This document shows positions 1 to 64,000 of a stretch of 64,000 nt of DNA, one piece after another. Within the stretch, counting starts at the first letter, position 1; every line of letters starts with the position of its first letter. The stretch lies in the IMG/VR virus record IMGVR_UViG_3300037466_003065, positions 120,788 through 184,787 of that record. One strand, given 5' to 3'. A program made the position numbers and the translations under genes. The stretch comes from a virus. The notes beneath the pieces are model-generated. The model was not told the origin of the DNA. It saw only the letters and a list, made by a program, of their open reading frames with translations, and made no database searches.

Positions 1-778
1 CGACCATGCCCGCGTCGATCGATGACTTGTTCGTGCTGACCATCCGGGCCCGCACCCGCTTCAGCAGCGCGATCGCCGTCCGCGGGGTGCCCATCGACCG
101 CTCGGCTATCAGTCGGATGGCCCGCAGGTCGACCGTCGTGCCCAGCCGCTGGGCGTGCTGCTGGAGGATGAACATCAGGTCGTCGACCGAGTACGGCTGG
201 AACGTGTACTGGATCGAGCAGCGGTTGACCGCGGCCTCCGCGACCTTGCGGAGCCTCCCGATGTAGTTGGTCAGCAGGATGATGGTGCACTCGGGCACCC
301 AGATCTTGACCGGCTTCGACACGCCCGGAAGTTTGGCCTCCATGGTCGGGATGTCGCCGCCGTCCGGCTGCATCACGGTATGGAGAGACTCCCACAACTT
401 CCGGGGGACGGCCTCGCACTCGTCGAACGCGATGATCGCACGCTGGGCCGCGCGTCGGTCGAGCAGTCGCCCGGTCTTCTTCTCGTAGCCCTCGCGGGGC
501 AGGTACCCGAATACCTCGGACAACCGGAGGTCGGTCACCCGCGGGCCCATGAGGACGCGGGCGGGCGGGCCGCCCATCACGCTGGCCAGCACGTGCACGA
601 GTGCCGTCTTACCCAATCCCGGGGGCCCGTTCAGGATCATGTGGGGAAGGGGTCGCAGCTCCTTGACCGCCGCCACGACCTCGTCCTTGAGCTGGGACAC
701 CAGCTTGGGTTGCCCCCGGTACTCCATCAGGGCCTTCGGCTGCCAGTCCCGTTCGTACTTCACAATCGTATCATTCAC
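1..778 (-). CDS. ruvB: RuvB-like Holliday junction branch-migration AAA+ helicase (3' end beyond window)
   Basis: Translated by hand; absent from the ORF track because it is truncated. VNDTIVKYERDWQPKALMEYRGQPKLVSQLK...HMILNGPPGLGKT (Walker A)...FDECE (Walker B)...VNRC...QPYSVDDL...IAERSMGTPRTAIALLKRVR parallels RuvB (RPxxLxEYxGQ, GPPGLGKT, ARRSRGTPRIANRLLRRVR). GTG start at 778 with GGAGG RBS. Confidence 0.85.
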   Translation of the reverse strand, partial: MNDTIVKYERDWQPKALMEYRGQPKLVSQLKDEVVAAVKELRPLPHMILNGPPGLGKTALVHVLASVMGGPPARVLMGPRVTDLRLSEVFGYLPREGYEKKTGRLLDRRAAQRAIIAFDECEAVPRKLWESLHTVMQPDGGDIPTMEAKLPGVSKPVKIWVPECTIILLTNYIGRLRKVAEAAVNRCSIQYTFQPYSVDDLMFILQQHAQRLGTTVDLRAIRLIAERSMGTPRTAIALLKRVRARMVSTNKSSIDAGMV

Positions 779-1368
779 GATGATGCCTCCTGCTGTTGAA
801 GAAGAATGTCTAGGGTTCGGATGGCCGCACCGCTGTCCTTGCGGAACACGTACTCGGGCAGTTCGTGCAGCCACCGGATCGTCAGCTTGTTCACCTCCTC
901 TTCGACCTCCTCAGTCGAGTGTAGTTTGTATGGCACGCCGGCCTTCTGGGAGAGGTGGTGGTGGGCCGTCTCGTGCACCACTGTTGACAGGACGGGCGAC
1001 GGCCCGCCGAGCTTGTTCAGGTGCACGATGCTCCGATCCATGCCTCGCCAGTGTGTGCGGGTGCGTCGCCTCATTGAGCCGAAGCAGGCCCAGCCCCGGG
1101 CCGACTCCGTCTTGCGTAACGCCTCCTCGTGCGCGACTTCCGGGAACTGGTCGACGACCGCCTCGCGGTGGTCGGCGTACATTACGACGATCGGCCAGTA
1201 GTTCAGCAGTCGTTTCCGGAAACAAAAGAACCGCACCTCACGGCAGATCTCTTGCCAGTGACGTACGGTTTCTTCTGTGATCCCGAGCCGAAGCACGGAA
1301 GCCGAGACGAGGGAGGCGTGTTCCCGGTCACTTACGAGCGGCAACCTTGCGACCTGTCGTCTTATCAT
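775..1368 (-). CDS. HExxH zinc metallopeptidase-like protein
   Basis: TVVHETAHH motif followed by EEVEEEV; start placed at internal ATG 1368. Confidence 0.6.
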   Translation of the reverse strand: MIRRQVARLPLVSDREHASLVSASVLRLGITEETVRHWQEICREVRFFCFRKRLLNYWPIVVMYADHREAVVDQFPEVAHEEALRKTESARGWACFGSMRRRTRTHWRGMDRSIVHLNKLGGPSPVLSTVVHETAHHHLSQKAGVPYKLHSTEEVEEEVNKLTIRWLHELPEYVFRKDSGAAIRTLDILLQQQEASS

Positions 1369-1741
1369 CGGTGTTCTCAAATTCGGGGTCGATCCTCGCG
1401 CGGACGATGTTCTTGGCGGCCTCCAACTCCTCCTCGGCCTCGCGAACGCTGCGGTCGAAGTCTTTGCGGGCTTCGACCTTCTTGGCGAGCTCTCGCTCGG
1501 CGTCGGCCAGCTTGGCCCTCAGCGTGTCGATGTGCACCTCGAGCTTGGGGATGCCGAGGTTGTTGACGTGACGCTCCTTCTTGGCCAGGCGAACCGCCTC
1601 CTGTGCGGCGAGCAGGCCCCGGTCGGTACGCATCAGCTCGGCCAGCCTGGTCTCCCGGGCCTTCGTTCGGGCCTGGTCGAGGGCGGCCTGGGCGGCGAGA
1701 ACCGACTTGTCCTGGGTGATGCGAGTCGTGGTGGCGGGCAT
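1328..1741 (-). CDS. hypothetical coiled-coil protein
   Basis: ATG at 1741 after AGAGGACATC leader; Ala/Lys/Arg/Glu-rich helical sequence. Confidence 0.75.
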   Translation of the reverse strand: MPATTTRITQDKSVLAAQAALDQARTKARETRLAELMRTDRGLLAAQEAVRLAKKERHVNNLGIPKLEVHIDTLRAKLADAERELAKKVEARKDFDRSVREAEEELEAAKNIVRARIDPEFENTDDKTTGRKVAARK

Positions 1742-1784
1742 TGATGTCCTCTGCTTTCGTGTCGGATCCCCGTGATGTCCGGGG

Positions 1785-1813
1785 ACTATAAACAAGCGGG
1801 TTTCCCTTGACAA
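1785..1813 (-). promoter_or_regulatory. sigma70-type promoter
   Basis: TTGTCA-N17-TATAGT on minus strand, about 45 nt upstream of ATG 1741. Confidence 0.7.
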
Positions 1814-1966
1814 CATTAAATCCCAAAGATTACCGATCGTTTTGTGCCGTATCGCATACCGGTGATCCCCTTCAGATCACAATGGATCCCCTATTTTACT
1901 GGTTGCTTTCACCTATTTTGCGTCACCCTCACAGACCTCACCCCACAGATGAGAGAATGGTGAAGA

Positions 1967-2323
1967 TCAAAGCGACTCCAGCGACTCGGCGACGGTCACC
2001 AGGTCGTCGACGCTGAAGTGGTCGACGCTGGCGTCCGTCGAGCCGCCATCGGCGCACACGACGAAGAGCGTCAGGTGGCCTTGGTTGCTGCAGGTGATCA
2101 TCTGCAGCTCCGCGATCGCCGTCGAGTTGTGCTCGTCTTCGTAGGGGTAAGAGGCGGCGATGCCCCTTTCGCAAAGGTCGATCGAGTGGACAGACCCGGC
2201 ACCGCCGCCCGGCTGGGGCAGCGGGCCCACGCCCTTCTTGAGCACCAAGTCGCGAAGCAGCTTCACGACCTTTGCCCGTGTTCCCTCGAGCTGGTTTTTA
2301 ATCTCTGTCAGTTTCATGCTCAT
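1967..2323 (-). CDS. hypothetical protein
   Basis: MSMKLTEIK... start after AGGAAACGCC; co-oriented with the arm. Confidence 0.7.
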   Translation of the reverse strand: MSMKLTEIKNQLEGTRAKVVKLLRDLVLKKGVGPLPQPGGGAGSVHSIDLCERGIAASYPYEDEHNSTAIAELQMITCSNQGHLTLFVVCADGGSTDASVDHFSVDDLVTVAESLESL

Positions 2324-2341
2324 GGCGTTTCCTGTTCGTGT

Positions 2342-2381
2342 AAGAGAAGGGGGCCTCCGGGATGTCGTCCCCGGAGGCCCC
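2342..2381 (-). terminator. intrinsic terminator-like hairpin
   Basis: 12-bp stem 2350-2361/2370-2381, followed by CTTCTCTT on minus strand. Confidence 0.6.
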
Positions 2382-2420
2382 GATGCGTTGGCGGGCCCTT
2401 TCCGGCTCACCGTTGCCCGT

Positions 2421-2759
2421 TTAAGTGGCGCCCCTCTTGATCCGCCCGGTTCGCGGCCCGGTGTCCACGCCGGCCTGAACCGAAACCGCCTTTTGGAAGG
2501 CGACCTCGTGGGGCAGGGTGTACTCGTCGGAGCGGCCCTTGAGGCGGTAGATGACCGCCAGTGGGGTCACCTTGGAGATCTCGATCTCCCGGGTACCCCT
2601 TTCGAAGGTGGTACAGGCGGTCTGGAACGGGCCGATCGAGCCCTTGATCTTCTTGGCTCTTGCCCGCTTGGGCTTCTCAGCTCCGGCGCCGCACTCGGGG
2701 CAAGGCGTGATGAGTCCCGGGTTGTTGTGCCACGGATGAGGACACGGTTCTTTTGCCAC
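2421..2759 (-). CDS. hypothetical protein with N-terminal Zn-binding motif
   Basis: GTG start after GGAGGCATC; CPHPWH...CPECG. Confidence 0.7.
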   Translation of the reverse strand: MAKEPCPHPWHNNPGLITPCPECGAGAEKPKRARAKKIKGSIGPFQTACTTFERGTREIEISKVTPLAVIYRLKGRSDEYTLPHEVAFQKAVSVQAGVDTGPRTGRIKRGAT

Positions 2760-2967
2760 GATGCCTCCGGTTGAAGGGTAGGGACAACTGGTTCGGGTCG
2801 GGCTTGGGCGCCCGCGAGGGGCCGGCCGACCCGTGATTACTGCGAACGATGGTCTCGGTTGCGATGTCCCCCAAAACGATTGCGGCCAGCGGCACCTCGA
2901 AGAGTGCCTGCTGGCCGGGAACGTCGGAGCGGGGTCGCTCGACGGTCACAATCTGTAGCTTCATCAC
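2677..2967 (-). CDS. hypothetical protein
   Basis: GTG start after AAGGAGGCATC; overlaps downstream gene by 83 nt. Confidence 0.55.
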   Translation of the reverse strand: MMKLQIVTVERPRSDVPGQQALFEVPLAAIVLGDIATETIVRSNHGSAGPSRAPKPDPNQLSLPFNRRHRGKRTVSSSVAQQPGTHHALPRVRRRS

Positions 2968-3467
2968 GATGCCTCCTTGGTACGAACCTTGGCCTTGCCG
3001 GTCAGAATCAGTGTCTGCTTGGTTTCAAGGAGCAGTGCCTCCTTTCTTGTCATCTTGGGCCACTTGACGCCTCGCCACCTGGCGTACACGTTGAGCCAGC
3101 GGTACTGGTGGTAGGCGAACTTGTGCCACGGCGTACGCATCAGGTCGAACATTTGCGAGTCGACCGCGTCGGCCGCGTGCTCCGAAAGTCGACTGCCGAC
3201 GTTCAGGCACTTGGCCACCTGGGCGGCCTTGTGGGTAATGGCGCCACGCTGGAGCATCGACAGAATATTGGCGAGGTGGGTGTCACTAAGATCCTTGAAG
3301 CGGATCCGCTGCTTATCCTTCGTCACCCAGACCATGTCCTCGACAAAGAACCTGCCGTTACCGGCAAGGCTTCCGTCGCAGGCGCCGCACGGGCCGGCGC
3401 CGGGGTCGTGGATGTCCATGGCCCCGCTGCCACCGCAGAGCGAGCAGGGATACGTCGGCTTCTTCAT
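2964..3467 (-). CDS. hypothetical protein with DnaJ-type CxxCxGxG zinc finger
   Basis: CSLCGGSG...CGACDGS; GGGAGGCATC leader. Confidence 0.7.
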   Translation of the reverse strand: MKKPTYPCSLCGGSGAMDIHDPGAGPCGACDGSLAGNGRFFVEDMVWVTKDKQRIRFKDLSDTHLANILSMLQRGAITHKAAQVAKCLNVGSRLSEHAADAVDSQMFDLMRTPWHKFAYHQYRWLNVYARWRGVKWPKMTRKEALLLETKQTLILTGKAKVRTKEAS

Positions 3468-3480
3468 GTGATGCCTCCCA

Positions 3481-3526
3481 AAAGGAGTGGGGCCGGGAAC
3501 GTGGTTGGGTTCACGTTCCCGGCCCC
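3481..3526 (-). terminator. GC-rich hairpin directly upstream of next RBS
   Basis: Perfect 15-bp stem 3489-3503/3512-3526, then ACTCCTTTT. Confidence 0.6.
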
Positions 3527-3543
3527 GGGCTAAGAAACACTCG

Positions 3544-4116
3544 CTACTGGTGCATGTTCATGAGCCGGAACCGGCTCTCGAACCCGTGCACCCGCATGAT
3601 AACCGCGGGGAGCTGGGTGTCCAACTCCCATTCGAAGCCCGCCGTGTTCGTCTCCTGGCCGAGCACGAACTGGGTCGAGTGGTGGATCCACCGGTAAATC
3701 GAGTGCCACCCGGTCGGGCACAGGATTTTCAGGTGCCGCATCTCCCCATGCCAGTGGTCGCGGAGCTGGGCGACGCAGTCGTCGAGGCTGACGACCTCCT
3801 TGGGGATGTACTCGTCGCCCGCGTCGGTCAGCGTGTCGATCGCGGTCAGGGCCTCCAGACCCGAGTCGAGCGGCACGGCACGGCCGAGGAACAGGGGCAT
3901 GAACTGCACCGGGAAGCCGCCGCCCGACTTGAAGAGCTCGTCGACCTGGTCGGGGGTGATCTTGTCCGGGTTCTTGGGGATGTACTGGATCAGGCCCCGC
4001 GGCACCAGCTTGGCCGGCGAGATCTGGAGGCCGTTCATCCGCTCGTACGCCCATAGGTGGCCGGGCAGGGCGGCCTGCACGACCCGGTACTTCTCGATCA
4101 GTTGGTCATTCGTCAT
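3544..4116 (-). CDS. hypothetical protein
   Basis: MTNDQLIEK... ATG at 4116; the longer ORF-track N-terminus is a shadow frame. Confidence 0.7.
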   Translation of the reverse strand: MTNDQLIEKYRVVQAALPGHLWAYERMNGLQISPAKLVPRGLIQYIPKNPDKITPDQVDELFKSGGGFPVQFMPLFLGRAVPLDSGLEALTAIDTLTDAGDEYIPKEVVSLDDCVAQLRDHWHGEMRHLKILCPTGWHSIYRWIHHSTQFVLGQETNTAGFEWELDTQLPAVIMRVHGFESRFRLMNMHQ

Positions 4117-5059
4117 CGTCGTCATCCTCGAAGTCAAAGTCATCATCGTCGTCCCAAGAGTCGTCGGACTCGGAGTCGGGCAGGGCCCCAGCTTCCTCGT
4201 CGAACTCTTCGAGGCTGTCGCCGAACGACCACTCCTTGGGCTCGGGCCCCTTGGTAAAGCCCTTCTCGGCGACGAGCCATGCGGCGAACTTGCACGCGCG
4301 GTCGACGCGACTGGTGAACATCGCGCTGCCCGGCCCCCTGAGCCACTCGAGATTGAGCTCGCGGAGGTCGACGTTCTCCGGGCCGTACAGCAGGTCGACC
4401 TGGACGCGGTCGCCATCCTCGCCGTCGTCGATCGCGTAAAGCGTGGAGTTGGCCGGCGGCTTTGGCGGCGTGTACCGGAGCAGTTTCCAGTGCGGCCCCG
4501 GCTGCTCCTGCAGCTTCCACGGCTTGGCGGGGCGGCCGGCGGCGAGCCACGCGTTGACCTCGATCTGGACGGCGTTCAGGATCGTGCACGCGTCATCGAG
4601 GCCGACCCACTCGATCAGTTTCTCGGCGCCACCGAGCACGTTGGCGTCCACAAAGTCGTGGAGCTGGGAGAACGAGGCGACGTGCGGCGGCACGACCTGC
4701 TTCTCGATCAGGGCGAGAATCTCGTACTTGGTGTCGATGACCAACCGCGACTTTCGGAAGCAGAAGATCGCCTCGGCCACGTCGTCGGTCGCCAGGATGT
4801 TGCCCTCCTGGGACTTGTACCCGGTGAAGCTGACGTGGTACCGGGGCGTCGGCGACATCTCACGGAGCTCGGGGTTCGGATGGTCGCTCCAGAGGCGGAG
4901 GCAGACGTCCTCGCCGAGGTGGGTGCAGCCCACGCCGAAGCTGGGGCAGACGTCGTTGTGCCAGCTCATGTCGTCGACGCCGTCCAGCTTCGGGTCAGTC
5001 AGTTTGAGGATCTCGGGCGGCGGGGCCCACTCCCCGCTGAACTCGCTCGCGTAACTCAT
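4106..5059 (-). CDS. multi-module hypothetical protein with acidic tail
   Basis: AGGAGACATC leader; SWHNDVCPSF and SFSQLHDFVDANVLGG modules; Asp/Glu-rich C-terminus. Confidence 0.8.
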   Translation of the reverse strand: MSYASEFSGEWAPPPEILKLTDPKLDGVDDMSWHNDVCPSFGVGCTHLGEDVCLRLWSDHPNPELREMSPTPRYHVSFTGYKSQEGNILATDDVAEAIFCFRKSRLVIDTKYEILALIEKQVVPPHVASFSQLHDFVDANVLGGAEKLIEWVGLDDACTILNAVQIEVNAWLAAGRPAKPWKLQEQPGPHWKLLRYTPPKPPANSTLYAIDDGEDGDRVQVDLLYGPENVDLRELNLEWLRGPGSAMFTSRVDRACKFAAWLVAEKGFTKGPEPKEWSFGDSLEEFDEEAGALPDSESDDSWDDDDDFDFEDDDDDE

Positions 5060-5069
5060 GATGTCTCCT

Positions 5070-5112
5070 GAAAGGGAAGATGGCCTCGTGGTGGGGTCAC
5101 CACAAGGCCATC
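5070..5112 (-). terminator. terminator-like hairpin upstream of RBS
   Basis: Near-perfect stem 5079-5112 (GATGGCCT..GTGGTG/CACCAC..AGGCCATC), then TTCCCTTT. Confidence 0.55.
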
Positions 5113-5152
5113 GTGATTAGAACCGTCAACCAGAAAATCCGCCAGCCGTCGC

Positions 5153-5305
5153 TCAGACTCCCTCGGGGATTACGCCCCACACGGGCACCCTCCTCTCATG
5201 GTGAGCCTCCACACATTCCAGGAACTCGCCGATCACCTTTCCGTTCCGGCTGATCGTGCAACAGACCCATGCCGCGTTCATCTGCTCGCGATGCAGTTGG
5301 TACAT
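5153..5305 (-). CDS. small hypothetical protein (50 aa)
   Basis: MYQLHREQMNAAWVCCTISRNGK...; AGGAGGCATC leader; below ORF-track cutoff. Confidence 0.55.
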   Translation of the reverse strand: MYQLHREQMNAAWVCCTISRNGKVIGEFLECVEAHHERRVPVWGVIPEGV

Positions 5306-5395
5306 GATGCCTCCTGAAGGGGTGAGGGGATTGAACCATTCTTCGGCTTGAAGTCAATGGGATTACATGGGGAATTTCCGGAACATGACCCGGTG

Positions 5396-7759
5396 TTATG
5401 CCTCCGACGTTGTGATGGCCTCCGCGGGCTGCCGAGGCCGCTGTTTGTCCATCAACTGGATGTATTCGAAAATCGCCTTGAGGGGCTCCTCCTGGATGTG
5501 GGAGCTCCCGACGAAGTGCTTGATCATCGGGTACGCCCGGTTGAACGCCGCGATCGCGTTCGTGATTCGCTTCTCGACCCTCGAAAGGTCGGGCAGCGGC
5601 ACGCCGAGCAGGCTGCAGGCGTAGTCGCACGCACCGGCCGTCACGTTGTTGTACTTGCCGTGCACCTCGTCCTGGGCCTCGTACAGCAAGCGGGCCGGCG
5701 ACTTGGCCCGGAGCGACGGGATCGCCTCGAGGTAACCCTGCACACGCTGCACGAGGTTGGTCTCCAGGCAGTCCAGACTCCGGTCAAGCCGCCGGCGCAT
5801 CGCGGCGTCGCGGGCTGCCGCGTCGGCCTCCAGTTTCTCCTTCAGCCAGACGTCCAGCCGCTTCCAGTTCTTCAGCTTCTCGATCTTCGGGAGCATCGCC
5901 GACCGGACGCCGACCACGTCACGCCAGTACATCAGGCCCGTGTAGTCGTCCATTCGCTCGAGCCGCGACTTGAGGGACGCGGGAGGGGCGAACCCGCCCG
6001 TGCTCCAACTGTAGCGGTCTTCGGTCTCCGGGTCGGACACCTTGCCGGCCCTCCACTCGAAGCCCTTGACCTCGACGTAGACGACCTCTTCCTCGGTGTC
6101 GTCGAGGTCGACGTCGGCGTCCCGCCACGCGTAGACCGGCGAGTCGAAGCTGTGCTGCAGCCGCACGATCTTGGCCGTCTTCCGGCTCTCGCGTTCGGCC
6201 CGCGGCGGCTCGGGGAGCGACGACACCGGCTTGACCAGGTGGTCGAACTCCTCGTCCCGCATCCACTTCACGAAGGCCCCGTCGTCCTCGGTCGCCGGCT
6301 CGATCAGGTAGACCGTGAGGTGTGTCCGGTTGCGGCGGGCCTGCTCCATGAGCAAGCGGATGCGGGTGTGGAAGCCGGTGTCCACGTCCTTGCGGAAGAC
6401 GAGCACGTCCTCCTTGGCCGAGATGTACTCGACGCGATCACGGGCGATGCGCATCGGGTCGTTCGTCCGCCGGCCCGCCACCCACTCGTACCTCGTGCCG
6501 TAGGCCACCCGCTTGTCGCCGTCGCCGAAGTGAATGCCGGTCGAGACCTCCTTGCCTCGCCACCGCAGGCCACTGCTGTCGATCAGGCCGCGGAGGTAGT
6601 AGCGGCTCGTGAACCGCCAGAGTTGGACGCGGGCGTCCCACATCGTCTCGACGGCCGAGAGGTCTCGCTCGGTCTCCGCGATCAGGTCGGCCGCCAGCTT
6701 GCGCAGCCGCTCCTTCAGCGTCGCGTAGGTGGGCCCGCTGTCGTACTTCAGGGCCTCGCGGCTGGCCGCCATGTTGACCTCGCCGATACCGACCCGGAGC
6801 ACCGGGCCGACCTCCTGGGCGAGGAACGTCTCGGCCTTCGTGAGTGAGTTGCGGAACTCCTCGTCCAGGTCTTGCCACCGACCGACCGGGTAGTGGACGT
6901 TGCCCATCAGCACGCCGAACGAGTCGACGTGCTGGCCCCGGTAATGGTGCCGCTGGCCTTGGTCGTGGGCGAAGATCATCCAGTCGCCGCTCTCCTTGGC
7001 GATGGCCGGGATCTTGAGCTGGTCGGCCGAGACGCCGGTGACCAGCGGCTTGGTCTCGAACCACTTGTAGACCTCGATCGCCTTCGTGCGGAACAGGTTG
7101 AAGTCCTTGGCCTGCACGGGCACGGTCACCTTCAGGCCGCTGGGCTCGTCGGTCGGCTCGTAGGACAGTCGCACCACGCCGGGCATCTCCTCGCCCTTGA
7201 ACATGGTGTAGATGCCCTTCATGCCGTCGCACACCGACGTGACGGTGTACGAGTCGGTGTACGCGAACGGCGACTTCGACCCCAGCCCGAGGCACCCCGT
7301 ATAGTCGTTGGAGTGATTCTTGTCGGAGTCGAAGTAGACCGTGTAGTTGCCCTGGCGGAACGTCATGCCGGGCTCGCCGCACTTCGGGCAGGTGTAGATG
7401 TCCTGCCGGTTCGGCACGGGCGCCGGCTCGGCGTCGGAGTCCTCGGTGTGGCCGCACAGGCACTCGAAGTACCCGCGGATGCGGTAGTCGCTCAGGCCGG
7501 TGCCGAAGTCCTGGATCGTCAGGTTCGGGTCGGTCAGCGACGGGATGATCACGACGAACGGCACGTGCCGCTTGCCGGCCGCGACGTGGGCGTCGGCGGC
7601 GTTCGTCCCCAGCTCGCGGATGATGGCCCGAATCGCGTCGGAGTAGAGGCCGCCGGACAGGATCTCGGCGGCCTTCATGGACATCTTCATACCGAAGCCG
7701 CGGGGCCGGCCGACGTTGGAGCTGCGTTGAGCGGGCGCGGACGAGGTTGCGAGTTTCAT
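5396..7759 (-). CDS. rIIA: RIIA-like protein (N-terminal GHKL/Hsp90-type ATPase)
   Basis: LYSDAIRAIIRELGTNAADAH, IQDFGTGLS and GCLGLGSKSPFAYTDSYTVTSV are characteristic of phage rIIA; adjacent to rIIB. Confidence 0.88.
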   Translation of the reverse strand: MKLATSSAPAQRSSNVGRPRGFGMKMSMKAAEILSGGLYSDAIRAIIRELGTNAADAHVAAGKRHVPFVVIIPSLTDPNLTIQDFGTGLSDYRIRGYFECLCGHTEDSDAEPAPVPNRQDIYTCPKCGEPGMTFRQGNYTVYFDSDKNHSNDYTGCLGLGSKSPFAYTDSYTVTSVCDGMKGIYTMFKGEEMPGVVRLSYEPTDEPSGLKVTVPVQAKDFNLFRTKAIEVYKWFETKPLVTGVSADQLKIPAIAKESGDWMIFAHDQGQRHHYRGQHVDSFGVLMGNVHYPVGRWQDLDEEFRNSLTKAETFLAQEVGPVLRVGIGEVNMAASREALKYDSGPTYATLKERLRKLAADLIAETERDLSAVETMWDARVQLWRFTSRYYLRGLIDSSGLRWRGKEVSTGIHFGDGDKRVAYGTRYEWVAGRRTNDPMRIARDRVEYISAKEDVLVFRKDVDTGFHTRIRLLMEQARRNRTHLTVYLIEPATEDDGAFVKWMRDEEFDHLVKPVSSLPEPPRAERESRKTAKIVRLQHSFDSPVYAWRDADVDLDDTEEEVVYVEVKGFEWRAGKVSDPETEDRYSWSTGGFAPPASLKSRLERMDDYTGLMYWRDVVGVRSAMLPKIEKLKNWKRLDVWLKEKLEADAAARDAAMRRRLDRSLDCLETNLVQRVQGYLEAIPSLRAKSPARLLYEAQDEVHGKYNNVTAGACDYACSLLGVPLPDLSRVEKRITNAIAAFNRAYPMIKHFVGSSHIQEEPLKAIFEYIQLMDKQRPRQPAEAITTSEA

Positions 7760-7820
7760 CAATGTCTCCTGAAGAAGAGTAGGGAATCAACTGCCTTGAA
7801 TGAACCCCCTTCGGGGCGGG

Positions 7821-9353
7821 TCAGGCCGGCGTGGTCGCCGGCACGCGGTGGTCGATGCGGTTGCGGACGTTGAACAGCGGGTACACGGAGCGGGCGACGT
7901 CGAGGATCTGTTGCTCCTCGACCTCAGTGCGGACGTTGTAGGAGCCGACCGGCATCTCGCCGTCGTAGACGTCGAAGTGGATCGGGAACAGGTCGGACAC
8001 CTCGGGCCGGTAGTCGGGATCGACGAACTTCTTGCGGTCACCCTCCGGCAGTAGGTCGGCCTGCTGCAGGCGGGTCATGCTCTCGACGACCATCTCGGCC
8101 TGCTGGCGGCTCCGGCCCTCGCCCTGCATGATGTTCTCGATCGCCCGCTGCCGCAGCTCGTACCGCTGCTGCGTCGTCAGGTGGTCGAGGTCGTGCGGGT
8201 TGACGAAGGTGGTGCCCTCGTCGACGATCTCGCGGCCGTGCTCGTCCCGCTTGTGGATGTGCGTGCCGACGATGTACCGCGGGTAGTCGCCGGCGCCGCC
8301 CTTGAGGTTGCCGATGAACTCCATGGCGAGCTCGCCCTTGGCGAACCCGCGACAGGTGATCACGTCGTACGCCTCGTGCTCGACCACCTGCCGGTCGATG
8401 GTCTCGTGCGACTCGTACGGCAGTTGGGCGTCGACGCCGTCCCGGATGCTCTCGGTGATCTTGCCCCGCAGGAACACGTCGACGTCGAAGCTCATCGGCT
8501 GCGGCCGATCCTCACGATCGATCTTGGCGTCGAGGCCGTGGGTCGGCACGGACACCTTGGGCTTCGGGGTGTCGCGGACGATCCCGGGCACCGGCAGGAT
8601 CGGCTTGCCCGGGCCGAGGGCCTCGTAGACCGGCCAGGTCATCTCGGTCTTCTGATCCCACTCGGCGATCACGGTGTACCGGTCGACCCGGCACTTCGTG
8701 GTCTCCTCGCGGGGCACACTGACGACGTCGCGGGGGTTGACCTTGACGATCACGTACTTGTCGCTGCCGTCGCCGAACCACCGGGCGTAGCTCGAGGAGC
8801 CGACGTGGAAGCCCTGCGAGCAGTCGGTGCCCCAGTCGTCGTCGACCATGCTGCGGGGCATCACGGGCGTCTCGCCGATCCGGTTGCTGACCGTGCCGGT
8901 TCGCTTGTCCGTCCAGTCCTCCTTGACGGCCTTGTACCCGAGCCAGTGGCCGTCCGTCGTGATCGGAATGTCCTGGTTCTCCAGCCAGGAGTAGAGCTCG
9001 TCGAGGGCCCGCCGGCTGGGGTTCTGGACGAGGTTGTCGAGGAACGCGACGAAGGGCTGGAACGGCATGCCCTTGGCCTTGGCGTCGAGGATGCGCCGGG
9101 TCAGCGAGTTGTTGAGGACGTGGGAGCCGTAGTACACCTGGTTCCCGACGATCTTGATGGCGCCCTGCGAGTATTCGTGTACCGCGGTGGGGACGTCGAT
9201 GGCGGCGGCGAACTTCTGGCCGTTGTCCTCGTCGATCGCTTCACGGGCCTCGCTGTACCCGGGATGGTCGGGCGTCACGTTGTGGGCCTTGCCGGCGAAG
9301 CTGGCCGCGATGTTCTTGCTGCCCGTGATGATCCAGTTAAACAACTTGCTCAT
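7821..9353 (-). CDS. rIIB: RIIB-like protein with C-terminal extension
   Basis: NLVQNPSRRALDELYSWL...PITTDGHWLGYKAV...MPRSMVDDD...CSQGFHVG...VKVNPRDVVSVP; true start MSKLFNW at 9353. Confidence 0.85.
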   Translation of the reverse strand: MSKLFNWIITGSKNIAASFAGKAHNVTPDHPGYSEAREAIDEDNGQKFAAAIDVPTAVHEYSQGAIKIVGNQVYYGSHVLNNSLTRRILDAKAKGMPFQPFVAFLDNLVQNPSRRALDELYSWLENQDIPITTDGHWLGYKAVKEDWTDKRTGTVSNRIGETPVMPRSMVDDDWGTDCSQGFHVGSSSYARWFGDGSDKYVIVKVNPRDVVSVPREETTKCRVDRYTVIAEWDQKTEMTWPVYEALGPGKPILPVPGIVRDTPKPKVSVPTHGLDAKIDREDRPQPMSFDVDVFLRGKITESIRDGVDAQLPYESHETIDRQVVEHEAYDVITCRGFAKGELAMEFIGNLKGGAGDYPRYIVGTHIHKRDEHGREIVDEGTTFVNPHDLDHLTTQQRYELRQRAIENIMQGEGRSRQQAEMVVESMTRLQQADLLPEGDRKKFVDPDYRPEVSDLFPIHFDVYDGEMPVGSYNVRTEVEEQQILDVARSVYPLFNVRNRIDHRVPATTPA

Positions 9354-9364
9354 TTGTGATGCTC

Positions 9365-10348
9365 CTACTTGAAGAAATGGTCGTACGTGAGCGGAGTGTA
9401 ATCGAATCCGTTGGTCTTGTTGTTGTAGAACCTCGCCCACGCGTGCCCGCACGCCGTGCAGCAGCGGTAGAACGCGTCGTGGGACTCGTCCAGTACGTCG
9501 TACGATCCGCACTCCGGGCAGATGCACGAGGTCTTGAACAGCTCCTGGTACAACTCCTCTCTCCACGCCTGTGCGCCACAGATGCAGTTGCGGCAGTCGG
9601 CGTGGGTGCAACTGCCCAGTTTCTTGTTGTTCTTGCGGACGTGCTCCGACCAGGCCATCGAGTCGGAGGAGGCGAAGTACCGCCAGATCTGGAGGAGGCC
9701 GGTCTTCTTGAAGCCGAAGCCGTGCATCCGCAGGCCGTAACGGTGGAGCTCGGCGATCGTGGGCTCCATCACGCCGGTACCCTGCCGCCGGCACACGCTG
9801 CCGACGCCGACGACGCCGCACTCGCGGAGATCCACGCCGTAGTTGGCGTACATCTCGACGTGCCGCCAGTAGTCGTCGGGCTCCCAGCCCTGCAGGACGG
9901 GGGCCCACCAGATCTCGGGGGCCATGTCCCGCAGGCCGAGGTAGCTCAGGATGGTTCGTCGCTGGTGCTCGGCGACGGAGAGGCCGGTTCCCTTGAAGGT
10001 CACACCCTTGAACGTGCCGCCGTTGATGACCATCGGCTCGCACATCCAGTCCTGGCACGCGACCCAGTCGAGGTTCCCGATCATGTTTCGCCACCGCCGC
10101 ACCTCGTCGACGAACTGACGGGGCCCGATCGTCCACTGGCCGTGCTGCTGCAGCTCCGAGAAGCCGCCGCTGTCCATCGCCCAGCTCGCGATTGCGGGCT
10201 TGACCTTCTTCTGGCGGATCAATCGGTTCCTGCTGACGAAGAGGGGGAAGCCGGCCCGGCTGAGCCACGCCGGCTCGGGGGCGCCGACGTAGAGTCGGAA
10301 CTCCAGCTTGGCGGCGGTGTCCATCCCGGTCGTCAGCACCCCGGTCAC
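9365..10348 (-). CDS. dpdA: DpdA-like (tRNA-guanine transglycosylase family) 7-deazaguanine DNA-insertion enzyme
   Basis: DSGGF, DWMCEP, PVLQGW, GVGSVCRR, HGFG and SSDSMAWS TGT-fold motifs; Cys-rich C-terminus. Confidence 0.8.
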   Translation of the reverse strand: MTGVLTTGMDTAAKLEFRLYVGAPEPAWLSRAGFPLFVSRNRLIRQKKVKPAIASWAMDSGGFSELQQHGQWTIGPRQFVDEVRRWRNMIGNLDWVACQDWMCEPMVINGGTFKGVTFKGTGLSVAEHQRRTILSYLGLRDMAPEIWWAPVLQGWEPDDYWRHVEMYANYGVDLRECGVVGVGSVCRRQGTGVMEPTIAELHRYGLRMHGFGFKKTGLLQIWRYFASSDSMAWSEHVRKNNKKLGSCTHADCRNCICGAQAWREELYQELFKTSCICPECGSYDVLDESHDAFYRCCTACGHAWARFYNNKTNGFDYTPLTYDHFFK

Positions 10349-10674
10349 GTGGGCCTCCCCTCGGTGCCGGCCAGCACGTACTCGTTTCCCTCGTCCTCGA
10401 CGGCGTCGCCGAGGGCCAGGAGGACGCCGAACTCGACGGCCACCGTGTAGCTGATCTTGCGGTGCGGAATCCGGTTGCCGGCGCAGAGGATGTCGAACGT
10501 CTTCTCGGTCATCTTGCGGGTGACCCGGACGATCGAGCCGGTCTCGTACCGCATCAGGGTGAGGCCCTTATCGTCGACCTCCTTCACGACGTAAGTGCCC
10601 TCCTTGACCCGCTTGCCGATCAGCTTCTGGAGTCGCTTCTGGGCGTCCTCCCATTTGAAGTCGGGTTCCTTCAT
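10345..10674 (-). CDS. hypothetical protein
   Basis: MKEPDFKW...; start/stop overlaps with neighbours. Confidence 0.65.
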   Translation of the reverse strand: MKEPDFKWEDAQKRLQKLIGKRVKEGTYVVKEVDDKGLTLMRYETGSIVRVTRKMTEKTFDILCAGNRIPHRKISYTVAVEFGVLLALGDAVEDEGNEYVLAGTEGRPT

Positions 10675-10877
10675 TTCTGCTCCCGGGCGAACCTTGTCGC
10701 CAGTTCGAGCTTCCACGTCTTGTCGTTGGGGTCGTCGACCCTGAAGCGGAACTGCTTCAGGATCTGGCCGCCCTTGCGTACCTGCACGCTGCCGGTCTTA
10801 TTGTGTCCCTTTCCGGCCTTGCCCCCGCTGGTGGGGATGTGCAGCTCGCAGCCGTTCACGGTCGTGAAGAGCATCAT
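10671..10877 (-). CDS. hypothetical protein
   Basis: AAAGGAGG RBS, MMLFTTVNG... Confidence 0.65.
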   Translation of the reverse strand: MMLFTTVNGCELHIPTSGGKAGKGHNKTGSVQVRKGGQILKQFRFRVDDPNDKTWKLELATRFAREQK

Positions 10878-11110
10878 TCCTCCTTTCGGAGGTCGGGTGC
10901 GTACAGGGCCAGGTCGACGCCCTGCTGCATGCCGACGTAGTTGATGAACATGGTCACGATGGCGTCGACCTGGTTGTCGGCCATCGCGTCGATAGCGGCC
11001 TGGCCCAGCTCGTGCATGTGCCGGCCGTCCCGCAGGTGCTGCTCCCACCGCTTCACGAAGTGCTGGCCGTTCTTGACCAGCATCTGCATCAGCTCACCCT
11101 TGCTCAGCAT
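10874..11110 (-). CDS. hypothetical protein
   Basis: MLSKGELMQ...; AGGAGG RBS. Confidence 0.65.
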   Translation of the reverse strand: MLSKGELMQMLVKNGQHFVKRWEQHLRDGRHMHELGQAAIDAMADNQVDAIVTMFINYVGMQQGVDLALYAPDLRKEE

Positions 11111-11600
11111 GGCGTTCCTCCTTGCGGAGCCTCTTGATGTCGGCGGCCGGCGTGTAGCGGCGGGGAGTCCCGCCGGCCTTGAGGTGCTCCCACTCGGCCT
11201 CGGCGCGTTCGAGCAGCTCATCGACCTTGGCCGGCGGCAAATCCATCGACTCGCAAATCGAGTCGAAGTCCTCGGACTGGATGCCGCGAGCCCGGATCTC
11301 GGCGAGCAGTCGCGGAAACTGGACGAAGTTGTCGTCGAAGGCCGCACGCTCGGGCTCTTTCGGTCGCTCGATAGGCGTCAGCTCGAACGGCTTGTCCGGG
11401 TCGACGCCGGCCACCTTGAGGTTCTTCCGGCAGTTCTTGTCGATGACCTCCTTGATAAGGAAGGAGTATTCGAACGCCCCGCCCGTGGTGTAGTAGAAGC
11501 ACGATTGGTTGCGGTGTCGCAGGAAGCCGAGGATCGTGTATTCGGCCCCGGACGTCAGCCGCACCTTGTACCCACGACGCAGTCGCATCTTGTCGGCCAT
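11094..11600 (-). CDS. hypothetical two-module protein
   Basis: AGGAGGCGTC leader; C-terminal QFPRLLAEI...SMDL module. Confidence 0.7.
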   Translation of the reverse strand: MADKMRLRRGYKVRLTSGAEYTILGFLRHRNQSCFYYTTGGAFEYSFLIKEVIDKNCRKNLKVAGVDPDKPFELTPIERPKEPERAAFDDNFVQFPRLLAEIRARGIQSEDFDSICESMDLPPAKVDELLERAEAEWEHLKAGGTPRRYTPAADIKRLRKEERHAEQG

Positions 11601-11608
11601 GACGCCTC

Positions 11609-11929
11609 CTACTCCTGGTAAGGGGTGATGAACAGAATGTACTTGCGGCCGGGCAGCTCCTTGAACTCGACGCAGCGGCCGGCGCCGCCCACGATCTCGA
11701 GGGCCTGGTCGAAGTAGTCGTCCTTGTCCCGGCGGTTGGCCCTCACCTGCTCCCCGGTTCGTTCGTCGCGTTCGGCCTCGACGGCCTCGACGTGGTGGTC
11801 GACGCCCAAGATCGTGGCCGCCCCGAGGAGGCGGTGGGCCTTGTCCCGCCCCCGCCCGACCGCACGCATGGGCGTGGTCAGGTTGAGGCCGTCGATCTCG
11901 TGCACGATTTCTTCGCGGTCTTTAGGCAT
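11609..11929 (-). CDS. hypothetical protein
   Basis: ORF in packed co-oriented run, AAGGAG RBS. Confidence 0.7.
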   Translation of the reverse strand: MPKDREEIVHEIDGLNLTTPMRAVGRGRDKAHRLLGAATILGVDHHVEAVEAERDERTGEQVRANRRDKDDYFDQALEIVGGAGRCVEFKELPGRKYILFITPYQE

Positions 11930-12335
11930 AACGGATCTCCTTGAAGAGTGTCCACTGGATCAGATTGTCGATGTCGCCGTAGTCGACGCCGGGCGGCGTG
12001 TCCCGCCAGTCGACGCCCCACTTCCGGCAGCCGATCACGAAGGCGTCCTCGGCAAACGCCTGGTTGAGCACCCAGTAGTGCTCGGGCACCGACAGGCCGG
12101 CCTTGAACCGCTCGGTGGCCGCCGAGTGATCCATCGCCACGTAGTCGATGCTCTCGTCGTGGCCGAACTCGTACGCGAGCCAGCCGACGTCGTCGCGGTA
12201 CTCGACGCCGTAGAGCCAATAGCCGGCGCAGCCGGGCCGCTCGAAGATGAAGGTGTCCTTCGCGATCAGGTCGCGGACGAACTCCAGCTTTGCCTGCTGA
12301 ACCTCCTCGTCGGTGGGGAGCCATTTGTCAGACAT
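11922..12335 (-). CDS. hypothetical protein
   Basis: GGAGG RBS; packed run. Confidence 0.7.
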   Translation of the reverse strand: MSDKWLPTDEEVQQAKLEFVRDLIAKDTFIFERPGCAGYWLYGVEYRDDVGWLAYEFGHDESIDYVAMDHSAATERFKAGLSVPEHYWVLNQAFAEDAFVIGCRKWGVDWRDTPPGVDYGDIDNLIQWTLFKEIRYA

Positions 12336-12717
12336 CGAGACCTCCGATCTTGTCTTGCCACGCGTCGACCAGGTCGACGACGGTCTTGTCGTCGGTCACG
12401 TGGTCGTTGGCGTAAACGGTGTCGTACTTAGAGATGAACTCGATAATCTTCTTGGCGTCGCGCAGGGCCTCCTCACGGGCGACCTCGCCTGTGCAGACGC
12501 AGTACCAGCCGTCCGACACCTGATCGATCGCGTCGCCCACCTTGCATGTCTGGGCCCAACGGGCGATCCGGGCCTCGACCTCCTTGGTGATCACCTTGGA
12601 CATCGTGGGGATGCCCATGTTGAGCATGTGGTCGCCGAACTGGATCGTGATCAGGCCCAGGTTCTCGCCGTCGCAGCCGGCGATCACGAGGGTGAACGTC
12701 TTCTTAGCCATTGGCAT
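12328..12717 (-). CDS. hypothetical protein
   Basis: Packed run. Confidence 0.65.
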   Translation of the reverse strand: MPMAKKTFTLVIAGCDGENLGLITIQFGDHMLNMGIPTMSKVITKEVEARIARWAQTCKVGDAIDQVSDGWYCVCTGEVAREEALRDAKKIIEFISKYDTVYANDHVTDDKTVVDLVDAWQDKIGGLDV

Positions 12718-12922
12718 TGTTCTTCTCCGCTTCGAGGACGGCGTCGCGGAGCTTGAGGGACTCGTCCGCGAAGCCTTTCATCCCCTTGTCTGAGGTAGGT
12801 GGGAATCCGCCGCACGCCGCGAGCCGGCCGGCCACGACCTGACCGAGCAGGTACTGGCTCCAGCTCATGCCGGGGGCCGAAAGTAGTTCGCTGGGGAACG
12901 CACATTCGTTTGGTTGTGTCAT
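12704..12922 (-). CDS. hypothetical protein
   Basis: AGGAG RBS; packed run. Confidence 0.6.
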   Translation of the reverse strand: MTQPNECAFPSELLSAPGMSWSQYLLGQVVAGRLAACGGFPPTSDKGMKGFADESLKLRDAVLEAEKNNANG

Positions 12923-12929
12923 GGTGCTC

Positions 12930-13286
12930 CTACCAGTTGAAGGTGGGTAATTCCTTGTACGTGGGCCCGTCGCGGTCGAGGGCCACGAACTTGCAGTCGT
13001 TCTCCTGGGCGATCGTTAAGAGCTGGATGAACGCCGCGCTGTACCCCCGCCGCTTCGCCTTCTGAAGGATGTCGGCACGCATGTCCTTGTCGCTGGGGGC
13101 GGCGTAGACGAAGAAGCCCTCACGGAACTCGTACACGGTGAGGTCGTCACCCTGGGCGGAGGTGGGGCCCGCGTCGTCGGGCCAATGGGCGACCGCGTCG
13201 TGCTGCAGCTTCTCCATGTCGCCCATGGTTATGTGGCCGGTGCCGCAGTCGAACAGCTTCTCGGTGTGGATCTTGAGATTGGACAC
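12930..13286 (-). CDS. DUF5983-like protein
   Basis: DCGTGHIT...EGFFVY...CKFVALDRDGPTYKELPTFNW pattern; GTG start after AAGGAG. Confidence 0.6.
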   Translation of the reverse strand: MSNLKIHTEKLFDCGTGHITMGDMEKLQHDAVAHWPDDAGPTSAQGDDLTVYEFREGFFVYAAPSDKDMRADILQKAKRRGYSAAFIQLLTIAQENDCKFVALDRDGPTYKELPTFNW

Positions 13287-13630
13287 AGCGACTCCTTGAT
13301 GTGTTGGATGTACCGGTCTTTGCGGCGAATAGTGCCGCGGGCCGCAGGATGAACGATGGGGATGAAGTCGATCCGTCGCTTGGCAAGGGCATCCTGCACC
13401 CTCTTGCCCATGGCGACGACCGGCACGCGTGAGCCTCGGATCGACTTCAGGATCGTGTGGTTGACCCGGTCGCCCACGAAAAGGTTGGCGAAGATCTGGA
13501 GCTGGGGGTCGAGGCCGCAGGCCGTCAGGGCGTCGAAGAGCTGCTTCGCCGCCAGCCTGCCGTCCTGCCACCTGACCCGCATCCGCACCGCCTTCGCCGA
13601 CCGCTTTTCACCGACGAAGAGGTAGATCAT
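13229..13630 (-). CDS. small uracil-DNA-glycosylase-fold protein
   Basis: N-terminal LFVGE strand, VVAMGKRVQDAL and C-terminal HPAAR match the UDG superfamily layout. Confidence 0.5.
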   Translation of the reverse strand: MIYLFVGEKRSAKAVRMRVRWQDGRLAAKQLFDALTACGLDPQLQIFANLFVGDRVNHTILKSIRGSRVPVVAMGKRVQDALAKRRIDFIPIVHPAARGTIRRKDRYIQHIKESLCPISRSTPRSCSTAAPAT

Positions 13631-13959
13631 CCCTTGTTCTCCGGGGCGTCGGGGTCGGGGTCGATCGCGTTGTGCCGCCGCAGGTCTTCGTGGTCGGCGG
13701 CCTCCTCGTCATCCCTGCTCTCGCCCTCGGCCTCCGCCTCGCCGTCGACCAATGACACCGTGACGAAGATCGCCTTGTCGACCCGATCGTGGATGTTGCC
13801 CGGCGTCGTGGGTCGCTTGAGGGCGACGTCGTCCAGGCGGACGAACACGTTGTTGATCACGTCGTCGCCGTACGCGATGCTGATGGGGATCTCCTGATCC
13901 GGCTTCATCCCCTTGATCATCTTCCGGATCTCGCTGACCTTGATAGTTCCGCGTCCCAT
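13627..13959 (-). CDS. hypothetical protein
   Basis: AAGGAGATGTC leader. Confidence 0.7.
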   Translation of the reverse strand: MGRGTIKVSEIRKMIKGMKPDQEIPISIAYGDDVINNVFVRLDDVALKRPTTPGNIHDRVDKAIFVTVSLVDGEAEAEGESRDDEEAADHEDLRRHNAIDPDPDAPENKG

Positions 13960-13977
13960 GACATCTCCTTCTGAGGG

Positions 13978-14550
13978 TTATCCGAGTGTGAGGTAGCCGC
14001 GATTTTCGTGCACCCGCCGCATCAACGTGTAGAGCCGGCGGCACTTCGTGTCCCACGCCGCCTTATACGACTCGAGCGACTCGACGGCCCGCAGGGTGGC
14101 GGTGATCAGGTCGGACGTGACCATGATCTGGGCACAGGTCTCGTAGAGCGTGTGGGTGACGTGCCAGAGCTGGAGGAGGGCCTTCAGCTCCTTGTTCTTG
14201 ACGCGATCCAGGTGGACGCGGCCGATCGTGGGGACGCCCCCGAACAGGTAGGATCCCTTCACCCACGAGCGGTCGTCCGTCGTGTCCTGCAGGGCTTCGA
14301 TCATCCACTTCTTGTTCTGCAGGCTCGAGAGTCTCAGGTCTCGCTTCTCGCCGAAGTAGCTGAACCAGCTACGGGCCTTCTTGGCCTCCTTGACGTCGAC
14401 GCCCTTGGCGACCGACCAGCCGGCGATGAGCTGCTCGACGAAGAACACGGCCGACCCGTTGGTGCCGACGTCCTCCCAGCCCAAGTCGACGTAGTTTCGC
14501 ACCGATGCACTCTTGTGCTCAATGCGGTGTCCCGACATTGTGTTTCCCAC
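13978..14550 (-). CDS. hypothetical protein
   Basis: GTG start after CCTTCAACAGGAGGCATC leader. Confidence 0.7.
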   Translation of the reverse strand: MGNTMSGHRIEHKSASVRNYVDLGWEDVGTNGSAVFFVEQLIAGWSVAKGVDVKEAKKARSWFSYFGEKRDLRLSSLQNKKWMIEALQDTTDDRSWVKGSYLFGGVPTIGRVHLDRVKNKELKALLQLWHVTHTLYETCAQIMVTSDLITATLRAVESLESYKAAWDTKCRRLYTLMRRVHENRGYLTLG

Positions 14551-14569
14551 GATGCCTCCTGTTGAAGGT

Positions 14570-14785
14570 TTACCACTCGATCTCGCACCAGACGCAGTAC
14601 CGCTTATTGACGGTGAACTGCACCTTGGTCTCGCCGGCGGCGTCCGTCGTCTCCAGCAGGACGAAGTCGTCGCCCCAGCGGATGGCGGCGCCGCGATGCA
14701 CGCTGCCGTCGACCATGTGGCAGGCCAGGTGGTATCCCGGCTTGCCTTCACGTGTGTTGGCGTACTCGATGAGGATGGTGAACAC
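14570..14785 (-). CDS. small beta-rich hypothetical protein
   Basis: GTG start after AGGAGG. Confidence 0.65.
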   Translation of the reverse strand: MFTILIEYANTREGKPGYHLACHMVDGSVHRGAAIRWGDDFVLLETTDAAGETKVQFTVNKRYCVWCEIEW

Positions 14786-14793
14786 GTTGCCTC

Positions 14794-15786
14794 CTAGATG
14801 AGGTTCCACTTCTGAACGTCCCGACTGTCGACGGCGACCAAGAACTCGATCGCCTTCTTCGCGAGCGGGTCGCCCTTGAGGGCCTGCTCCCGCACGAACG
14901 CGGCCGCCTCCTTGTCGCCGGGGAACTTGGGCTCGTCGTAGTCGAGGTGTGGGTGGTCGGACGGGGCGGCGATCGCCTGCAACTGCCAGCGGCCGTCCGC
15001 GGAGCCCTCGCAGTCGAAGATGTCCCAGCCCTGTCGCTGGGCCGCGAGCTGATCTTCCGGCGTCCAGAGGCCGGGGTCTGGGTCATCGCCATCCTCGTCA
15101 AGCTCGTAGTTGATGAACGGCCTTATCTCCGGCGTGCCGTCCTTCGTGATGTCCAGCCGGAAGAGGCCGTCGCGGTCGCCCCGCGTCCTCTTGTGCTGGC
15201 GGGCCGCCTCGAGCCGTTCGTCGTCGTTGTCGTACGGGCCGGACAGCGACGGCTCCGTGTCCCCTTCGACGACCTGAAGGTACAGTTTGTCGGGGGTCGC
15301 CTCCTTTCGGTGGACTAACACGTCCACCTTGACGGGCGGCGGGCCCTGGTCGTCTCGGTACGCGTCCACGATGTCGATGCCGACGATGTGCTTCATCCAC
15401 TCGGGCATCGGCTCGTGTTCCTTGCCAACCTCCAGCCGATCGATCATGTTGTCGATCAGGGCCAGGGCGAGCTGTTGGCCCTTCAGGTGCTCGCCCTTGT
15501 CGAGACCGATGTCGAAGAGGGCCTCCAGTTTGACGTTGACGACGATGGTAGCGCCGGCGGCGTCGGGGGCCTTGAAGCCGTGCTCCAAGTGCGTGGCGAC
15601 CTCCTCCTTGGCCGACAGGGCGACGATGAGGGTGTCGGCCAGGGCCTCGGTCTCGGTCACCGCGATGAACTGCTCGACGTCGTCGGGGTCGTTCGGGTCG
15701 GGCATCTGGTAGATCGCCCAGCCATCGGAGAACTCGCTCCGCTGCGAGAGGCCGGCCACGGCCTTGTGGTGTTCCTTGCGGTACAT
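14794..15786 (-). CDS. multi-module hypothetical protein
   Basis: MYRKEHHK... after AGGAGACATC. Confidence 0.75.
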   Translation of the reverse strand: MYRKEHHKAVAGLSQRSEFSDGWAIYQMPDPNDPDDVEQFIAVTETEALADTLIVALSAKEEVATHLEHGFKAPDAAGATIVVNVKLEALFDIGLDKGEHLKGQQLALALIDNMIDRLEVGKEHEPMPEWMKHIVGIDIVDAYRDDQGPPPVKVDVLVHRKEATPDKLYLQVVEGDTEPSLSGPYDNDDERLEAARQHKRTRGDRDGLFRLDITKDGTPEIRPFINYELDEDGDDPDPGLWTPEDQLAAQRQGWDIFDCEGSADGRWQLQAIAAPSDHPHLDYDEPKFPGDKEAAAFVREQALKGDPLAKKAIEFLVAVDSRDVQKWNLI

Positions 15787-15798
15787 GATGTCTCCTGC

Positions 15799-15834
15799 AA
15801 AGGGAAAGGGCCCGGGAGAACGCCTCCCGGGCCC
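15799..15834 (-). terminator. terminator-like hairpin upstream of RBS
   Basis: Perfect 11-bp stem 15808-15818/15824-15834, then TTTCCCTTT. Confidence 0.6.
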
Positions 15835-15856
15835 GATCGTAACGTCGCTGTCGTTG

Positions 15857-17170
15857 CTAGGCCGCCGCGGCCTGTTTCCGCCGGCAGCCCGTGATCGCTG
15901 AGAGCACGTGCCGGAACATCTGGATGTCGATGCCCTGCCCAAGCACCTCGCCGGCGTTCGTCTTCGTCGGGCCGAGGTCGTAGTCGTCGGGCAGGCCCAT
16001 CAACCGCCGGCCCTCGGTCAGCGTGAGCCACCGCCAGGTGTTGGCCTGCGTCGGGTGGGCGACCACGAAGTTGTCACCCTGCCCGGCGTAGTACCGCTTC
16101 TTGAGCGTCGGGATCTGCGTGTCGGCGGCCGTGATCGCCGGCGCCGCGAACCCGTTGCCCTTGGCCGACTGCCTCGCCCAGTGCTGTGGTGCCCAGTGGT
16201 CGAGGCCGAACCAGAGCGGGCTGTCGTCGGGGATGCGCTCGAGGATTGACGCGGCCGTCAGCTTCTGGGTCACGGTCTCGGGCCACCGCACCTCGTCGAA
16301 CGTGGTGGCGATGATGATCGCACGCCGGCGGGCCTGCAGGGAGCCGTAGTCGAGGGCGTTGAGGACGCGACTGTCCACCGTGTACCCCATCGCCCGGAGC
16401 ACGCCCTGCACCATGTACCCGCTGCCCGCGTCGAGGTATCCGGGGACGTTCTCGATCACGACGGTGTGCGGGTTCAGGACGTCGACGGCCTGCAGTACGT
16501 AGAAGTCCAGGTGGCCCAGCTCGTGGGCCTCCGGGGGGAGGCTCTTGTCCCGCTTCTGCTGGCCGCCGCGGTCGAGTCGCCGGATGTTGCTGTACGGCTC
16601 GCAGGGGCGGCCGGCGGTCAGGAGGCCCACGGGCTGGTCGATGCGGGCGGCCATCTTCTGGAAGTCGACCTCCTCGATCGGCTGCTCGTGCATGTTCCCC
16701 GCGTGGTTCCGCTCCCAGATCTCGGCGTACGCCGGCTCGACCTCGACGGCCGCCACGGTCTGGAAGCCCTCGGCGTGGGCCGCCTCGTCCAGCAGGCCGC
16801 CGCCGGCGAACAGGCTGACGGCGATCGCGGTGAGCACGCGGGCCGCCTTCTTGACCAGCGTCTTGGCCTTGGTGATGACGATCTCGCCCTTCCTGGCCTC
16901 GCAGAGCAGGGGCGTGCCCAGCTTCTCGCCGAAGACGGCGCCGAGCTTGTCGCCGGTGATGTCGATTACGGCGGCCTCGCCCTTGCCGCTGATCTTGCGG
17001 TCGCCCTCGGTGTTCGCGCGGATGATGATCTTGTCCTTCTCGAAGATGACGGTGATCTTGCCGGCCGGGGAGAACCCGGCTTCGACGAGCCAGCGGCCCT
17101 GCAGGTAGACCCGGGGCTTCTCCTTGTTCAGGCCCAGCTTGATGTTCGCGCTACGGAGTTTCTCGCTCAT
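15857..17170 (-). CDS. C5-cytosine DNA methyltransferase with N-terminal AbrB/SymE-like domain
   Basis: SLFAGGG (motif I), GRPCEPYS (IV), IENVPG (VI), QARRR (VIII), LTLTEGRRLMGLP (IX), GQGI (X); N-terminal PRVYLQGRWLVEAGF. Confidence 0.88.
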   Translation of the reverse strand: MSEKLRSANIKLGLNKEKPRVYLQGRWLVEAGFSPAGKITVIFEKDKIIIRANTEGDRKISGKGEAAVIDITGDKLGAVFGEKLGTPLLCEARKGEIVITKAKTLVKKAARVLTAIAVSLFAGGGLLDEAAHAEGFQTVAAVEVEPAYAEIWERNHAGNMHEQPIEEVDFQKMAARIDQPVGLLTAGRPCEPYSNIRRLDRGGQQKRDKSLPPEAHELGHLDFYVLQAVDVLNPHTVVIENVPGYLDAGSGYMVQGVLRAMGYTVDSRVLNALDYGSLQARRRAIIIATTFDEVRWPETVTQKLTAASILERIPDDSPLWFGLDHWAPQHWARQSAKGNGFAAPAITAADTQIPTLKKRYYAGQGDNFVVAHPTQANTWRWLTLTEGRRLMGLPDDYDLGPTKTNAGEVLGQGIDIQMFRHVLSAITGCRRKQAAAA

Positions 17171-17195
17171 GTGATGCCTTGCTCCTTGAAGACTG

Positions 17196-17232
17196 GAAAA
17201 GAAATCCCCCGTGGTATATATACCACGGGGGA
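17196..17232 (-). terminator. perfect 28-bp palindrome / terminator
   Basis: TCCCCCGTGGTATATATACCACGGGGGA (17205-17232), followed by TTTCTTTT on minus strand. Confidence 0.65.
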
Positions 17233-17264
17233 CAATGGGCTCAACGATGCCCCCTCCACGTCGG

Positions 17265-17522
17265 TTATCTGCCGGGGTATAGATGGTCGGACACGTAATC
17301 GACCGTCTTCTGGTCTCGCTGCTTGTACCGCGAGATCATCTCCTGGGCAGACTGTGGATCGGGCCGCTTGGTCTCGCTCGCCTTGGCGAGCATCCCGAGA
17401 CCCCAGAGGGCACCCAGGATCCCGATCGTGACGCCGACCGCCGTGTCCGGCTTCGGCTCCTTCTTGCGTCGGCAGCTATCGAGGTAGCTGCCTCGCTCCG
17501 CGTAGTGGTGGGGGCGTTGCAT
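17265..17522 (-). CDS. small single-pass membrane protein
   Basis: Hydrophobic AVGVTIGILGALWGLGMLA segment; GGAGG RBS. Confidence 0.65.
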   Translation of the reverse strand: MQRPHHYAERGSYLDSCRRKKEPKPDTAVGVTIGILGALWGLGMLAKASETKRPDPQSAQEMISRYKQRDQKTVDYVSDHLYPGR

Positions 17523-17531
17523 GGTGGTTAT

Positions 17532-17897
17532 TCACCTCCTTTCCGTTTTCAGCTTAGCGGCCGGCCCGCCAACCGGCACGAGAAAAGCCTGAATTTTGAG
17601 GTTGTAGATCTGGCCGTCTGGGCCGTAGACGGTGCTGAGCCGCGAATTGTCCAGCTCGTCAGTACAGAAACCGGACACGCTCGTGAGTAGCTCTCGCTCG
17701 TAGCCATGCCCCTCCTCGCCCCAGGTATATACGCCTGCCGGGGCGGTGAGGTATGGCATGACCCACTGCTCGCATCGAGGGCACCGTGACCGTGTTTCCT
17801 TGTTCGCCTGAGAGGCCCACATGACGAAGTCGGACACACCCCTCTTCCCGGGGCAGTCACGGTGCTCGTAGAAGTTGTTGACCTTCGCTTTAGCCAT
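17532..17897 (-). CDS. hypothetical zinc-ribbon protein
   Basis: MAKAKVNNFYEHRDC...CPRC. Confidence 0.6.
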   Translation of the reverse strand: MAKAKVNNFYEHRDCPGKRGVSDFVMWASQANKETRSRCPRCEQWVMPYLTAPAGVYTWGEEGHGYERELLTSVSGFCTDELDNSRLSTVYGPDGQIYNLKIQAFLVPVGGPAAKLKTERR

Positions 17898-18348
17898 TGG
17901 GCCGTTCCCCTTTCCGTTCGGGGATCTTGCCGGTCTCCAGGGCCCGCATGACGCACTCGGCCGCCCCACGCTGGTACTCGCTCATCTGGTAAAACGGCGG
18001 GGCGGCCTTGCTCATGTCGTGCAGGTACTTGACGGTCTGAGCGCCGCTCGTGCAGGTCTCGAGCGCGTGCTGGCTGTCGTTCCAGCCGGCCTCGTACTGG
18101 GTGACGGCACGTTTCGGGGGCTGCTGGGCGTACAGCCTGTCCAGCTCCCCGAAGCCGATCTCCAGCACGTGCCCGCGGCGCCGGCGGTGCCAGGAGTGGG
18201 TGGCCGTGACGACCGGGCCGAACGGCTTCCACTCGCTGTCGATCCACGCCTCGAACTGGTAGCTGTAGCTGTCCGGGTTGGCGTCGTTGGGCGTGTGAAC
18301 CCGCTCGATGTTGCGGATCTTCTCCTTGCTCTCGGTGGTGAACTCCAT
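17890..18348 (-). CDS. hypothetical protein
   Basis: GAGGAGG RBS. Confidence 0.7.
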   Translation of the reverse strand: MEFTTESKEKIRNIERVHTPNDANPDSYSYQFEAWIDSEWKPFGPVVTATHSWHRRRRGHVLEIGFGELDRLYAQQPPKRAVTQYEAGWNDSQHALETCTSGAQTVKYLHDMSKAAPPFYQMSEYQRGAAECVMRALETGKIPERKGERPNG

Positions 18349-18352
18349 CGGC

Positions 18353-18967
18353 CTACCTCCTCGGGGTGTACTTGAACTGGTCGCCGGTGCGGAGCACGAA
18401 CTTACCGTCGACGAGCCGCTCCACGTACTCGTCGATGGGGACGACCCAGACCGCCTTCATGAGCCGGGCCTTGTTGTACGTCCCCGGCTCGGAGATCCAG
18501 TAGCTGCGGGGCGGCAGGGCGTTGAACTTGTTCCGGCTCTGCATGGCCAGGTTGCCGTCGCGCCGCATCGGCACCACCTCGCCCGGCTCGGCCACGACGA
18601 TCAGCACCTCCTTGGGGTCGGAGATGACGCGAATCGGCTTGTCGCCGTACTGCCAGTGGGGTTTGGGCGTCAGCGTGCCGTCCGCGAGCTTGTACGACGT
18701 CTCCTGCGTGCGGCCCATCGACTCTACGGCCTGGCTCTGCCATACCGCGATGCCGCCACGCTGCAGGAACCCCCACACCTTGGAAGCGTTCTCTTCGGTG
18801 TACGTGATGGGCTCCCACTTGATAGTGGCATTGCGGGCCGCGTCGATCTCGACCGGATAGATGCCGCTCTGCCGAACCACCTCTGGGTTCGTGAGGGTGT
18901 ACACCGGGCCGCCGAATCGCTGGGTGAAGACCAATTCCCCTGGGCTGAGATGCTGAAGTTCTAACAT
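18353..18967 (-). CDS. hypothetical protein
   Basis: CCTTCAACAGGAGACATC leader. Confidence 0.75.
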   Translation of the reverse strand: MLELQHLSPGELVFTQRFGGPVYTLTNPEVVRQSGIYPVEIDAARNATIKWEPITYTEENASKVWGFLQRGGIAVWQSQAVESMGRTQETSYKLADGTLTPKPHWQYGDKPIRVISDPKEVLIVVAEPGEVVPMRRDGNLAMQSRNKFNALPPRSYWISEPGTYNKARLMKAVWVVPIDEYVERLVDGKFVLRTGDQFKYTPRR

Positions 18968-19004
18968 GATGTCTCCTGTTGAAGGTTAAGTTGTCGTCGA
19001 ACGA

Positions 19005-19823
19005 TTAGGTGTGGGCCGTCGCCTCCTTTCTGTCCGGGATCAACTTCTCGCCCTTGCAGATCCAGGCCCCGTCGCCCGTGACCTCCTCGATCTCGTCGTC
19101 GGGATCGATCTGCTCACGGATCGCTTCGAGGAGCGAGTCCTCGCCGATGTAGCCGCCGCACTCGTCGATGACGTGCCCGGTGTCGTCCTCGATCTTGTAC
19201 CAGTGGCAGTTGCCGTTGGCCCAGTCGTTGTACGTCTCCAGGAACGACTCGGCGTCCTTCTGGCGGGCCTCGTAGGTCTTGGCGCCCATGTGGCTGGCCG
19301 GCTCCTCCCAGACCAGCAGGCCGGCGACCTCGACACCGTCCCACTGCTTATCGGGGCACCGTTGCCACTGCTCGCCGCCCTTGATCATCCACGCGCTCTG
19401 GCCGTGCTCGAAGTAGGACAGGATGAACGCGAGCCCGTCCGTCAGCTTCTTCTTGAGCTTGGCGTCGGGCGGCAGTAACTCGGTCGGTTCCTTGAAGTTG
19501 GTGTGCCGATGGTTAAACGAGTAGAGCTTCCACGCCCCATCCTCGTCGCACGGGCACTCGATGTCGGTGTCGGCCTCGATCGTAATGGTCAGCTTGCGGC
19601 CGATCCGCTTGACCAGGCTGCCCGGCTCGGGCAGTAGCTTGCCGGCCTTGGCGAACTCGTTCACGTCCTCGGTGGTGGCCAGCGACAGGGTGATGCCGTA
19701 CTCGCTCGACGGTTGTACGGCCTCGCGGAACGCGTCCAGCTTCTGCTGGATCTGCTCCCTCGCTGTCTCCTCGTCGTCGACCTCGACCTCCATCACCAGC
19801 AGGGTCTTCGTGGTGGCTCGCAT
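19005..19823 (-). CDS. conserved phage hypothetical protein
   Basis: AAGGAG RBS; YFEHGQ...YNDWANG...DECGGYIG pattern. Confidence 0.75.
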   Translation of the reverse strand: MRATTKTLLVMEVEVDDEETAREQIQQKLDAFREAVQPSSEYGITLSLATTEDVNEFAKAGKLLPEPGSLVKRIGRKLTITIEADTDIECPCDEDGAWKLYSFNHRHTNFKEPTELLPPDAKLKKKLTDGLAFILSYFEHGQSAWMIKGGEQWQRCPDKQWDGVEVAGLLVWEEPASHMGAKTYEARQKDAESFLETYNDWANGNCHWYKIEDDTGHVIDECGGYIGEDSLLEAIREQIDPDDEIEEVTGDGAWICKGEKLIPDRKEATAHT

Positions 19824-19835
19824 ACTTGCTCCTTG

Positions 19836-20102
19836 TTAGTTGTCCTCGGGGCCCAGGATTGCCGCGCAGCTTTCGCACGAGTAGTCGCCTTCCTCGTAGG
19901 GCGGGTGGACGACGTCGACGCTGCCGATCGTGGCGTCCTGCAACACGACAGGCGCCTCGTCGAAGTCTTCGGGATCGATCGCCTCACCCTCGACGAACAG
20001 TGACTTGCAGTTGCTGCACACGTCGATCGTTGGCGTGCCGTTGCCAGCCGCCTTCTCCTCACTCTGATCCCAGTCGTTGGGGATCACCTCGATGCGGGGC
20101 AT
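19836..20102 (-). CDS. Zn-binding hypothetical protein
   Basis: MPRIEVIP... after AAGGAG; CSNC and CESC. Confidence 0.65.
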   Translation of the reverse strand: MPRIEVIPNDWDQSEEKAAGNGTPTIDVCSNCKSLFVEGEAIDPEDFDEAPVVLQDATIGSVDVVHPPYEEGDYSCESCAAILGPEDN

Positions 20103-20413
20103 GCTTGCTCCTTCTGTGGCTCGATGCGCCACTCGTAAAGTTTTTTGGCACTGGTCAGAGAGTACACGATGAACCGGTAGCTGGGGCCGCCGATCGGGTC
20201 GGCGAAGATGCGGAACCGCGGGCTGGCGACATCAGGGTACTGGATCATCGAGATCCCGTTCTGCCCGTGGCCTGACACCAGTGGGCCACTGTGCGGGGCG
20301 AAGCCCCCTTTCTGTAGCCACACGGCGAGGCTGGCCAGGTGCTCGGCCAGTTCGCGCAGTTGCTTCCGCTTCCACGCGTCGACGATCCGTTCGAGGCATG
20401 CTTGGGGATCCAT
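20084..20413 (-). CDS. hypothetical protein
   Basis: MDPQACLERI... after GGAGG. Confidence 0.65.
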   Translation of the reverse strand: MDPQACLERIVDAWKRKQLRELAEHLASLAVWLQKGGFAPHSGPLVSGHGQNGISMIQYPDVASPRFRIFADPIGGPSYRFIVYSLTSAKKLYEWRIEPQKEQACPASR

Positions 20414-20658
20414 CAGTCCTCCGGTTTGACCCAGTAAGGCGAGTGCTCGTCGTAGTAGCCCTCGCCGGTGAAGGGGAACGGGCTCTTGTGCTGTGGCGGG
20501 AACGACTCGTCGTAGTTGTAGAAGTGGATTCGCCGTTGCTTGGGCAGTCGGATCATGAGGCCCTTTGGGCCCCACGAAAGGCGGCCGCCAAAGCGAGCAT
20601 AGTGGGCCATCGCCTCGGTGAGCGAGTCGATGAACGGCAGGTGTGGTACGTCGGCCAT
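20413..20658 (-). CDS. hypothetical protein
   Basis: MADVPHL... after AAGGAGG. Confidence 0.6.
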   Translation of the reverse strand: MADVPHLPFIDSLTEAMAHYARFGGRLSWGPKGLMIRLPKQRRIHFYNYDESFPPQHKSPFPFTGEGYYDEHSPYWVKPED

Positions 20659-21341
20659 CACTCCTCCTTCTTGAGGTGGGTGACTCGCTGGACGCCGGCC
20701 CGGTGCATCTCGAACTTCATCAGGAGCTCCGGCGGGGCCTTGTCCAGGAAGCCTTGGGCTTGCTCGATCGAACAGTTGTAGTGGTGGGCGAGGAACTCGG
20801 CGTAGGTCGCGAAGACCGCCTCCTTGTCCGGGGGCAGGTGCAGGAGCTGGGCGGGGAGCCGCTGGTCGTCGCCGGTATTCGCCCGCATAATAGCGGCGCC
20901 CGCACACTCGCGGTTCTGCGGGTTCCGCTTCATCTCCTCCTCGTTCTGGATCTTGCCGTCGTAGGTCATGTGGCACGGGATCCAGAACGGGCCGTGACAC
21001 TGGCCGACGTAGACGTGCGGCGCCGAGCCGCCCAGCGTGCCGGGCACGAGCCGGTCGCTCGGGCTGTCGCGGCGGAACGCGCAGGTCGAACACGGACTCT
21101 TGTGTTGGGCCTTCGGCTCATACTCTTCGACATGCTCGGCGTCGATGTATATGTACCGGTACGTAGCGTCGTGCCGGAACAAGCTGTTCTTGTCGGCCCG
21201 CACGCGGCCGGGCTCGGCGTAGTAGCACGTCTTGCCCTGGCCGTCCTTGATCGTGCTCAGCGGCGTGTGGGCCGGGATCACGATCTCGTGGATGCGTTCG
21301 AAGGTCATCTTGACCTCGTGCTTGGTGCGGTAGTGGGCCAT
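20658..21341 (-). CDS. DUF6283-like Cys/His-rich protein
   Basis: PCSTCAFRRD...PCH...CAG pattern; AGGAGG RBS. Confidence 0.55.
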   Translation of the reverse strand: MAHYRTKHEVKMTFERIHEIVIPAHTPLSTIKDGQGKTCYYAEPGRVRADKNSLFRHDATYRYIYIDAEHVEEYEPKAQHKSPCSTCAFRRDSPSDRLVPGTLGGSAPHVYVGQCHGPFWIPCHMTYDGKIQNEEEMKRNPQNRECAGAAIMRANTGDDQRLPAQLLHLPPDKEAVFATYAEFLAHHYNCSIEQAQGFLDKAPPELLMKFEMHRAGVQRVTHLKKEE

Positions 21342-21354
21342 GTGGCCTCCTGTG

Positions 21355-21675
21355 TTAGCGACTGACAAAGACGCTGGCCTCGGGGTACTTACGGCATGCC
21401 GTCAGGTACGCCTCGATCCAGGTGATGAAGTCGTCGTAGTTGCCCCAGCCGTTCGGTGGGTTCAGGGCTTTGAACTTGGCCGGGTTGAACTTCATCTTGG
21501 CCAGTCCGTCCTCCAGCAGCGGGATGAGCTGGCCGGCTGTGTTGAGGTTGTTCTCGTCGGGGCGCCACAGGGCCTCGTAGATGCCCGCGGCCATGGCCAT
21601 CTTGTTGAGGTTGTGGGTGATGTTGGCGTCGAACACCTCGCCGTCGAGGGTCGACAGGGAAACGTCGAGACTCAT
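21355..21675 (-). CDS. conserved phage hypothetical protein
   Basis: NITHNLNKMA...LWRP...NPPNGWGNY...AC..YP pattern. Confidence 0.75.
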   Translation of the reverse strand: MSLDVSLSTLDGEVFDANITHNLNKMAMAAGIYEALWRPDENNLNTAGQLIPLLEDGLAKMKFNPAKFKALNPPNGWGNYDDFITWIEAYLTACRKYPEASVFVSR

Positions 21676-21705
21676 AAAGCCTCCTGCGGTATGGGGGAAT
21701 TGTAT

Positions 21706-21746
21706 CCAAACGAAGGCCCCCGCCCAGAGTTACCCAGGCGGGGGCC
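21706..21746 (-). terminator. terminator-like hairpin
   Basis: GGCCCCCGCC/GGCGGGGGCC stem, then TTCGTTT. Confidence 0.55.
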
Positions 21747-21780
21747 GGTCACATCAGCGAAACTCTTGCGGCGCCGAAGG

Positions 21781-22470
21781 TCAGTCGGTGATCACGTCGA
21801 CCTCGACCCACGTCTGGTCTTCGAACGCGGCGTGGTCGGGCTCCGACCCGTCCATCGTGAGGCGGTACGCCACGTCCACGGCGAAGTATTTGCTGGTGTC
21901 GGGGTTGTGAATGGTGATGATGTCGTACCCCGGCTCTAGGCCGTTCAGCTCGCCGTACACGTCGATGTCGCGGGGGGACGACCAGACGGTCTTCGTGCCG
22001 TCCCGGGCGAACCAGATCACGTCGATGGCGTAGACGCGCACGTGCGTCGACATGTCGCCGTTGTCGCCGTAGTCGGCCCCGGCCTGGATCTCCACGCGGT
22101 CGACCGTGCTGCGGTGCTGGGCGGCGTCCGCACGGAACCCGTCCCAGTCGTCGCCGGTGGCGACGGCCCGGTCGTTGTCCACGTCGACGCGCATGCCTCC
22201 GAGCAGGTACTTGCCGCCCCACATGCTGTCGTAGGGGTCGACGTCCCAGTCGAAGTTCATGTCGACGGACGTGCTGTCGAAGCACCACGTGGTGTCGTCC
22301 GTCCAGTACGTCCCCTCGAACATGCTGCTGTCCGAGGGGTCGGAGTCGCCGGCGTGGTAGTAGATGCCGATCCGGTGCTCGGCCTGCGCGGAGTGCGGGA
22401 CGAGGAACAGGGCTGCGAGGAACAGGGCCGAGAAGATCGTGGAAAGGGTGGTCTTGATTCGCTTGGTCAT
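21781..22470 (-). CDS. secreted acidic protein (signal peptide)
   Basis: MTKRIK + hydrophobic core + AQA cleavage motif; Asp/Trp/Tyr-rich mature part. Confidence 0.75.
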   Translation of the reverse strand: MTKRIKTTLSTIFSALFLAALFLVPHSAQAEHRIGIYYHAGDSDPSDSSMFEGTYWTDDTTWCFDSTSVDMNFDWDVDPYDSMWGGKYLLGGMRVDVDNDRAVATGDDWDGFRADAAQHRSTVDRVEIQAGADYGDNGDMSTHVRVYAIDVIWFARDGTKTVWSSPRDIDVYGELNGLEPGYDIITIHNPDTSKYFAVDVAYRLTMDGSEPDHAAFEDQTWVEVDVITD

Positions 22471-22505
22471 ACGGATTCCTTGAAGTCGAGAGACTGAACG
22501 AACGG

Positions 22506-22634
22506 TCAGTTGGTCTGGTACACGCGGAGACGGTGCATCTCGGCCGACTTGATGGTGGCGTCACCATCCTCCATGTCGATGAGATTCCATGCAGCCACCC
22601 CGAAGGTGACCAGACCGATGAGTGCCAGGTACAT
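22506..22634 (-). CDS. small membrane peptide (42 aa)
   Basis: MYLALIGLVTFGVAAWNL...; AAGGAGCCATC leader. Confidence 0.55.
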   Translation of the reverse strand: MYLALIGLVTFGVAAWNLIDMEDGDATIKSAEMHRLRVYQTN

Positions 22635-22644
22635 GATGGCTCCT

Positions 22645-22690
22645 TAAAGGAGCGGGCGGCGAGGTGAATGGCCACTGCTCGCCGCCCGCT
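22645..22690 (-). terminator. hairpin upstream of RBS
   Basis: 13-bp stem AGCGGGCGGCGAG/CTCGCCGCCCGCT, then CCTTTAAGGAG. Confidence 0.55.
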
Positions 22691-22694
22691 TGTC

Positions 22695-22945
22695 GTAGAA
22701 GGTGGGGGTTCGCTATCCGGGACGTAGCCGGATCGCCGGTTTACGCCGCCTCCCTCGTGCGTTCACACGGGGCTACGGCGCGGCGACGCGTCATGGGAGA
22801 TCCTCCAGATTCGGGCTGCCCGCTCGGTGGCACACGGGTCATTCCTACCCACCGATCCATTTCAACAATGGAGTTGTTGTGTCGCGGAGATTAGAGCTTC
22901 ATACTGCACCTCCGTTTCGTTCGCGCTGTGGCGTGGATTATGTGA
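22695..22945 (-). ncRNA. candidate structured leader or small RNA
   Basis: About 250 nt without a codon-biased ORF, just downstream of a promoter; several hairpins. Confidence 0.35.
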
Positions 22946-22951
22946 GCCGAA

Positions 22952-22979
22952 AGCGTATCGTGCCCACTCCTAATGTCAA
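22952..22979 (-). promoter_or_regulatory. sigma70-type promoter
   Basis: TTGACA-N16-TACGCT. Confidence 0.55.
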
Positions 22980-22984
22980 GCGGA

Positions 22985-23212
22985 TTACGAGTGGCGTTCG
23001 TGCAGGCGGGCCTCGCCCCGGCTGATCGCGAACTCGGCGTCGTCCTTGGCCCGCTGCCACCGCGACCAGGAGTCGGGGTAGCCCTTCTGCTCGAAGATCG
23101 CGAGGGCCTCCTCGGCCGTCTTCTTTATCTTCTGGCAGTCGCGGGAGTTGAGGGCCCGCGTCAGCTTGGACTTGAGCTGGGAGAGCTCGGACTGGGTGAG
23201 CGTGTAGGGCAT
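22985..23212 (-). CDS. conserved phage hypothetical protein
   Basis: MPYTL...LTRA...YPDSWSRWQRAKDDA; AGGAGG RBS. Confidence 0.7.
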   Translation of the reverse strand: MPYTLTQSELSQLKSKLTRALNSRDCQKIKKTAEEALAIFEQKGYPDSWSRWQRAKDDAEFAISRGEARLHERHS

Positions 23213-23223
23213 CGGCCTCCTGG

Positions 23224-23538
23224 TCAGGTGTGGATGAAGTAGGCGGTCGGGTTGTGGTTCTCCCGGTCGATCTCGAGCCGGCGTTCGTGCTCCTCCCACC
23301 GTCGCCGGCCCTCGGCGACCGCGGGAACGCCCGACAGCGTCTTCTCGATCCCGTCGCGAGTGATGCCGAGCACCATAACCGGGCGCAGGTGATCCTCGGC
23401 CTTGACTCGCCACTCCTCCCTGACCTCCTCGCTGGCACACATCCATGCCGGCGGGTGTTGGTTTGCCCGCCTCGCATCGTCGAGGTAAAGGGTGAAGGCG
23501 ACGTAGTCGAGGAACGTGAACTTGAACTCTTTGGGCAT
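23224..23538 (-). CDS. hypothetical protein
   Basis: AGGAG RBS. Confidence 0.7.
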   Translation of the reverse strand: MPKEFKFTFLDYVAFTLYLDDARRANQHPPAWMCASEEVREEWRVKAEDHLRPVMVLGITRDGIEKTLSGVPAVAEGRRRWEEHERRLEIDRENHNPTAYFIHT

Positions 23539-24596
23539 CAGTGGTCTCCTAACGTGTGAATGAGGGCCGCCATGTGTTCCCGAGCATCGTCGACGCTATA
23601 CGCGGGTGGGTGGTCGCGGCCCATGTGGGGGCGGTACCAGTTTGGGCACCGTTCCTTGTGCATGATGGTGACGTGGTTCCGAGAGGTCGTGTACAACAGG
23701 AAGGGCTGCCCCTTCACGACTCCGCTGGCGAGCCAATCGTTCACCATGTTCTTGCCTCGCATCCGCTTGGTCGGGTCGACCTTGCGGTACTTGAGGTAGA
23801 TGGTGCGTTCGTGGTGGCCCCAGCTTTCGTGGCTGCGGTTGGATCCGCCGTAGTTGGACAGCGAGCGGCACACACCCACGTACTCCATCTCGGGCCGGCG
23901 CCGCACGTTGTCGAGCGCGTGCTTTGCATCGATCACGGAGTCGCAGGGGAACAGTACCCAGGCAGCCTTGGGGTTGGTGCGGCCGTTCCATTCCTCGTGA
24001 ACGGCCTGACCCCAGCCCGACATGAACGTGTCCTTGGCGAATACGTAAAACCTCGCCCTGGGCACGTTCCACCACCCGCCGGCCACAGTGTCCAGTGGCT
24101 CGGGCGGGTAGAGTAGCGGCCGGGCCGACACCACGCTGCACTCCCTGATGGGAAGGTAGTGCACCCTCCGTTTCGGGGCGTGGTGCTGATCCCATGTGTA
24201 GTATTCGAGGATCAACTCGTCGAGCGTGATGGGCGTCTTGCGTAGGGGTGTGCGGTCGTAAAAGGCCCGGCAATACCCCACCACCTTGAAGCAGATGCCC
24301 TCGTCCCAGTACGGGCGAGGGAGGTAGTCGCCGTTCATGGTGGTCTCGCGGCCCGGGTTGGTTCGCATCACGTACTGGCCGATGCGGGGAACCGTGGCCT
24401 CGATCCGTTTGAACCACCGCACCACCTCGCCGGGCTTGATACGAATGGCCGGCGACGTGGCACGCTCGAAGTCATCCTTGGGCAGAATCTGGGCGAGCCC
24501 GTCGTGCCGCTTAAACCAGATCTCCCTGCTGCCGCCACGCAAGAACCGCGAGTTGTTCGACGGCACGTACTTGAACTTGACGCGGATAGGCTTCAT
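23538..24596 (-). CDS. hypothetical protein
   Basis: MKPIRVKF... after GGAGG. Confidence 0.7.
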   Translation of the reverse strand: MKPIRVKFKYVPSNNSRFLRGGSREIWFKRHDGLAQILPKDDFERATSPAIRIKPGEVVRWFKRIEATVPRIGQYVMRTNPGRETTMNGDYLPRPYWDEGICFKVVGYCRAFYDRTPLRKTPITLDELILEYYTWDQHHAPKRRVHYLPIRECSVVSARPLLYPPEPLDTVAGGWWNVPRARFYVFAKDTFMSGWGQAVHEEWNGRTNPKAAWVLFPCDSVIDAKHALDNVRRRPEMEYVGVCRSLSNYGGSNRSHESWGHHERTIYLKYRKVDPTKRMRGKNMVNDWLASGVVKGQPFLLYTTSRNHVTIMHKERCPNWYRPHMGRDHPPAYSVDDAREHMAALIHTLGDH

Positions 24597-24952
24597 CACG
24601 CCTCCACGGTTGAGGGCTTGATCTTGTCGAGGGCCACCTGCAGGAGCCGCCGGTTCCACGGCCTGCTCTGGTCATCAAAGACGTACGTCCGCTCCAAATG
24701 TCGCATGATGCACCACATCGGCCGGCCCAGGTTGGCCTCGACCATCATGGGTGCCTTCTGCTTCCAGCTCTTGGCCCAGCCCTCGCGGCTGTACGTCTCC
24801 CACTGTTCCGTCCGGCGGTTGAACACCTTGAAGGTGTCCGGGCCGGTCTGGGCCACGAGGGCGCCGACGTACTTGCCCTCGCCGACCCTCCAGTCGCCGG
24901 TGTGGTGGATGATCTCGGACGGCTTGGCCTCACGCAGCAGTGACTCTTTCAT
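24596..24952 (-). CDS. hypothetical protein
   Basis: GAGGCATC leader. Confidence 0.7.
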   Translation of the reverse strand: MKESLLREAKPSEIIHHTGDWRVGEGKYVGALVAQTGPDTFKVFNRRTEQWETYSREGWAKSWKQKAPMMVEANLGRPMWCIMRHLERTYVFDDQSRPWNRRLLQVALDKIKPSTVEA

Positions 24953-24980
24953 TGATGCCTCACATTATTCGGTTGTGCAC

Positions 24981-25011
24981 AAAAGAAGGAGGCCGGCGAC
25001 ACGCCGGCCTC
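24981..25011 (-). terminator. terminator-like hairpin
   Basis: GAGGCCGGCG/CGCCGGCCTC 10-bp stem, then CTTCTTTT. Confidence 0.65.
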
Positions 25012-25047
25012 GGTAGGGCTCACGATCTGTCACGATGCTTGTCGGGC

Positions 25048-25368
25048 TTATCCTCCCGTCTTGGTTGGGTGGTAAAGGTTGAACCGTTCGCGATTCGCCA
25101 GCAGGAAGGCGTTGACCCATTCGCGGGCCGGGGCGCCGGCGTGTTTATCGGTGATGCCGTTCAGGGAGTTGATCTCGGTCTCCAGCGTGTAGTTGACGTC
25201 GATGACGGGGATGTCGCCCGCGTCCTTGTGGTACGCTTCCTCGTCGTCCATGTCACAGATGAATCCGTCGCCGGTCGAGAGTAGGAGCGTCAGCGAGTGC
25301 AGCTCCACGTCACCATCCCACCCGACTACGAACAGTTGCAGGTCTTTTATCGATGCGATCTCTGGCAT
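25048..25368 (-). CDS. hypothetical protein
   Basis: MPEIASIK... after AGGAGGCATC. Confidence 0.7.
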   Translation of the reverse strand: MPEIASIKDLQLFVVGWDGDVELHSLTLLLSTGDGFICDMDDEEAYHKDAGDIPVIDVNYTLETEINSLNGITDKHAGAPAREWVNAFLLANRERFNLYHPTKTGG

Positions 25369-25376
25369 GATGCCTC

Positions 25377-25703
25377 CTAGTTGCGGACGAGGTAGTCGCC
25401 CAAGAACCTGTACGGCGAGAAGCAGGGCACGCCGTTGAAGTTGAACAGCCGCACGAATGTGCCCTTCATGCGGTAGGTCTGGGTGCCCACGGTCTGATAG
25501 ATGATCTCGTCGCCTCGCCGCGTGCACCCGAGGTACCTCACGCAGTCGCCGGCCCGGAGGCGGATCACGCCGTTCTCGGTGTACAGATCCAGCACCTTGC
25601 CCGGCCTGACCGTGTAGTACCCGGCCTTCCACTTGTTGGCGTTGCGCTCGAGCAGGTGCTCCACTTGGGCCCGGCTCAAGGTCTCCTGTTGTTCGTTGCT
25701 CAC
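25377..25703 (-). CDS. hypothetical protein
   Basis: GTG start after AAGGAG. Confidence 0.65.
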   Translation of the reverse strand: MSNEQQETLSRAQVEHLLERNANKWKAGYYTVRPGKVLDLYTENGVIRLRAGDCVRYLGCTRRGDEIIYQTVGTQTYRMKGTFVRLFNFNGVPCFSPYRFLGDYLVRN

Positions 25704-25728
25704 GTGCTCTCCTTCAAAGCGTCCTGCT

Positions 25729-25756
25729 AAAAGGCCCCGGGGGTTAGCCCGGGGCC
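25729..25756 (-). terminator. terminator-like hairpin
   Basis: GGCCCCGGG/CCCGGGGCC stem, then TTTT. Confidence 0.6.
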
Positions 25757-26064
25757 ACGACCTTCTCGTACTCCGGCATCGATGCGAAGGCGCCGGTGTG
25801 CATCATGTACGCACGCCACCCCGGATAACTCACCCAGTGCAGCTCGTACCTGCTGTACAGGCCCTGCTTCTGCTCCCAAGTGCTAGTAGCCTCGAGACCG
25901 ACGATACGACAGTCCGCCTCGGTCGCGCCGGTCAGTCGGAGGTTGTCGGCGTGCAGCCGGGGGATCTCCTCCGGCTTTGCGCGGGAGATCATTCGCTGGA
26001 ACCCGGGCGGGAAAGGGGGCGGGGCCGCTGGGGACGCGTTTGACCTTGCCGTCGTTGTGTCCAC
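25744..26064 (-). CDS. hypothetical protein
   Basis: ORF; overlaps the Rmf-like ORF; start uncertain. Confidence 0.45.
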   Translation of the reverse strand: MDTTTARSNASPAAPPPFPPGFQRMISRAKPEEIPRLHADNLRLTGATEADCRIVGLEATSTWEQKQGLYSRYELHWVSYPGWRAYMMHTGAFASMPEYEKVVAPG

Positions 26065-26191
26065 GGATGAAGAGCTCCCTGAGTTTGGCGTTGCGGTAAG
26101 GATTGAGTCCGCGGCCGGTCATGCCGGCCTTGAACCCACGGCTATACGCCTTCTTGCGGCGTGTCATGCTGACTTGATTCCAACCTGCCAC
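25883..26191 (-). CDS. Rmf/CrpP-like small protein
   Basis: AYSRGFKAGMTG...NPY...FIRGHNDG resembles the ribosome modulation factor motif; GTG after GAGGAGG. Confidence 0.4.
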   Translation of the reverse strand: MAGWNQVSMTRRKKAYSRGFKAGMTGRGLNPYRNAKLRELFIRGHNDGKVKRVPSGPAPFPARVPANDLPRKAGGDPPAARRQPPTDRRDRGGLSYRRSRGY

Positions 26192-26250
26192 TGAACCTCC
26201 TCGAAGAGGGTGATTGGTACCCCTATTGTGCGGCACTTTACTGCCCCCCA

Positions 26251-26658
26251 TTAGTAACCGCCAGTGCCCGCACTCTGATCCTTCTGGTCTGCGAGCTCGG
26301 CGGAAGATTGCATGGCCCGGTTGCTGCGAAGCGCGACCCATTCGGCCTCGACCTTGTTGGCGGCCTCGATGTCGATCAGGCGACGGATCTCTCGCTCGAT
26401 CGCCTCGCGTGCCTCCCCCTCAGTGCGGGCGTGGCCTTGGGCGGTGGCCTTGGGCAGCTTGTAGATCTTCGTGCCGACGTGGGTGACCGGGATCAGCCAC
26501 CACTGCCAGCGGCCGCCACGCTTCTTGTACGCCGCTACGTGGCCGGTCAGGGTGTGCCCGGCCGGGTAGTAGAGGCTGAGTGTGCCGTTGCCCCAGCGGA
26601 ACAGGCAGGGGCCGACGACGAAGTCCACCTTGCGGGGTGGGGGTAATGATGTGCTCAT
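26251..26658 (-). CDS. hypothetical protein
   Basis: GAGGAGG RBS. Confidence 0.65.
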   Translation of the reverse strand: MSTSLPPPRKVDFVVGPCLFRWGNGTLSLYYPAGHTLTGHVAAYKKRGGRWQWWLIPVTHVGTKIYKLPKATAQGHARTEGEAREAIEREIRRLIDIEAANKVEAEWVALRSNRAMQSSAELADQKDQSAGTGGY

Positions 26659-27350
26659 CAATCATCCTCCTCGTTGTGCCCGAACCGGCGGCGCCGCTGG
26701 TCGGGATCGTTGGGGCATCCGGTCTCGTGGATCGCCACACCGTTGACGCACATCGCCTGGCACTGGCTGCAGCCCACGCGGTAGCCGTGCCCGCGGCCGT
26801 TGGAACGGATCTTGTCGAACCCGCGGCTCCGCAGACTGCTGCCGAGTTGCTCGTGCTCGTGCTGTGTCGCTGCTCGTGCCATGGTCAGGACACTGTCGAC
26901 GTGGTACGTCTCGATGAAGCCGACACCTGCGGCCGCAGGGTCTTCGACGAACACGTAGTCGTTCTCGACCTTGGCCAAGAGGCTGCGGTGGTTCTCGGCC
27001 AGCTTTGCGAACTCGTCCCGGTTCTTGAAGTCGAGCAGCTCCTTGCCGGCCTCGTTGCGCCACGTGATGTGGTGGTCGACGGGGGCGGGGCAGGTGCAGT
27101 CGCCACACACCCTGACCGTGTCGCGACCGGCGGGATCGGCGTACAGCTCCTGGGCGGCGGCCAGCGGCATCCTGCCCTCCACGACCCAGTAGTACCAGGC
27201 CCTGCGGAACTTGAAAGGCCCCAGCTCGCCGACGAGGGAGTAGGGAACCTCGCCGGTGTTCTGGGATACCTCCACGATCGGGATGCGGGCGTGCTCCAGC
27301 TCTTTCCGGATCGCCCGGTCACACTCCCTGTTGCCTGCTAAGTTTTCCAT
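26658..27350 (-). CDS. two-module hypothetical protein
   Basis: FRRAWYYW...VRVCGDCTC module, then CSQCQAMCVNGVAIHETGCPN module. Confidence 0.75.
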   Translation of the reverse strand: MENLAGNRECDRAIRKELEHARIPIVEVSQNTGEVPYSLVGELGPFKFRRAWYYWVVEGRMPLAAAQELYADPAGRDTVRVCGDCTCPAPVDHHITWRNEAGKELLDFKNRDEFAKLAENHRSLLAKVENDYVFVEDPAAAGVGFIETYHVDSVLTMARAATQHEHEQLGSSLRSRGFDKIRSNGRGHGYRVGCSQCQAMCVNGVAIHETGCPNDPDQRRRRFGHNEEDD

Positions 27351-27368
27351 GATGTCCTTTTGATGGTG

Positions 27369-27707
27369 TTAGGTCGGGGTCAGCCCCAACGCCTGCAGCC
27401 ACTCCAGCTTGAGCTCGTAGAACAAGCCGTCGATTGATCGATGCTTCGCCCTCGCAAAGCTGTGCAGCACCGTGAACCCGTGCTGTGCGGCGAGCTTGGC
27501 GTGGTAGTCCATTCGCACATCCACCGGCTGGTTATCCTCGGGGCCGAATAGGGCGTCGAGGCCGTGGTAGTAATGTGCGAACACGTGGGCCAGGATACAC
27601 CCACATGGCCTGCGCATCTCGAGCCGGTCGGGCACGATGCTTTGACGCCATCCGGGCTTCTTTTGGTCGAGCAGGGCCATGCCTGCCTTGATCTGATCCT
27701 CGAACAC
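27369..27707 (-). CDS. conserved phage protein, paralog of 28228-28542
   Basis: GMALLD..PGWR...LEM...CIL..V..HY..GL..LFGPE...AAQHGFTV. Confidence 0.75.
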   Translation of the reverse strand: MFEDQIKAGMALLDQKKPGWRQSIVPDRLEMRRPCGCILAHVFAHYYHGLDALFGPEDNQPVDVRMDYHAKLAAQHGFTVLHSFARAKHRSIDGLFYELKLEWLQALGLTPT

Positions 27708-27719
27708 GATGCCTCCGGG

Positions 27720-27995
27720 TTAGATCTCGATGTCGCGGTACGTGACGATCCGCTCCTTGAGCAGCAGCCCCCCGAGCGAAAACGTGGTGCTGCACGCCTC
27801 GCGGGCCGCTCGGTCATCCTCGGCCCTGAACTCGAACACGGGGTCGAGCTGGTCGGGGGCCAGCAGTACGTACGTCTTCCAGCTCCTGACCTCCTGGCTC
27901 AGGGCGAACCAGCCGTCCGGGCCCATGGCGTCGCTGAGGCCGTACCACCGCTTCTTGCGGATCTCTTCGACTTTGTTGCGGGTGTCGCTGTTCAC
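27720..27995 (-). CDS. hypothetical protein
   Basis: GTG after CGAAAGGAATGCATC. Confidence 0.65.
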   Translation of the reverse strand: MNSDTRNKVEEIRKKRWYGLSDAMGPDGWFALSQEVRSWKTYVLLAPDQLDPVFEFRAEDDRAAREACSTTFSLGGLLLKERIVTYRDIEI

Positions 27996-28231
27996 GATGC
28001 ATTCCTTTCGGGTTGTCCCACGTCCCAACCCGTCGCGGTGCGGGTGAAGACATAGGTGAACGTGCCGTCCACGTCGTACTGGGCCAGCTTAACCTTCTGG
28101 CTGTCCAGCCGGTTCAGGCTCAGGGTGGCGCCGAGCTGCTGATACGCCTCGTCGATGTCGCGGGCGGGGGTCAGGTTCGACGCCACGACCCTCGTGCGGT
28201 CGTTCATGACGACGGTGAAAACTGCATTCAC
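27992..28231 (-). CDS. hypothetical protein
   Basis: GTG after AAGGAGGCAC. Confidence 0.65.
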   Translation of the reverse strand: MNAVFTVVMNDRTRVVASNLTPARDIDEAYQQLGATLSLNRLDSQKVKLAQYDVDGTFTYVFTRTATGWDVGQPERNAS

Positions 28232-28542
28232 GGTGCCTCCTTGGCCAACTGCCGTCGCCACTCCTCCTCGAGCCACGCGAACTGCGTCTCCATGCTGGCG
28301 ATCCGATCGAACGTCACCGTGAACCCGTGCTGCTTGGCGATCAGGGTGTGGCCCTCAAACGTTTTGGGCTCGGGGCCGAACAGCACCTCCAGCCCACCCA
28401 AGTAGGTGCCGTACAACTGGCCCAGGACGCAGCACAGGCCGTTGCTCATGTTGAGGCGCTCGAGGTAGACCTTCTCGCGCCAGTTCGCGGGGCCCTTCGA
28501 ATTGAGCAGGGCCATTCCGTTCTTCACGTAGGACTCGATCAT
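28228..28542 (-). CDS. conserved phage protein, paralog of 27369-27707
   Basis: GMALLN...NWR...LNM...CVLGQLYG.Y..GL..LFGPE...AKQHGFTV. Confidence 0.75.
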   Translation of the reverse strand: MIESYVKNGMALLNSKGPANWREKVYLERLNMSNGLCCVLGQLYGTYLGGLEVLFGPEPKTFEGHTLIAKQHGFTVTFDRIASMETQFAWLEEEWRRQLAKEAP

Positions 28543-28558
28543 GATGTCTCCTTTCGAT

Positions 28559-28768
28559 TCAGCGGCTGCTACGCCGCACACTGACCACGTCGTAGCGAAT
28601 GGCCATGTTGGGCACCGGCTCGAACCCACAGGTCTCGGCGGGGGCGACGATCGCCTCTTGGCCAGTCCCACACAGCTTGACCCGAAGGTTACCACCCACG
28701 GGCCCGATCAACTCGGCACGCTGGTCGCAGGGCATTCCTACGGCCTCGGCCTTGACCCAGATGACCAC
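28559..28768 (-). CDS. hypothetical protein
   Basis: AAGGAG RBS. Confidence 0.55.
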   Translation of the reverse strand: MVIWVKAEAVGMPCDQRAELIGPVGGNLRVKLCGTGQEAIVAPAETCGFEPVPNMAIRYDVVSVRRSSR

Positions 28769-28771
28769 GGC

Positions 28772-29044
28772 CTACTCCTTGGTGTACATGACGCAGATCT
28801 GGATGCCCGGCAGGACTTGGAAGTCCGAGGCCACGGTCTTGCCCTCGAGCAGGGTCTGCTGGATTTGCGGCGCGGGGGCCCGGTACGTGTCGAGGCGATC
28901 CATGCCCAAGGTGAGCGGGCGGCCGATGGTTCTGGTCTCCAACAGCTCGCGAATCGCCTCCTGCAAGGGCAAATGCCACTCCTCGGTATGGATCGTGGCA
29001 CCCGACCCCTTCTCCTCGATCTTCAGCGTCTTTCGGATCTTCAC
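28772..29044 (-). CDS. hypothetical protein
   Basis: CGAAAGGAGCATC leader. Confidence 0.65.
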   Translation of the reverse strand: MKIRKTLKIEEKGSGATIHTEEWHLPLQEAIRELLETRTIGRPLTLGMDRLDTYRAPAPQIQQTLLEGKTVASDFQVLPGIQICVMYTKE

Positions 29045-29061
29045 GGTGATGCTCCTTTCGA

Positions 29062-29364
29062 TTATGCCCCCGCGGCAGTGTTGAGGATCTTCTCGAAGAC
29101 GTGACGCAGGTGTGCGGGGGCTCCGAGCATGACCTTCGCGGCCTCCTCATGCTCGCCAACGCACAGGTCTTCGAGCTCTTGTTTGCCGAGCGTGGCTAGC
29201 CACCCGTCCAAGGATAAGGCAACGTCGAACGACATGTCGCCCAGATCGATGCGCAGGCGATCCAGTTCTTTCTTTTCGGTGGTGAGGCGGTTGATGGCCC
29301 CTTGGTCGCACATGATCAGCAGCACGGCCTTGGCCAGGCTGGGGAGGCGTTTGAACTCGATCAC
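29062..29364 (-). CDS. hypothetical protein
   Basis: CGAAAGGAG RBS. Confidence 0.65.
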   Translation of the reverse strand: MIEFKRLPSLAKAVLLIMCDQGAINRLTTEKKELDRLRIDLGDMSFDVALSLDGWLATLGKQELEDLCVGEHEEAAKVMLGAPAHLRHVFEKILNTAAGA

Positions 29365-29382
29365 CGATTCATCTCCTTTCGT

Positions 29383-29691
29383 TTACTTGACGACGTTGGT
29401 GGATATGAACCCGCGGGTGCCCAGGATGCGGTTGGCGTACATCAGGTTGTTGTGGTCGCCCTTGCGGATCGCCTCGTCGGCCTTGGCGGCCCACTCGAGG
29501 TAGAGCAGGGACATCGCTACGTTGCCCTCCCGCTCGAGTGATTCGGCGTACGCCAGCATGCCCGCGGCCGCGTTGGTGAGGTTGGCGTACAGGCGGGTGT
29601 GTGGGGCGTGCTCGTGCAGCGGCCGGGGCCGGGCCTGCTGTTCCATGGCTTCTCGCAATGATCCTCGCAGGTGGTATGGAAGCTCAGCCAC
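29383..29691 (-). CDS. hypothetical protein
   Basis: CGAAAGGAGG RBS. Confidence 0.6.
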   Translation of the reverse strand: MAELPYHLRGSLREAMEQQARPRPLHEHAPHTRLYANLTNAAAGMLAYAESLEREGNVAMSLLYLEWAAKADEAIRKGDHNNLMYANRILGTRGFISTNVVK

Positions 29692-29974
29692 GTTGGGCCT
29701 CCTTTCGAATCAACAACCACGGTGCGTTCACGCTCGTCCAGATCCTCACGATGATCTGGCCGCCCGTGTGCATCATGATGGACTTCTCGTGCTCGGTCTC
29801 CTCGAGCACGGACTCGTAGCCTGGCCGGGGCACGCGGGGCAGGCCGTGGGCCTTGGCGATCTTGCCCGCCCGCTGTGGCAACTCCATCAGGGCGCCGCCG
29901 GTGGTGATGTAATTGAACGCCTTCTCCAGCTCGGCCGGGGACAGCATGGCTTCGACCTTGAGCGGTGTACGCAT
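29684..29974 (-). CDS. hypothetical protein
   Basis: CGAAAGGAG RBS. Confidence 0.65.
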   Translation of the reverse strand: MRTPLKVEAMLSPAELEKAFNYITTGGALMELPQRAGKIAKAHGLPRVPRPGYESVLEETEHEKSIMMHTGGQIIVRIWTSVNAPWLLIRKEAQRG

Positions 29975-30037
29975 AGGTCTCCTTTCGATTGTGCTTGCGC
30001 GGGGGCCCGCGGAGCGTTCCCCACCTCAGACAGGACA

Positions 30038-30361
30038 TCACTCCTCCTCAATGGGAGCCAGCACCATAGTAATCCTGGCCCACCTCCCGTAACGCTCCCT
30101 CATCTGCTGGGCGATGCTCTCCAACTCGCCGAGGTCTCTGATCTCTTTGTCCTCGGTGTGGACTTCGCGGTCGTCGGATAAGGCGGGGATGACGACGGTG
30201 ACGGTGAGCTTCTGCATGGGGCTCTCCTTGCTGGCATGATCGAGCAGGTAAGTGATCAGGTCGGCGTTGGAGTCGAGGTGGTGCTTGGTACGGATGGCCT
30301 CGACCCGATCCCGGATCGCGTTGCCTGGGTCGCTGATCTCGATGGTGTAGCGGTTCAGCAT
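30038..30361 (-). CDS. putative ribbon-helix-helix DNA-binding protein
   Basis: RYTIEI strand + NAIRDRVEAIRTKH helix + SNADLITYLLDHA helix. Confidence 0.55.
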   Translation of the reverse strand: MLNRYTIEISDPGNAIRDRVEAIRTKHHLDSNADLITYLLDHASKESPMQKLTVTVVIPALSDDREVHTEDKEIRDLGELESIAQQMRERYGRWARITMVLAPIEEE

Positions 30362-30363
30362 AA

Positions 30364-30414
30364 CTGTACTCGTAACAGTAATATCTCAGACCGACTGTAC
30401 TGGTAATCTGTACT
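30364..30414. repeat. three CTGTACT heptamer direct repeats (candidate operator)
   Basis: 30364-30370, 30395-30401 and 30408-30414, directly upstream of the RHH gene; a fourth at 30812-30818. Confidence 0.55.
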
Positions 30415-30693
30415 GGTTTGTCGTAACTCCTTTGGTGATATGGACTTGTGTAGGATGCCCCGGTACATCGCCTGTGCTGTAACCCCTTGTGGTTCCTCCA
30501 GTTATGAGTGGTGTGTGCAAGTCGTGGTGGTGGCGGTGGTTACGTGAGGTTGCGAAGAGTTGTGATCGTTGGTTGACATGGACTTAGGTACAGATGGGTG
30601 TGGCCGGGGCATACAGGGCACGCTACCCCACCAATACCCGAACCCGCCACCTGACCCCGCGTCGGCATCCCATGCTACCATACCGCTACGCAC

Positions 30694-31061
30694 TGTCCCA
30701 ATTCTGCGACATGATCCTCTGCACATTACTGCTGGACGTGTCCCAATTCTGCGACAGCAACCGTGGCATGGTTACCAACTGTGCTGTCCCAATTCTGCGA
30801 CACCTACCAAACTGTACTGTCGCAGTTCTGCGACACCTACCACGGTGCGTGCACGCGGGCACTGTCCCAATTCTGCGACACTCATCACGACGTGTGTGCA
30901 AAGGTGGTGTCGCAAAACTGGGACACTGTCCCCGCACTATTACATGAGGGGGTGTCCCAATTCTGCGACAGTGAACCACACACCGTTACACATCATGGTG
31001 TCCCAATTCTGCGACAGTGTTCATCATGTGATTACGCAGCAGGTGTCCCAATTCTGCGACA
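30694..31061. repeat. array of nine 18-bp pseudo-palindromic repeats (TGTCCCAATTCTGCGACA) with unique spacers
   Basis: Copies start at 30694, 30739, 30785, 30818 (variant), 30863, 30908 (inverted variant), 30953, 30999 and 31044; period 45-46 bp except one of 33. Confidence 0.95.
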
Positions 31062-31353
31062 CGTAATCCCTACCCCATTAGTCCGGCAGTGTGAACCGGT
31101 GGGCGTGCTTCATGCTGTGCCACCACACCGGTCGGCTCTTGTTGGTGCGGAGGATGAGGATCGTGATGTTGAGGCTCTGGCCCCCGCCGTCCTCCATCGC
31201 GACGCCCTGGATCAGCACCTCCTCGTTCAGATCCAGTCGGAGTAGAGCAGGCGAGTACGCCACCGCATCGCGTTGCACAGATCCATGAAGTCTGCGTTCT
31301 GCATGAGATGCTCCTCGAAGTGAAAGTGTGTTGCCCCCGCCGGCCTGTTTCGA

Positions 31354-31572
31354 TTAGGGCTTGACCTTGAACGTCTGCACCGCCACCCAGTCCCCGCCGG
31401 CCTCCTCCACCCAGTGCAGCGTGCCTTCCTTACGCTTCCAGGTGCCGGCCCGGCTCTCGCTGGCCATGAACTGCTCGGCCGCCGTCCGGGCGCCCTTCAG
31501 GGACGCGTGAACGCTGACCGGGCTCCCGCCCCCGCCCAGCTCGCCGCTGACCACGATATGCACGCTCGTCAT
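31354..31572 (-). CDS. hypothetical protein
   Basis: CGAAAGGAGCATC leader. Confidence 0.7.
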   Translation of the reverse strand: MTSVHIVVSGELGGGGSPVSVHASLKGARTAAEQFMASESRAGTWKRKEGTLHWVEEAGGDWVAVQTFKVKP

Positions 31573-31664
31573 CTGATGCTCCTTTCGGATAGAGGGTCTG
31601 TACAGGGAGGCGCCCAGGGCCGTTCACCCAGGTGCTCCCCAGTGCGGGCCCTCCGGCCTGCACG

Positions 31665-32219
31665 TTATGCCGCCTCGTACTGCCCCCGGTTCATGTGGTA
31701 GCGGAACATCTGTTTGTCGTGGCGACGGATGCGACGCACCTTACGCTGCTCGGCGCGGCGGGCCGCCTTCTTGCCGTCGATGTTCCAGCCCCCGCCGATG
31801 AACTCGGACGAGATCTTGCGACGCAGCTCGAAGTCCCGCGGGGCCGTGTTGCTGCGGTAGGTCACCGAGGTCACGATCTCCTCGTCGCCGCTGTCCATCT
31901 CGTGCACCTGGTCGTCGTACTGCTTCTGGTCGATGCCGCCGGGGTACGAGAAGCCGGTGATCATCTCGGCCTCCCGGACGTAGAAGCCCGACCGGATCGC
32001 CCAGCAGAACACGACGGCGTAGCTGCCCCCGCGGTCGTCGATCTCGATGGGCGCCTTGGGCTCGTCCTCCAGGCCCCACGTGCAGTGCCGCTGCCCCACC
32101 TCGCGGAGGTACATGAGCTTCAACTGCTGCTCGGCGTAGGCGATGGCCTGCTCCTTGGACACCGCGATCTTGACGCCGCCGCAGACCTCGTACCCGTCGT
32201 ACATTTGCACGCTGAACAT
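31665..32219 (-). CDS. hypothetical protein
   Basis: MFSVQMYDGY... after AAGGAG. Confidence 0.7.
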   Translation of the reverse strand: MFSVQMYDGYEVCGGVKIAVSKEQAIAYAEQQLKLMYLREVGQRHCTWGLEDEPKAPIEIDDRGGSYAVVFCWAIRSGFYVREAEMITGFSYPGGIDQKQYDDQVHEMDSGDEEIVTSVTYRSNTAPRDFELRRKISSEFIGGGWNIDGKKAARRAEQRKVRRIRRHDKQMFRYHMNRGQYEAA

Positions 32220-32229
32220 TGGCAGACTC

Positions 32230-32272
32230 CTTGTAGCAGGAACTTGTATCAGGACTTGTACACGAACTTGTA
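32230..32272. repeat. four CTTGTA direct repeats at 12-13 bp spacing
   Basis: 32230, 32243, 32255 and 32267, in an intergenic gap. Confidence 0.6.
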
Positions 32273-32305
32273 CAGATTCCCCCGACCCCTTCATGAGATG
32301 GGATG

Positions 32306-32608
32306 CTACGCCGCGAAGACGAGGCAGCCGCTGTGGGGCTGGGTCTCGACCCGCCGGCCGTAGCAGGTGAGGTAGTCGTAGACGCTGCGGTGGGTGATGT
32401 GGGGCTCCTTGCACATGCCGACCAGCCCCGGCACGTTCCACACCGACAGCTCGAACTCGTGGAACTCGGAGCTGGGCCGATGGTAGGCCACGACGATGCA
32501 GGTGGTGGCCCACTTGCCCAGGTCGCAGAACGTGGCGTGCTGGTGGGCTTGGACGTGCTGCTCTTCTTCGACGCTCATGACTGAGCGGAGTAGGGACGTG
32601 TGACGCAT
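32306..32608 (-). CDS. hypothetical protein
   Basis: AAGGAGCATC leader. Confidence 0.65.
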   Translation of the reverse strand: MRHTSLLRSVMSVEEEQHVQAHQHATFCDLGKWATTCIVVAYHRPSSEFHEFELSVWNVPGLVGMCKEPHITHRSVYDYLTCYGRRVETQPHSGCLVFAA

Positions 32609-32632
32609 GTGATGCTCCTTGAAGAGGAGGGT

Positions 32633-33154
32633 TTACCTGACGGGCTTGACGACGCGGCTGTTGTGCTGTTCGAACTCCCGAACCTTGTAGGCCGAGTTGG
32701 GGTAGAGCCGCAGGAAGTTGCGACGCTTGGCCTCGTAGCTTTCCTCGACGTTCACGCCCACCCTGTTCTGGAGGATCAGGATGTGGATGCGGTTCAGCTC
32801 ACGGAGCTTCATCGCCTCGTGCTGGAAGTCTCTGGCCCGCCCCTTGGCGATCGGTTTGTAGAAGCAGGGATTCTGCTTCGGAGGCTTGGGGCTGCGAGGG
32901 CCCTTGCAGCCCGGCGTCCGCGGCCCGTGGTGCCACGGCGTGGCCTTCAACATCCGCGGCGTGATGCTGACGGTGGACTTGATGCCCAGGCCCACCGGCC
33001 CGCCGGCCATGTGGGGCTTGAGCACGCCGATGTACTCGACCCGGCGCCGGGCACTGGCCTGGGACATGCTCAGGCCGTGCACCTTCGGAGACGGGACGGG
33101 GAGCACGCGGCACTTCGGGTGGGGCGTGCGGGAGTCGTACACTTTCTCTTTCAT
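32633..33154 (-). CDS. basic hypothetical protein
   Basis: Lys/Arg/Pro-rich ORF in co-oriented run. Confidence 0.55.
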   Translation of the reverse strand: MKEKVYDSRTPHPKCRVLPVPSPKVHGLSMSQASARRRVEYIGVLKPHMAGGPVGLGIKSTVSITPRMLKATPWHHGPRTPGCKGPRSPKPPKQNPCFYKPIAKGRARDFQHEAMKLRELNRIHILILQNRVGVNVEESYEAKRRNFLRLYPNSAYKVREFEQHNSRVVKPVR

Positions 33155-33158
33155 GGCA

Positions 33159-33560
33159 TCACCCAATGCGGTTGAACCGGAACTCGAAGCCGAGGAAGTT
33201 GTCGCGGAGCACGCTGATGCGGGCCTTCGCCTCGTCGAGGGTGTAGCCGGCTTCGACCATCGTCCAGGTGCCGGCGCCGGGGCAGCACTCGGGGATCTGC
33301 TGTTCGATCTTGTAGCGGATCGGCTCGTGCTTCAGCTCCTCCCGCTTGATCTGTTCGGCGAGCTGGGCGCAGTCCCTGCTGCTGAACCCGGCGATCAGGC
33401 AGCAGCCGTGCAGCCGCCGCATCTGCTCGATGGTGCGGCAGGGGACGTACAGCACCTCGTCGACGAGCGTCCAGGTCAGCTCGTTGCGCTCGAGGTGTTC
33501 CGACAGACGACAGGTCTCCTCCTCACCGAGCTTGGAGATGTCGATCGTGAACGTGGTCAT
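33159..33560 (-). CDS. hypothetical protein
   Basis: AGGAGG RBS. Confidence 0.75.
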   Translation of the reverse strand: MTTFTIDISKLGEEETCRLSEHLERNELTWTLVDEVLYVPCRTIEQMRRLHGCCLIAGFSSRDCAQLAEQIKREELKHEPIRYKIEQQIPECCPGAGTWTMVEAGYTLDEAKARISVLRDNFLGFEFRFNRIG

Positions 33561-33582
33561 AAGACCTCCTGTGTTGGAGACG

Positions 33583-33613
33583 AAAGAAGCCGGCGGGTTT
33601 GCGGCCCGCCGGC
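33583..33613 (-). terminator. intrinsic terminator at 3' end of the large structured RNA
   Basis: 9-bp stem GCCGGCGGG/CCCGCCGGC, then TTCTTT. Confidence 0.65.
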
Positions 33614-34907
33614 CCCGGTGTACACGATGCTGTCCCGTAGGTCGCTCCAGTTCCCTGTTGCCAGGAGGATTGCGTTATCACCTCATCGTGTCGCTCCCCG
33701 GGCATTGCCGGGGCTGTTGCCTCAGACCCTCCGCGGTCTCCAGTGCGGAGGTGGTCTGTGTCGTCCTACCGTCTCACCCATTGGGCAACGAGAGCTGGGG
33801 GCAGGATCGTGGACAATGCCACGTCCAACCCAGCCCGCCCCTGCTCCACGGTGTGTTGTGGGCCTGGGCATCTCTGGGAGTACGGCGAAGCGAGCCACCA
33901 CTGCACGCCGGTCGGCGTTCTCGACGGGATCTGTGCCTCTGCTACGATCGATCAGTCACGCCCCCATGCGATGGGTCTTTAGCCCTTGCGGCTGGGCATC
34001 GGTCACGATCGTGGCAGGCAAACAGCACGCCCGTCACCCACGCGGCTTGCTAGGCCGAACGGGCGAACGGAGACGACTGCATGCAGCTCATGCTCGCTTC
34101 TGTGCTTTCGCTAGTGCGGCTTTACGCCCGCGTTGCTCCCTTCGGACTCCGCGATACCTTCCGCTGTCGTCCCAGCTCGGGGCTGGTTCTGCGACAGACC
34201 ACGATCCTTCAACGTGCTCGCCTAGCGGGGCCAGGGGCCTGGCCACAAGCCAGACCGCCGCAAGTGGCGTTCCTGCTTTAAATCACGCATCGGCACAAGA
34301 CCGAAGGTAGGGAACGCCCCAAGGCATCAACTCACACTGGGGATCGTGGTCAACGGTACGTCACGCGGCGTCCTCTGGACGCGTCAGAACCGCGGGCGTC
34401 GTCACGACGTGCCGCGGGCCGTTTCAAACCACACTACTACTCACCAAGGTATTCAGAGTCATGTCCCATTCGGGCAGTCCCAACCACACAGTCGGAACAT
34501 CCGTTTGGGGCTCGTTTATCACCTTGCCCTTTTGCACCGCGTTACCGGTGCGTTTTAAGGTCGTTTCTTGAGGGTAACGACCCTGAGCAACTTTACACCA
34601 CCGGAACTATCCCGCATCCACCGGCCATGAACCCCCGAAGGGGCGGATGGGCGGCTTCCGCTGATAGCCCGCTATGGGCCACCGACCCGGCTCGCCTTGC
34701 GAGCTTTGCGAGGTTGGCTTCCGCCATTCAAGAACCCACCTAGTGGGCGTGCTGTCCGATTCTCAGCACCCGCTGAACGTGGTTCCCGACGAATCGGGGC
34801 GACGTTGAGCAGTCGACCATTGGGGCCGACGCTTGCACCGCAGTCTCTACCGCGTGCAAGGCATCACCTTTGGCCAGTGGCTACCACCGGCCGCAGGGTT
34901 TGATTAG
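33614..34907 (-). ncRNA. candidate giant structured non-coding RNA (about 1.3 kb)
   Basis: No RBS-led, codon-biased ORF; many nested helices (e.g. 34197-34207/34341-34351, 34266-34273/34311-34318, 33934-33950/34006-34020); UUCG/GNRA loops and G-U pairs on the minus strand. Confidence 0.6.
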
Positions 34908-34943
34908 GACAAGCGAATAGGCACTGTGAGACCCCCGAGCTGG
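34908..34943. repeat. 36-bp inverted repeat, left arm
   Basis: GACAAGCGAATAGGCACTGTGAGACCCCCGAGCTGG; 32/36 identical to the reverse complement of 35737-35772. Confidence 0.9.
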
Positions 34944-34972
34944 ACACTACAAACGACCCCCTTCACTCACGA

Positions 34973-35671
34973 CTACTCCCGAACCACGACCCGGCAGAAC
35001 TGCGCGGCCGTTTCCGACCGGTTCAGCAGAACCTGCTCGAAGGCCAAGTCGACGGGCTTGGTTGCCCCGTCGATGGTCTTGACCGACCCGCCGGACAGCG
35101 CCCGCACCGCGTTCATCGCGGCCGGCACGCGGCCCCACGCCCGGTTGACCCACTCCTGCGCCTTCATGAAGTGCTTCGCCACCTCCTCTTTCTTTGCGGC
35201 GACCCACTTCTCCACCAGCGCCGCATCCTGCGGCTTGACCTCGACGGTGCCGATCTTGCCACCGTCCTTACGGGCGAGCGCCTCGGCGTCAATCGCCTTG
35301 AGGCGAGCGTCGCGGTGCGCCTCAAGTGCGGCCAAGACCTCCACGGTGGGGATCTTGGCGAGGAACCCTTGCGTCACGGTGCGAGCCTTCATGGGCTTGC
35401 CACCGTTGCGAGCCTTGCAGCACGCCTTCACGGCCGACCCGAGCATCGGGCCGGCGCCCGTCCCCTTGTCGAAGATCCCGAAGATCAGGGCATACGCCGC
35501 GGCGCTGGTGCGCTTGCGGAGTTCGCCCATGTCGGCCTTGCGGAGGTCTTGGAGGTTCTGGGCCGTCGCATCGAGAACGAGAACATCCTCGTGCGAGAAG
35601 CCCAGCGCCTCATCAATCGCCGCTGCCGCCTTCGAGACCGAACGAGAAGAAACTTTCGTGTCCTTAGCCAT
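34973..35671 (-). CDS. basic Ala/Lys-rich protein enclosed by the inverted repeat
   Basis: MAKDTKVSSR... after GGGAG RBS; clear phage codon bias. Confidence 0.85.
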   Translation of the reverse strand: MAKDTKVSSRSVSKAAAAIDEALGFSHEDVLVLDATAQNLQDLRKADMGELRKRTSAAAYALIFGIFDKGTGAGPMLGSAVKACCKARNGGKPMKARTVTQGFLAKIPTVEVLAALEAHRDARLKAIDAEALARKDGGKIGTVEVKPQDAALVEKWVAAKKEEVAKHFMKAQEWVNRAWGRVPAAMNAVRALSGGSVKTIDGATKPVDLAFEQVLLNRSETAAQFCRVVVRE

Positions 35672-35736
35672 TGTCAACTCCCGCCGGAACCTGTCCGGCA
35701 TGTTAGAGACCAACAAACAGAACGATAGAACCAGAA

Positions 35737-35772
35737 CCAGCTAAGGGGTCTCACAGTACCTATTCACTTGTC
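35737..35772. repeat. 36-bp inverted repeat, right arm
   Basis: CCAGCTAAGGGGTCTCACAGTACCTATTCACTTGTC. Confidence 0.9.
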
Positions 35773-36060
35773 AAAGAACATGCCTGCGCACGCTCTAGTC
35801 GACGGTCGCTCTTTGCGTAGGGTATGGGCTTATCCCAATGGGGCACCTAGGCACGTACATCGCCTAGGGGTTCTACCCACGTTGACCGCTTGACGTCTCA
35901 CGACGTAGGCGGGGTTCGGTGCGGCTGCCGCACCGTCAACGGGCATCGCGTTTTGTCCACCTAGACCCACGACACGCGGCGAACCGCGTAACGTGAGCGG
36001 GGGTTTCTCCCACGCGACCCACACGAACACGACCGAAGATTTCAAAGAGCAACATCACGA
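35773..36060 (-). ncRNA. structured 5' segment of the same putative transcript
   Basis: Hairpins ACGCGG-TTCG-CCGCGT (35974-35989), CGGTGCGG/CCGCACCG (35917-35935), ACGTC-GTGA-GACGT, CCTAGG/CCTAGG; no credible ORF. Confidence 0.5.
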
Positions 36061-36089
36061 GGCACCAGTTAGACGACTGCGGCGAATCC

Positions 36090-36378
36090 GGCAGAGGTGC
36101 GCGGGGTGGGGGGCTTTGGGATCGGGCGACCTGGTCGGCCTGGCCGACCTATATGGGCAGGCTTTCACATAAGGGTCAGGCCAAACTCAAAATGGGCGGG
36201 GGCCTCTCCCAATCACATCTGCGAACATGGATCAGATCGAAGGGCGGGCTCGAAAATTAGGCGGGGGCCAGAGTCACATGACCATGACACAGGGGGCGGG
36301 GGTGGTCTGAGCTGGATCGAAAGGGGCGGGGGCGAGATGGGGTCGGTTCAAAATTTTACGGGGGAAGGGTCGAAATAA
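36090..36378 (+). other. G-tract-rich strand-switch block (possible genome end/pac region or G-quadruplex)
   Basis: More than 15 runs of GGG or longer on the plus strand, interspersed with TCAAAAT/TCGAAA motifs. Confidence 0.4.
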
Positions 36379-36426
36379 TCAGGGGCATGTTCGGGTTTCT
36401 GTTGTTCCACTCACAATTAGTTCTAC

Positions 36427-36819
36427 GTGGAACACGAGCTCATCCTTATGTTCCACAGGGGAACATCCGATGTCGGGGGCATGGATTTCAACACGGGCTA
36501 CATCATGGGGCTGGTCGTTGGCGGGGGCTGCTTCACGATCCACCAGAACAAGAAGAGTGGGCAGGTCACACCGACGTTCAGCCTGAAGCTGCACGAGCGG
36601 GACTACCAGCCACTACTCGACCTGCAGAAGCTGTTGGGAGGGACGATCTACGGGCCCTACAACCACCAGAAGCGGAAGTATCGGGCGCTCTTCGTGCGAG
36701 GGGCTGATCTGGCGAAGGCGATCCCTGTGTTCGACAACTACCTGCCGAAGAGCCACAAGAGGGATCAGTTCTCGGCTTGGTTGGAGCACGAACGGGTCAG
36801 GGTGCTGTGGCAGAAATGA
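36427..36819 (+). CDS. single-motif LAGLIDADG homing-endonuclease-like protein, probably catalytically inactive
   Basis: GYIMGLVVGGGCFTI helix (acidic metal ligand replaced by Gly), FSLKL strand, LLDLQKLLGGTIY, IPVFDNYL..SHKRDQF; start may be 36448 or 36481. Confidence 0.75.
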   Translation: MEHELILMFHRGTSDVGGMDFNTGYIMGLVVGGGCFTIHQNKKSGQVTPTFSLKLHERDYQPLLDLQKLLGGTIYGPYNHQKRKYRALFVRGADLAKAIPVFDNYLPKSHKRDQFSAWLEHERVRVLWQK

Positions 36820-36820
36820 A

Positions 36821-36901
36821 GGCCCAGAGGAGGGAGTCGAACCCTCGGTGCGTGTCAAGCACTAGCCGCTGCGTCCGTGCCGTTGGTAGACTTCACTGGG
36901 C
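36821..36901 (-). tRNA. non-canonical tRNA-like element (anticodon ambiguous)
   Basis: 8-bp acceptor GCCCAGTG/CTCTGGGC (1 mismatch), D-arm GTCT/GGAC with GG in the loop, T-arm GAGGG-TTCGACT-CCCTC; irregular anticodon arm; no encoded CCA. Confidence 0.5.
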
Positions 36902-37047
36902 AGAAGAAACATCGGGCGGCCAAGGTCTTCTTCATGAACTGAGAGCTGCCTCACCGATAACTCTCCTGTCTCGCAGATCACCCACCTTCGAGACAAAGCC
37001 CGAACCCTGCGGCTACTCCCATGGTCGCATGGTTTTTCTTTGCGCAT

Positions 37048-37080
37048 AAAAGAACCCCGCTGTGTGGGTGATCAGCGGGG
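37048..37080 (-). terminator. intrinsic terminator
   Basis: CCCCGCTG/CAGCGGGG stem, then TTCTTTT. Confidence 0.7.
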
Positions 37081-37144
37081 CGCTTTCCCTACCCGACCGG
37101 GCCTGATAGCAACACACCACCAGGTGGGGATCCATGTCGGGCAG

Positions 37145-37366
37145 CTAATTCTGTGCTGCGTGCAGTGACGCGAGTAGCTCGTCGACGACGGCGGTTGTAA
37201 TCGAGTTCCGGGCCTGACGCAACGCCTCGATCGCCTGGTCGATCTGGTCTACGTCAAGGGTGCCGTCGAACCCGAGCAGGGTGACCGTGAAGTGGGCGGC
37301 ACTGGTGCCACTGGTCAGGGGGGACTGCTGGACGTGGGCCTCGAAGCCTCCGTGCATGATGAGCAT
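37145..37366 (-). CDS. hypothetical protein
   Basis: MLIMHGG... after AAAGGAG. Confidence 0.65.
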   Translation of the reverse strand: MLIMHGGFEAHVQQSPLTSGTSAAHFTVTLLGFDGTLDVDQIDQAIEALRQARNSITTAVVDELLASLHAAQN

Positions 37367-37392
37367 GGCACTCCTTTGCTGAAGTGGCACGC

Positions 37393-37420
37393 ATCATACC
37401 GGGGGCAACTATCATGTCTA
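37393..37420 (-). promoter_or_regulatory. sigma70-type promoter
   Basis: TAGACA-N16-TATGAT. Confidence 0.55.
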
Positions 37421-37440
37421 TCAGAAATTTGTAGGGAGTT

Positions 37441-38022
37441 TTACCCGAGGCCAGTCTCGTGCGAGTCGAGACTCTCGTTCTCGCCACCGATCGAGAGCCG
37501 CAGGAAGTCGTGGGCACAAGGGCCGTCATGACCCTTGGTGCGGGTGCAGGCGGCATAGCCGGGCGTGGGAGGGATGGAGCCGCAACGGGGGAGGGGATGG
37601 GGCAGCTTGTGCGGAGCCGATAAAGCGGCGGGGTGGATACCCTCGACGTGGTTCGGGTCGAGGGTCGGCACCTCGACTCGCGGGGCCTCATACACTGCGG
37701 GAGCCAAGAAGCTGAACCCACGCCTGACCGTGACGGCCATGTTCTCCTGCTGCTCCTGCAGACCGGGAGGGAGCTCGATCTTCGCGCCGGGCAAGAACTT
37801 CTCCTTGAAGTAGGTATCCAGCCCCGCGAAATTTTCGATAGTCGCCGGAATCGTGACCCGCAGGCCGCACCGGTCGCAGAACAGCGCCTTCGCCGTCGCC
37901 GTCGTCTGGTGGCACGAGACCAGGCCGCCGCAGGTGGTGTGGATCCCCGCGCCGAACGCGTTGATCTTCTCGTGGGGCATGCCGAACACCGACAACCGAT
38001 CGCCGTCCGTGGAGATAATCAT
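37441..38022 (-). CDS. Zn-ribbon hypothetical protein
   Basis: HTTCGG...FCDRCG; start MIISTDG is uncertain. Confidence 0.55.
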   Translation of the reverse strand: MIISTDGDRLSVFGMPHEKINAFGAGIHTTCGGLVSCHQTTATAKALFCDRCGLRVTIPATIENFAGLDTYFKEKFLPGAKIELPPGLQEQQENMAVTVRRGFSFLAPAVYEAPRVEVPTLDPNHVEGIHPAALSAPHKLPHPLPRCGSIPPTPGYAACTRTKGHDGPCAHDFLRLSIGGENESLDSHETGLG

Positions 38023-38067
38023 GGGGGCATTAGACCCGTAGGGAGAATTGCCTGCAAGGGGGTGATG

Positions 38068-38153
38068 TGTCCCATTTCTGCGACAGTCCCAGAACTGCGA
38101 CAGTCCCAGTTTTGCGACAGGGTAGAAATCCCTGGTGTCGCAGAATTGGGACA
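38068..38153. repeat. second cluster (4 copies) of the 18-bp motif
   Basis: 38068-38085, 38085-38102 and 38102-38119 in tandem at 17-bp period; 38136-38153 is an exact inverted consensus copy. Confidence 0.9.
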
Positions 38154-38551
38154 CCGTTTCCTGCTCCGGCCAATAGCCCCCTCTTTATCCCTGACCCTGG
38201 CAGAGCGTGCCGGGCCAGTCGATATCTCCCCCTCTGGGGGATGGGGCATCTACCGGATGAGGGGTAGAGGGTGGTCTCGTTCGTCACCAGGAAAGGAGTC
38301 CGGGGCTTGGGTCAGGTCGTGGTTCGTCAGGGGGGAGACGTTGGCCACACTGGATTTAGTTGCCCGGGAAATCTGGTGCTTCGTGCTGACCCTGTAAAGG
38401 CACGGTTTCTGCCGTCCTAAGTATCTGCGCTTTCAGCCTGCGCTACGAGCGGACGGTCTCGACATGCTCGTCTTGACCACAATGGATTGTCTCGGGAGAG
38501 TCGGCTGGATGATCCCCTCCACTTCAAAATTTTGAATTGCCCGGAAAGCTC

Positions 38552-38579
38552 TTGATAATCCCAAGGGGATTACTACGAT
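38552..38579 (+). promoter_or_regulatory. sigma70-type promoter with overlapping palindromic operator
   Basis: TTGATA-N16-TACGAT; TAATCCC-AAG-GGGATTA inverted repeat in the spacer. Confidence 0.55.
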
Positions 38580-38647
38580 GGCCTCGCCGCGTATGTGGCC
38601 CCGCCGACCTTTTGGTCGATGAAGATTTCGAAAGCCGGATTTAACGC

Positions 38648-38797
38648 ATGGAACTGACCCTGACCATCATTGGGCTCGTCGTCGCGATCTGTGTCGCCGC
38701 GTACCTCGGCGGCTGGTTCGGGCTGGAGGTCGCCTCCGACCTCTTCGAGGCCCTGTTCGAGATCATCGTGGCCATCTCGTGCGGAGACACCGAATGA
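38648..38797 (+). CDS. small membrane protein (49 aa)
   Basis: MELTLTIIGLVVAICVAAYLGGWFG...; ATGA overlap with next gene. Confidence 0.6.
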   Translation: MELTLTIIGLVVAICVAAYLGGWFGLEVASDLFEALFEIIVAISCGDTE

Positions 38798-39006
38798 CCC
38801 AGGAACGTTTCGACCGCCACGCCGAACGCCTCGACCGCGTCTTCCTCTGGGCCCTGGTCGTGGGCTTCACGTCGTTCATGGCCGCGTACCGGTGGCCCCG
38901 CCTGATCTGGGTCACCGTCACCGCCGGCGGCGTCGTCTTCGGCGTCGTGCTGGCCGCCCTCGCACTCACGCTGGTGGCGACGCGAAGGGGGCTCCGCACG
39001 TGGTGA
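38794..39006 (+). CDS. two-TM small membrane protein (holin/exclusion-like)
   Basis: Two hydrophobic segments and a basic C-terminus. Confidence 0.6.
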   Translation: MTQERFDRHAERLDRVFLWALVVGFTSFMAAYRWPRLIWVTVTAGGVVFGVVLAALALTLVATRRGLRTW

Positions 39007-39350
39007 AGCAATACTCCCCCATCCGCTGGAACAAGGGTGCCGCCGGGGCCCACCTCCCGCTCTGGGGTGAAGACCTCGAGACCCTCCGGAGGCAATACCC
39101 GGTCGGCGCCACGGTCAGGTTTGCGATCAACGGCGTCCTGTACGAGGGGAAGATCTTGCAGGTCGCCGAGTGCTTCCCGTGCCGGGTCTGGGATCGCAGC
39201 GGCGAGGAGGAGAAGCTCGTCCCCGCGATCCGCCGGTACATGTGCTGGATGAGCTGGACGCACAAGCGGGGCAAGGACTGGATCGAGATGCGGCCGATCA
39301 CGCAGTTGCACGTCGCGTCGAGCGAGGAGGTCGTTCCCGATGTTGACTGA
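39003..39350 (+). CDS. hypothetical protein
   Basis: GTGA-coupled start; VKQYSPIRW... Confidence 0.6.
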   Translation: MKQYSPIRWNKGAAGAHLPLWGEDLETLRRQYPVGATVRFAINGVLYEGKILQVAECFPCRVWDRSGEEEKLVPAIRRYMCWMSWTHKRGKDWIEMRPITQLHVASSEEVVPDVD

Positions 39351-39588
39351 GGAAACACTAGACATTGCGGGCCGGAAGCTGATCGAGCGGTTCGCCGCCG
39401 GCGACGCGACCCTGCGTCACGACTGCATTGCGGTCTACGACGCCGCCATCAGGCGGCACGCCGCCCAGGATCCGTCGCTCGAGCTGGGCGACGACTTCCA
39501 CATGATCTTCATGCAGGAGATCGTCGCCCCCGTCCCCGACCTCGCGCGTCGCGCCGAGGCCCGGGGCAAGGTTACCGGGAGGCTCTGA
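39340..39588 (+). CDS. hypothetical protein
   Basis: GAGGAGG RBS. Confidence 0.7.
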   Translation: MLTEETLDIAGRKLIERFAAGDATLRHDCIAVYDAAIRRHAAQDPSLELGDDFHMIFMQEIVAPVPDLARRAEARGKVTGRL

Positions 39589-40730
39589 TGGGTCGCCGAG
39601 CTCGCAGTGACGCTCGCCGTTCCGACCCGGCCACGGCCGCGATGGTCAGGCAGTGGGAGCCGCTCGCCTTCCTCTGTGCGGGCCGCGTCTGGGGCAAGGG
39701 CCACCAGGTCTCGTCGTACGAAGACGTGCTCAGTGCGTCGCTCGACGCGCTCTGGCGTGCGGTCGCCCGGTACAGGCCCGACGACGAGAGCGGGGCGTCG
39801 TTCAAGACGTACGCGATGCGGTCGTGCCTGAACAACGCGATGCGGCCGATCGCCGAGGCCCTGAAGCCCCGGGTGCGGGTGTTGCCACCCCACGAGAGGC
39901 TCAATCCCACGTACCACTCCCCGACCTGTCCGAGCGTCATCGACGACCTGGTCGAAGAGGAGCGGCGGCAAGAGCAGATCGCGTTCGTCCGGCGGGCCCT
40001 TGAAGGCTTCATCGAGCGAGACCGGGCGATCGCGCTCGAGTACGTGTCCGGCACGGCCGGCGAGTCGCTGGAGTCGATCGGCAAGCAGCACGGCGTGACG
40101 CGAGAGCGCGTTCGCCAGATCGTGAACAAGGTCAAGCTCCACGTCGCCGAGGCGTGGAAGAAGGAGCAATCGTGTCGAAAATTTGGACACCACCCCCAAC
40201 CCGAGACCAGGTCGTCGCCCAAGAGCGTGAGCGACAACGCCAGCTCGACCAGCTCCGCAAAGAGAGGGTCAAGCAGCTCGTTAAAGACCTTCGAGAGAAA
40301 GGGGCCGACGAGATCAGTGATCCCGAGGGTCGCGACAAGGTCAGGTCGGTCTGCCGCATGCTCTTCAGCAAGTCCGGCCGTTGCATCCTCCCCGGCCCCG
40401 ACCTCAAGCTCGACGACGTCGCCCGCCTCATCTCCGACGTCCTCCTCGGCGACGGCGCCGAATACGAGGTGCCCACGTGAGCTTCAAGGATCTCAAGCCG
40501 GGCTGGAACCCCAACCCACACTTCGAGACGGAGGGGACAATCGTCGTTGTGGCGTGGCACGCCGCACAGTACGCTCCCCGCGACCCCGACCTGTGCCGCC
40601 GGCCAAAGCTGTTGCGGGCCCGGGACATCTGGGTCGCGAGGGACGTCAGCGAGAGCTATGTCGCCAAGCCGCGAGTCTACTGGAGCGACGGGGTCGAGAT
40701 CAGCGACCGCAACCGCAAGGGGCTCAGTAA
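39588..40730 (+). CDS. sigma70-family RNA polymerase sigma factor (core about 39588-40170; long read-through tail)
   Basis: Region 2 EDVLSASLDALWRAVARY...SFKTYA; region 4 HTH SLESIGKQHGVTRERVRQI. Confidence 0.8.
   Translation: MGRRARSDARRSDPATAAMVRQWEPLAFLCAGRVWGKGHQVSSYEDVLSASLDALWRAVARYRPDDESGASFKTYAMRSCLNNAMRPIAEALKPRVRVLPPHERLNPTYHSPTCPSVIDDLVEEERRQEQIAFVRRALEGFIERDRAIALEYVSGTAGESLESIGKQHGVTRERVRQIVNKVKLHVAEAWKKEQSCRKFGHHPQPETRSSPKSVSDNASSTSSAKRGSSSSLKTFERKGPTRSVIPRVATRSGRSAACSSASPAVASSPAPTSSSTTSPASSPTSSSATAPNTRCPRELQGSQAGLEPQPTLRDGGDNRRCGVARRTVRSPRPRPVPPAKAVAGPGHLGREGRQRELCRQAASLLERRGRDQRPQPQGAQ
40172..40480 (+). CDS. hypothetical protein
   Basis: GTG after AAGGAG; phage codon bias. 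Confidence 0.7.
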   Translation: MSKIWTPPPTRDQVVAQERERQRQLDQLRKERVKQLVKDLREKGADEISDPEGRDKVRSVCRMLFSKSGRCILPGPDLKLDDVARLISDVLLGDGAEYEVPT

Positions 40731-40797
40731 ACGCATTCAGGCCCGCATCGAGCAGGCCATCCGTGATTCGAGACGAGTAGCAGGAGCAGGACGATGA
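40477..40797 (+). CDS. hypothetical protein
   Basis: GTGA-coupled start after GAGG. Confidence 0.65.
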   Translation: MSFKDLKPGWNPNPHFETEGTIVVVAWHAAQYAPRDPDLCRRPKLLRARDIWVARDVSESYVAKPRVYWSDGVEISDRNRKGLSKRIQARIEQAIRDSRRVAGAGR

Positions 40798-41132
40798 GCG
40801 ACATCCTTGATCAGTACCCCCTCCCCTGGCGGGTTGAAGAGACGAGCGACAGCCCCAATACGATCGTCGACCGCGACGGAGACATCGTCTCCACGTTCGA
40901 CAACAACGCCCTCGGCCGGGCACTGGCGGATAAGGTATGCGAGCAGATGAACAGGGCAGCACCGGTGGTGGGCAGCGCGTCGAACCTGACGGTGGCGGAA
41001 CTGGTGTCGAAGACGGACGACCTGGTCAGGCGGGCGGCGCCGCCGGTGGAGGAGAACGTCCCGCTGACCCCCGAGTCGGCGTTGGAGAGCCTCAAGCGGC
41101 GGATGTCGCAGCGGCTGGAGGAGAGCGCCTGA
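40794..41132 (+). CDS. hypothetical protein
   Basis: ATGA overlap; AGGAG/AGGA upstream. Confidence 0.65.
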   Translation: MSDILDQYPLPWRVEETSDSPNTIVDRDGDIVSTFDNNALGRALADKVCEQMNRAAPVVGSASNLTVAELVSKTDDLVRRAAPPVEENVPLTPESALESLKRRMSQRLEESA

Positions 41133-41264
41133 ATTGGTGGGAGGCCGGCGGGTCGATGGACGGGACGCTGTGGGAGAGGTTTGCCGACCGCGTCTTCGAC
41201 CCGGGTGCCGAAGCACGTTTTCGCCAAGAGTATCTCGGCACGTTCGAGCCGATGAGGGAAGAGG

Positions 41265-41960
41265 ATGTTGTTGACGGAGAAGAATCCTTGGTTCGCGACA
41301 CAGGAGGCGGTCAACGCGAAGTGCCGCGAGTTCCAGCACGTCGCGAAGGCCATCGCCTATGAGCGGTGGGATCGGTGCAGGCACCTCTGCCCGCTTGAGG
41401 ACGTCGACTCGTGGGCGATGGAGGCGATGGCGCGGGGGATCAAGACCTTCGCGGAGGGGTGGGGCTCCTGGGAAGCCTACGTCCGCATGTGTATCCACCG
41501 CGAGGTCGGCACCCAGTTCCGCGAACTGATCGCCCGTCGCGAGACCCGCAGGCGACACAACTTCCGCATGGCCTTGGTCACATGGGTCGACGATCACGGC
41601 CGCGAGAAGGGCGAGCTCGTGGCGCCGGCCGCACCCCAGGAGTCCGCGTACGACCAGGAGACCCGCGAGCTCTCGGCGGCCGTCATGCGGATCGCCGACC
41701 AGATCGCCGACAAGAGAGTCCGCGACATCTTCTTCGCGTACTGGACGGAGGACGTCACGTACGAGGAGCTGGGCGCACAGCACGGGTGTACGCGAGAGAA
41801 CATCCGCCGCCTGCTCGAGCGGGCGTATGCGGAGATCCGGGGCTTCGCACTCCAAGATCCCAACTTCAGAGAAGTGATGGCCCGCAACACAAAGATCAAG
41901 CGGGACGTGCTGGGGCGGGTGCGTCGTGCGGCGGCGAACGTGATCAAGGGTGTGGCGTGA
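41265..41960 (+). CDS. second sigma70-family sigma factor
   Basis: EDVDSWAMEAMARGIKTF...WEAYV (region 2); VTYEELGAQHGCTRENIRRLLERA (region 4). Confidence 0.8.
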   Translation: MLLTEKNPWFATQEAVNAKCREFQHVAKAIAYERWDRCRHLCPLEDVDSWAMEAMARGIKTFAEGWGSWEAYVRMCIHREVGTQFRELIARRETRRRHNFRMALVTWVDDHGREKGELVAPAAPQESAYDQETRELSAAVMRIADQIADKRVRDIFFAYWTEDVTYEELGAQHGCTRENIRRLLERAYAEIRGFALQDPNFREVMARNTKIKRDVLGRVRRAAANVIKGVA

Positions 41961-42172
41961 GCGGCGACCTGGTCGTCGCCGACGAGTCGCTCGAATGGAT
42001 TGAGCCGGACTCCGCGACCCTCTTGAAGCGGAGCGTCTTCCCTTCGTTCAGGGAGCTGTGCGAGATCTTTGGCATTCCTCCGAACCTCGTGGTTCCCGCA
42101 GATGAAATCATCGTCCCCACCTTCCCCGAAGGTCTCCGTCCGGCTCCGTCGCCAGTTCGACGCGATCCGTGA
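41957..42172 (+). CDS. hypothetical protein
   Basis: GTGA-coupled start. Confidence 0.4.
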   Translation: MSGDLVVADESLEWIEPDSATLLKRSVFPSFRELCEIFGIPPNLVVPADEIIVPTFPEGLRPAPSPVRRDP

Positions 42173-42350
42173 GGAGATGGTCTCGATCGCCGGCGCCGCG
42201 CAGCACGCCGACCCCGCCGTCCGCAAGCGAATCCTCAAGCTGTTGAAAGCCGAGCACGAACGTCTCGAGGTCGTGCACAACCACATTGGCCAAATCGAGT
42301 TGCTCGAGGACTACATCGAAAACAAACGCAAAAACCGCAAAAACCAGTGA
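42102..42350 (+). CDS. hypothetical coiled-coil protein
   Basis: Codon-biased ORF; start uncertain. Confidence 0.5.
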   Translation: MKSSSPPSPKVSVRLRRQFDAIREEMVSIAGAAQHADPAVRKRILKLLKAEHERLEVVHNHIGQIELLEDYIENKRKNRKNQ

Positions 42351-42396
42351 AAAACGTCGATTTGGAGCCGTTTTCCACTGGTTTTTGCGGTTTTTG
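42329..42396. repeat. 28-bp A-tract inverted repeat (hairpin/cruciform, possible bidirectional terminator)
   Basis: 42329-42356 vs 42369-42396, 27/28 match, 12-nt loop. Confidence 0.85.
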
Positions 42397-42711
42397 AGAC
42401 TTTTCTGCTACGCCCGTTTGGGGCCCTCTGTAGCCACTGGCTCATTCCTTTCGACAGAGGTCGCCTCCCCGCTCGCGCGTGCCATTAAATATCGGACGTT
42501 GGCCGCTCGGGCCTTGAGTCGCGAAATCGAACACTTTTCTCTAACAGGCGTATACTTTACGAAAACCTCGCATTAACTTACTATTATGCAGTATTGTAAA
42601 CTTGCATAGATTACAAATGCAACGCCGTCGCCGCGTCATCCTGTAATACCAGAGCGTCAACGTGGCCGTTTTGCCTCGATGCCACGGCGTGAAACCTGAG
42701 AGATTATTTCA

Positions 42712-42739
42712 TTGATTTCTTTTGAGCGGCCCGTACACT
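42712..42739 (+). promoter_or_regulatory. sigma70-type promoter in AT-rich intergenic region
   Basis: TTGATT-N16-TACACT. Confidence 0.4.
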
Positions 42740-43011
42740 TCCCCCTCAGTTGATCGCAAATGCCGTAGCTGCGATCAGCTACGTGACCCAACAAATTAGA
42801 GCCGTGGCGGGCGACACTTCTCATACTTCAGGGAGGCATGCCCGCCGCCGCAGGCCGAAGAAACGTCGTACCGCCGTCCCTTCTCCCTGCCGTGACCCGT
42901 CGCCGTGAGCCGCGAGGGCCCGACTCCGAATGCTGGATCCCGGAGTGGTGAACGAGATGAATAGGGTCACCTCGCAGCTATGAAAGCTGTATAGGCAAGG
43001 GAAGAATAGGC

Positions 43012-43407
43012 ATGCGTTGCACGATGTCCGTGTCTGCTGTCGCTACGTCCAAACCCGCCAGCATTAACCTCCCGTGGCGACCCATCGACTTGCTCCCCGA
43101 GATCTCGGCCACGGGGCCGACGAAGCCGGTGGTGGTCAAGGTCAGGGGGAACAACCTGGTCGAAGTCGTCCAGCTCACCACGCTCTGGACGGCCAAAGAC
43201 CGGTGCGTCGTCCTGTATTTTCCGTCCTTCCAATCCAGGCCGCTCGTGGGCGACGCCAGCGACCCCGAACCGTTCGGCCTGTCGCGGGACGAGTGTTACG
43301 ACCGCCGGGGCGCCCAGTGCTGGTGTCCCTCCCGCCGGTTCATCGACGAGGTGATGGAGTTCTTCTCGGACAACCCCCTCGTTTCTTGCGATCAGTCTGC
43401 GGGCTGA
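43012..43407 (+). CDS. hypothetical protein
   Basis: ORF; LPWRPIDLLP motif. Confidence 0.6.
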   Translation: MRCTMSVSAVATSKPASINLPWRPIDLLPEISATGPTKPVVVKVRGNNLVEVVQLTTLWTAKDRCVVLYFPSFQSRPLVGDASDPEPFGLSRDECYDRRGAQCWCPSRRFIDEVMEFFSDNPLVSCDQSAG

Positions 43408-43437
43408 CGCTGCCGATATGAGAGTGGAGACACTCTC

Positions 43438-43764
43438 ATGATCCCATACCTCCCCGTGTTGATGCAGCCCCCGGCGGTGCCGGCGCCGCTGCCGTTGCCG
43501 ACGACGACCGAGCCGGTCGTCCCGCTCCCCACTTCTGTGTCGCGGGCCGAGATCCAGCGGTACGTCCTGTCCCTCGCCTTCCTGTTCGTCATCTACTACC
43601 TCGTGCCGGTCGTGCGGGCAAAGCTCGCCGTCCGCGAGGCTCGCCTGCTCAAGGAGGCCGCGGAGCGGGAGGCGAAGCTGCGGCAGGAGGCCGAGGAGCT
43701 GAAGAAGCAGGCCGCAGCGCCGGCGTCCGACAAGCCGAAGGAGGGGCCCAGTGCTCAAGGATAA
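43438..43764 (+). CDS. single-pass membrane protein with coiled coil
   Basis: YVLSLAFLFVIYYLVPVV TM segment, then EAAEREAKLRQEAEELKK; GGAG RBS. Confidence 0.7.
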   Translation: MIPYLPVLMQPPAVPAPLPLPTTTEPVVPLPTSVSRAEIQRYVLSLAFLFVIYYLVPVVRAKLAVREARLLKEAAEREAKLRQEAEELKKQAAAPASDKPKEGPSAQG

Positions 43765-44146
43765 TTACGTCCGCAACGCGACCGTCCTGGAAGTCCACGA
43801 CGGCGACACGATCCTGTGCCGCATCGATTGCGGTTACAACCTGAACGGCCCGGAGGTCTGGCTCCGCATCCGCAACGACTGGGCGGCGGAACTGGACGAG
43901 CCCAAGGGGCCCGAGGCGGGCGACCACCTGCGAGAGATCCTCGCGCGGGCCAACAACCAGGTCGTCGTCCAGACCTTCCCGATCGACGAGCCCAAGAAGA
44001 TCGTGACCGGGCGAGGGGTCACCATGAAGCAGTCGTTCGTGCGGTACATCGCCGACGTCTACATCATGGGCCGCAGCGTCGCCGAGGTGATGGTGGCGGA
44101 CGGTTTCGCGACTGCAGAAAGAACGGACGGAAAGCCGAAGAAGTAG
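43751..44146 (+). CDS. thermonuclease (SNase-fold) family protein
   Basis: VLEVHDGDTI..IDCG..LRIRNDWAAEL...FVRYIADVY...VAEVMVADGFA. Confidence 0.8.
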   Translation: MLKDNYVRNATVLEVHDGDTILCRIDCGYNLNGPEVWLRIRNDWAAELDEPKGPEAGDHLREILARANNQVVVQTFPIDEPKKIVTGRGVTMKQSFVRYIADVYIMGRSVAEVMVADGFATAERTDGKPKK

Positions 44147-44176
44147 GCCACAGGTTTTGATTTGGAAGAGAGGCAC

Positions 44177-44788
44177 ATGTCCCAGAGATTGAAAGTCACC
44201 GTCGCGTTCGACCCGTCGCCGTCCGAGCTGGACGACCAGGCCGGCGACTTGCACCGGCACGAGAAGCACGGCTACATCGTCGAGTACATGGTCGGCGTTC
44301 CGGGCGGCACCCCGCCGGCGAGGCAGCAGATGCACATCCCGGTCGGCACCTACCAGTTCTCGGTGGAGGCCGCCGTGGGCGAGATGGTCGACGCCTACAT
44401 CTCCTACGTCGACGCGAAGGGGATCCGCTCGAAGAGCGTGCGGTACATGTCGAGCATTACCGGCAGCGTCGAGCCCCAGCCGCCGGCCCGCCTGCGGATG
44501 GCGGCCGTCGTGCCGATCGTCGCCGTGTCCGAGCCGACGACGCAACCGGCCGTGCCGGTCAAGATCCCGGACGGCACCTGGGTCGCGGTGAACACCAACG
44601 GCCAACAGGCCACCGTCCGTTCGGTGGATCAGGACGGCCGCAGCCTGCACCTGTCGCTCGACGAGAACACGAACTTCGTGATCGACGTGATCGATAACGC
44701 CGACGCGATCGACCACGTCCTCACACCCAAGGGCGAGCGGATCAGCTTCAACGAATTTCTGCAGGAGATCGGGCTCGCCTCCCGATAG
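44177..44788 (+). CDS. hypothetical protein
   Basis: GAGAGG RBS; codon bias. Confidence 0.75.
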   Translation: MSQRLKVTVAFDPSPSELDDQAGDLHRHEKHGYIVEYMVGVPGGTPPARQQMHIPVGTYQFSVEAAVGEMVDAYISYVDAKGIRSKSVRYMSSITGSVEPQPPARLRMAAVVPIVAVSEPTTQPAVPVKIPDGTWVAVNTNGQQATVRSVDQDGRSLHLSLDENTNFVIDVIDNADAIDHVLTPKGERISFNEFLQEIGLASR

Positions 44789-44864
44789 ATCCTGCGAACA
44801 ATCCTCCTTCCCCATGGGCACCCTGTACCGAGAGGCGGGTGCCCGTGTTATTTCAGGACACACC

Positions 44865-45227
44865 ATGCTCCAACTCTACAAGGTCAGCTACCAGTACCGT
44901 CTCGCCGGGGACACCAACTGGATCGACGACGCGGACGCCGTCGTCGCCGGGGACAACGGCCAGGTCGCGATCGCGGAGGTCGAGTCGGCCGTGCGGTCGG
45001 CGACCGTCGACTTCAGCGACGACGAGGACGGCAGCGACGTGCGGGCGGTCGAAGACTTCCGCCTTGTCGCCCTCGAGCGAGTCGCCCGGGTCGACCGCAT
45101 TTCGGTTTCCGCGCTCGAGCAGGTCGGCGTCCTGACCGAGATCGACACGGTCGAGGAGACGCACTACGTCGACCCGCCCGCCAGCGACACGCTGGTCGCG
45201 ACGACCCAGTCGCCAGGCCCGCTCTAA
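44865..45227 (+). CDS. hypothetical protein
   Basis: AGGA RBS; codon bias. Confidence 0.7.
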   Translation: MLQLYKVSYQYRLAGDTNWIDDADAVVAGDNGQVAIAEVESAVRSATVDFSDDEDGSDVRAVEDFRLVALERVARVDRISVSALEQVGVLTEIDTVEETHYVDPPASDTLVATTQSPGPL

Positions 45228-45264
45228 ACAACGGCCGACACGCCATAGAGCCGATAGGTATGGC

Positions 45265-45516
45265 ATGCGTGCCCTCGACCCGACGAACGTTCGATTCATC
45301 GATTCGATGAAGTTGCCGGCGGGTCAGTACGCCGGCCAGTCACTCCTGGACATCGCCGAGAACCCCATCGGCCTGCTCGAGCTGGACAGGATCGCCCTCG
45401 CCGGCCCGCAGCGGCCGAAGTGGTGCTCGGCCCGCCTGCTCTTCGCGATCCAGCGGTTCGTGACCCGCCCCGAGGTGGAGAAGCGGATCGACGAACTGTA
45501 CAAGTCGCCTCAGTAG
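45265..45516 (+). CDS. hypothetical protein
   Basis: MPAGQYAGQSL...resembles DUF3820/exonuclease X C-terminal motif. Confidence 0.65.
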   Translation: MRALDPTNVRFIDSMKLPAGQYAGQSLLDIAENPIGLLELDRIALAGPQRPKWCSARLLFAIQRFVTRPEVEKRIDELYKSPQ

Positions 45517-45525
45517 GGGGTCGCC

Positions 45526-46257
45526 ATGGGCAACCGCGTCTACGTTCCGGACGGGGCCATCGCGATCACGGACAAGTCCCACAAGATCTCGTCCGTCTGG
45601 TTCAAGGCCCTCCTGGAAGGCATCGACCACATGAATGACACGCTCACGATCGGCATCGACGAGGTGGGCGTCGGCTCCTGGTTCGGCCCGATGGTCGTCG
45701 TCGGCACGGCGAACCTCACCGGCTGGCACATCGACGGCATCAAGGACTCGAAGAAGATCAAGAGCGAGAAGGTTCGCCAGGCCCTCGCCAGCGAGATCCA
45801 GCACAACTGCCTTTGGGTGGCCGCGACGATGTCGGCCGAGGCCGTTGACAAGTTCGGCACCCACGAACTGCTCAAGCACGCCAACCGCCGCATTGCCAGG
45901 GCCCTGGTCGCCAAGATCCGCGAGAACCTCCCCTACCCCCAGCCCGCGATCCGCGTCGTCATCGACGGCGGCGGGGACAACTGGACTGAAGACGGGGTTC
46001 GGTACCAGTCGATACCACAAGCTGACGCGTCGGTGTTCGAGGTCTCCGCGGCCTCCATCGTCGCGAAGGTGATCTGCGACAATTGGATCCACGACGCCGT
46101 GAAGGCGTCGCCGGGACTCGCGGAGTATGACTTGGACAGCAACAAGGGGTACGGCACCGCCGCCCACATCGCCGGCCTTCAACGGCTCGGCCTGACCCCG
46201 CACCACCGTGCGAGGATGTGTGCGAAGTACGCCGGCCCCACGAGGAGATTGGCATGA
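45526..46257 (+). CDS. rnhB: ribonuclease HII
   Basis: GIDEVGVGSWFGPMVV, IKDSKK, VIDG, ADA...VSAASIVAKV.D, NKGYGT..H...GLTPHHR. Confidence 0.9.
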   Translation: MGNRVYVPDGAIAITDKSHKISSVWFKALLEGIDHMNDTLTIGIDEVGVGSWFGPMVVVGTANLTGWHIDGIKDSKKIKSEKVRQALASEIQHNCLWVAATMSAEAVDKFGTHELLKHANRRIARALVAKIRENLPYPQPAIRVVIDGGGDNWTEDGVRYQSIPQADASVFEVSAASIVAKVICDNWIHDAVKASPGLAEYDLDSNKGYGTAAHIAGLQRLGLTPHHRARMCAKYAGPTRRLA

Positions 46258-46700
46258 GTCAGTATCTGGAACTGCCGAGCGAGGACGACGACGTCAAGAC
46301 CGAGCAGGACATCGCCGAGGAGTCACACGACCCCGTCCCCCAGCGGGCGTACAAGAATTACGGCGACTGCTACGCGTACCAAGTCCACGTGTCCTTGAAG
46401 GGTAACGGCGTCGGCGCCGTGACGACCCTCCTGCACAAGGAGAAGTTCACCCAGGCCGAGCTGAAGGGGAAGGTCGACGCGGCCCTCCGCGTCTGCTACG
46501 AGACGCGGACGCTGAAGCGACGCGAGCAACTGGCCAAGTCACAGACGGCCGTCCCCAGCTCGGTCAAGCTGAACGAGGAGCACTTCGAGAACGACATCAT
46601 CTACTTCGAGGGTGTGATGATGGACAAGTTCGACTTCCGGAAGCTGGTCTGCGAGACCGCGGCCGGCGAGATGACCCCAACCATCCTCGAGAAGTGGTGA
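46254..46700 (+). CDS. hypothetical protein
   Basis: ATGA overlap; AGGAG RBS. Confidence 0.75.
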   Translation: MSQYLELPSEDDDVKTEQDIAEESHDPVPQRAYKNYGDCYAYQVHVSLKGNGVGAVTTLLHKEKFTQAELKGKVDAALRVCYETRTLKRREQLAKSQTAVPSSVKLNEEHFENDIIYFEGVMMDKFDFRKLVCETAAGEMTPTILEKW

Positions 46701-46704
46701 CCCC

Positions 46705-46875
46705 GTGATCCCGATCCGACCAGGCTTCACTGCCGGCCACGCCGGCTTCGTCCGCTCGCTCGGCGTCAACCTGCCCAAGCGGCAGTGCGACGACTGCAAG
46801 CACATTTTTCAGGCCCGCCCGGACTCGTCGGCCTGCCCGAAGTGCCAGAGCGAGAAGACGACCGAGATGAAGTAG
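46705..46875 (+). CDS. small zinc-ribbon protein (56 aa)
   Basis: CDDCKHIF...CPKCQS. Confidence 0.6.
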   Translation: MIPIRPGFTAGHAGFVRSLGVNLPKRQCDDCKHIFQARPDSSACPKCQSEKTTEMK

Positions 46876-46944
46876 TTTCGATTCTGTGGAGCCTTCGGCC
46901 GCCACCTGCCGATCCTAATCCCACCAAGATTAGGAGAAGCTCAG

Positions 46945-47703
46945 ATGGCACAGAAGCATCGTGAAGTCGCGGAGAAGGTGTTCGAGCATGAGCTCGGCCT
47001 GATCAGCAACCAGGGCATTCGGCAGTTCGTCCTCGACGTGTTCGAGCTGTTCGGGCACGACGGGTTCTTCGTCCGCGCGGCGTCCCGCTCGGGCAGGTAC
47101 CACCCGTTCGTGAACCTGAACAAGATCGGGGTCGGCGGCCTGGTGAGGCACACCAAGCTGGTCGCCTACTACGCCTCGCGGTTCAGCCGGGCGTTCCACG
47201 GCACCGGTCGTGGTTCCGACCACCCGCAGGGCGAAGACCTCGGGCCGTTCCACGACGAGTGCGTGGCCGCCGCAATCCTGCACGACCTGATGAAGGACGG
47301 TGACCCCGATCGGAAGGACGAGCCGGCGCGGCAGGGCAAGGATGCGTGGAGGTTGATCACCGGCTGCCACGGCATTGACCTGTGCGAGGCGATCTTCAAG
47401 CGGATGCTACGTGGGCAGGCCACCGAGTCGCAGACCCTGATCCTGTACGGGATCGCTTGTCACATGGGCGTCTGGACGAGCGACCAGCGGTACAACCCGT
47501 TCAAGCTGCCGTTCGGCGACCAGCGTCGCGTCGCCGAGCTGGTGCACATGGCCGATTACGCCGCGGCCCAGAAGTCGGACGACGTGATCGCCGGCCTGAC
47601 CGGCCAAGGTGCCCTCGACCACTACGCCAAGCTCGTCGAGGGCTTCGAGGATCCGGACGATCGGGCCAACACGAAGAAGGCCAAGGAGATCGCGGGGGTG
47701 TGA
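46945..47703 (+). CDS. HD-domain phosphohydrolase
   Basis: ASRSGRYHP...GGLVRHT...AAILHDLMK...CHMG...VHMADY. Confidence 0.85.
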   Translation: MAQKHREVAEKVFEHELGLISNQGIRQFVLDVFELFGHDGFFVRAASRSGRYHPFVNLNKIGVGGLVRHTKLVAYYASRFSRAFHGTGRGSDHPQGEDLGPFHDECVAAAILHDLMKDGDPDRKDEPARQGKDAWRLITGCHGIDLCEAIFKRMLRGQATESQTLILYGIACHMGVWTSDQRYNPFKLPFGDQRRVAELVHMADYAAAQKSDDVIAGLTGQGALDHYAKLVEGFEDPDDRANTKKAKEIAGV

Positions 47704-47728
47704 GTGGTGGGGAGAGGTGGTGTGGGGT

Positions 47729-47767
47729 GAAGGGCCCGGCGACTCACGCGTCGGGCCCTTCTGTTTT
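47729..47767 (+). terminator. intrinsic terminator
   Basis: GAAGGGCCCG/CGGGCCCTTC stem, then TGTTTT. Confidence 0.7.
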
Positions 47768-47783
47768 GCCGATAAGGGGAGAG

Positions 47784-48641
47784 ATGAGGATCGTCGGCTA
47801 CGACAGCAACCCGGTGACCTACGACGAGCTGCCGAGCAGCTTGCGGCCCGTTCGTTTCATCCCCCTCGCCCGCAAGAGCCCGGAGAAGCCGCGGGAGATG
47901 GCCGAGACCAAGCCGGCCAAGACCGTCCCGCTGCCCGACACGAGCCACCTCACCCCCGGCAAGGCGAAGCGGATGGCCAACCTCGCCCAGTACAAGGGCA
48001 GGTCGAAGGAGGGGAGCGCACGGTCGTACGCCAACTTAGGAAGACGGAACATGGAACAATCCAACGTGAAGCGGAAAGAAGTCCCGGAGGGCATGCCTCA
48101 GCCCAAGCACCTCCAGCTCGCGGTGCCCGACGTCCCCACCGGGTCGCTCGTCCGCGGCCGGTGGCTCCGGGCCGTCACGTCCACCGAGGAGCACAACCTC
48201 TACGTCGACACGTGGGTCGAGTGGATGACCGCCCACAAGGACGAGTACGACCAGCCCGAAGACCTGATGGATCTCCACCGCGTCTGCATGGAGGTCGTGA
48301 TCCAGGCCCGCCTCGACCTGCTGTCCCAGACCAACCCGAAGATGGACAACAGCGTCGCCTACAACCAGAGCTTCAACCGTCAGCAGGTGGCCCGCCAGAA
48401 CCTGACCGCCCGCCGCGTCGACCGCACCGGCACGAAGGCGAACGACCGCAAGAACTCCCTGAACATCGGGATCATGGTCGGCTCCCTCGACAATGCCGCG
48501 ATCGCCCAGCGTCGTGCCGAGGCCCTCGCCAGGGAGGCCGCCGTCGACGACTTCCTCGAGGGGACGGTCGTCGCCAGCAAGTCCCTGCCGCCGGCCAATC
48601 CGAAACTCGAAGATCAACTCGACAACGCCCCCATGCAGTAA
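47784..48641 (+). CDS. putative terminase small subunit
   Basis: Directly upstream of TerL; basic N-terminus, helical core with LxxRRVDR. Confidence 0.5.
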   Translation: MRIVGYDSNPVTYDELPSSLRPVRFIPLARKSPEKPREMAETKPAKTVPLPDTSHLTPGKAKRMANLAQYKGRSKEGSARSYANLGRRNMEQSNVKRKEVPEGMPQPKHLQLAVPDVPTGSLVRGRWLRAVTSTEEHNLYVDTWVEWMTAHKDEYDQPEDLMDLHRVCMEVVIQARLDLLSQTNPKMDNSVAYNQSFNRQQVARQNLTARRVDRTGTKANDRKNSLNIGIMVGSLDNAAIAQRRAEALAREAAVDDFLEGTVVASKSLPPANPKLEDQLDNAPMQ

Positions 48642-48706
48642 TCCCCGGATGAAAATTCGGGCATCGGACTGAATATTTCGGCCAGTAATGTCGAAATGTT
48701 CAGAGC

Positions 48707-50506
48707 ATGGCTGAGAAGATATCCCGTAACGCGGACAAGTACCTCATGGGGTCTGAAAAGACCAAGGAGGAGCTCGTCCAGTTCTGGCAACAGAACCCCG
48801 TCATCGCGGCGAGGGACATCTACGGCGAGGACGTCTGCGACTTCGACAAGCCCCAACAGGTCTACGTCAACACCGTCTGGAAGCACGACCAGGTCATCGG
48901 GGTGATGAGCCGCGGCACCGGTAAGACGTTCACCAGTGGCGCCACCGCCGGCCTGGCCGGCCTGCTCTACCCCGGCAATCGCGTCGGCCTGATCGGCCCC
49001 TCGTTCCGGCAGAGCAAGATGCTCTTTCGCGAGATCGAGGCCCTGTGGGAGGCATCGCCCCTGTTCCAGGAGGCGACCGTCCGGGCCCCGTCGTGGACGC
49101 CGGAGAGCTGCTACATCAAGTTCCACGCCGCCCCCGGCCGGAAGGCGAGCTGGATCGAGGCCCTGCCGCTCGGCACGGACGGCAGCAAGATCCGCGGTGC
49201 CCGCTTCTACTGGCTGTTCGGCGACGAGGGCGCCCAGATCGAGAGCGACATCCTCGACACGGTCGTGTTCGGGTTCTTGGCCACCAGCGGCAACCCGATG
49301 AAGAACGTCCGCGAGCTCGAGCGGCAGCGGAAGTTGATTGCTGCCGGCCTGATGGAAGAGTCGGAGCTGATCAAGCCCAAGGCCAACAAGTTCATCCTCA
49401 CCTCGACGGCCTACTACCAGTACAACCACCTCTGGACGCGCGTCCAGAAGTTCATCCAGGACATCCTCGCCCAGAAGCGTAAGCACCTCAAATCGGGCAT
49501 GAGCCCGGAGGAGGTCGCCAAGCTGATCGTCTGCAAGGGTGGGGCCCTGAACGAGGGGCAGATCCCGCACCGTGTGATGAGCGACGGGACGAACGCACTG
49601 TGCGCGTTCACCTACAAGGACATGTCCGAAGGGTTCATGTCCGAGAAGACGATCGAGAACGCCCGGCTCACCATGAGCCAATACAAGTTCCTGATGGAGT
49701 ATTGGGCGTACTTCCCGCCCGACTCCGAGGGCTTCTTCCGCCGCAACCTGCTCGACCGGCAGCGGGAGCACCGGCGGTTCTCGGCCGTGATCGACCCGCA
49801 ACCGGGGATGATCTACGTCATGGGGGTCGACCCCGCCCGGTCGTCGGACAACTTCTCGATCGCGATCTTCGAGATCGACCCGACCCGCATGTCGGTCAAC
49901 CTGGTGCGGGTCATGGCGTGGAACAACAAGTCGTTCCCGTACATGCACCAGGAAGTCCGTCGCCTGATCCGCCACTACAAGATCGAATACTTCAAGATGG
50001 ACGGCGGGGGCGGCGGCACGACGATTCGCGACCTACTCGCCAACGACATGAATTGCCCCCCGGGCGACTCGCTGATCCTCGAGCACGACAACGAGGATCA
50101 CAAGCTCCTGGTCGGCAAGAAGATCCTCGGCCCGCTCGTCAACTTCAGCTCGGCCCAGTGGGTCGAGGACGCGAACGACAACCTCCTCTCGGGCCTCCAA
50201 CACAACCGCCTCCTGATCCATGCCCCGTTCCCCGTGGGCTCCGAGCTCACGACGGCCGGCGCCGAATTGAACGAGAAGGAGCTGGCCGACGAGGAGATGG
50301 AGCACGCCCTGTCCGAGTGGTCGTCGATCGTCCAGTCGCTGGTCGGCAACCGTCGCCACTTCGACACGCCCAGCAGCACGCAACGCAAGGACAGGTACTC
50401 CGCGATCCTGATCGGCTACGACGCGGCCCTGCACGTACTCGGAAGACTCGGTAAGCCTCGCACGCTCGCCATGGGCGGGTGGGGGCAGATTCACGCGCAA
50501 CGATAG
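48707..50506 (+). CDS. terL: terminase large subunit
   Basis: SRGTGKT Walker A, GARF...GDE Walker B, STA coupling motif, GVDPAR nuclease Asp, KDRYSA. Confidence 0.92.
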   Translation: MAEKISRNADKYLMGSEKTKEELVQFWQQNPVIAARDIYGEDVCDFDKPQQVYVNTVWKHDQVIGVMSRGTGKTFTSGATAGLAGLLYPGNRVGLIGPSFRQSKMLFREIEALWEASPLFQEATVRAPSWTPESCYIKFHAAPGRKASWIEALPLGTDGSKIRGARFYWLFGDEGAQIESDILDTVVFGFLATSGNPMKNVRELERQRKLIAAGLMEESELIKPKANKFILTSTAYYQYNHLWTRVQKFIQDILAQKRKHLKSGMSPEEVAKLIVCKGGALNEGQIPHRVMSDGTNALCAFTYKDMSEGFMSEKTIENARLTMSQYKFLMEYWAYFPPDSEGFFRRNLLDRQREHRRFSAVIDPQPGMIYVMGVDPARSSDNFSIAIFEIDPTRMSVNLVRVMAWNNKSFPYMHQEVRRLIRHYKIEYFKMDGGGGGTTIRDLLANDMNCPPGDSLILEHDNEDHKLLVGKKILGPLVNFSSAQWVEDANDNLLSGLQHNRLLIHAPFPVGSELTTAGAELNEKELADEEMEHALSEWSSIVQSLVGNRRHFDTPSSTQRKDRYSAILIGYDAALHVLGRLGKPRTLAMGGWGQIHAQR

Positions 50507-50518
50507 GAGAGATGACCC

Positions 50519-53026
50519 ATGCCCCCTCGCCCCACTCAGACCGTCCGCAGCACCGGCACCCTCGTCTCCACGATGCAGGAGGACGTCCGTCGTAAACACG
50601 ACGACATGTCCAACCCGCAGAGCTGGATGCGGACGCACACGCTCGACTTCAAGTCGGGCCAGCTCGTCCCGCACGAGTTCGCGGCCGGGGCCCCGCCCGT
50701 GTTCCAGCGGATCCAGGCGAACAAGGTGGGTAACGGCAAGTTCGAGTTCACCGTGCCGAACCTCGCCCACGGCACCGCGAGCGCGTACGGCCCCACGTCG
50801 CTCGACACGAACGGGTACATGCAGGATCAGATCGGCCTGTGGGACTCGTTCGACAACAACTTCGACGGCAAGCTGAACATGCGGAAGGCCGTCCGCTGGT
50901 GGGAGCGGGACGAGGTCGTCTTCAAGTGCATCCGCACGCTCTGCCAACTCTCCAACTCGGCCATCACGTGGGAGTCGCCCGACGACGACGTGCAGGCCCT
51001 GTTCGAGCTGTGGCACGAGTCGGCCGCCCCGCACTCGTTCCGCAAGCAGTTCTTCCTCGAATACTACCGCACCGGGATGGTGCCGATCTTCAAGACCCTG
51101 ATCGACTACGTCCCCCGCGAGTACAAGGACAACAAGGTGCCCGCCCTGCAGGGCGGCAACGTCTACGCGAGGGCGACCGCCGAGCAGGCCCAGGCCGCCA
51201 AGACGCAGGAGATCCTCGCCCGCGCGAAGGCCGACCTGGAGGAGTACAGGCAGGCCCAGGCCACCTACAGGGACATGGAGGAGCGGCACAAGCAGGGGCT
51301 GTGCTCGAAGCAGCGGCTGGAGAAGTACCAGCAGGCCGTCGCCCTGAAGCAGTACAAGTGGCGGAAGAACCAGATCCCGGGCAAGTACATCATCCTCAAC
51401 CCGCTCCGCATCGACATGGACGGGCCCGCGGACATGGTCTGGCTCCAGCAGCCGTTCTTGAACGTCGACACGCTGGTCGCCCAGTCGGTGGTCAGCCCCT
51501 CCCAGCTCCAGCAGGACATCGTCTCCCAGATGCCCGCGGAGATCGTGTTCCAGATCCGCAACGGCCAGAACCGCGTCTGGCTCGCGCCCAACGTCTTCAA
51601 GATCGTCTGGGGCGACAAGCAGGACTACGAGCGATACCCGACGCCGATCACGACCCACGCCTTCCCCGCCCTCGAGATGAAGCAGGAGCTTTACTCGATG
51701 GACATGAGCACGATCCGCGGCGTCAAGAACCGCATCCTGCTCGTGAAGGTCGGCGACAAGGACTACCCGGCCCTCGACCCGGCGCAGATCGCGATGGCCC
51801 AGAAGGTGTTCAACCAGCCCGCGCGGAACATGACGTTCTTCTGGAATCACGCGATCACGCTGGAGTGGATCGAGCCCCAGCTCGACTCGCTGAAGGATCA
51901 GGGCAAGTACGCCAAGTGGGACGCCGCGATCCGCACCGTGTTCGGCGTGTCGGCCGTCCTGACCGGCACGAGCGAGACGGCCGGCGCCATCGGCAACTCG
52001 GTGATGAACTTCAAGGGCCTCGAGGAGGAGGTCAACGAGGCCCAGGAGGCGTACCTCGAGTGGCTCCGCGGCGAGGTGCGGATGCTCAAGTCGGCCCTCG
52101 GCATCGCCGCCCCGATCGAGCCCAAGTTCGACAAGCTGAACCTGAAGGACGAGGTCAAGTTCATGGCCGTCATCATGCAGATGGTGATGAACGGCCTGCT
52201 GGATCCGCAGACCGCGCTCGAGACGATGCGGTTCCACTTCCCCACCGTCACGAAGCGGATGGAGAACGCGAAGAAGCTGCGGTCGAAGGGCCTGTTCGTG
52301 CCGACCCCCTCGGCCAACAACATGGGCCCGGACGGCCAGCCCCTCCCGACCGGCGGCGGCCAGTCCAAGCCGGGCGGCAAGGGCGGCACGTCGTCCGGCG
52401 GCAAGCCGGCGAACAGCCCGGGCGCCAAGAACAACTCGAACCGCGCCGGCACGTCGACCCCGAAGAAGGCCAAGGCCCGCCTTGTCCAGATGGGCGAAGA
52501 GGTCGGCCTCGTCGTCGATTGTTCGGACTTGGACTCCGAACAGATCGAGCAGATCTCCGAACGTTTCGAGATCCCCACCGACCACATCTTCTCCGCGGCC
52601 GCCTACGAGGCCGCCCACGGGACGAAGGTGAGCTTCGTCACCCCGCTCCCCGACCTGTCGATGGGCGAGATGGCGATGGCGCTTCGGGACGCGATCAGCC
52701 TCCACACCCGCGTGAACGCGAAGGTGGAGCAGGACATCGCCGCCGCCCGTGGGGTCAGCACGGGCGACGGCAAGCGGGGCTCATACGTCACGAAGGACAA
52801 GAAGAAGCAGCTCCACGACGCGGCCAAGGCGTCGATCCTCAAGCCCTGGTTGGACGAGGTGGCCGGCGGCCAGCCCGATAACTGGGAGGAGACCATGGCC
52901 GAGATCAAGGACGAGTTTTCGGACATGGGGGTGGAGTTGCAGGGGCTGGATGTCGATTTGGATGTGTACGCGTGGGCGATCTGCACCCACCGGGCAAAGA
53001 AGGCCATGGCCGCCAAGGCCAATTAA
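50519..53026 (+). CDS. portal protein with insertions and C-terminal extension
   Basis: Follows TerL; LNPLRI, HAF.ALEMK...DMSTIRG.KNRILLVKVG, FDKLNLKDE pattern of large-phage portals. Confidence 0.8.
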   Translation: MPPRPTQTVRSTGTLVSTMQEDVRRKHDDMSNPQSWMRTHTLDFKSGQLVPHEFAAGAPPVFQRIQANKVGNGKFEFTVPNLAHGTASAYGPTSLDTNGYMQDQIGLWDSFDNNFDGKLNMRKAVRWWERDEVVFKCIRTLCQLSNSAITWESPDDDVQALFELWHESAAPHSFRKQFFLEYYRTGMVPIFKTLIDYVPREYKDNKVPALQGGNVYARATAEQAQAAKTQEILARAKADLEEYRQAQATYRDMEERHKQGLCSKQRLEKYQQAVALKQYKWRKNQIPGKYIILNPLRIDMDGPADMVWLQQPFLNVDTLVAQSVVSPSQLQQDIVSQMPAEIVFQIRNGQNRVWLAPNVFKIVWGDKQDYERYPTPITTHAFPALEMKQELYSMDMSTIRGVKNRILLVKVGDKDYPALDPAQIAMAQKVFNQPARNMTFFWNHAITLEWIEPQLDSLKDQGKYAKWDAAIRTVFGVSAVLTGTSETAGAIGNSVMNFKGLEEEVNEAQEAYLEWLRGEVRMLKSALGIAAPIEPKFDKLNLKDEVKFMAVIMQMVMNGLLDPQTALETMRFHFPTVTKRMENAKKLRSKGLFVPTPSANNMGPDGQPLPTGGGQSKPGGKGGTSSGGKPANSPGAKNNSNRAGTSTPKKAKARLVQMGEEVGLVVDCSDLDSEQIEQISERFEIPTDHIFSAAAYEAAHGTKVSFVTPLPDLSMGEMAMALRDAISLHTRVNAKVEQDIAAARGVSTGDGKRGSYVTKDKKKQLHDAAKASILKPWLDEVAGGQPDNWEETMAEIKDEFSDMGVELQGLDVDLDVYAWAICTHRAKKAMAAKAN

Positions 53027-53038
53027 GGAATTATCACC

Positions 53039-53416
53039 ATGGAACAGATCGAGTTCACGCAGGCGACGGCGGCCACGAAGGTCGAAAACATCGAGATCAC
53101 CTCGGACGGCACCGTTGGCGGCACCACCGTCAAGGTGAACGGCAAGGCGATTAAGAACCTCTCGCAGGCCAACTTCTCGCTCTACACGGGGACGTACGAC
53201 AACGACGTCTACTTCTCCTTCACCACGAAGGACTCCAAGCCGGCGCCCGGCGAGCTGTGCCAGGAGACGTACTTCCGGCTCGTCCCACCCAGCTCCAAGG
53301 CCGTGGCCGCCCTCCAGGAGCCCATCGTGATCGAGCGGACGAACGTGGCGCCGCCCGCCCCTCCCGCGAAATCGCAACCGGCCGACTCACTTCGCGAGAT
53401 CTACCGGTCGATGTAA
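53039..53416 (+). CDS. hypothetical protein
   Basis: AAGGAATT leader. Confidence 0.75.
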   Translation: MEQIEFTQATAATKVENIEITSDGTVGGTTVKVNGKAIKNLSQANFSLYTGTYDNDVYFSFTTKDSKPAPGELCQETYFRLVPPSSKAVAALQEPIVIERTNVAPPAPPAKSQPADSLREIYRSM

Positions 53417-53422
53417 CTGAAC

Positions 53423-54394
53423 ATGAGGCCAGGCGAGAGCACAATTACGCTCGGGGGGCGGGAGTACCTGCGTACCACGTCCCGGGTCGCCCTCCAGTCC
53501 GTCGACTGGAGCGAGACGCCGAACGCCGTCAGGGCCGCCGCCACAGCGGCGGCCGAGTCGATGTTCTGGCAGGACAACGAGAATCCCGACCTGGTCTGGG
53601 TCAAGTTCATCCTCGACGCGGAGGGGGCGAACGACAACTGGGACTACATGCCCCGGCCGTCGCTCGTCAAGTCATTCGCGTCGGCCAAGTTCAAGCCGAT
53701 GGACATGGATCACATCGTGGAGGAGACGGGCGACCTCACCACGATGGACAAGAAGAACCCGTGTGCGAAGAACACGATCTTCGGGGTGATGACCCACTCG
53801 GCCATCGCCGACGCCCAAGGCAACCTCCTCACCGACAAGCAGATCAAGGCCCTCGCCAACACCGACGACATGGGTCGGGAAGGCAAAGACCGCATTACCG
53901 TGGTCGGGTGGGCGGCCCTCTACAACTTCCTCTTCCCCAAGACGGTCGCGTCCCTCGTTCAGGACATCTCGAACGGGCAGATGCACGTCTCCATGGAGCG
54001 GTGGATCAGCGACTACGACTTCATGGTAAAGGAAGGGGACTCCTATAAAGCCTTCGCGAAAGCCACCGCGGAGAAGGCGGAACTCGACAAGAAGTGGGCG
54101 AAGCGGGAGTCCGTCAACGGAGCCCCCGTCTACCGCCGGTCGAACGCCTTCATCTACGGTGGGGTGGCCAGCACGTCGAACCCAGCCCAGACGATGGCCA
54201 CCTACCTCCCCGTTTCAACCGCTAAGGCGACGGCCAGCCGGGCCCAGGAGGATCCCGTCCTCCAGATCCTGCTCCGTCGCCATAGCGATGTCCACACCGC
54301 GTTTGCCACGTCCACGTGCGACGCCGAGCGGTCAGCCCTGATCCTGGAGCACCGCCGACTGCACGAAACCATCGCGTCTTTGACGCAGGATTAA
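53423..54394 (+). CDS. putative prohead maturation protease
   Basis: Between portal and scaffold; NDNWDY...KPMDMDH...VSME...GVA...PA pattern. Confidence 0.65.
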   Translation: MRPGESTITLGGREYLRTTSRVALQSVDWSETPNAVRAAATAAAESMFWQDNENPDLVWVKFILDAEGANDNWDYMPRPSLVKSFASAKFKPMDMDHIVEETGDLTTMDKKNPCAKNTIFGVMTHSAIADAQGNLLTDKQIKALANTDDMGREGKDRITVVGWAALYNFLFPKTVASLVQDISNGQMHVSMERWISDYDFMVKEGDSYKAFAKATAEKAELDKKWAKRESVNGAPVYRRSNAFIYGGVASTSNPAQTMATYLPVSTAKATASRAQEDPVLQILLRRHSDVHTAFATSTCDAERSALILEHRRLHETIASLTQD

Positions 54395-54399
54395 AGTCC

Positions 54400-55323
54400 A
54401 TGCCCAACCCACACGACATATTGGACATGACTGTCGAGCCGCGCGTCCGCGACGCCGTCTCGATCAAGTTCGACCAGGCCGTGGCCATGTCGGCCCCGGC
54501 ACCTGAAGCAACCGCCGGGGTGACTGGGGCCTCGGACGACACCGTTCACTCTTCAACACCCACGGAGGTTACTGACATGGATCCCAAGAACACGCCCGTG
54601 ATCGACGAAGCGGCCATCAAGGCCGCCGCGACGAAGGCCGTTTCCGACCTGTTCGCCCAGCGCGACAGCCAGGCCGCGGTCGCGTCGCACATCGTCCAGA
54701 TCAACAGCGAGTGTGCCACCGCCAAGGCCACGCTCGTCGCCAAGGAGTCCGAGCTCGCCAAGGCGAACGAGAAGCTCGCCGCGACCGAAGCCGAGTTGGC
54801 CGAGGCCAAGAAGAAGCTGTCCAAGCAGGACGAGGACGAGACCGCCGAGGACGACCGCGCCAAGGCCGAGGCCACGAAGCTCCGCGAGGAGAACGACAAG
54901 CTGAAGGCCGAACTCGCCGTCGCCACCAAGACGATCCTCGAGGGCGCCGTCGCCGCGAAGAAGAAGGATCGCGAGGAGAAGGTCGACAAGGCCAAGGTCA
55001 AGGGCAAGTTCAAGGAGCGGGCCACCGCCACGAACGAGGACGGCACCCTCAAGATGTCCGACGAGGACTTCGACGCCCAGCTCTCCGACCTGACCGCCAA
55101 CGCGGCCACCGTCGAGAACGGCACGCCGGCCCCGGCGACCGCCACCACCGCGACCACCACCCCGACCGAGGAGACCAAGCCCGCCGCGACCGCGCCGGCC
55201 CAGCCCGACCTGACGGGCGCCGACGCCGCCGCCAAGGCCACCGCCGCCCTCCTGGTCAGCGGCCAGCCCGCCGGCCAGAGCAGCGGCCGCACGAATTACG
55301 CGAACATGTTCGGCTGCGACTAA
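54400..55323 (+). CDS. capsid scaffolding protein
   Basis: Long Ala/Lys/Glu coiled coil with low-complexity C-terminus, upstream of decoration and MCP genes. Confidence 0.7.
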   Translation: MPNPHDILDMTVEPRVRDAVSIKFDQAVAMSAPAPEATAGVTGASDDTVHSSTPTEVTDMDPKNTPVIDEAAIKAAATKAVSDLFAQRDSQAAVASHIVQINSECATAKATLVAKESELAKANEKLAATEAELAEAKKKLSKQDEDETAEDDRAKAEATKLREENDKLKAELAVATKTILEGAVAAKKKDREEKVDKAKVKGKFKERATATNEDGTLKMSDEDFDAQLSDLTANAATVENGTPAPATATTATTTPTEETKPAATAPAQPDLTGADAAAKATAALLVSGQPAGQSSGRTNYANMFGCD

Positions 55324-55400
55324 AGCTGCGCGGCACAAGCGTCGATTTTCACCTTTGTCGCGATAGCGACTGATCAACAAGCACTCGAGGAGTTCCAACC

Positions 55401-55955
55401 ATGGAAACGTTCGTCCCGAACCGGCTGAACATCCCCCAGCGTAAGCAGAAGGGCCTCATCCGGATGTACAACACGGGCATCCCCGCCCTGTTCTACTTCA
55501 CCCTGTCGGCTGTCCGCGAAGGCCAGCCCATGAAGTTCAGTGCCACCACCGCCGACCAGATCGACCCCTGCGCGATCGGCCAGGGCGATGGCGCCAAGTG
55601 CGTCGGTCTCGCCCTCCAGGAGACCTACGACGACAGCGCGTACGGCCAGCTCATGAACTACCACTTCGCGAACGACACCCGCCAGCGGCTCGATGGCCAG
55701 CCCATCGGCCTGATGACGGGCGCCGGCTACGCGCTCACGACCAACTACCCGGCGGCCAACATGCCCGTCTACGGCGACAAGCTCGCCGTGGGCCCCTCGG
55801 GCTACCTGGTCAAGCAGGGCGCCCTCGGCACCGTGGCGGGCGACAACCTGCCCATCGTCTGCGAGGGCAACAGCGGCGACTTCGACTACTACGGCGACGG
55901 CCAACAGCTCGTCATCCGGATTCGCTACAACTTCCACACGGCCTTCGCGGCCTAA
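55401..55955 (+). CDS. head decoration/cement protein
   Basis: Small Gly-rich beta protein between scaffold and MCP; YGDKLAVGPSGYL. Confidence 0.65.
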   Translation: METFVPNRLNIPQRKQKGLIRMYNTGIPALFYFTLSAVREGQPMKFSATTADQIDPCAIGQGDGAKCVGLALQETYDDSAYGQLMNYHFANDTRQRLDGQPIGLMTGAGYALTTNYPAANMPVYGDKLAVGPSGYLVKQGALGTVAGDNLPIVCEGNSGDFDYYGDGQQLVIRIRYNFHTAFAA

Positions 55956-56026
55956 TCGGGAGTCTAGCGGGCGAACGCGGGACGCCATCCCGCAACTGAC
56001 ACCCGATCCCTTCAAGGAGTTCATCA

Positions 56027-56977
56027 ATGGATCCCAAGACCACGAATCCGGTGGGCGAGACGGCGACCTTCGAACAGAAGATCGCGGCCTTCCAGGCCAT
56101 CGCCACCAACCCCGTGGCCCGCGAGCAGTACGCCGCGAGCCGCGCGGACGTCATCCTCCCGCTGATCGACGAACAGTCGACCATCCGGGCGATCTTCGAC
56201 CAGGAACTGCTCGTCCCCGGCGCGGACAGCCGCCACGACATCATGTTCGACGACGTCAACATGGTGTTCGTCCTGCCCGCCGCTGGTGCGACGCCGGTCG
56301 TCCAGTTCGAAGGCGCCGAGGTGCACATCGACACGTTCGCCCTCACCGGCGGCGTCGAGTGGGCCTGGAAGATCGCCCGCGAGGGCCGCTTCCCGGTCGG
56401 CCAGTACGCCACCAAGCTGCTCAAGCAGAAGTTCATCCTGCAGGAGGAGCTGGCGGGCTGGGGCGTCGTGAAGTTCCACGCGGCCTCGCTGCCCACGAAG
56501 CAGGTCATCAACGCGTACGACTCCGATGGCAGCAACGTGTCTGCCAACAACAAGGAGTTCAACATCTACACCCTGAACGAGGTGCTGACCCGCGCGGACA
56601 CCCTCGGCAAGGGCGGCCGGAAGGTGACCGACATCTACATGTCGCCCCGCCGGTTCGGCGACCTCCGCAACCAGGTGACCAACCACGCCCTCCCGCCCAG
56701 CATGCGTGAGGCGATCTGGGCGAACGGCCAGGGCACCAACAGCCAGGCCGAGATCCGGTTCCACAAGGTGTACAACCCCCGGATCATCGCCGACAACCGC
56801 GCCTACGCCTTCACCCAGAAGGACGGCTACCGGTACGGCAAGATGCCGATCCGCGAGAAGCTGTTCACTCGCGAGAACCCCACCTCGGCCGCCGAGTGGA
56901 AGTTCGGCGTCATCGGCCGCGAAGAGCTCGGCTTCGGCGTGCTCGACGCGCTCGGCCTCATGGAAATCCGGTTCTAA
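56027..56977 (+). CDS. major capsid protein (HK97 fold)
   Basis: Position; strong codon bias; typical C-terminal FGVIGREELGFGVLD; followed by terminator. Confidence 0.85.
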   Translation: MDPKTTNPVGETATFEQKIAAFQAIATNPVAREQYAASRADVILPLIDEQSTIRAIFDQELLVPGADSRHDIMFDDVNMVFVLPAAGATPVVQFEGAEVHIDTFALTGGVEWAWKIAREGRFPVGQYATKLLKQKFILQEELAGWGVVKFHAASLPTKQVINAYDSDGSNVSANNKEFNIYTLNEVLTRADTLGKGGRKVTDIYMSPRRFGDLRNQVTNHALPPSMREAIWANGQGTNSQAEIRFHKVYNPRIIADNRAYAFTQKDGYRYGKMPIREKLFTRENPTSAAEWKFGVIGREELGFGVLDALGLMEIRF

Positions 56978-57007
56978 ACGACCGGGTCATCCTGACGAAA
57001 GCACAGA

Positions 57008-57043
57008 GGGACGGGTCTTTCGGACTCGTCCCTTCTTTCGTTT
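57008..57043 (+). terminator. intrinsic terminator after MCP
   Basis: GGGACGGGTC/GACTCGTCCC stem, then TTCTTTCGTTT. Confidence 0.75.
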
Positions 57044-57089
57044 CTAGCCGATAAGGGTGAGGGGTTGGTTTTTACTCAAGGAATTTGGC

Positions 57090-58211
57090 ATGCCGGTGAA
57101 GAAGAAGAGGACGACGACGACGACGACGACGACGACGAAGAAGACCGCCAAGAAGAAGGTCACCAAGAAGGTGGTCAAGAAGGTGGTGAAGGGGGCCGCG
57201 AAGAAGGCGACCAAGAAGGTCGCCCGTCGTCCGCGGCGTACCGAGCCCGCACCGCGGGCGGTCGTGGCCGGCCTGGTGGTCGCGGGCGACGCCCAGATTG
57301 CCATCCCGCCCGACCAGCAGGCGATCCTCGACAAGGTCAAGGCGATCGGCGGCCTGTCCCTGCCGACCACGGTCGTCGATGGCAATGTAATGGCCACCGG
57401 GGCCAAGCCCAGCCCAACATCACCACTGCAGGGCCACCGCCTCGCCACTGCCATCGACAACGCGGGCGAGAGCATCGAGGGCAACCTCCTCGTCAAGGGT
57501 CGGGCCCTCGACCACGACCGGTCACAGGATCTCAGCGTCCCCGGCCTCGGCGAGGGGGGCAAGGAGGTCAGCGGCGTGCAGGGCGAGACCGTCGTCGAGC
57601 AGGAGATGCGGCACAACTCGGTCGCCGCCGCCGCGAACACGATCAACGAACGGTGGGAGAAGCGGATCGAGCAGGACGGCACCAAGGCGTTCGTCTGCCC
57701 CCGGTGCAAGCCGGTCGACCAGGAGCCGTTCGTGTTCGAGCGGGGCAACCAGGCGTCCATCGTGGACGCCTACAATAAGTGCCAACAGCACATCCTGATG
57801 GCCCACGGCGCCCAGGTTCAGCAGATGAAGATCGAGGGCGTCGCGGACAGCAACTACACCCCGCGGCCGATCACGATCTCCCCCGACCGCACGATCGCCG
57901 ACATCGTCGGCCCCCAGATGGCCGAGTTCATGGCCAACATGAAGGCCAACGGGTCGAGCATCGAGGAGATGAAGCAGATGCAGAGCGAGGCCGCCGGGCG
58001 GCAGGACGGCATCCCGGTCTCCCAGCTCAAGCTGATGATGGATCACGACGCCCTCGCCGCGATCCCCAAGCTGTCGGACAGGGTGCTCCGGGAGTTCGCC
58101 AACTGGTCGTTCTTCTCCGGCCGCAAGCAGGTGTGCCGGTGGGCGTCGCAGGAGATCGAAAGGCGAAACACGGGCCGCGTGGAGTCGGCCAAGATTCTGG
58201 TCGATTTCTAG
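57090..58211 (+). CDS. protein with histone-H1-like Lys-rich N-terminus and Zn finger
   Basis: MPVKKKR-T9-KKTAKKKVTKKVVKKVVKGAAKKATKKVARRPRR; CPRC...HILMAH. Confidence 0.8.
   Translation: MPVKKKRTTTTTTTTTKKTAKKKVTKKVVKKVVKGAAKKATKKVARRPRRTEPAPRAVVAGLVVAGDAQIAIPPDQQAILDKVKAIGGLSLPTTVVDGNVMATGAKPSPTSPLQGHRLATAIDNAGESIEGNLLVKGRALDHDRSQDLSVPGLGEGGKEVSGVQGETVVEQEMRHNSVAAAANTINERWEKRIEQDGTKAFVCPRCKPVDQEPFVFERGNQASIVDAYNKCQQHILMAHGAQVQQMKIEGVADSNYTPRPITISPDRTIADIVGPQMAEFMANMKANGSSIEEMKQMQSEAAGRQDGIPVSQLKLMMDHDALAAIPKLSDRVLREFANWSFFSGRKQVCRWASQEIERRNTGRVESAKILVDF
57111..57137 (+). repeat. (ACG)9 coding microsatellite (poly-Thr)
   Basis: Nine perfect ACG units. Confidence 0.9.
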
Positions 58212-58214
58212 GGT

Positions 58215-58952
58215 ATGCCCTACGACCTGAGTCAGTTGGTGGGATGGGCCCGTCGAACGGGCGGCGACGTGATCACGTCCACGAGTGAGTCCATCACTTC
58301 GGACGGGACACGTCGCATTCGCTTACAGAGCGACGGCTTCGTGCTGGTCACGGCCGTCGACGCCGATGCCGACCCGCTGCCGCCCGACGCGTGGGACGCC
58401 GCGGGGAACCAGGTGACGCTGACGACCGCCCCGATCGAGGGGACGACGTTCGACGTCACCTACAACAGTGCCACGTTCAGCGACCCCGAGATCCTCGACT
58501 ACCTCATCGACGCCGCCATGACCCTCAAGGGCGATGTCAAGCAGAGCTGGGGCATCAACGCCGCCAACCACACGATCGTCGACGACTCCACCAACCCGAG
58601 CTTCTTCCCGCCCGACCACCCGGACGACCCGGCGTTCGCCGACCCGAGCCTGCTCAAGCTGATCGTGTTCCGGGCGGCGGTGGGCATTTACACCCAGAAG
58701 AACGCCAAGGCGGCCGACGACGCCATCATGATCAAGGACGGCGACACGACTATCAACACGTCGCTCGCCGCGCGGGCCACCGACTCCGTCCTGAAGCGGA
58801 TGGTCGAAACGTACGAGCAGGATCTGAGGCGGTACCGCACCGAGAAGTTCTGCGGGGCCGCACAGGGCGACGCGTACGAGCCGTTCCGTGTCCTCCAGCG
58901 GCACCGTGAGGACGGCACGCTCACCGACTTCGGCGAGAACGGCTGGTACTAA
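58215..58952 (+). CDS. head-tail adaptor with N-terminal Ig-like domain
   Basis: TLTTAPIEGTTFDVTY, then FSDPEILDYL; DGDTTIN adaptor-like motif. Confidence 0.65.
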   Translation: MPYDLSQLVGWARRTGGDVITSTSESITSDGTRRIRLQSDGFVLVTAVDADADPLPPDAWDAAGNQVTLTTAPIEGTTFDVTYNSATFSDPEILDYLIDAAMTLKGDVKQSWGINAANHTIVDDSTNPSFFPPDHPDDPAFADPSLLKLIVFRAAVGIYTQKNAKAADDAIMIKDGDTTINTSLAARATDSVLKRMVETYEQDLRRYRTEKFCGAAQGDAYEPFRVLQRHREDGTLTDFGENGWY

Positions 58953-58968
58953 CCGAAAGGGGTGACGT

Positions 58969-59469
58969 GTGGCTAAGCGATTCATCACGCCGCGGTTGAA
59001 CCGGCTCTTCGTGGACGCCGTCCAGGGCCTGATCACCGACCTCAATAAGCGGCACAAGTTCCAAGTCGTGAACCTGATCAAGGGCACGTGCCCGAACTGC
59101 GTTTACGACCCGGTCAAGAAGGCCAGCACGGGCACTTTCAAGACGGGCGGCCCCCAGCCGTTCACGACCAAGGTCTGCCCCGTGTGCAAGAACGTGGGGA
59201 CGCTCGACACGGTCAAGGCTCAGACGGTCGTCGCCAACGTGCAGGTCGGCACGGCGCCCGGCACGACGGACACCTATACCCCTCAGCCGGCGGGCAACCT
59301 CAAGCCCGGCTTCGCGAGGGTCAAGACCTACGCCAAGGACAAGGATCTGGTCGACAAGGCCAGCTACTTCCTGATCGACGGCGTCCGCTACTCACGCCAC
59401 ACGAACCCCGAGACCCGCGGCCTCCAGACGCTGGCCACCTGCTTCTTCTACCTGAAGAAGGACGAGTAA
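58969..59469 (+). CDS. head closure/neck protein with zinc finger
   Basis: CPNC...CPVC.N.G; position in neck module. Confidence 0.65.
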   Translation: MAKRFITPRLNRLFVDAVQGLITDLNKRHKFQVVNLIKGTCPNCVYDPVKKASTGTFKTGGPQPFTTKVCPVCKNVGTLDTVKAQTVVANVQVGTAPGTTDTYTPQPAGNLKPGFARVKTYAKDKDLVDKASYFLIDGVRYSRHTNPETRGLQTLATCFFYLKKDE

Positions 59470-60242
59470 TGGACGACATCCAGGTCTATCTCGACCCTAC
59501 TGGGCGGGGCCTGGGGCACCAGATCAACCCGCGGCGACTGGACGACATCCCGACGTTCATCCATCAGGAGCTGGTTAAGGCCAGCACGAACATCGGCAAG
59601 CGACTCCTCCGGCAGCTCCGCATGGCGTACGCCGTGGCGATCCGGGAGCGGCCACGCAAGGAGGGCGAGACCCTTCGCCAGCGACTCAACAGGGCCCTGG
59701 TCATGGACGTCATGCAGACCCCGCAGGAGGTTGCGGTCGGCATCTTCAACCTGTTCACGATCGACGAACTCACCCGGCACGAGGGCAAGGGCACCGAGGA
59801 CGAGGGCTGGTTCTTCCTCTACGAGGACGGGCACGACGGCCTCGCCCACGGCTCTCGCCGGTTCGTGTTCGTCGACCTCGACCACGCCGTCACGCTGGCC
59901 GAGGACTGTGCCCGGTGGGCCAAGCTCGACGCCGAGAAGGCGGCCGAGTTCGTCTCCTACGTCAAGAAGGTGTTCGCCGGTCGCCACGGGGAGGGGATCA
60001 TGACGAAGATCGACGCCCCCCTCTTCTACGAGTTCCCCGACTATGGGACGCCGCGAGACCACGGGTACGAGCGCACCCACGACGGCCTGGAGGCGTGGAA
60101 CATTCTCTACACGCACGGCTCCTTGGACGATGCAAGGAAGGCGACCCGTTACTCCGTCGAGGGGCGGCCGGTCGGCGAACACTGGGCGTTGCAGGAACTG
60201 GAAAAGGCGTTTGACCGGGCCGCCGCCCGCGTGAGGAGATAA
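59469..60242 (+). CDS. putative neck/tail completion protein
   Basis: Position between closure and terminator genes. Confidence 0.55.
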   Translation: MDDIQVYLDPTGRGLGHQINPRRLDDIPTFIHQELVKASTNIGKRLLRQLRMAYAVAIRERPRKEGETLRQRLNRALVMDVMQTPQEVAVGIFNLFTIDELTRHEGKGTEDEGWFFLYEDGHDGLAHGSRRFVFVDLDHAVTLAEDCARWAKLDAEKAAEFVSYVKKVFAGRHGEGIMTKIDAPLFYEFPDYGTPRDHGYERTHDGLEAWNILYTHGSLDDARKATRYSVEGRPVGEHWALQELEKAFDRAAARVRR

Positions 60243-60991
60243 TGGCCGACGACCTGTACAGCGTGGAGTTGAGCTTCCACTACCGGATCTGGAACATCCT
60301 CCGGCAGGAGGGGTTCTACATCCCCCACACGAACGAGCCGCTGGTGGAAGTGAAGGCTGGGGCCCCGCCGCACTCCTACGGCCTCGCAGAGCAGAACAAC
60401 AAGCCTTGGTTCTTTCAGGGTGCGGACGGCATGCCTGACTGGACGTCCGTCCGGGTCACGGTCAACGGCGCCCTTCAGTCCCGCACGAGCTATACCGTCG
60501 ACTTCCGGAACGGGTGGATCACCTTCCCGTCGACGCCCAACGGCACCGTCAGGGCCAACTTCCTCGAGTCCCTCTGCCACATCCTCGACGAGTACCCCGA
60601 CGACGAGTGGTTGGAGATGAACAACCTCCCCTGCGTGTCGGCCGCCCTGCTCAAGTCCACGTCCCGGTCGGCCGCGATCACGTCGACGCTTTCGAAGTTT
60701 CGGCGGGAAGAGGGCGAGATCGACGTCCTCGCCCGCAACAAGGGGGAACGCACCCAGCTCCGGTCGTCGCTTTACCAGATGATCGCCAAGTGCGACCTGA
60801 TCGACATGTCGGCCAACCAGCCATTAACGCCCGAAGGCGAAATAAACGATCAATACGATTACAGCACGCAGTTCATCGTGCCGATGCGTGTGCTGGATCC
60901 GTCGAGCACGGTTATCCAGCCCCGCAAGGGCGGCTCCGATAAGGAAAAGTATCGGGCCTTGATCTTGGTCGAGTTCGAGTACGTCCTGTAG
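60242..60991 (+). CDS. putative tail terminator with Ig-like insert
   Basis: VTVNG...YTVDFRNGWITF insert; EIDVLARNKGER; upstream of tube gene. Confidence 0.6.
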   Translation: MADDLYSVELSFHYRIWNILRQEGFYIPHTNEPLVEVKAGAPPHSYGLAEQNNKPWFFQGADGMPDWTSVRVTVNGALQSRTSYTVDFRNGWITFPSTPNGTVRANFLESLCHILDEYPDDEWLEMNNLPCVSAALLKSTSRSAAITSTLSKFRREEGEIDVLARNKGERTQLRSSLYQMIAKCDLIDMSANQPLTPEGEINDQYDYSTQFIVPMRVLDPSSTVIQPRKGGSDKEKYRALILVEFEYVL

Positions 60992-61048
60992 TCCGGTTTT
61001 GGCCCCCTCTGTCCCTTTTCAGCAATCGAAACCCTTGGAGGTTACCAC

Positions 61049-62086
61049 ATGCGCGTCTTCACCCATGACCGGATCAAGCAGACGACCGGCATTCTGTCCA
61101 AGACCGGCCTTCTCTGGGGCCTGAACGCCCTGCAGAACATCTCGATCGGCCGCCACACGCCGCTGAATCCGCAGCAGGCGATCGGCTACCTCGGCATCGT
61201 CGACTACACCTCCGGCGTCATCACGTCGGACGTGTCGCTCGACACGATCCTGGTCGAAGGCTGCAACAAGGCCGTCGCCAACAGCTCGGCGTACAAGTAC
61301 GCCGGCGTCAACGTCAACATCGCCTCCGAGAGCTACGTGCTCACCTCGGCCGCCGTCCAGTTCACCGCCGGGTCGCCCGCGACGGCGAACTTCGGCTACC
61401 TGACCAACGGCCTCGCGTCGTACCTGGACATCCAGGACGCCCCGTCCCCCGAGACCGGCGAGGAGTCCCGGTTCGCGGTCGTCATGGGCGACGACGGCTC
61501 GGGCCTCTCGCTCCTGCCGACCTGGAAGGCCGGCGCCACCGCCCCGCTCGCCGGCACGATCCCGATCATCACCGCCGCCGGCGCCCGCGCGAACATCACG
61601 GACAACGGCATCCCGGCCGGCGTCCAGCAGCTCGGGTTCAACAGCTCGATCAACCGCGACCAGATCCTGGACTTCCGCACCTCGCAGCCCTGTTCGTTCG
61701 TCACGACCTACCCGGTCGAGATCACCGCGAACATGGAGCTGTACGAGCTGCCCACCCCCGCGGCCGACTCGGTCACCGGCGGCGACCACCAGGGCGACCC
61801 GGCCTTCGACCCGTCGAACTTCCGCCACTCCCTGTGGGATCTCCGCTCGCTCGCCGTGCAGGTGCCCGCGACCGCGCTCGGCAAGCACGAGGGCGCCGCG
61901 GTCGGCACCTCCCCGGTCGGCCAGGGTGCCGTCCCGACCCTCGGGGTCGCGAACGACGTCTACGCCAAGGCGATCGGCATGCGGAAGACGGACGAGACCG
62001 AAGGCGTCCAGGTCGGCCGCTACCTGACCTTCACGATCAACTTCACGTGTGCCGATCTCCTGCTCCCGCTGGTCGCACTGGCGTAA
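61049..62086 (+). CDS. major tail (tube) protein
   Basis: LQNISI...IGYLG; strongly biased codons; position. Confidence 0.65.
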   Translation: MRVFTHDRIKQTTGILSKTGLLWGLNALQNISIGRHTPLNPQQAIGYLGIVDYTSGVITSDVSLDTILVEGCNKAVANSSAYKYAGVNVNIASESYVLTSAAVQFTAGSPATANFGYLTNGLASYLDIQDAPSPETGEESRFAVVMGDDGSGLSLLPTWKAGATAPLAGTIPIITAAGARANITDNGIPAGVQQLGFNSSINRDQILDFRTSQPCSFVTTYPVEITANMELYELPTPAADSVTGGDHQGDPAFDPSNFRHSLWDLRSLAVQVPATALGKHEGAAVGTSPVGQGAVPTLGVANDVYAKAIGMRKTDETEGVQVGRYLTFTINFTCADLLLPLVALA

Positions 62087-62133
62087 GGCGGGGTGATTGG
62101 CCGATAGCAGATCGGCAGTCACAAGGAATTTGG

Positions 62134-62547
62134 ATGTCCCAAGAGAACATTGAACAGCCGCGGTTGAAGTCCCAGACCGAGATCGCGAAAGCATTAGAGG
62201 AAACAAAGGCGGATCGAGTGGCCCTCAAACGGCTGCTCGATCCGCTTTCTCGTAAGCTCTGGACGGACATGATCTGCCTCCTCGAGGAGATCTTCCCCCA
62301 CGTCCGGGGCAAGCCGGGGTGTCCCGAGGCCGAGGAGGTGCGGGCGAAGAACGAGAAGTTGTTCGACGCCTACAAGCACCGCGTCCTCCGGCTCGGGAAC
62401 CTGGTCGAGCGAGAGCAGCACGCCTGCATCGACACCTTCGCCATGCGGCAGCTCCTCATCCGTGAGGTCGTCTTCCGCCAGGCCAAGCCGCACGGCCCGT
62501 GGGGCCTGCCGCCCGGGGTGAAGATGCCCAGCGAGAAGGAGAGGTAG
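62134..62547 (+). CDS. hypothetical protein
   Basis: AAGGAATTTGG leader. Confidence 0.7.
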   Translation: MSQENIEQPRLKSQTEIAKALEETKADRVALKRLLDPLSRKLWTDMICLLEEIFPHVRGKPGCPEAEEVRAKNEKLFDAYKHRVLRLGNLVEREQHACIDTFAMRQLLIREVVFRQAKPHGPWGLPPGVKMPSEKER

Positions 62548-62550
62548 CCC

Positions 62551-63060
62551 GTGGCACTGACTGCAGCCCAGATCCAGCGGTACTTCAAGATCTTTGGCAA
62601 GATCATCAAGTTGCAACAGACCGCCCAGGTCAACGGCGACGGGTATCGCAGGCTAATGGCGACGTCGACCGACCAGTCGGTCAGCGGCAACGCCAACGAG
62701 TTCGCGACGATCAGCAACGTCCTGAACCCGATGACGACGGCCATGTCGCAGCACATTAAGGCGACCGACAGCGTCTTCAAGAACTGCGTCAAGTATTGCA
62801 ACCTGATGCTCCAGCAGGTGATCGCGGCCGACGCCGGGATGCCGGCGGGGTCGACGGTCGCCGCGGTGGGCGCCCAGCTCATCGCCGACATGACGGCGAA
62901 CAGCCTGGGCGTGGCCGCGTTCGACACGACCACCCCGACGAACACGACCGGCATCGGGTACTTTTTCGCGACCCAGCTCGGGATCATCCTGCCGATCGAC
63001 AGTACGAACACGCCCGCCTCCATTCCCGATACGTACATCGACGCCGACGTGGTTCCGTAA
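62551..63060 (+). CDS. hypothetical (virion?) protein
   Basis: GTG after GAGAGG; codon bias. Confidence 0.7.
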   Translation: MALTAAQIQRYFKIFGKIIKLQQTAQVNGDGYRRLMATSTDQSVSGNANEFATISNVLNPMTTAMSQHIKATDSVFKNCVKYCNLMLQQVIAADAGMPAGSTVAAVGAQLIADMTANSLGVAAFDTTTPTNTTGIGYFFATQLGIILPIDSTNTPASIPDTYIDADVVP

Positions 63061-63112
63061 CCCCGCGTCCCGTCGCTCAAACAAGGTTTTTGGTTACCAG
63101 AGGAATTTGATC

Positions 63113-63850
63113 ATGGCCACGAAGGCCCAGAAGAAGAGTCGCACGTTCGTCGGCGTCCTCAAGGACAAGACGCAGGTCAAGGTCACCGTCCGCGAGCCGT
63201 CCCAGAAGGAGTCGGTGCTGGCTACCCGCCAGTTCCGCTCGGCGTTCACCCAAGCCCTGATGGACGGCCAGCCGACCCGCTCCGTCCTACTCAAGCGGCT
63301 GGAGGACAACGGCCTGTGGTCGAAGTCCGACAAGGCCGAGTTCACCCAACTCCGCAGCGACTACATGTCCCTGCTCGAGCAGACGCAGGTGTTCCAGAAG
63401 CCCGGCGCCGAGCTGACCGACGACCAGAAGACCGTCGTCAAGCGTCGCGACGAGGCGTTCGCCGCCCTGAACGCGAAGCGGGCCGACGTCGAGACGATGC
63501 TCCAGTACACCGCCGATGCCCTGGCCGAGGATGCGCAGGCCCTGTTCCTGACCGCCTGCGTCACGGAGTACGTCGACGGCCGCCGCGTCTTCGAGAGCGT
63601 CGAGGCCCTGCAGAACAGCGAGCACCCCGAGCTCGCCGAGCGGGCCAAGTACGAGTTCATGACCTTCTCCAACGGCGTCGACTCGCAGTGGGACGAGCTG
63701 GCGAAGGAGCCCGAGGTCGAGGACAAGGGCGACGGCGAGCAGGGTCAGGAGCCCGACTCCAAGCCGGCCGCCGCCCCTGCCGATACTGAGGTGGTCGCAC
63801 CGCCGGCCGCCACCGACCCCGCGACGCAGGAGAGCCAGGCGGCGGCCTGA
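63113..63850 (+). CDS. tail assembly chaperone
   Basis: VKVTVREPS...; acidic low-complexity tail; position after tube gene. Confidence 0.65.
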   Translation: MATKAQKKSRTFVGVLKDKTQVKVTVREPSQKESVLATRQFRSAFTQALMDGQPTRSVLLKRLEDNGLWSKSDKAEFTQLRSDYMSLLEQTQVFQKPGAELTDDQKTVVKRRDEAFAALNAKRADVETMLQYTADALAEDAQALFLTACVTEYVDGRRVFESVEALQNSEHPELAERAKYEFMTFSNGVDSQWDELAKEPEVEDKGDGEQGQEPDSKPAAAPADTEVVAPPAATDPATQESQAAA

Positions 63851-63872
63851 ACTTGACGCCTCGCCGAAAACT

Positions 63873-63916
63873 GCGACCGCAGGGCCCGAGGGGGAGGCCC
63901 TGCGGTCGCCTCGTTT
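63873..63916 (+). terminator. 14-bp GC hairpin after tail chaperone
   Basis: GCGACCGCAGGGCC/GGCCCTGCGGTCGC, then CTCGTTT. Confidence 0.6.
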
Positions 63917-63928
63917 GTGGAGATTGAC

Positions 63929-64000
63929 GTGACCGACAACGCCTTCCGCCACTGGATGACGCCGGACGGCCGCCTCCGGCCCGAAAAGGTCGAAGACCTG
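63929..64000 (+). CDS. partial CDS (next tail gene)
   Basis: GTG after GGAG; runs off the window. Confidence 0.55.
   Translation, partial: MTDNAFRHWMTPDGRLRPEKVEDL

Follow-up and report, generated by a model that had tools for sequence, protein, structure and literature searches.

An 18-bp near-palindrome at three non-coding loci of a large phage genome most likely docks one DNA-binding protein

Analysis of a 184,787-bp phage genome (IMG/VR record IMGVR_UViG_3300037466_003065, rated complete; GC content 64.8%) revealed 17 copies of an 18-bp near-palindrome, all of them non-coding. These 18-mers most likely dock one DNA-binding protein and do not represent a CRISPR-like RNA array. With a probability of about 0.5, we read the three loci at which they occur as a docking set for one sequence-specific protein that probably acts in transcription, and in which the nine-copy locus (here named array B) serves as a roadblock or as an operon control array. 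The stretch of DNA that was analyzed, here called the window, comprises the last 64 kb (64,000 nucleotides) of the record and contains array B and the smaller cluster C; the equally small cluster A lies in the other part of the genome (Table 1). Positions refer to the window unless genome positions are named.

The phage is distant from all cultured phages, as its large terminase subunit (TerL; 48707-50503) is only 26% identical to its best match. On a gene map derived from codon-position GC, the genes fall into four long transcription blocks with just two divergent switch points, located at genome positions 57.8/58.3 kb and 158.9/159.5 kb. The ends of the record, which IMG/VR lists as linear, overlap by 192 nt with one mismatch (genome 1-192 and 184596-184787), indicating that the record either carries a terminal repeat or was assembled in a circularly permuted form. 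Furthermore, the genome contains very large open reading frames of 3991, 2773, and 1613 amino acids (genome 1128-13100, 21739-30057, and others) and a nucleotide- and DNA-modification set with genes for a dCMP deaminase, the N-terminal domain of a dATP/dGTP diphosphohydrolase, two GT4 glycosyltransferases, a PAPS-reductase-like protein, and C5 and N6 methylases.

A preliminary description of the window had reported nine copies of the 18-mer at a period of about 45 bp, one of them a near-perfect palindrome and one inverted, separated by unique spacers of 27 to 28 nt and one of 15 nt. All of this was confirmed. Seven of the nine copies match the consensus TGTCCCAATTCTGCGACA exactly, the copy at 30818 is the symmetric variant TGTCGCAGTTCTGCGACA, and the one at 30908 is inverted and reads TGTCCCAGTTTTGCGACA on the minus strand. 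Successive copies start 45, 46, 33, 45, 45, 45, 46, and 45 bp apart, and the eight spacers (seven long, one short) all differ from each other. When up to 3 mismatches are allowed, TGTCCCAATTCTGCGACA is matched 12 times in the window, compared to 0.02 matches expected from shuffled sequences.

Table 1. Positions of the 18-bp sites and of the genes and sequence elements discussed in the text. Positions refer to the window unless marked otherwise.
Feature	Position	Strand	Description
Array B	30694-31061	.	nine 18-bp sites, 45-bp period, in a non-coding 716-bp gap between two minus-strand genes
Site B1	30694-30711	+	exact consensus TGTCCCAATTCTGCGACA
Site B2	30739-30756	+	exact
Site B3	30785-30802	+	exact; followed by the sole short spacer (15 nt)
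Site B4	30818-30835	.	symmetric variant TGTCGCAGTTCTGCGACA, 7-4-7 palindrome
Site B5	30863-30880	+	exact
Site B6	30908-30925	-	inverted copy, TGTCCCAGTTTTGCGACA on the minus strand
Site B7	30953-30970	+	exact
Site B8	30999-31016	+	exact
Site B9	31044-31061	+	exact; ends 16 nt away from where the upstream 66-aa gene stops (stop codon)
In-register RTTAC words	30725-31035	+	five words, TTAC at 30726, 30772, 30940, 30986, 31032
107-aa gene	30038-30361	-	downstream of array B; 'RHH' of the preliminary description; no family; no Shine-Dalgarno sequence
Stretch between array B and next gene	30362-30693	-	332 bp, non-coding, many minus-strand RTTAC words
66-aa gene	31078-31278	-	upstream of array B; no family
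LAGLIDADG_1 gene	36427-36819	+	130 aa, Pfam E = 1e-11
P0003	37441-38022	-	193-aa Cys-rich gene; ATG 46 nt from cluster C
Cluster C	38068-38153	.	abutting sites at 38068, 38085, 38102 (17-bp period) and inverted site at 38136-38153
Cluster A	genome 58032-58128		four copies
TAATC-N9-GATTA sites	genome 20901, 48629, 58005, 58325, 58371, 107983, 159342 (= window 38555), and others		second palindromic operator family
TGTCGCAGTTCTGCGACA loci in prokaryotes	L039-L158 (e.g., L056:6971-6988, L096)		matches to the symmetric variant

Array B sits within a long leftward block, 332 bp upstream of the 107-aa gene. It shows no coding-like frame, with a third-position GC of 0.54 to 0.58 versus 0.85 in both flanking genes. 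A promoter scanner found no sigma-70-type promoter in or beside the array, and tandem sigma-70 promoters inside its units were considered and rejected, as none was seen by eye or with the scanner. Searches at the array found no terminator and no Rfam family. No terminator-like hairpin was found between the stop codon of the 66-aa gene and the array, so that transcripts from upstream would run into it. On the downstream side, the sole dip in GC is one 50-bp interval at 0.40 (30362-30411), located beside the gene start and some 280 bp away from the array. Directly upstream of the 107-aa gene (30362-30420) lie three (C/G)AGTACAG repeats, and an RTTAC precedes each of them.

A second motif, TTAC, had been described as hidden inside the full-length spacers, and it proved to be real. 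In five of the seven long spacers, TTAC has a fixed offset relative to the following repeat (9, 9, 9, 9, and 8 nt upstream of it) and is always preceded by a purine (RTTAC). Shuffling did not produce any 4-mer in register in five spacers (0 of 20,000 shuffles; p of about 5e-5). Over the 716-bp gap, TTAC/GTAA occurs 14 to 18 times per kb, compared to 1.9 times for the window as a whole. Apart from TTAC, similarity among the five spacers is weak, with 32% identity versus 25% expected (p of about 0.01).

Beyond array B, a search of all 184,787 bp with up to 4 mismatches found the 18-mer in two four-copy clusters only. Clusters A and C each occupy one of the genome's sole two divergent intergenic regions and share a common plan, in which three abutting copies (17- to 18-bp period, no spacers) are accompanied by a fourth copy 34 to 44 bp on. 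An operator set is expected to consist of dyad-symmetric sites that are confined to intergenic control regions and recur at several loci, as is the case here, and both the restriction to three non-coding loci and the shared layout at the two switch points argue for transcription control. Clusters A and C, being free of spacers, show that the repeat and not the spacer is the working unit.

An alignment of all 17 copies shows a 7-4-7 near-palindrome with the left half-site TGTCCCA and the right half-site TGCGACA. Position 5 is C in 14 copies, whereas all 17 have C at the mirror position 14, i.e., 14 copies have the asymmetric form and three the symmetric one. This conserved polarity points to selection on the exact site rather than to the decay of a palindrome. 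Together with the dyad, it is consistent with the main reading, and the predicted binder is probably a dimer with a fixed polarity.

Both divergent regions also share other elements. To the right of each cluster lie two CCCCCTCT words on the plus strand (genome 58134, 58214, 158964, and 159015, the latter two at 38177 and 38228 of the window), and the whole genome has one further intergenic copy. Judging from this placement, CCCCCTCT may be a promoter element common to both rightward control regions. Furthermore, a second palindromic operator family, TAATC-N9-GATTA, has about ten intergenic sites and is represented in both divergent regions, where these independent operators add to the evidence for transcription control. 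In a relative (the 5-kb contig L031, from sample 3300066006), both TAATC halves changed together, from GGTAATC...GATTACT to GGTGATC...GATCACT; this covariation of the halves shows that the phage does use operator arrays.

A promoter-like pair, TTGCAG-N17-TCTAAT, begins 28 nt downstream of the end of one cluster C site; it was read by eye and found no support from the scanner. In our own reading, this pair would start a leaderless transcript of P0003. The gene P0003 itself contains a hotspot of variation: in comparison to the sister contig L034, 78 of 95 differences fall into a 215-bp patch (37559-37774). The two contigs are 99.4% identical over 13 kb, but owing to this patch the P0003 proteins share only 82% identity. 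The hypervariable patch adjoins cluster C.

The analysis shows the sites together with their distribution, asymmetry, and invariance, whereas binding by a protein, the identity of this protein, and the sign and target of any regulation are inferred. The 17 sites would form one set, with four in each of the divergent control regions that head the four transcription blocks and a nine-site platform, array B, in a long leftward block of small unknown genes. Cooperative filling of the abutting sites would switch the divergent promoters, and a second factor may read the in-register RTTAC word and act with the nine-site platform. The platform could be a high-capacity roadblock or insulator against transcription from upstream. 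As a second option, it could control the operon beginning at 30361 from an upstream position. The missing coding signal of the array and the expected entry of upstream transcripts count in favor of the main reading. Against the main reading stand the lack of a sigma-70-type promoter in or beside array B in the scan and the strict 45-bp period of nine sites, which is unusual for operators and recalls a centromere or copy-control array.

Multi-operator regulons are found in several phages, such as P1 with its C1 sites, cluster A mycobacteriophages with their stoperators, and phiC31 with its conserved inverted repeats, and their sites are scattered singly or in pairs. The present set resembles them in having one short, phage-specific site at several intergenic loci and in a putative genome-wide control of transcription, whereas the strict nine-site period and the in-register second word are atypical of regulons. 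The omega system of plasmid pSM19035 uses 7-bp heptads that are always contiguous, are bound by an RHH protein, and serve as operators and centromeres both. Here, the likeness lies in three clusters of abutting direct and inverted sites upstream of promoters, and one protein could serve regulation as well as DNA handling. In contrast to omega, neither an RHH protein nor a delta (ParA) partner was found in the phage.

The binder is most likely phage encoded, but no cognate binder of the 18-mer was identified among the candidates examined, and this counts against the main reading. The genes flanking array B matched no Pfam or PHROG family and no DNA-binding family. The preliminary description had proposed the 107-aa protein as an RHH partner of the array; this was not borne out by Pfam, PHROGs, AlphaFold with Foldseek, or ESM Atlas, and the assignment was dropped. 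The AlphaFold model (pLDDT 66) has a beta-alpha-alpha-beta-alpha-beta order and no RHH match in Foldseek, and the ESM Atlas score of 0.83 came with no informative neighbor.

DNA-binding proteins recognized elsewhere in the genome comprise a MerR-like protein (near 21.5 kb), the HTH_8 protein P0015 (107.7 kb), a true HTH_36 protein (genome 118049-118759), an AbrB/SymE-like protein (137.8 kb), the LAGLIDADG protein, and several sigma factors. None of them adjoins an 18-mer cluster, which again speaks against the main reading. Between array B and cluster C, the LAGLIDADG_1 gene is the only one on the plus strand. As homodimeric LAGLIDADG-fold proteins recognize pseudo-palindromes of about 20 bp, its 130-aa product is a candidate binder. 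P0015 (L016:17736-17978, minus strand) is the only Fis-type HTH_8 gene. The TAATC-N9-GATTA copy directly upstream of it suggests autoregulation through this site and makes P0015 a better candidate for that operator family than for the 18-mer. No XRE-type HTH_3 protein was found in the search, and a profile search with the candidate proteins against one motif-rich planctomycete genome gave no homologues. Resemblances of the 18-mer to DnaA, LexA, and lux/tra boxes were partial and were dropped.

Comparing arrays in related phages had been suggested as a way to tell guides from DNA sites. In four contigs from sister samples, the array is unchanged except for one SNP, and no unit has been gained or lost; five assemblies that come from different samples all contain identical spacers. 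The spacers are thus invariant, but the sister contigs are 99.8 to 99.9% identical overall, which makes this a weak test of turnover that excludes only rapid change. BLAST searches of 50,697 phage records with the region and with its 24-kb surroundings revealed no DNA relatives, the exact 18-mer gave no more than single chance matches in viral and metagenome contigs, and the flanking proteins of array B had no relatives in IMG/VR. Homologue searches returned only the same phage (99.4 to 99.9% identity) and the 5-kb relative L031, which covers only the region of cluster A.

This relative has the same gene order, keeps the surrounding operators, and encodes a homologue of P0002, the gene adjoining cluster A, with 49% identity. 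However, the repeat cluster is absent from the equivalent region and from the gene itself, and in comparison to L031 about 230 bp, with cluster A among them, are inserted in the phage. The sites are therefore a recent acquisition specific to this lineage. That cluster A is missing beside a neighboring gene of 49% identity is a further point against the main reading.

Among the other explanations, replication control survives best, and we regard it as possible though unlikely. The 18-mers would then be iterons for the phage initiator, cluster A would be the origin heading the replication module, and array B and cluster C would be extra origins or arrays for titration or handcuffing. Indeed, the gene immediately downstream of cluster A is P0002, which opens a block that encodes RecA, DnaB, a Toprim primase, and a split Pol III alpha. 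P0002 resembles viral winged-helix proteins of the HTH_36/RepA_N type (ESM Atlas 0.96), and P0002 and its homologue gave weak PHROG matches to 'replication initiation O-like'. Four dyad-symmetric sites of 18 to 19 bp recall the lambda origin, and the 4 + 9 layout recalls P1 incC/incA. Iteron arrays of this kind are clusters of one 18- to 19-bp site at a spacing of about 22 bp, and in the phage, too, a nine-copy array lies apart from a smaller cluster that adjoins an initiator-like gene.

Iterons usually recur about every 22 bp, but the periods in the phage are 17 bp (A and C) and 45 bp (B), and one copy is inverted; direct repeats of 17 to 22 bp phased at about two helical turns were not found. 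Neither is there a clear AT-rich unwinding element beside any cluster. GC skew was dropped as an origin marker, as it tracks the direction of transcription only and mirrors gene orientation. P0002 stays below the Pfam threshold for HTH_36, its AlphaFold model was too poor to use, and searching the PDB with a profile returned nothing. Finally, L031 keeps the initiator-like gene and the operators and has no repeat cluster. The origin that the preliminary description had listed among the roles of a nucleoprotein platform is thus left with equivocal evidence and an atypical spacing.

Recruitment or titration of a host factor appears rather improbable. It would mean that a host regulator reads the sites and that the phage couples its promoters to this factor or soaks it up. 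A scan of one genome per prokaryotic species found the symmetric variant TGTCGCAGTTCTGCGACA in at least 120 contigs, compared to roughly 10 to 20 expected, and the matches listed are mostly from Alphaproteobacteria. Among these listed matches, 63 have TGTCGCAGTTCTGCGACA 1 to 50 nt past the stop codon of a gene for a GAF+Fis-HTH regulator, and in 66 it precedes a CTGACA box by exactly 27 to 28 nt and the acetaldehyde dehydrogenase gene exaC by about 110 nt. The alphaproteobacterial TGTCGCAGTTCTGCGACA is hence a conserved operator that probably belongs to EtgR-like activators. An EtgR-like regulator has been described, with no binding site given (PMC12214560). As a side result, we hence provide a predicted binding site for a widespread alphaproteobacterial regulator of alcohol/aldehyde metabolism.

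The symmetric variant of the phage is identical to this bacterial operator in all 18 letters, and alphaproteobacterial genomes usually hold one copy versus 17 in the phage. The distance to the next element is also shared: the long spacers of array B measure 27 to 28 nt, and in our own reading a site of cluster C ends 28 nt before a -35-like hexamer. However, 14 of the 17 phage copies are asymmetric, unlike the host palindrome, and only three are symmetric. A homologue of the GAF+Fis-HTH regulator and exaC were not found in the phage, which consequently lacks the arrangement of TGTCGCA-N4-TGCGACA beside both genes.

The probable host lineage also argues against such an operator. The phage encodes a FliA-type sigma factor (L013:5992-6864, minus strand; genome about 41992-42864) that is 55 to 61% identical to FliA in 56 of 61 genomes of a planctomycete order, compared to 28 to 38% identity in alpha-, actino-, and acidobacteria. 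The FliA match points to the order of Aeoliella as the source of the host, and the phage probably infects planctomycetes, a group whose phage biology is, to our knowledge, almost unknown. RecA was uninformative for host inference, with 51 to 57% identity to all phyla. In 60 of the 61 genomes of Aeoliella's order, the motif occurs at chance level.

The palindrome also recurs elsewhere. The Aeoliella sp. metagenome-assembled genome G009 (L160-L173) contains a hairpin family, GTTTTGTCGCA-loop(4-27 nt)-TGCGACAAAAC, clustered in intergenic DNA, and has 11 perfect sites versus 0 to 1 in each of the 60 other genomes of the order. An unrelated phage of lower GC content (IMG/VR UViG 3300031867_000843; L159:390-520) carries the same symmetric 18-mer and two partial copies of it in its immunity region, flanked by a CI-like repressor gene on one side and a small RHH-like gene on the other, where the palindrome may be independently used as an operator. 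Furthermore, the symmetric palindrome is conserved in Actinomyces. Occurrence in the exaC operator, in planctomycete repeats, and in another phage indicates convergent recurrence, so that the palindrome cannot name its binder, and it weakens the case for a host factor.

About as doubtful as a host factor is a more elaborate reading of array B as a composite periodic element of 45 bp, in which the polar 18-bp site and RTTAC would recruit two proteins. These would form a sopC-like filament that organizes or insulates a large lytic genome without ParABS, TubZ, or Cas, and that may use or sequester a host factor. If true, a composite two-protein nucleoprotein element would be of a kind not yet described in phages. 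Array B is distinctive in its very regular nine-unit platform and the second in-register word, but no finding demands a new mechanism.

Still less probable is a centromere-like or genome-organizing platform, on whose evenly spaced inverted repeats a protein would nucleate to position, bridge, or compact phage DNA. In architecture, sopC of the F plasmid comes closest, with 12 repeats of 43 bp that each contain a 16-bp inverted repeat bound by SopB (PMC3177203). Array B likewise consists of tandem units (43 to 45 bp in the two systems) in non-coding DNA, each with one inverted-repeat site of 16 to 18 bp, and clusters A and C could be bridging partners. However, sopC repeats the whole unit beside sopAB, whereas the spacers of array B are unique and the array is not beside any candidate NTPase operon. 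Moreover, the phage site also forms spacer-less promoter clusters.

Searches of the complete genome gave no match to ParB_N (PF02195) at E <= 1 and none to the ParA family AAA_31 (PF13614) or tubulin (PF00091), while the controls matched. The inverted-repeat array is therefore the only part of a ParABS- or sopC-type system that was found, and neither a ParB-family protein nor a partition NTPase accompanies it. Pfam scans of the predicted proteins likewise revealed no integrase and no plasmid-type functions. A prophage-plasmid centromere is thus unsupported, and the centromere role considered in the preliminary description could not be substantiated; the same holds for packaging, as TerL is about 18 kb away from array B.

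It is very improbable that the copies are selfish or structural hairpin repeats of the REP/BIME type with no dedicated phage function. The planctomycete genome G009 does have the same half-sites as dispersed, species-specific intergenic hairpins, but the phage copies lack the extended GTTT/AAAC stems, are found at only three highly specific places with a precise period and a fixed asymmetry, and are not accompanied by a Y1-transposase-like family in the Pfam scans.

Least credible of all is a guide-RNA array that is transcribed and processed into repeat-spacer units for an unknown effector. Its appeal lies in the regular alternation of a short repeat with unique spacers of about 27 nt, a CRISPR-like length, and in folding z-scores of -6.5 and -4.1, although such strongly negative values are trivially expected from repeated palindromes. 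CRISPR repeats are longer and co-oriented, and TIGR arrays alternate two repeats, have short paired spacers, and come with a Nop-domain Tas protein. In array B, by contrast, the repeat measures 18 nt, below the 23 to 50 nt or so of CRISPR repeats, copy B6 is inverted, and there is one repeat type only. Two of the three loci are free of spacers and lie in promoter regions, and array B has no promoter-like site.

The BLAST searches proposed for the spacers yielded no credible target, neither in the phage's own genome (best match 17 of 18 bases, E = 0.009) nor in 50,697 phage records (a single 21-nt match, E = 1), and no foreign spacers with turnover were seen. Pfam scans of 189 predicted genes (five ORFs >1000 aa excluded), which included 163 mid-size and 20 large predicted proteins, found no Cas-like family and no Nop-domain family as in TIGR-Tas, so that the absence of cas genes noted in the preliminary description was upheld within this scope. 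Of the two readings offered there, the guide-RNA-like array is hence unsupported, and the nucleoprotein platform agrees with the promoter clusters, the dyad, the intergenic location, and the invariant spacers.

In summary, a CRISPR-looking layout can arise from protein sites. On the preferred reading as docking sites for one protein, the three-locus set marks two master control regions and one unusual periodic platform in the phage genome, and the sites provide a handle for DNA pull-down of the regulator and for dissecting early-to-late control or genome organization.

Follow-up and report, generated by a model that had tools for sequence, protein, structure and literature searches.

The uncultured phage genome considered here is 185 kb long, and its terminase is only 26% identical to that of any deposited phage. 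The window analysed is a continuous stretch of 64,000 nt of this genome. From about 36.2 kb to 33.58 kb, its minus strand carries an array of short repeats and a conserved leader, two boxA elements, a short non-coding unit, a protein gene enclosed by a long helix, a large structured RNA and an intrinsic terminator (Table 1).

Table 1. Features of the locus in the order in which the minus strand would be transcribed, with positions in the window
Feature	Position	Strand	Description
Repeat array	36186..36366	-	Four CCCCCG-N(2-7)-TTTYGA upstream of the leader; three on a 65-bp period
Conserved leader block	36053..36180	-	CCUGACCCUUAUG, GCCCAUA, CCAAAGCCCCCC; conserved by blastn and MAFFT in L002, L003 and L004
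boxA-1	36038..36051	-	UGCUCUUUGAAAUC, rrn-type; 8/9 positions of the E. coli rrn boxA; RNA form UGCUCUUUGAAAU
Unit 1	35802..36036	-	Non-coding RNA of ~230 nt directly 3' of boxA-1; UUCG hairpin 35989-35974
Hairpin AGAGCGU/AUGUUCU	35775..35796	-	Adjoins the long stem; boxA-2 begins with the 3' strand of the hairpin
boxA-2	35768..35780	-	UGUUCUUUGACAA; UGCUCUUUGACAA in L002 and L003; overlaps the first 5 nt of the stem
Stem, 5' arm (leader strand)	35737..35772	-	Outer 12 nt invariant; inner part differs per phage, stays complementary
Gene for 232-aa protein	34973..35671	-	Enclosed by the 36-bp helix; basic (pI 9.6), all-helical, orphan
Stem, 3' arm (trailer strand)	34908..34943	-	Followed by the conserved flank CUAAUCAAA
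Large RNA, domain A	34440..34907	-	Conserved hairpin series and multi-helix block
Large RNA, domain B	34105..34439	-	Variable, poorly alignable, insert-like; holds the 11-bp and 8-bp helices
Large RNA, domain C core	33887..34100	-	Closed by GAAGCGAG/CUCGCUUC
Large RNA, domain D	33620..33886	-	Hairpins including 33758-33723; GCAA-tetraloop hairpin near 33669-33652; helices 11-18
Intrinsic terminator hairpin	33586..33616	-	Ends the unit; the RBS of the next gene follows

The first-pass annotation, made from the letters of the window, had described the two flanks of the gene as non-coding, and this holds: there is neither GC3 periodicity nor 3-periodic substitution in 33,576-34,907 on the minus strand. 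In 300-nt windows, GC3 lies between 0.53 and 0.70 in all frames over 33600-34950 and 35700-36400, with no frame signal; the flanking genes have values of 0.87-0.99 and the gene for the 232-aa protein 0.81-0.91. When compared with homologues, the RNA blocks display no 3-periodicity of substitutions (chi-square p 0.12-0.99), the coding sequence of the 232-aa protein does (p 8e-4 to 1e-11), and the indels in the RNA blocks are mostly not multiples of three. Metagenome gene callers leave 1.4 kb here without a called gene.

The large-RNA region is conserved in four other metagenomic phage contigs (L002, L003, L004 and L081), and the mean column identity of domain C (alignments A5 and A9) reaches 80%, against 59% in the neighbouring coding sequence. 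The element is present as a single copy in the phage genome and occupies the same syntenic place in four diverged phages. Near-identical population copies (L083-L090) have zero substitutions inside the RNA and are hence uninformative. Wider searches returned no other relatives of the RNA: blastn of the locus against 50,697 phage records gave no match, DNA pattern scans of viral, metagenome and genome collections with the stem and two RNA motifs gave no RNA homologues, nhmmer profiles of the RNA blocks and leader recovered known copies only from 196 loci and the whole phage genome, and a covariance model (R1) run over the window and 11 loci recovered the four known copies and nothing else. In a further contig, L093, the non-coding region upstream contains a 13-mer (GGCCUAGCAAGCC) also present in domain C and a 10-mer also present in the leader; this was treated as chance, as neither nhmmer nor the covariance model sees homology there.

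The region from about 34907 to 33576 appears, from the sequence comparisons, to be a new and rare structured RNA of about 1.3 kb on the minus strand. It is regarded as a new family because no Rfam family matches: the 64 kb contain no relevant match at the gathering score, the weak matches at E<=10 over 33000-37500 include no GOLLD, ROOL, OLE, HEARO, raiA or other large-RNA family, and nothing is found at E<=1 in L002, L003, L004 and L081. The large RNA and the stem thus both lack a family in Rfam, in agreement with the absence of a recognised motif reported in the first-pass annotation. There is also no Rfam match to rRNA in the locus, and ARAGORN predicts no tRNA in the window. Two blocks of the RNA keep around 30 helices through compensatory changes. 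In alignments of four sequences each, which come from one small clade and are too few for per-pair statistics such as R-scape, 39 and 36 pairs are compensatory in the two blocks, compared with at most 15 in slid controls, 16.5 +/- 5.0 and 12.0 +/- 3.1 in column shuffles with refolding, and 17.3 +/- 3.0 and 14.1 +/- 2.8 in per-pair shuffles, of which none out of 500 reach the observed number. The consensus fold has a z of -11.8 for domain A and of -12.2 for alignment A5, which covers domains C and D, against column shuffles, with coding-sequence controls at -4.1 and -2.2. Within the helices, G-U cells outnumber A-C cells by 94 to 14, a strand asymmetry that points to pairing at the RNA level.

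Covariation among homologues, which the first-pass annotation had proposed as a check, therefore exceeds shuffles and slid controls in both blocks. The dense folding of the minus strand that it described stands with regard to the covarying helices but not with regard to energy, since single-sequence folding of the minus strand in 200-nt windows has a mean z of about -1, which is not better than that of the neighbouring coding DNA. The evidence for structure is hence comparative and not thermodynamic. Six of the helices proposed from the sequence are supported by covariation (34872-34892, 34832-34860, 34559-34582, 34534-34551, 33934-33950/34006-34020 and 33723-33758), and the 11-bp helix 34197-34207/34341-34351, the 8-bp helix 34266-34273/34311-34318 and both UUCG hairpins are present as read from the sequence.

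The domains differ in how well they are conserved. Domain A (alignment A4) contains 82 pairs in 13 helices, 39 of them changed on both sides, with at most 13 compensatory pairs in slid controls. Domain B has no conserved consensus fold (z -0.2). Its closing helix, read by eye only, is GUGUGG/CCGCAC, with GAUGUUUCC/GGGAACAUC in L002. Domain C includes an 11-bp helix (34017-34006/33950-33939) and a CUAGCAA loop, and its helices 1-9 are 94-100% paired, except for the 2-bp helix 4 (88%), with 23 compensatory pairs. Neither duplexfold nor full-length RNAalifold reveals a credible helix that encloses the whole 1.3-kb RNA or links domains A-D. Since no conserved pairing joins these domains, the 1.3 kb could be several RNAs rather than one.

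The terminator placed by the first-pass annotation at the end of the block is found by a terminator scan at 33616-33586; it is the only one on the minus strand in the scanned 33000-37000, at the RNA end, and the hairpin is kept in L002 and L003 with different stem sequences. At the other end of the locus, the CCCCCG-N(2-7)-TTTYGA repeats are clustered on this strand only here in the 185-kb genome, L002-L004 have similar repeats upstream, and they are possibly promoter or regulator sites. A scan for sigma-70 promoters gave none on the minus strand, and none is convincing by eye upstream of boxA-1. Within the leader, CCAAAGCCCCCC is unique in the phage genome. The 0.3-kb 5' part of the locus, which shows no significant consensus fold (z +0.5), seems to be a unit of its own with a boxA at its head. 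A long-range helix of its own (36035-36030 with 35808-35803) probably closes unit 1; with 6-7 bp in this phage the helix is short and may have arisen by chance, and each homologue has a different helix of 6-11 bp at the equivalent place, which was identified partly by eye and is suggestive only. The hairpin next to the long stem has 7 bp, two of them compensatory pairs (RNAalifold, alignment A7).

The inverted repeat 34908-34943/35737-35772 is 36 nt long and 89% complementary, and no other long-range repeat in the 64-kb window stands out. The helix that this repeat can form measures 35-38 bp in four phages, and its inner ~24 bp differ in every phage yet pair. Over the four phages, the stem positions comprise 127 Watson-Crick pairs, 14 G-U, 1 A-C and 3 others, and the excess of G-U over A-C among the 18 non-Watson-Crick positions indicates selection at the RNA level. 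Judged from these sequences, the stem is a helix of the transcribed strand that is kept by compensatory change. It resembles a ribosomal leader-trailer helix in its length, above ~17-20 bp, in its covariation and in the position of its leader strand just 3' of a boxA; however, it encloses the 232-aa ORF and no rRNA match, so the locus is leader-trailer-like without being an rRNA operon. The first-pass annotation had this stem join two halves of one RNA; it was right that a real RNA helix loops out the gene, but the helix is not a joint between two RNA halves. As its conserved base belongs to a boxA and copies a 16S leader-trailer helix of the Phycisphaerae type, the stem is better read as a putative processing and antitermination module.

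The two boxA elements are of the type found in bacterial rrn operons. The E. coli rrn boxA consists of UGCUCUUUA followed by ACAA (PMC2724277), and each copy in the locus agrees with the rrn type at >=8/9 positions in three or four of the four phages. boxA-1 is conserved in all four; boxA-2, which in its RNA form reads UG(U/C)UCUUUGACAA, is degenerate in L004 (CGAUCUUUGACAA). boxA-1 lies upstream, 271 nt from boxA-2, and the motif G[CT]TCTTT[AG]A has two occurrences in the whole 185-kb genome, both at this locus. The conserved outer 12 bp of the stem are the tail of the rrn-type boxA.

The 19-mer G[U/C]UCUUUGACAAGUGAAUA / GYTCTTTGACAAGTGAATA is identical to rRNA leaders and was found in the genomes of >120 bacteria, where it precedes 16S in L097 and L126 and 23S in L120. 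Of 120 bacterial cases, 31 have a 16S start no more than 1.5 kb further on, and for 72 of the 120 boxA matches no recognisable 16S start lies within that distance, so the 19-mer is not confined to leaders of 16S. The outer 12 bp of the phage stem also form the opening of the 16S leader-trailer helix in Phycisphaerae/Tepidisphaeraceae. Two bacterial 16S operons (L116 and L126) have a leader GACAAGUGAAUAG... that pairs with ...CUAUUCACUUGUC after the 16S; their trailers read UAUUCACUUGUC(C/G)AAGAUCAA, the 3' flank is similar to that of the phage, and the arrangement from boxA to helix is the same. With regard to other viruses, rrn-type boxA modules may be a widespread, little-described phage strategy, to judge from matches to a 17-mer in IMG/VR contigs, since around 50 of the 78 have the boxA-specific G[U/C] just upstream and one unrelated low-GC contig (L065) has the matching trailer 295 nt downstream.

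The protein enclosed by the helix has no match in Pfam, PHROG or PDB sequences, and its AF2 model (pLDDT 83.5) has no Foldseek match in PDB or BFVD; VIA-align gives generic helical-hairpin matches only (Z<=6.8) and the ESM Atlas only unnamed viral clusters. A tblastn search against the 50,697 phage records gave no match, and related-locus searches of IMG/VR and JGI metagenome contigs with this protein, a 133-aa protein and the protein alignment gave no relatives. Eight further homologues were found. The more distant ones, including those of L092 and L093, occur without stem and RNA, and all homologues are equally basic, including those without the RNA. The description of the protein as the RNA's own basic partner is therefore not supported as it was put. 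In L092, boxA, stem and RNA are all absent, and the protein gene stands directly before a homologue of a 177-aa gene, which indicates that boxA, stem and RNA behave as one package.

Taken together, the locus is probably a phage transcription unit arranged in the manner of a bacterial rRNA operon. If they work as in rrn operons, the two boxA elements would be transcribed early and would recruit host NusB-S10 and other Nus factors to the RNA polymerase, which would then cross ~2.6 kb, of which 0.7 kb are translated, as a single unit and without Rho-dependent termination. boxA-1 would probably be followed by the shorter helix enclosing the ~230 nt non-coding RNA, and boxA-2 would run directly into the leader-trailer helix around the mRNA of the basic protein. 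The multi-domain RNA 3' of the stem would be closed off by the intrinsic terminator. Cutting of the long helix by RNase III, as in pre-rRNA, would free a stem-capped mRNA and set a defined 5' end on the large RNA. Tentatively, the large RNA may be an RNA or RNP scaffold made in quantity in an rRNA-like manner. Rather doubtful, although worth stating, is the wider proposal that the phage hijacks the host machine for rRNA transcription and folding, that is, the boxA-nucleated antitermination complex that also chaperones long-range helices, to mass-produce and fold an rRNA-sized RNA of its own. The product would then be a new class of large functional RNA, either an RNP scaffold with the co-encoded basic protein, a GOLLD/ROOL-like RNA-only multimer or a decoy for ribosome-assembly or RNA-decay factors, and once RNase III has cut, the 5' unit and the 1.3-kb RNA could stay paired through the conserved 12 bp at the base of the stem.

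The first-pass annotation had instead proposed one RNA of ~1.6 kb, which would be ribozyme-like or a scaffold. In it, the stem joins the 0.3 kb at the 5' side to the 1.3 kb at the 3' side, a peripheral loop carries the gene as a passenger, and the basic protein is a partner. Such a stem would bring both flanks physically together, its conserved outer 12 bp could keep the two attached even when the helix is cut in the manner of RNase III, the gene for the basic protein is co-oriented with the RNA with no terminator between them, and boxA, stem and RNA co-occur or are co-absent. Nevertheless, this explanation seems unlikely and the claim was not borne out, considering that the 5' part lacks a significant conserved fold, that no covarying pairs lead from it or from the stem flanks to the 3' domains, that the stem base is explained by the boxA and by its identity to bacterial 16S leader-trailer helices, and that protein homologues are just as basic where the RNA is missing. 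Long structured UTRs can stabilise phage mRNAs, and both flanks might be cis-acting UTRs of the 232-aa gene that serve its stability, translation or timing, with the large RNA having no function of its own. The RNA and the gene share a transcription unit and the stem would protect both mRNA ends, but ~1.3 kb with ~30 covarying helices and a core conserved above coding sequence go far beyond the needs of a 3' stabiliser. Moreover, a cut in the stem would sever the RNA from the mRNA, and in L092 and L093 the gene does without such flanks, which makes a role as UTRs quite improbable.

Two further explanations draw on the surroundings of the gene. An inverted repeat of 36 bp around a single orphan gene, with a LAGLIDADG gene and repeat arrays nearby, could bound a cassette that moves or inverts, with the hairpin-rich DNA serving as an origin or a packaging site. 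An element acting at the DNA level is, however, very improbable: the bias of G-U over A-C, in the stem and in the other helices alike, is that expected of a one-strand RNA, the element remains a single copy at one syntenic place in diverged phages while its inner arms covary, and the protein has no transposase or recombinase signature in Pfam or PHROG. The same adjacent LAGLIDADG gene, the GNRA-type tetraloops and the ORFs that known introns hold in peripheral loops might instead recall a guide RNA of the OMEGA/HEARO type accompanied by its ORF, or else a self-splicing intron of group I or II that is degenerate or atypical. This has next to no probability, given that no intron, HEARO or other relevant Rfam model is matched on the RNA strand, with E<=10 as the limit for this locus and E<=1 for the homologues, that the flanks are not a split gene and the downstream gene has its own RBS after the terminator, that the LAGLIDADG gene is on the other strand and outside the unit, and that the 232-aa protein has no nuclease or RT domain.

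A 1.3-kb RNA with ~30 covarying helices and no Rfam relative would count as one of the largest non-coding structured RNAs other than rRNA, and would be larger than GOLLD, ROOL or OLE; classes of this type measure about 800 and 580 nt. The mode of expression would be a concrete mechanism, in which the boxA and 16S leader-trailer module of the probable host is copied with a gene in the place of the 16S. Such an rrn-mimic layout suggests how a phage can produce untranslated RNA over several kilobases although Rho is active in the cell. For a phage lineage with no cultured relative, the layout also offers a clue to the host, which may be a Phycisphaerae/Tepidisphaerales-like member of the Planctomycetota, as we infer, or an alphaproteobacterium.

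The closest known system is the leader of bacterial rrn operons, where a boxA antiterminator is combined with the 16S (and 23S) leader-trailer helix that is cut by RNase III (PMC10250234, PMC2724277). Both have two boxA per transcript, each just before a long-range helix, and a long, mostly untranslated transcript; the phage boxA and its 3' spacer are identical to the bacterial ones over 19 nt, the outer 12 bp and 3' flank equal those of the Phycisphaerae/Tepidisphaeraceae 16S helix, and the phage helix exceeds 17 bp and covaries. The phage unit differs in that its helix surrounds a protein mRNA and is followed by an unrelated 1.3-kb RNA without rRNA or tRNA homology, and in being located in a phage, where Nus binding and RNase III cutting are proposed by analogy. 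GOLLD, ROOL and OLE are large ornate RNAs of bacteria and phages (PMC5737381), which have been resolved by cryo-EM and recently found to form unexpected RNA-only assemblies (PMC12286853). The phage RNA is likewise a large, multi-domain, phage-encoded non-coding RNA with covariation support. In contrast to them, it matches no Rfam model, is longer and high in G+C, is found in five lineages only and lies in an rrn-like unit together with a protein gene.

Group I and II introns and HEARO RNAs share with the locus an ORF looped out between two helix strands, but no ribozyme core was found here, the flanks do not represent exons and the ORF encodes no nuclease, RT or IscB. The nut sites of lambdoid phages (boxA-boxB with protein N) are another case of a phage boxA that acts, here by analogy, against termination on the phage's own transcript. 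However, the boxA described here is of the rrn consensus type (CUUUG/A, with an extra U) and not of the lambda type (CGCUCUUA), no boxB-like hairpin or N-like gene was identified, and the elements are coupled to leader-trailer helices that nut sites do not have. Finally, in the RNase III sites of T7 early RNA and in the DicF-dicB operon, double-stranded elements also divide a polycistronic phage RNA and leave stem-capped stable products. Those elements are local hairpins, whereas the strands of the helix described here are separated by ~800 nt and enclose an entire gene, an arrangement known from pre-rRNA.

Genes of the phage genome (184,787 bp, 64.8% G+C, of which the window is the final 64 kb) include those for rIIA/rIIB, a terminase and a portal. 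No deposited phage has a terminase more than 26.6% identical to this one, which places the phage in a lineage without a cultured relative. Three close homologues of the 232-aa protein (46-65% identity) are found on the metagenomic contigs L002, L003 and L004, and L081 and L082 were reached via the downstream 177-aa protein. A series of JGI samples holds near-identical copies of the phage, and searches of IMG/VR, the JGI contig collection and GTDB genomes, by protein as well as by RNA motifs, returned no further relatives.

The sequence flanking the gene had been proposed to be non-coding, and this is borne out. Third-position G+C (0.87-0.99) marks the frame strongly in the 232-aa ORF and the genes around it, and gives no frame signal in 33600-34950 or 35700-36400. 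Set against the homologues, the RNA blocks have their substitutions shared evenly among the three phases (p 0.12-0.99), and the length of most indels there is not divisible by three; in the 232-aa CDS substitutions are strongly 3-periodic (p 8e-4 to 1e-11). The corresponding ~1.3-1.45 kb downstream of the gene in L002 and L003 also lacks GC3 periodicity. Elsewhere, just upstream of the window, a stretch in which GC3 marks no clear frame may be either a further non-coding region or an atypical gene.

Features of the locus and its surroundings (window positions unless stated)
Feature	Position	Strand	Details
Repeats CCCCCG-N(2-7)-TTTYGA	36186-36366	-	n = 4, three on a 65-bp period
boxA-1	36038-36051		
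Possible helix after boxA-1	36035-36030 with 35808-35803		6-7 bp only
boxA-2	35768-35780		
Stem (inverted repeat)	34908-34943/35737-35772		36 nt
232-aa gene	34973-35671	-	
Large RNA	34907-33576	-	~1.3 kb
Block 1	34912-34395		A4; 82 predicted pairs, 39 changed on both sides
Inter-block region	34439-34105		
Block 2	34125-33600		A5; 97 predicted pairs, 36 changed on both sides
Core of 3' block	34100-33887		
Terminator	33616-33586		
LAGLIDADG-family ORF	36427-36819	+	130 aa; Pfam PF00961, E 9.8e-12
tRNA-like element	36822-36901	-	21 bits against Rfam tRNA-Sec, below threshold
Near-perfect palindrome	42329-42396		28 nt, 96% complementary, 12-nt spacer, CAAAAAC-type repeats
Region without clear frame signal	117453-118774 (genome)		~1.3 kb, 58% G+C

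The analysis upholds the large RNA, which is also new. By blastn, 34112-33640 is 71% identical to L002, equal to the CDS level, and RNAalifold was run on the two alignable blocks. Against column-shuffled alignments, the consensus energy reaches z = -11.8 (block 1) and -12.2 (block 2), and the compensatory pairs exceed the shuffled counts of 16.5 +/- 5 (maximum 28) and 12 +/- 3 (maximum 22), respectively; two flanking CDS alignments in the same pipeline gave z = -4.1 and -2.2, and their compensatory counts fell within the range of the shuffles. None of 500 shuffles reached the observed values in the structure-pair count, and slid-partner controls yielded at most 15 compensatory pairs, against 36-39. 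The helix cells contain 94 G-U against 14 A-C, which identifies the minus strand as the RNA strand. The helices listed in the first-pass annotation are present in the sequence, and six of them coincide with covarying helices. Its dense folding stands as conserved covarying structure and not as energy, since single-sequence folding (z about -1) is similar to that of coding DNA and thermodynamics cannot carry the claim. Column identity is 80% in the core of the 3' block versus 59% in the CDS; the inter-block region is variable, without a conserved consensus fold (z -0.2), and the previously described 11-bp and 8-bp helices, which sit within it, are specific to this phage. A covarying helix linking the domains or enclosing the whole large RNA was sought and none was found; the region may make a single RNA with several independent domains, or give rise to two or more products. 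The suggested Rfam comparison, at permissive thresholds and including the relatives, matched no family to the large RNA.

The inverted repeat around the 232-aa gene is the only outstanding long-range one in the window, and a helix of 35-38 bp encloses the gene in all four phages. Its outer 12 bp are conserved (GACAAGUGAAUA / UAUUCGCUUGUC), while the inner sequence differs phage by phage with complementarity retained. Summed over the four phages, the stem comprises 127 Watson-Crick, 14 G-U, 1 A-C and 3 other pairs; on these counts transposon ends were rejected as a reading of the repeat, and the stem is under RNA-level selection on the sense strand. The first-pass annotation had read it as a junction joining two halves of one 1.6-kb RNA. 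The sequence leading into the stem points elsewhere: it is an invariant G(U/C)UCUUUGACAAGUGAAUA, with a second copy, UGCUCUUUGAAAU, 271 nt upstream, and the only two occurrences of G[CT]TCTTT[AG]A in the 185-kb genome are at this locus. In E. coli the rrn boxA reads UGCUCUUUA, with ACAA after it (PMC2724277); boxA is necessary and sufficient for formation of the rrn antitermination complex, and is found twice per rrn operon, ahead of the 16S and 23S leader-trailer helices (PMC10250234).

In a scan of one genome per prokaryotic species, the boxA 19-mer was found in at least 120 genomes, which among the matches listed include Alphaproteobacteria, Phycisphaerae/Tepidisphaerales, some Firmicutes and Desulfovibrionaceae. 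With rRNA genes located by Rfam, the motif lies ~200-470 nt ahead of 16S in the bacterial loci L097 and L126 and ~100 nt ahead of 23S in L120. Among the matches listed, 31 of 120 have a 16S start within the next 1.5 kb. A further 72 of the 120, again among those listed, have no recognisable 16S start in that distance (L096, L099-L102, L107, L109, L111-L113 and ~60 more loci); Rfam detected no rRNA in five such loci, and non-rRNA boxA-led transcripts may be common in Alphaproteobacteria and Planctomycetota. In two MAGs, L116 (Phycisphaerae) and L126 (Tepidisphaeraceae), the pairing partner of the leader GACAAGUGAAUAGUCGGA is UCCGACUAUUCACUUGUC, ~2.0-2.1 kb downstream and past 16S, and the trailer strand continues as GUC(C/G)AAGAUCAA, the phage trailer being UAUUCGCUUGUCCUAAUCAAA. 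By this match the phage carries the boxA and 16S leader-trailer helix base of such bacteria, which explains why the outer stem is invariant and the inner part drifts, and it provides a lead to the host. The stem thus seems to be a module in the style of an rRNA operon, and not a junction within an RNA. The 17-mer has 78 matches in IMG/VR, ~50 of them preceded by G[U/C], as in boxA. An unrelated low-GC (31% G+C) phage contig, L065, has AGCUCUUUGACAAGUGAAUAGGAU... at ~1190 (-) and then the matching trailer ...AUCCUAUUCACUUGUU 295 nt downstream, the same boxA and leader-trailer design.

The part upstream of the stem resembles a unit of its own, headed by boxA-1, and not one half of the large RNA. 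Right after boxA-1, each phage could form its own, different helix of 6-11 bp with the segment just before boxA-2, enclosing ~130-230 nt (partly a by-eye reading); given its shortness here, it is only suggestive in this phage. As a whole, the 5' unit yields weak folds and no significant conserved one. On the minus strand of the 185-kb genome, clustering of CCCCCG-N(2-7)-TTTYGA repeats is confined to this site; L002-L004 have similar repeats ahead of the leader, and across this stretch the near-identical contig L083 differs from the window only among the repeats, at 36303-36307. The LAGLIDADG-family ORF, divergent from the RNA unit, is kept in L083 and in L084, also near-identical. ARAGORN called no tRNA over the whole window.

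The 232-aa protein is basic (pI 9.6) and predicted (AF2 pLDDT 83.5) to consist of helices only, among them a long helical hairpin; it has no recognisable family or fold. More distant homologues (26-41% identity) have no flanking stem. In one such locus, L092, 117 nt separate the gene from a following homologue of the 177-aa gene; in this phage the 177-aa gene is found on the far side of the large RNA. In another, L093, no boxA was seen by eye. On this basis boxA, stems and large RNA form a clade-specific package wrapped around a pre-existing gene pair, and the protein does not need the large RNA. In L093 the homologue is preceded by at least 668 nt (1-668) without GC3 periodicity, hairpin-rich and with no detectable homology to the leader or large RNA.

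From sequence identity with rrn elements, we infer a mechanism of four steps. Host RNA polymerase would start somewhere upstream of 36,051, where the four repeats lie, and the boxA RNAs would recruit NusB-S10 and partners. The modified polymerase could then get through 2.6 kb that are for the most part untranslated, escaping Rho termination, and, as happens in rrn operons, could assist the pairing of far-apart helix strands. RNase III would cut the 36-bp helix; the products would be an mRNA capped by stem and the 1.3-kb RNA, the latter with its end at the terminator. The observation of a conserved non-coding locus with its stem is confirmed and its earlier interpretation partly supported: the large RNA stands as real and new, and the junction gives way to an apparent rRNA-operon-style module. 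In bacterial rrn operons the helix encloses 16S, whereas the phage has its own gene in the place of 16S.

Follow-up and report, generated by a model that had tools for sequence, protein, structure and literature searches.

The locus described here raises the question of why a single protein-coding gene of a phage lies between the arms of a long inverted repeat, and whether these arms work as a stem in the message of this gene, take part in a process at the DNA level, or have no function. The window, i.e., the whole stretch of DNA that was analyzed, comprises 64 kb and is the final part of a 184,787-bp record of an uncultured phage, rated complete by CheckV. A repeat search placed the arms at 34908-34943 and 35737-35772, two sequences of 36 nt that are 793 nt apart and 89% complementary. 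They agree at 32 of 36 positions, which confirms both the coordinates and the four differences reported in a first-pass annotation of this DNA. The distances given there to the open reading frame (ORF) 34973-35671 are likewise correct, with 29 nt between the stop codon and one arm and 65 nt between the other arm and the ATG. The features of the locus are as follows, in the order in which a minus-strand transcript would contain them, preceded by the neighboring gene on the plus strand:

36427-36819, plus strand: free-standing LAGLIDADG ORF of 130 aa (Pfam LAGLIDADG_1, E = 9.8e-12, 46.1 bits)
35773-36426, minus strand: non-coding leader of about 650 nt, upstream of the 5' arm
35737-35772, minus strand: 5' (upstream) arm in the mRNA sense, pairing with 34908-34943
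35672-35736, minus strand: 5' untranslated region (UTR) of 65 nt between the 5' arm and the ATG, from sequence reading and local folding
34973-35671, minus strand: ORF P0001, 232 aa, all-helical, no assigned function (coding periodicity, homologs, AF2 model)
34944-34972, minus strand: spacer of 29 nt from the stop codon to the 3' arm, without a local terminator hairpin
34908-34943, minus strand: 3' (downstream) arm in the mRNA sense, pairing probability 0.93-1.00 at 35 of 36 positions
34893-34898 with 35783-35788, minus strand: possible outer helix of 6 bp (CGCAGG/CCTGCG), separated from the arms by a 10 x 10 internal loop
33617-34907, minus strand: non-coding trailer of about 1.3 kb, from the 3' arm to a terminator-like hairpin
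33586-33616, minus strand: intrinsic-terminator-like hairpin with 12 pairs and a T-rich tail

The arms and the gene between them

The two arms differ at positions 7, 15, 29, and 30. At positions 7, 15, and 29, the left arm has C where the reverse complement of the right arm has T, and at position 30 it has G opposite T, so that the 5' arm, read in the mRNA sense, carries T (U) at all four differing positions. A 28-nt core of the arms occurs at exactly two sites in the window (expected 0.00 from 100 shuffles), and a 20-nt core has two sites in the entire 184,787-bp genome, where the arm pair is thus unique. In a genome-wide scan of repeats up to 5 kb apart, the pair ranked first and longest among the long-range inverted repeats. 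A helix scan of the whole genome that allowed for G-U pairs scored it at 81 on the minus-sense RNA and at 66 on the plus-sense RNA, compared with 50-57 for the best helix in each of five shuffled genomes. Restricted to the 500-nt flanks of the P0001 gene, the score of 81 stands about 15 SD above shuffled flanks (32.0 +/- 3.2).

No further stem of comparable strength was found in the genome. The helices that rank next are GC-rich matches whose scores equal or barely exceed the maximum from shuffling. We therefore judge the arm stem to be a lone instance and not one of a system of such stems. Searches of the plasmid collection, the phage collection and the IMG/VR viral contigs gave no match to the arms elsewhere, and the arms are unrelated to the 18-bp iteron word of this phage. 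The edges of the repeat are sharp. The 150 nt inside and the 150 nt outside the arms have no inverted similarity above shuffles, and a longer, decayed inverted duplication was rejected on these grounds. The outer 6-bp helix is at chance level. The second-longest inverted repeat of the genome is a local hairpin at 42329-42396, with 28-nt arms (27 of 28 matching) and a 12-nt loop.

The enclosed ORF P0001 is the sole coding sequence within about 2.9 kb. It displays strong codon-position periodicity and a GC3 of 0.86, equal to that of the neighboring genes; it is a real gene and looks well expressed. Its ATG at 35671 is backed by the alignment of homologs and is preceded, 6 nt upstream, by a GGGAG ribosome-binding site. 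The homologs share 26-65% identity with P0001 (65, 59, and 46% for the closest three, the first of which is encoded on a contig of 5,082 bp and the third on one of 6,328 bp), and the identical P0001 occurs on four other contigs. According to a profile search of 1.8 billion representatives, the family consists of 7 proteins in total, all of them encoded on short metagenome contigs.

The AlphaFold (AF2) model of P0001 is confident and all-helical (pLDDT 82.8, pTM 0.79). No sequence match was obtained in Pfam, PHROGs, NCBIfam, PADLOC or the PDB sequences, and Foldseek returned no informative fold match in the PDB or BFVD. The best hit of a wide search with VIA-align (Z 5.9) was confined to a helical hairpin, and the matches in the ESM Atlas were viral hypothetical proteins only. 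P0001 carries no helix-turn-helix or other DNA-binding signature that we could find. Comparison with Pfam, PHROG and NCBIfam, as well as of the AF2 fold, likewise gave no transposase or recombinase signature of known families.

Predicted pairing of the arms in a minus-strand transcript

On the minus-sense RNA, the arms form a duplex of 36 positions in which 35 are paired, including three G-U pairs, and the remaining one is a U-C mismatch (RNAduplex, -67.0 kcal/mol). The plus-sense RNA would form 31 pairs (-57.6 kcal/mol). The observation that three of the four differences are U-G wobbles and only one is a true mismatch on the minus-strand RNA, made in the first-pass annotation, is thus borne out by the 35 versus 31 pairs. 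When 921 nt of the minus-sense RNA were folded, the stem was part of the minimum-free-energy structure with all 35 pairs, at a probability of 0.93-1.00 save for the mismatch, and neither arm had a strong local competitor structure. With 35 of 36 positions paired, the duplex lies well within the range of at least about 20 bp that marks an rRNA-type RNase III stem. The 5' UTR (35672-35736) contains a U-rich stretch, a small hairpin (CCGGA...UCCGG) and the GGGAG site. Its 65 nt, including the small hairpin and the Shine-Dalgarno (SD) site, and the start codon stay outside the duplex.

The wobble pattern by itself says less about selection. All three transitions are wobbles on the mRNA strand, which corresponds to a p of about 0.125 because a transition always forms a wobble in one of the two possible transcripts and not in the other. 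With three sites, this asymmetry is suggestive of RNA pairing and not significant. GC-to-AT mutation in one arm would explain the pattern equally well, since the sense copy of the upstream arm has T at four of four differences. The earlier proposal that selection acts on RNA pairing is hence unsupported by these sites.

Whether the arms can meet in one RNA depends on the layout of the transcript. Codon-position GC periodicity, as expected of coding DNA, is absent from 33561-34960 and 35680-36420, and the trailer (33617-34907) is a single-copy sequence in the genome. No terminator lies between ORF P0001 and the 3' arm, and the first one on the minus strand is found about 1.3 kb further on. The hairpin at 33586-33616 is likely the 3' end of the P0001 transcription unit. 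As there is no terminator before 33616-33586, transcription of P0001 should extend through the 3' arm and the trailer. On the upstream side, a promoter search of 35773-36426 returned only a weak candidate on the minus strand (CTGATT-18-TAAAAT at 36382), and there is no convincing promoter between the 5' arm and the ORF. We infer that both arms are carried on one transcript. No plus-strand gene able to transcribe the opposite strand at the arm locus was found.

A second hairpin, CCCCGCTG...CAGCGGGG, followed by TTCTTTT on the minus strand, is located at about 37050-37085 and is absent from the list of the terminator scan. From its sequence, it looks like a minus-strand terminator after the gene 37145-37390. 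If it is one, the P0001 transcript needs its own promoter further downstream.

A protein gene within the trailer was considered for the plus-strand ORF 32886-34310 and rejected, as this ORF shows no GC3 bias, a junk translation and no Pfam match. Its frame stays open for 250 codons (33561-34310) across DNA without coding periodicity, which is unusually long for chance at the local GC content, and its product is low-complexity junk rich in R, S, P, and A. This open frame may reflect a strand-asymmetric base composition.

The long non-coding flanks could also be thought to act as RNA themselves. In the first-pass annotation, it was proposed that the stem releases the message and rejoins the flanking halves of a non-coding RNA (ncRNA). 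Taken further than there, the stem would be the closing helix of a giant phage RNA, the message would leave with joined or circularized ends, and leader and trailer would be held together or ligated as a functional ncRNA of about 2 kb. If true, a gene would be nested in an ncRNA as ORFs nest in introns. Apart from the 36-bp stem, however, the complementarity of leader and trailer is at chance level, and the proposal finds no support in it. The best further helix between them scores 38, compared with 36.7 +/- 3.9 in shuffles and 81 for the arm stem, and a global leader-trailer duplex is not better than shuffles.

A giant structured RNA in the flanks was rejected, as the fold z-scores of 200-nt segments (-0.5 to -2.5) resemble those of neighboring coding DNA. 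Rfam gave no match at the gathering threshold. At E <= 5, it gave three chance-level matches within 33300-36700, the best of which (E = 1.9) lies on the wrong strand inside the ORF. The Rfam search found no group I or group II intron core in the P0001 flanks, and ARAGORN called no tRNA or tmRNA. We give the ncRNA reading hardly any credence, and a circularization of the stem-released P0001 message is pure speculation.

A relative without the stem and the alternatives at the DNA level

Scans of the IMG/VR viral contigs, the genome contigs and the phage collection found no relative of the P0001 locus. The single related locus that was compared (L006) comes from the metagenome contigs and is 46.7 kb long. 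It encodes a protein of 206 aa (P0011) that is 41% identical to P0001. Downstream of the P0001-family gene, both phages have over 1.1 kb of DNA that is apparently non-coding, and beyond it a homolog of a 177-aa protein (gene 32633-33166 in the window; E = 1e-13 to its counterpart), and the orientation of the P0001-family gene relative to this conserved downstream gene is the same. Because this gene order is conserved, P0001 is regarded as an old resident of its position and not as a recent cassette.

The relative has no flanking stem; the best helix between its 500-nt flanks scores 27, with 29.9 +/- 2.8 in shuffles. Loss of pairing in a homolog that keeps the ORF had been named beforehand as an outcome that would speak against the RNA reading, and this is partly what we see: the one locus available keeps the ORF and the gene order and is without the stem. 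So the P0001 gene family does not seem to need the stem, which, judging from this comparison, appears to be lineage-specific. At 6503-6536 of the related contig, 8 nt after the stop codon of P0011, there is a perfect 14-bp palindrome or hairpin with a 6-nt spacer and without a T tail. It could be a 3' stabilizer of the RNA, a processing site or an operator. A strong RNA-type structure directly after the ORF thus seems to recur in the relative in a different form.

Flanks of 0.7-1.4 kb are apparently non-coding at both loci (5107-5874 and 6496-7651 in the related contig; 33561-34972 and 35672-36426 in the window) and share zero sequence similarity. Rfam gave no match in the flanks of the relative at E <= 1. 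The presence of long non-coding flanks therefore appears to be conserved, and their sequence not.

A perfect-edged 36-bp repeat cannot have arisen gradually from random sequence; a DNA event must stand at its start, and for this reason a function is not required to explain the existence of the repeat. The arms might be a functionless leftover of such an event, either as terminal inverted repeats of a former one-gene cassette or as an inverted duplication caused by template switching. The layout fits: terminal inverted repeats as in an insertion sequence are present at the ends of the segment, and sharp-edged, imperfect 36-bp repeats around 865 bp, most of which is one ORF, are the classical arrangement of such elements. 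The 11% divergence of the arms is compatible with drift, GC-to-AT pressure would account for the four differences, at each of which one arm has T and the other G or C, and the relative carries the P0001-family gene without arms. Yet there is neither a second copy in the genome nor a target-site duplication, the flanks (...GATTAG on the left, AAAGAA... on the right) sharing not even a 3-bp direct repeat, and the arms resemble nothing in the plasmid or phage collections. P0001 itself, a member of a rare, single-copy phage family, lacks the signature of known transposase or recombinase families, its GC3 is that of the neighboring genes, and the synteny with the relative shows that the gene is no recent arrival. 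Moreover, neutral non-coding DNA of this lineage diverges completely, as seen between the flanks of the window and those of the relative, and an unselected 36-mer at 89% identity would thus need to be young. We regard a mere leftover as rather unlikely.

The arms could also belong to an invertible DNA switch of the Hin/Gin type, in which a site-specific recombinase of the host flips the 865-bp segment and, with a promoter located outside it, thereby switches P0001 expression on or off. The inverted repeats have a suitable length, the segment has roughly the size of the Salmonella H segment, and an outside promoter is conceivable since the stretch from the 5' arm to the ORF contains no convincing one. 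On the other hand, the complete phage genome is without a serine or tyrosine recombinase or an enzyme of the IS110/Piv type. Its 185 kb gave no match to Resolvase, Phage_integrase, DEDD_Tnp_IS110, rve or DDE_Tnp_1, and searches with these five families were positive in 6 to 14 of 14 control genomes. The arms also lack the internal dyad symmetry of hix, gix and lox-type core sites, P0001 is neither a tail-fibre nor a surface protein, and its gene has, with respect to the conserved gene downstream, the orientation seen in the relative, all of which makes a switch improbable.

More improbable still are two long binding sites for a protein, possibly P0001 itself, that would act on the DNA by looping or insulating the gene. 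P0001 is an uncharacterized helical protein that could bind DNA, and the repeat occurs exactly twice. Operators usually conserve just the contact bases, though, and 36 contiguous matching bases with sharp edges are unlike them. The arms have no relation to the iteron word, P0001 shows no helix-turn-helix or other DNA-binding signature, and the relative retains the protein without the sites.

The alternatives at the DNA level are thus weakened. As to the earlier view that the repeat acts in RNA and not in DNA, one part of it finds support: the stem is far beyond chance, it lies in the UTRs, and the DNA-level rivals are without the partners that such elements usually have. The part that concerns selection finds none, and the relative is without the pairing.

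A candidate processing stem and its neighborhood

We tentatively posit that the arms form a stem between the 5' and 3' UTR that is an RNase III processing site or an end clamp for the P0001 message, a reading that we hold to be the likeliest of those compared and would not yet call probable. Within a single minus-strand transcript, the arms would form the untranslated 5' and 3' flanks, and their pairing would loop out the entire P0001 coding region including its ribosome-binding site. Duplexes as long as this one are textbook substrates of the double-strand-specific RNase III. The enzyme would be that of the host, as no phage-encoded RNase III was found in the genome. By cutting the arm duplex, it would detach the message of this one gene from its leader, at most about 650 nt long, and from the 1.3-kb trailer. 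The ends of the released message would remain base-paired and might be shielded in this way from end-dependent RNases, and a duplex left uncut could still serve as an end clamp. Both the cleavage of the duplex by RNase III and a benefit to expression are what we infer from this arrangement.

The proposed stem resembles those of bacterial rrn operons, where 16S and 23S rRNA are bracketed by long-range stems that are cut by RNase III (PMC6582327). In both cases, complementary sequences that are hundreds to thousands of nt apart enclose an RNA and pair into a long duplex with two or more helical turns. The cut in the rrn stems releases the enclosed rRNA from its flanks, and the same is proposed here for the P0001 message. 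In contrast to the rrn stems, the P0001 stem is a single case from a phage and encloses a protein-coding message, and its cleavage is putative.

Pairing between the 5' and 3' UTR within one mRNA, as would take place in the P0001 transcript, has precedents in two bacteria. In the icaR mRNA of Staphylococcus aureus, it forms an RNase III substrate (PMC3868564), and in the hbs mRNA of Bacillus subtilis, it governs the access of ribonucleases (PMC5737220). The icaR pairing is short, covers the SD site and blocks translation (PMC3868564), whereas the P0001 duplex spans 36 positions, lies 65 nt upstream of the ATG and leaves the SD free. Translational control of the icaR type, through pairing of the 3' UTR with the SD, was rejected for P0001, as its GGGAG site is outside the duplex. 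Because the SD is free, the P0001 stem would affect processing or stability and not initiation.

During T7 infection, the polycistronic early and late transcripts are processed by host RNase III, which yields stable single messages with stems at their ends. Unlike the P0001 stem, these T7 sites are local hairpins between genes and not long-range structures that enclose one. Insertion sequences and the segments of Hin-hix, Gin-gix and other invertons have imperfect inverted repeats of 20-40 bp, a size of about 0.9 kb and one ORF. The P0001 segment differs from them in being single-copy, without a transposase or invertase of the families searched in it or elsewhere in the phage genome, without a target duplication, and syntenic with a repeat-less relative. 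To our knowledge, descriptions for bacterial and phage mRNAs are limited to local RNase III hairpins, as in T7, and to short contacts between 5' and 3' UTR, as in icaR and hbs.

Should the stem act at the RNA level, this phage would handle a protein-coding message in the way that bacteria handle rRNA. A double-strand RNase of the host would excise the message, with its ends clamped, from a long transcript that is mostly non-coding. The locus is a single candidate and is of value mainly as a clean and simple test substrate with one gene, one stem and a known ORF.

Some further features are located upstream of the P0001 unit. On the minus strand at 36821-36901, there is a clear T-arm-like motif (GAGGGTTCGACTCCCTCC); this segment was not called as a tRNA by ARAGORN and has no Rfam tRNA match. 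The LAGLIDADG ORF at 36427-36819 is directed away from the P0001 unit. Just upstream of this gene, in the lowest-GC part of the leader, three copies of the 17-nt word TCRAAAnnGGGCGGGGGC are arranged on the plus strand at 36187-36333 with an exact period of 65 nt. Two weaker copies seem to continue this array, possibly to about 36395, and it could represent a set of binding sites or a promoter array.
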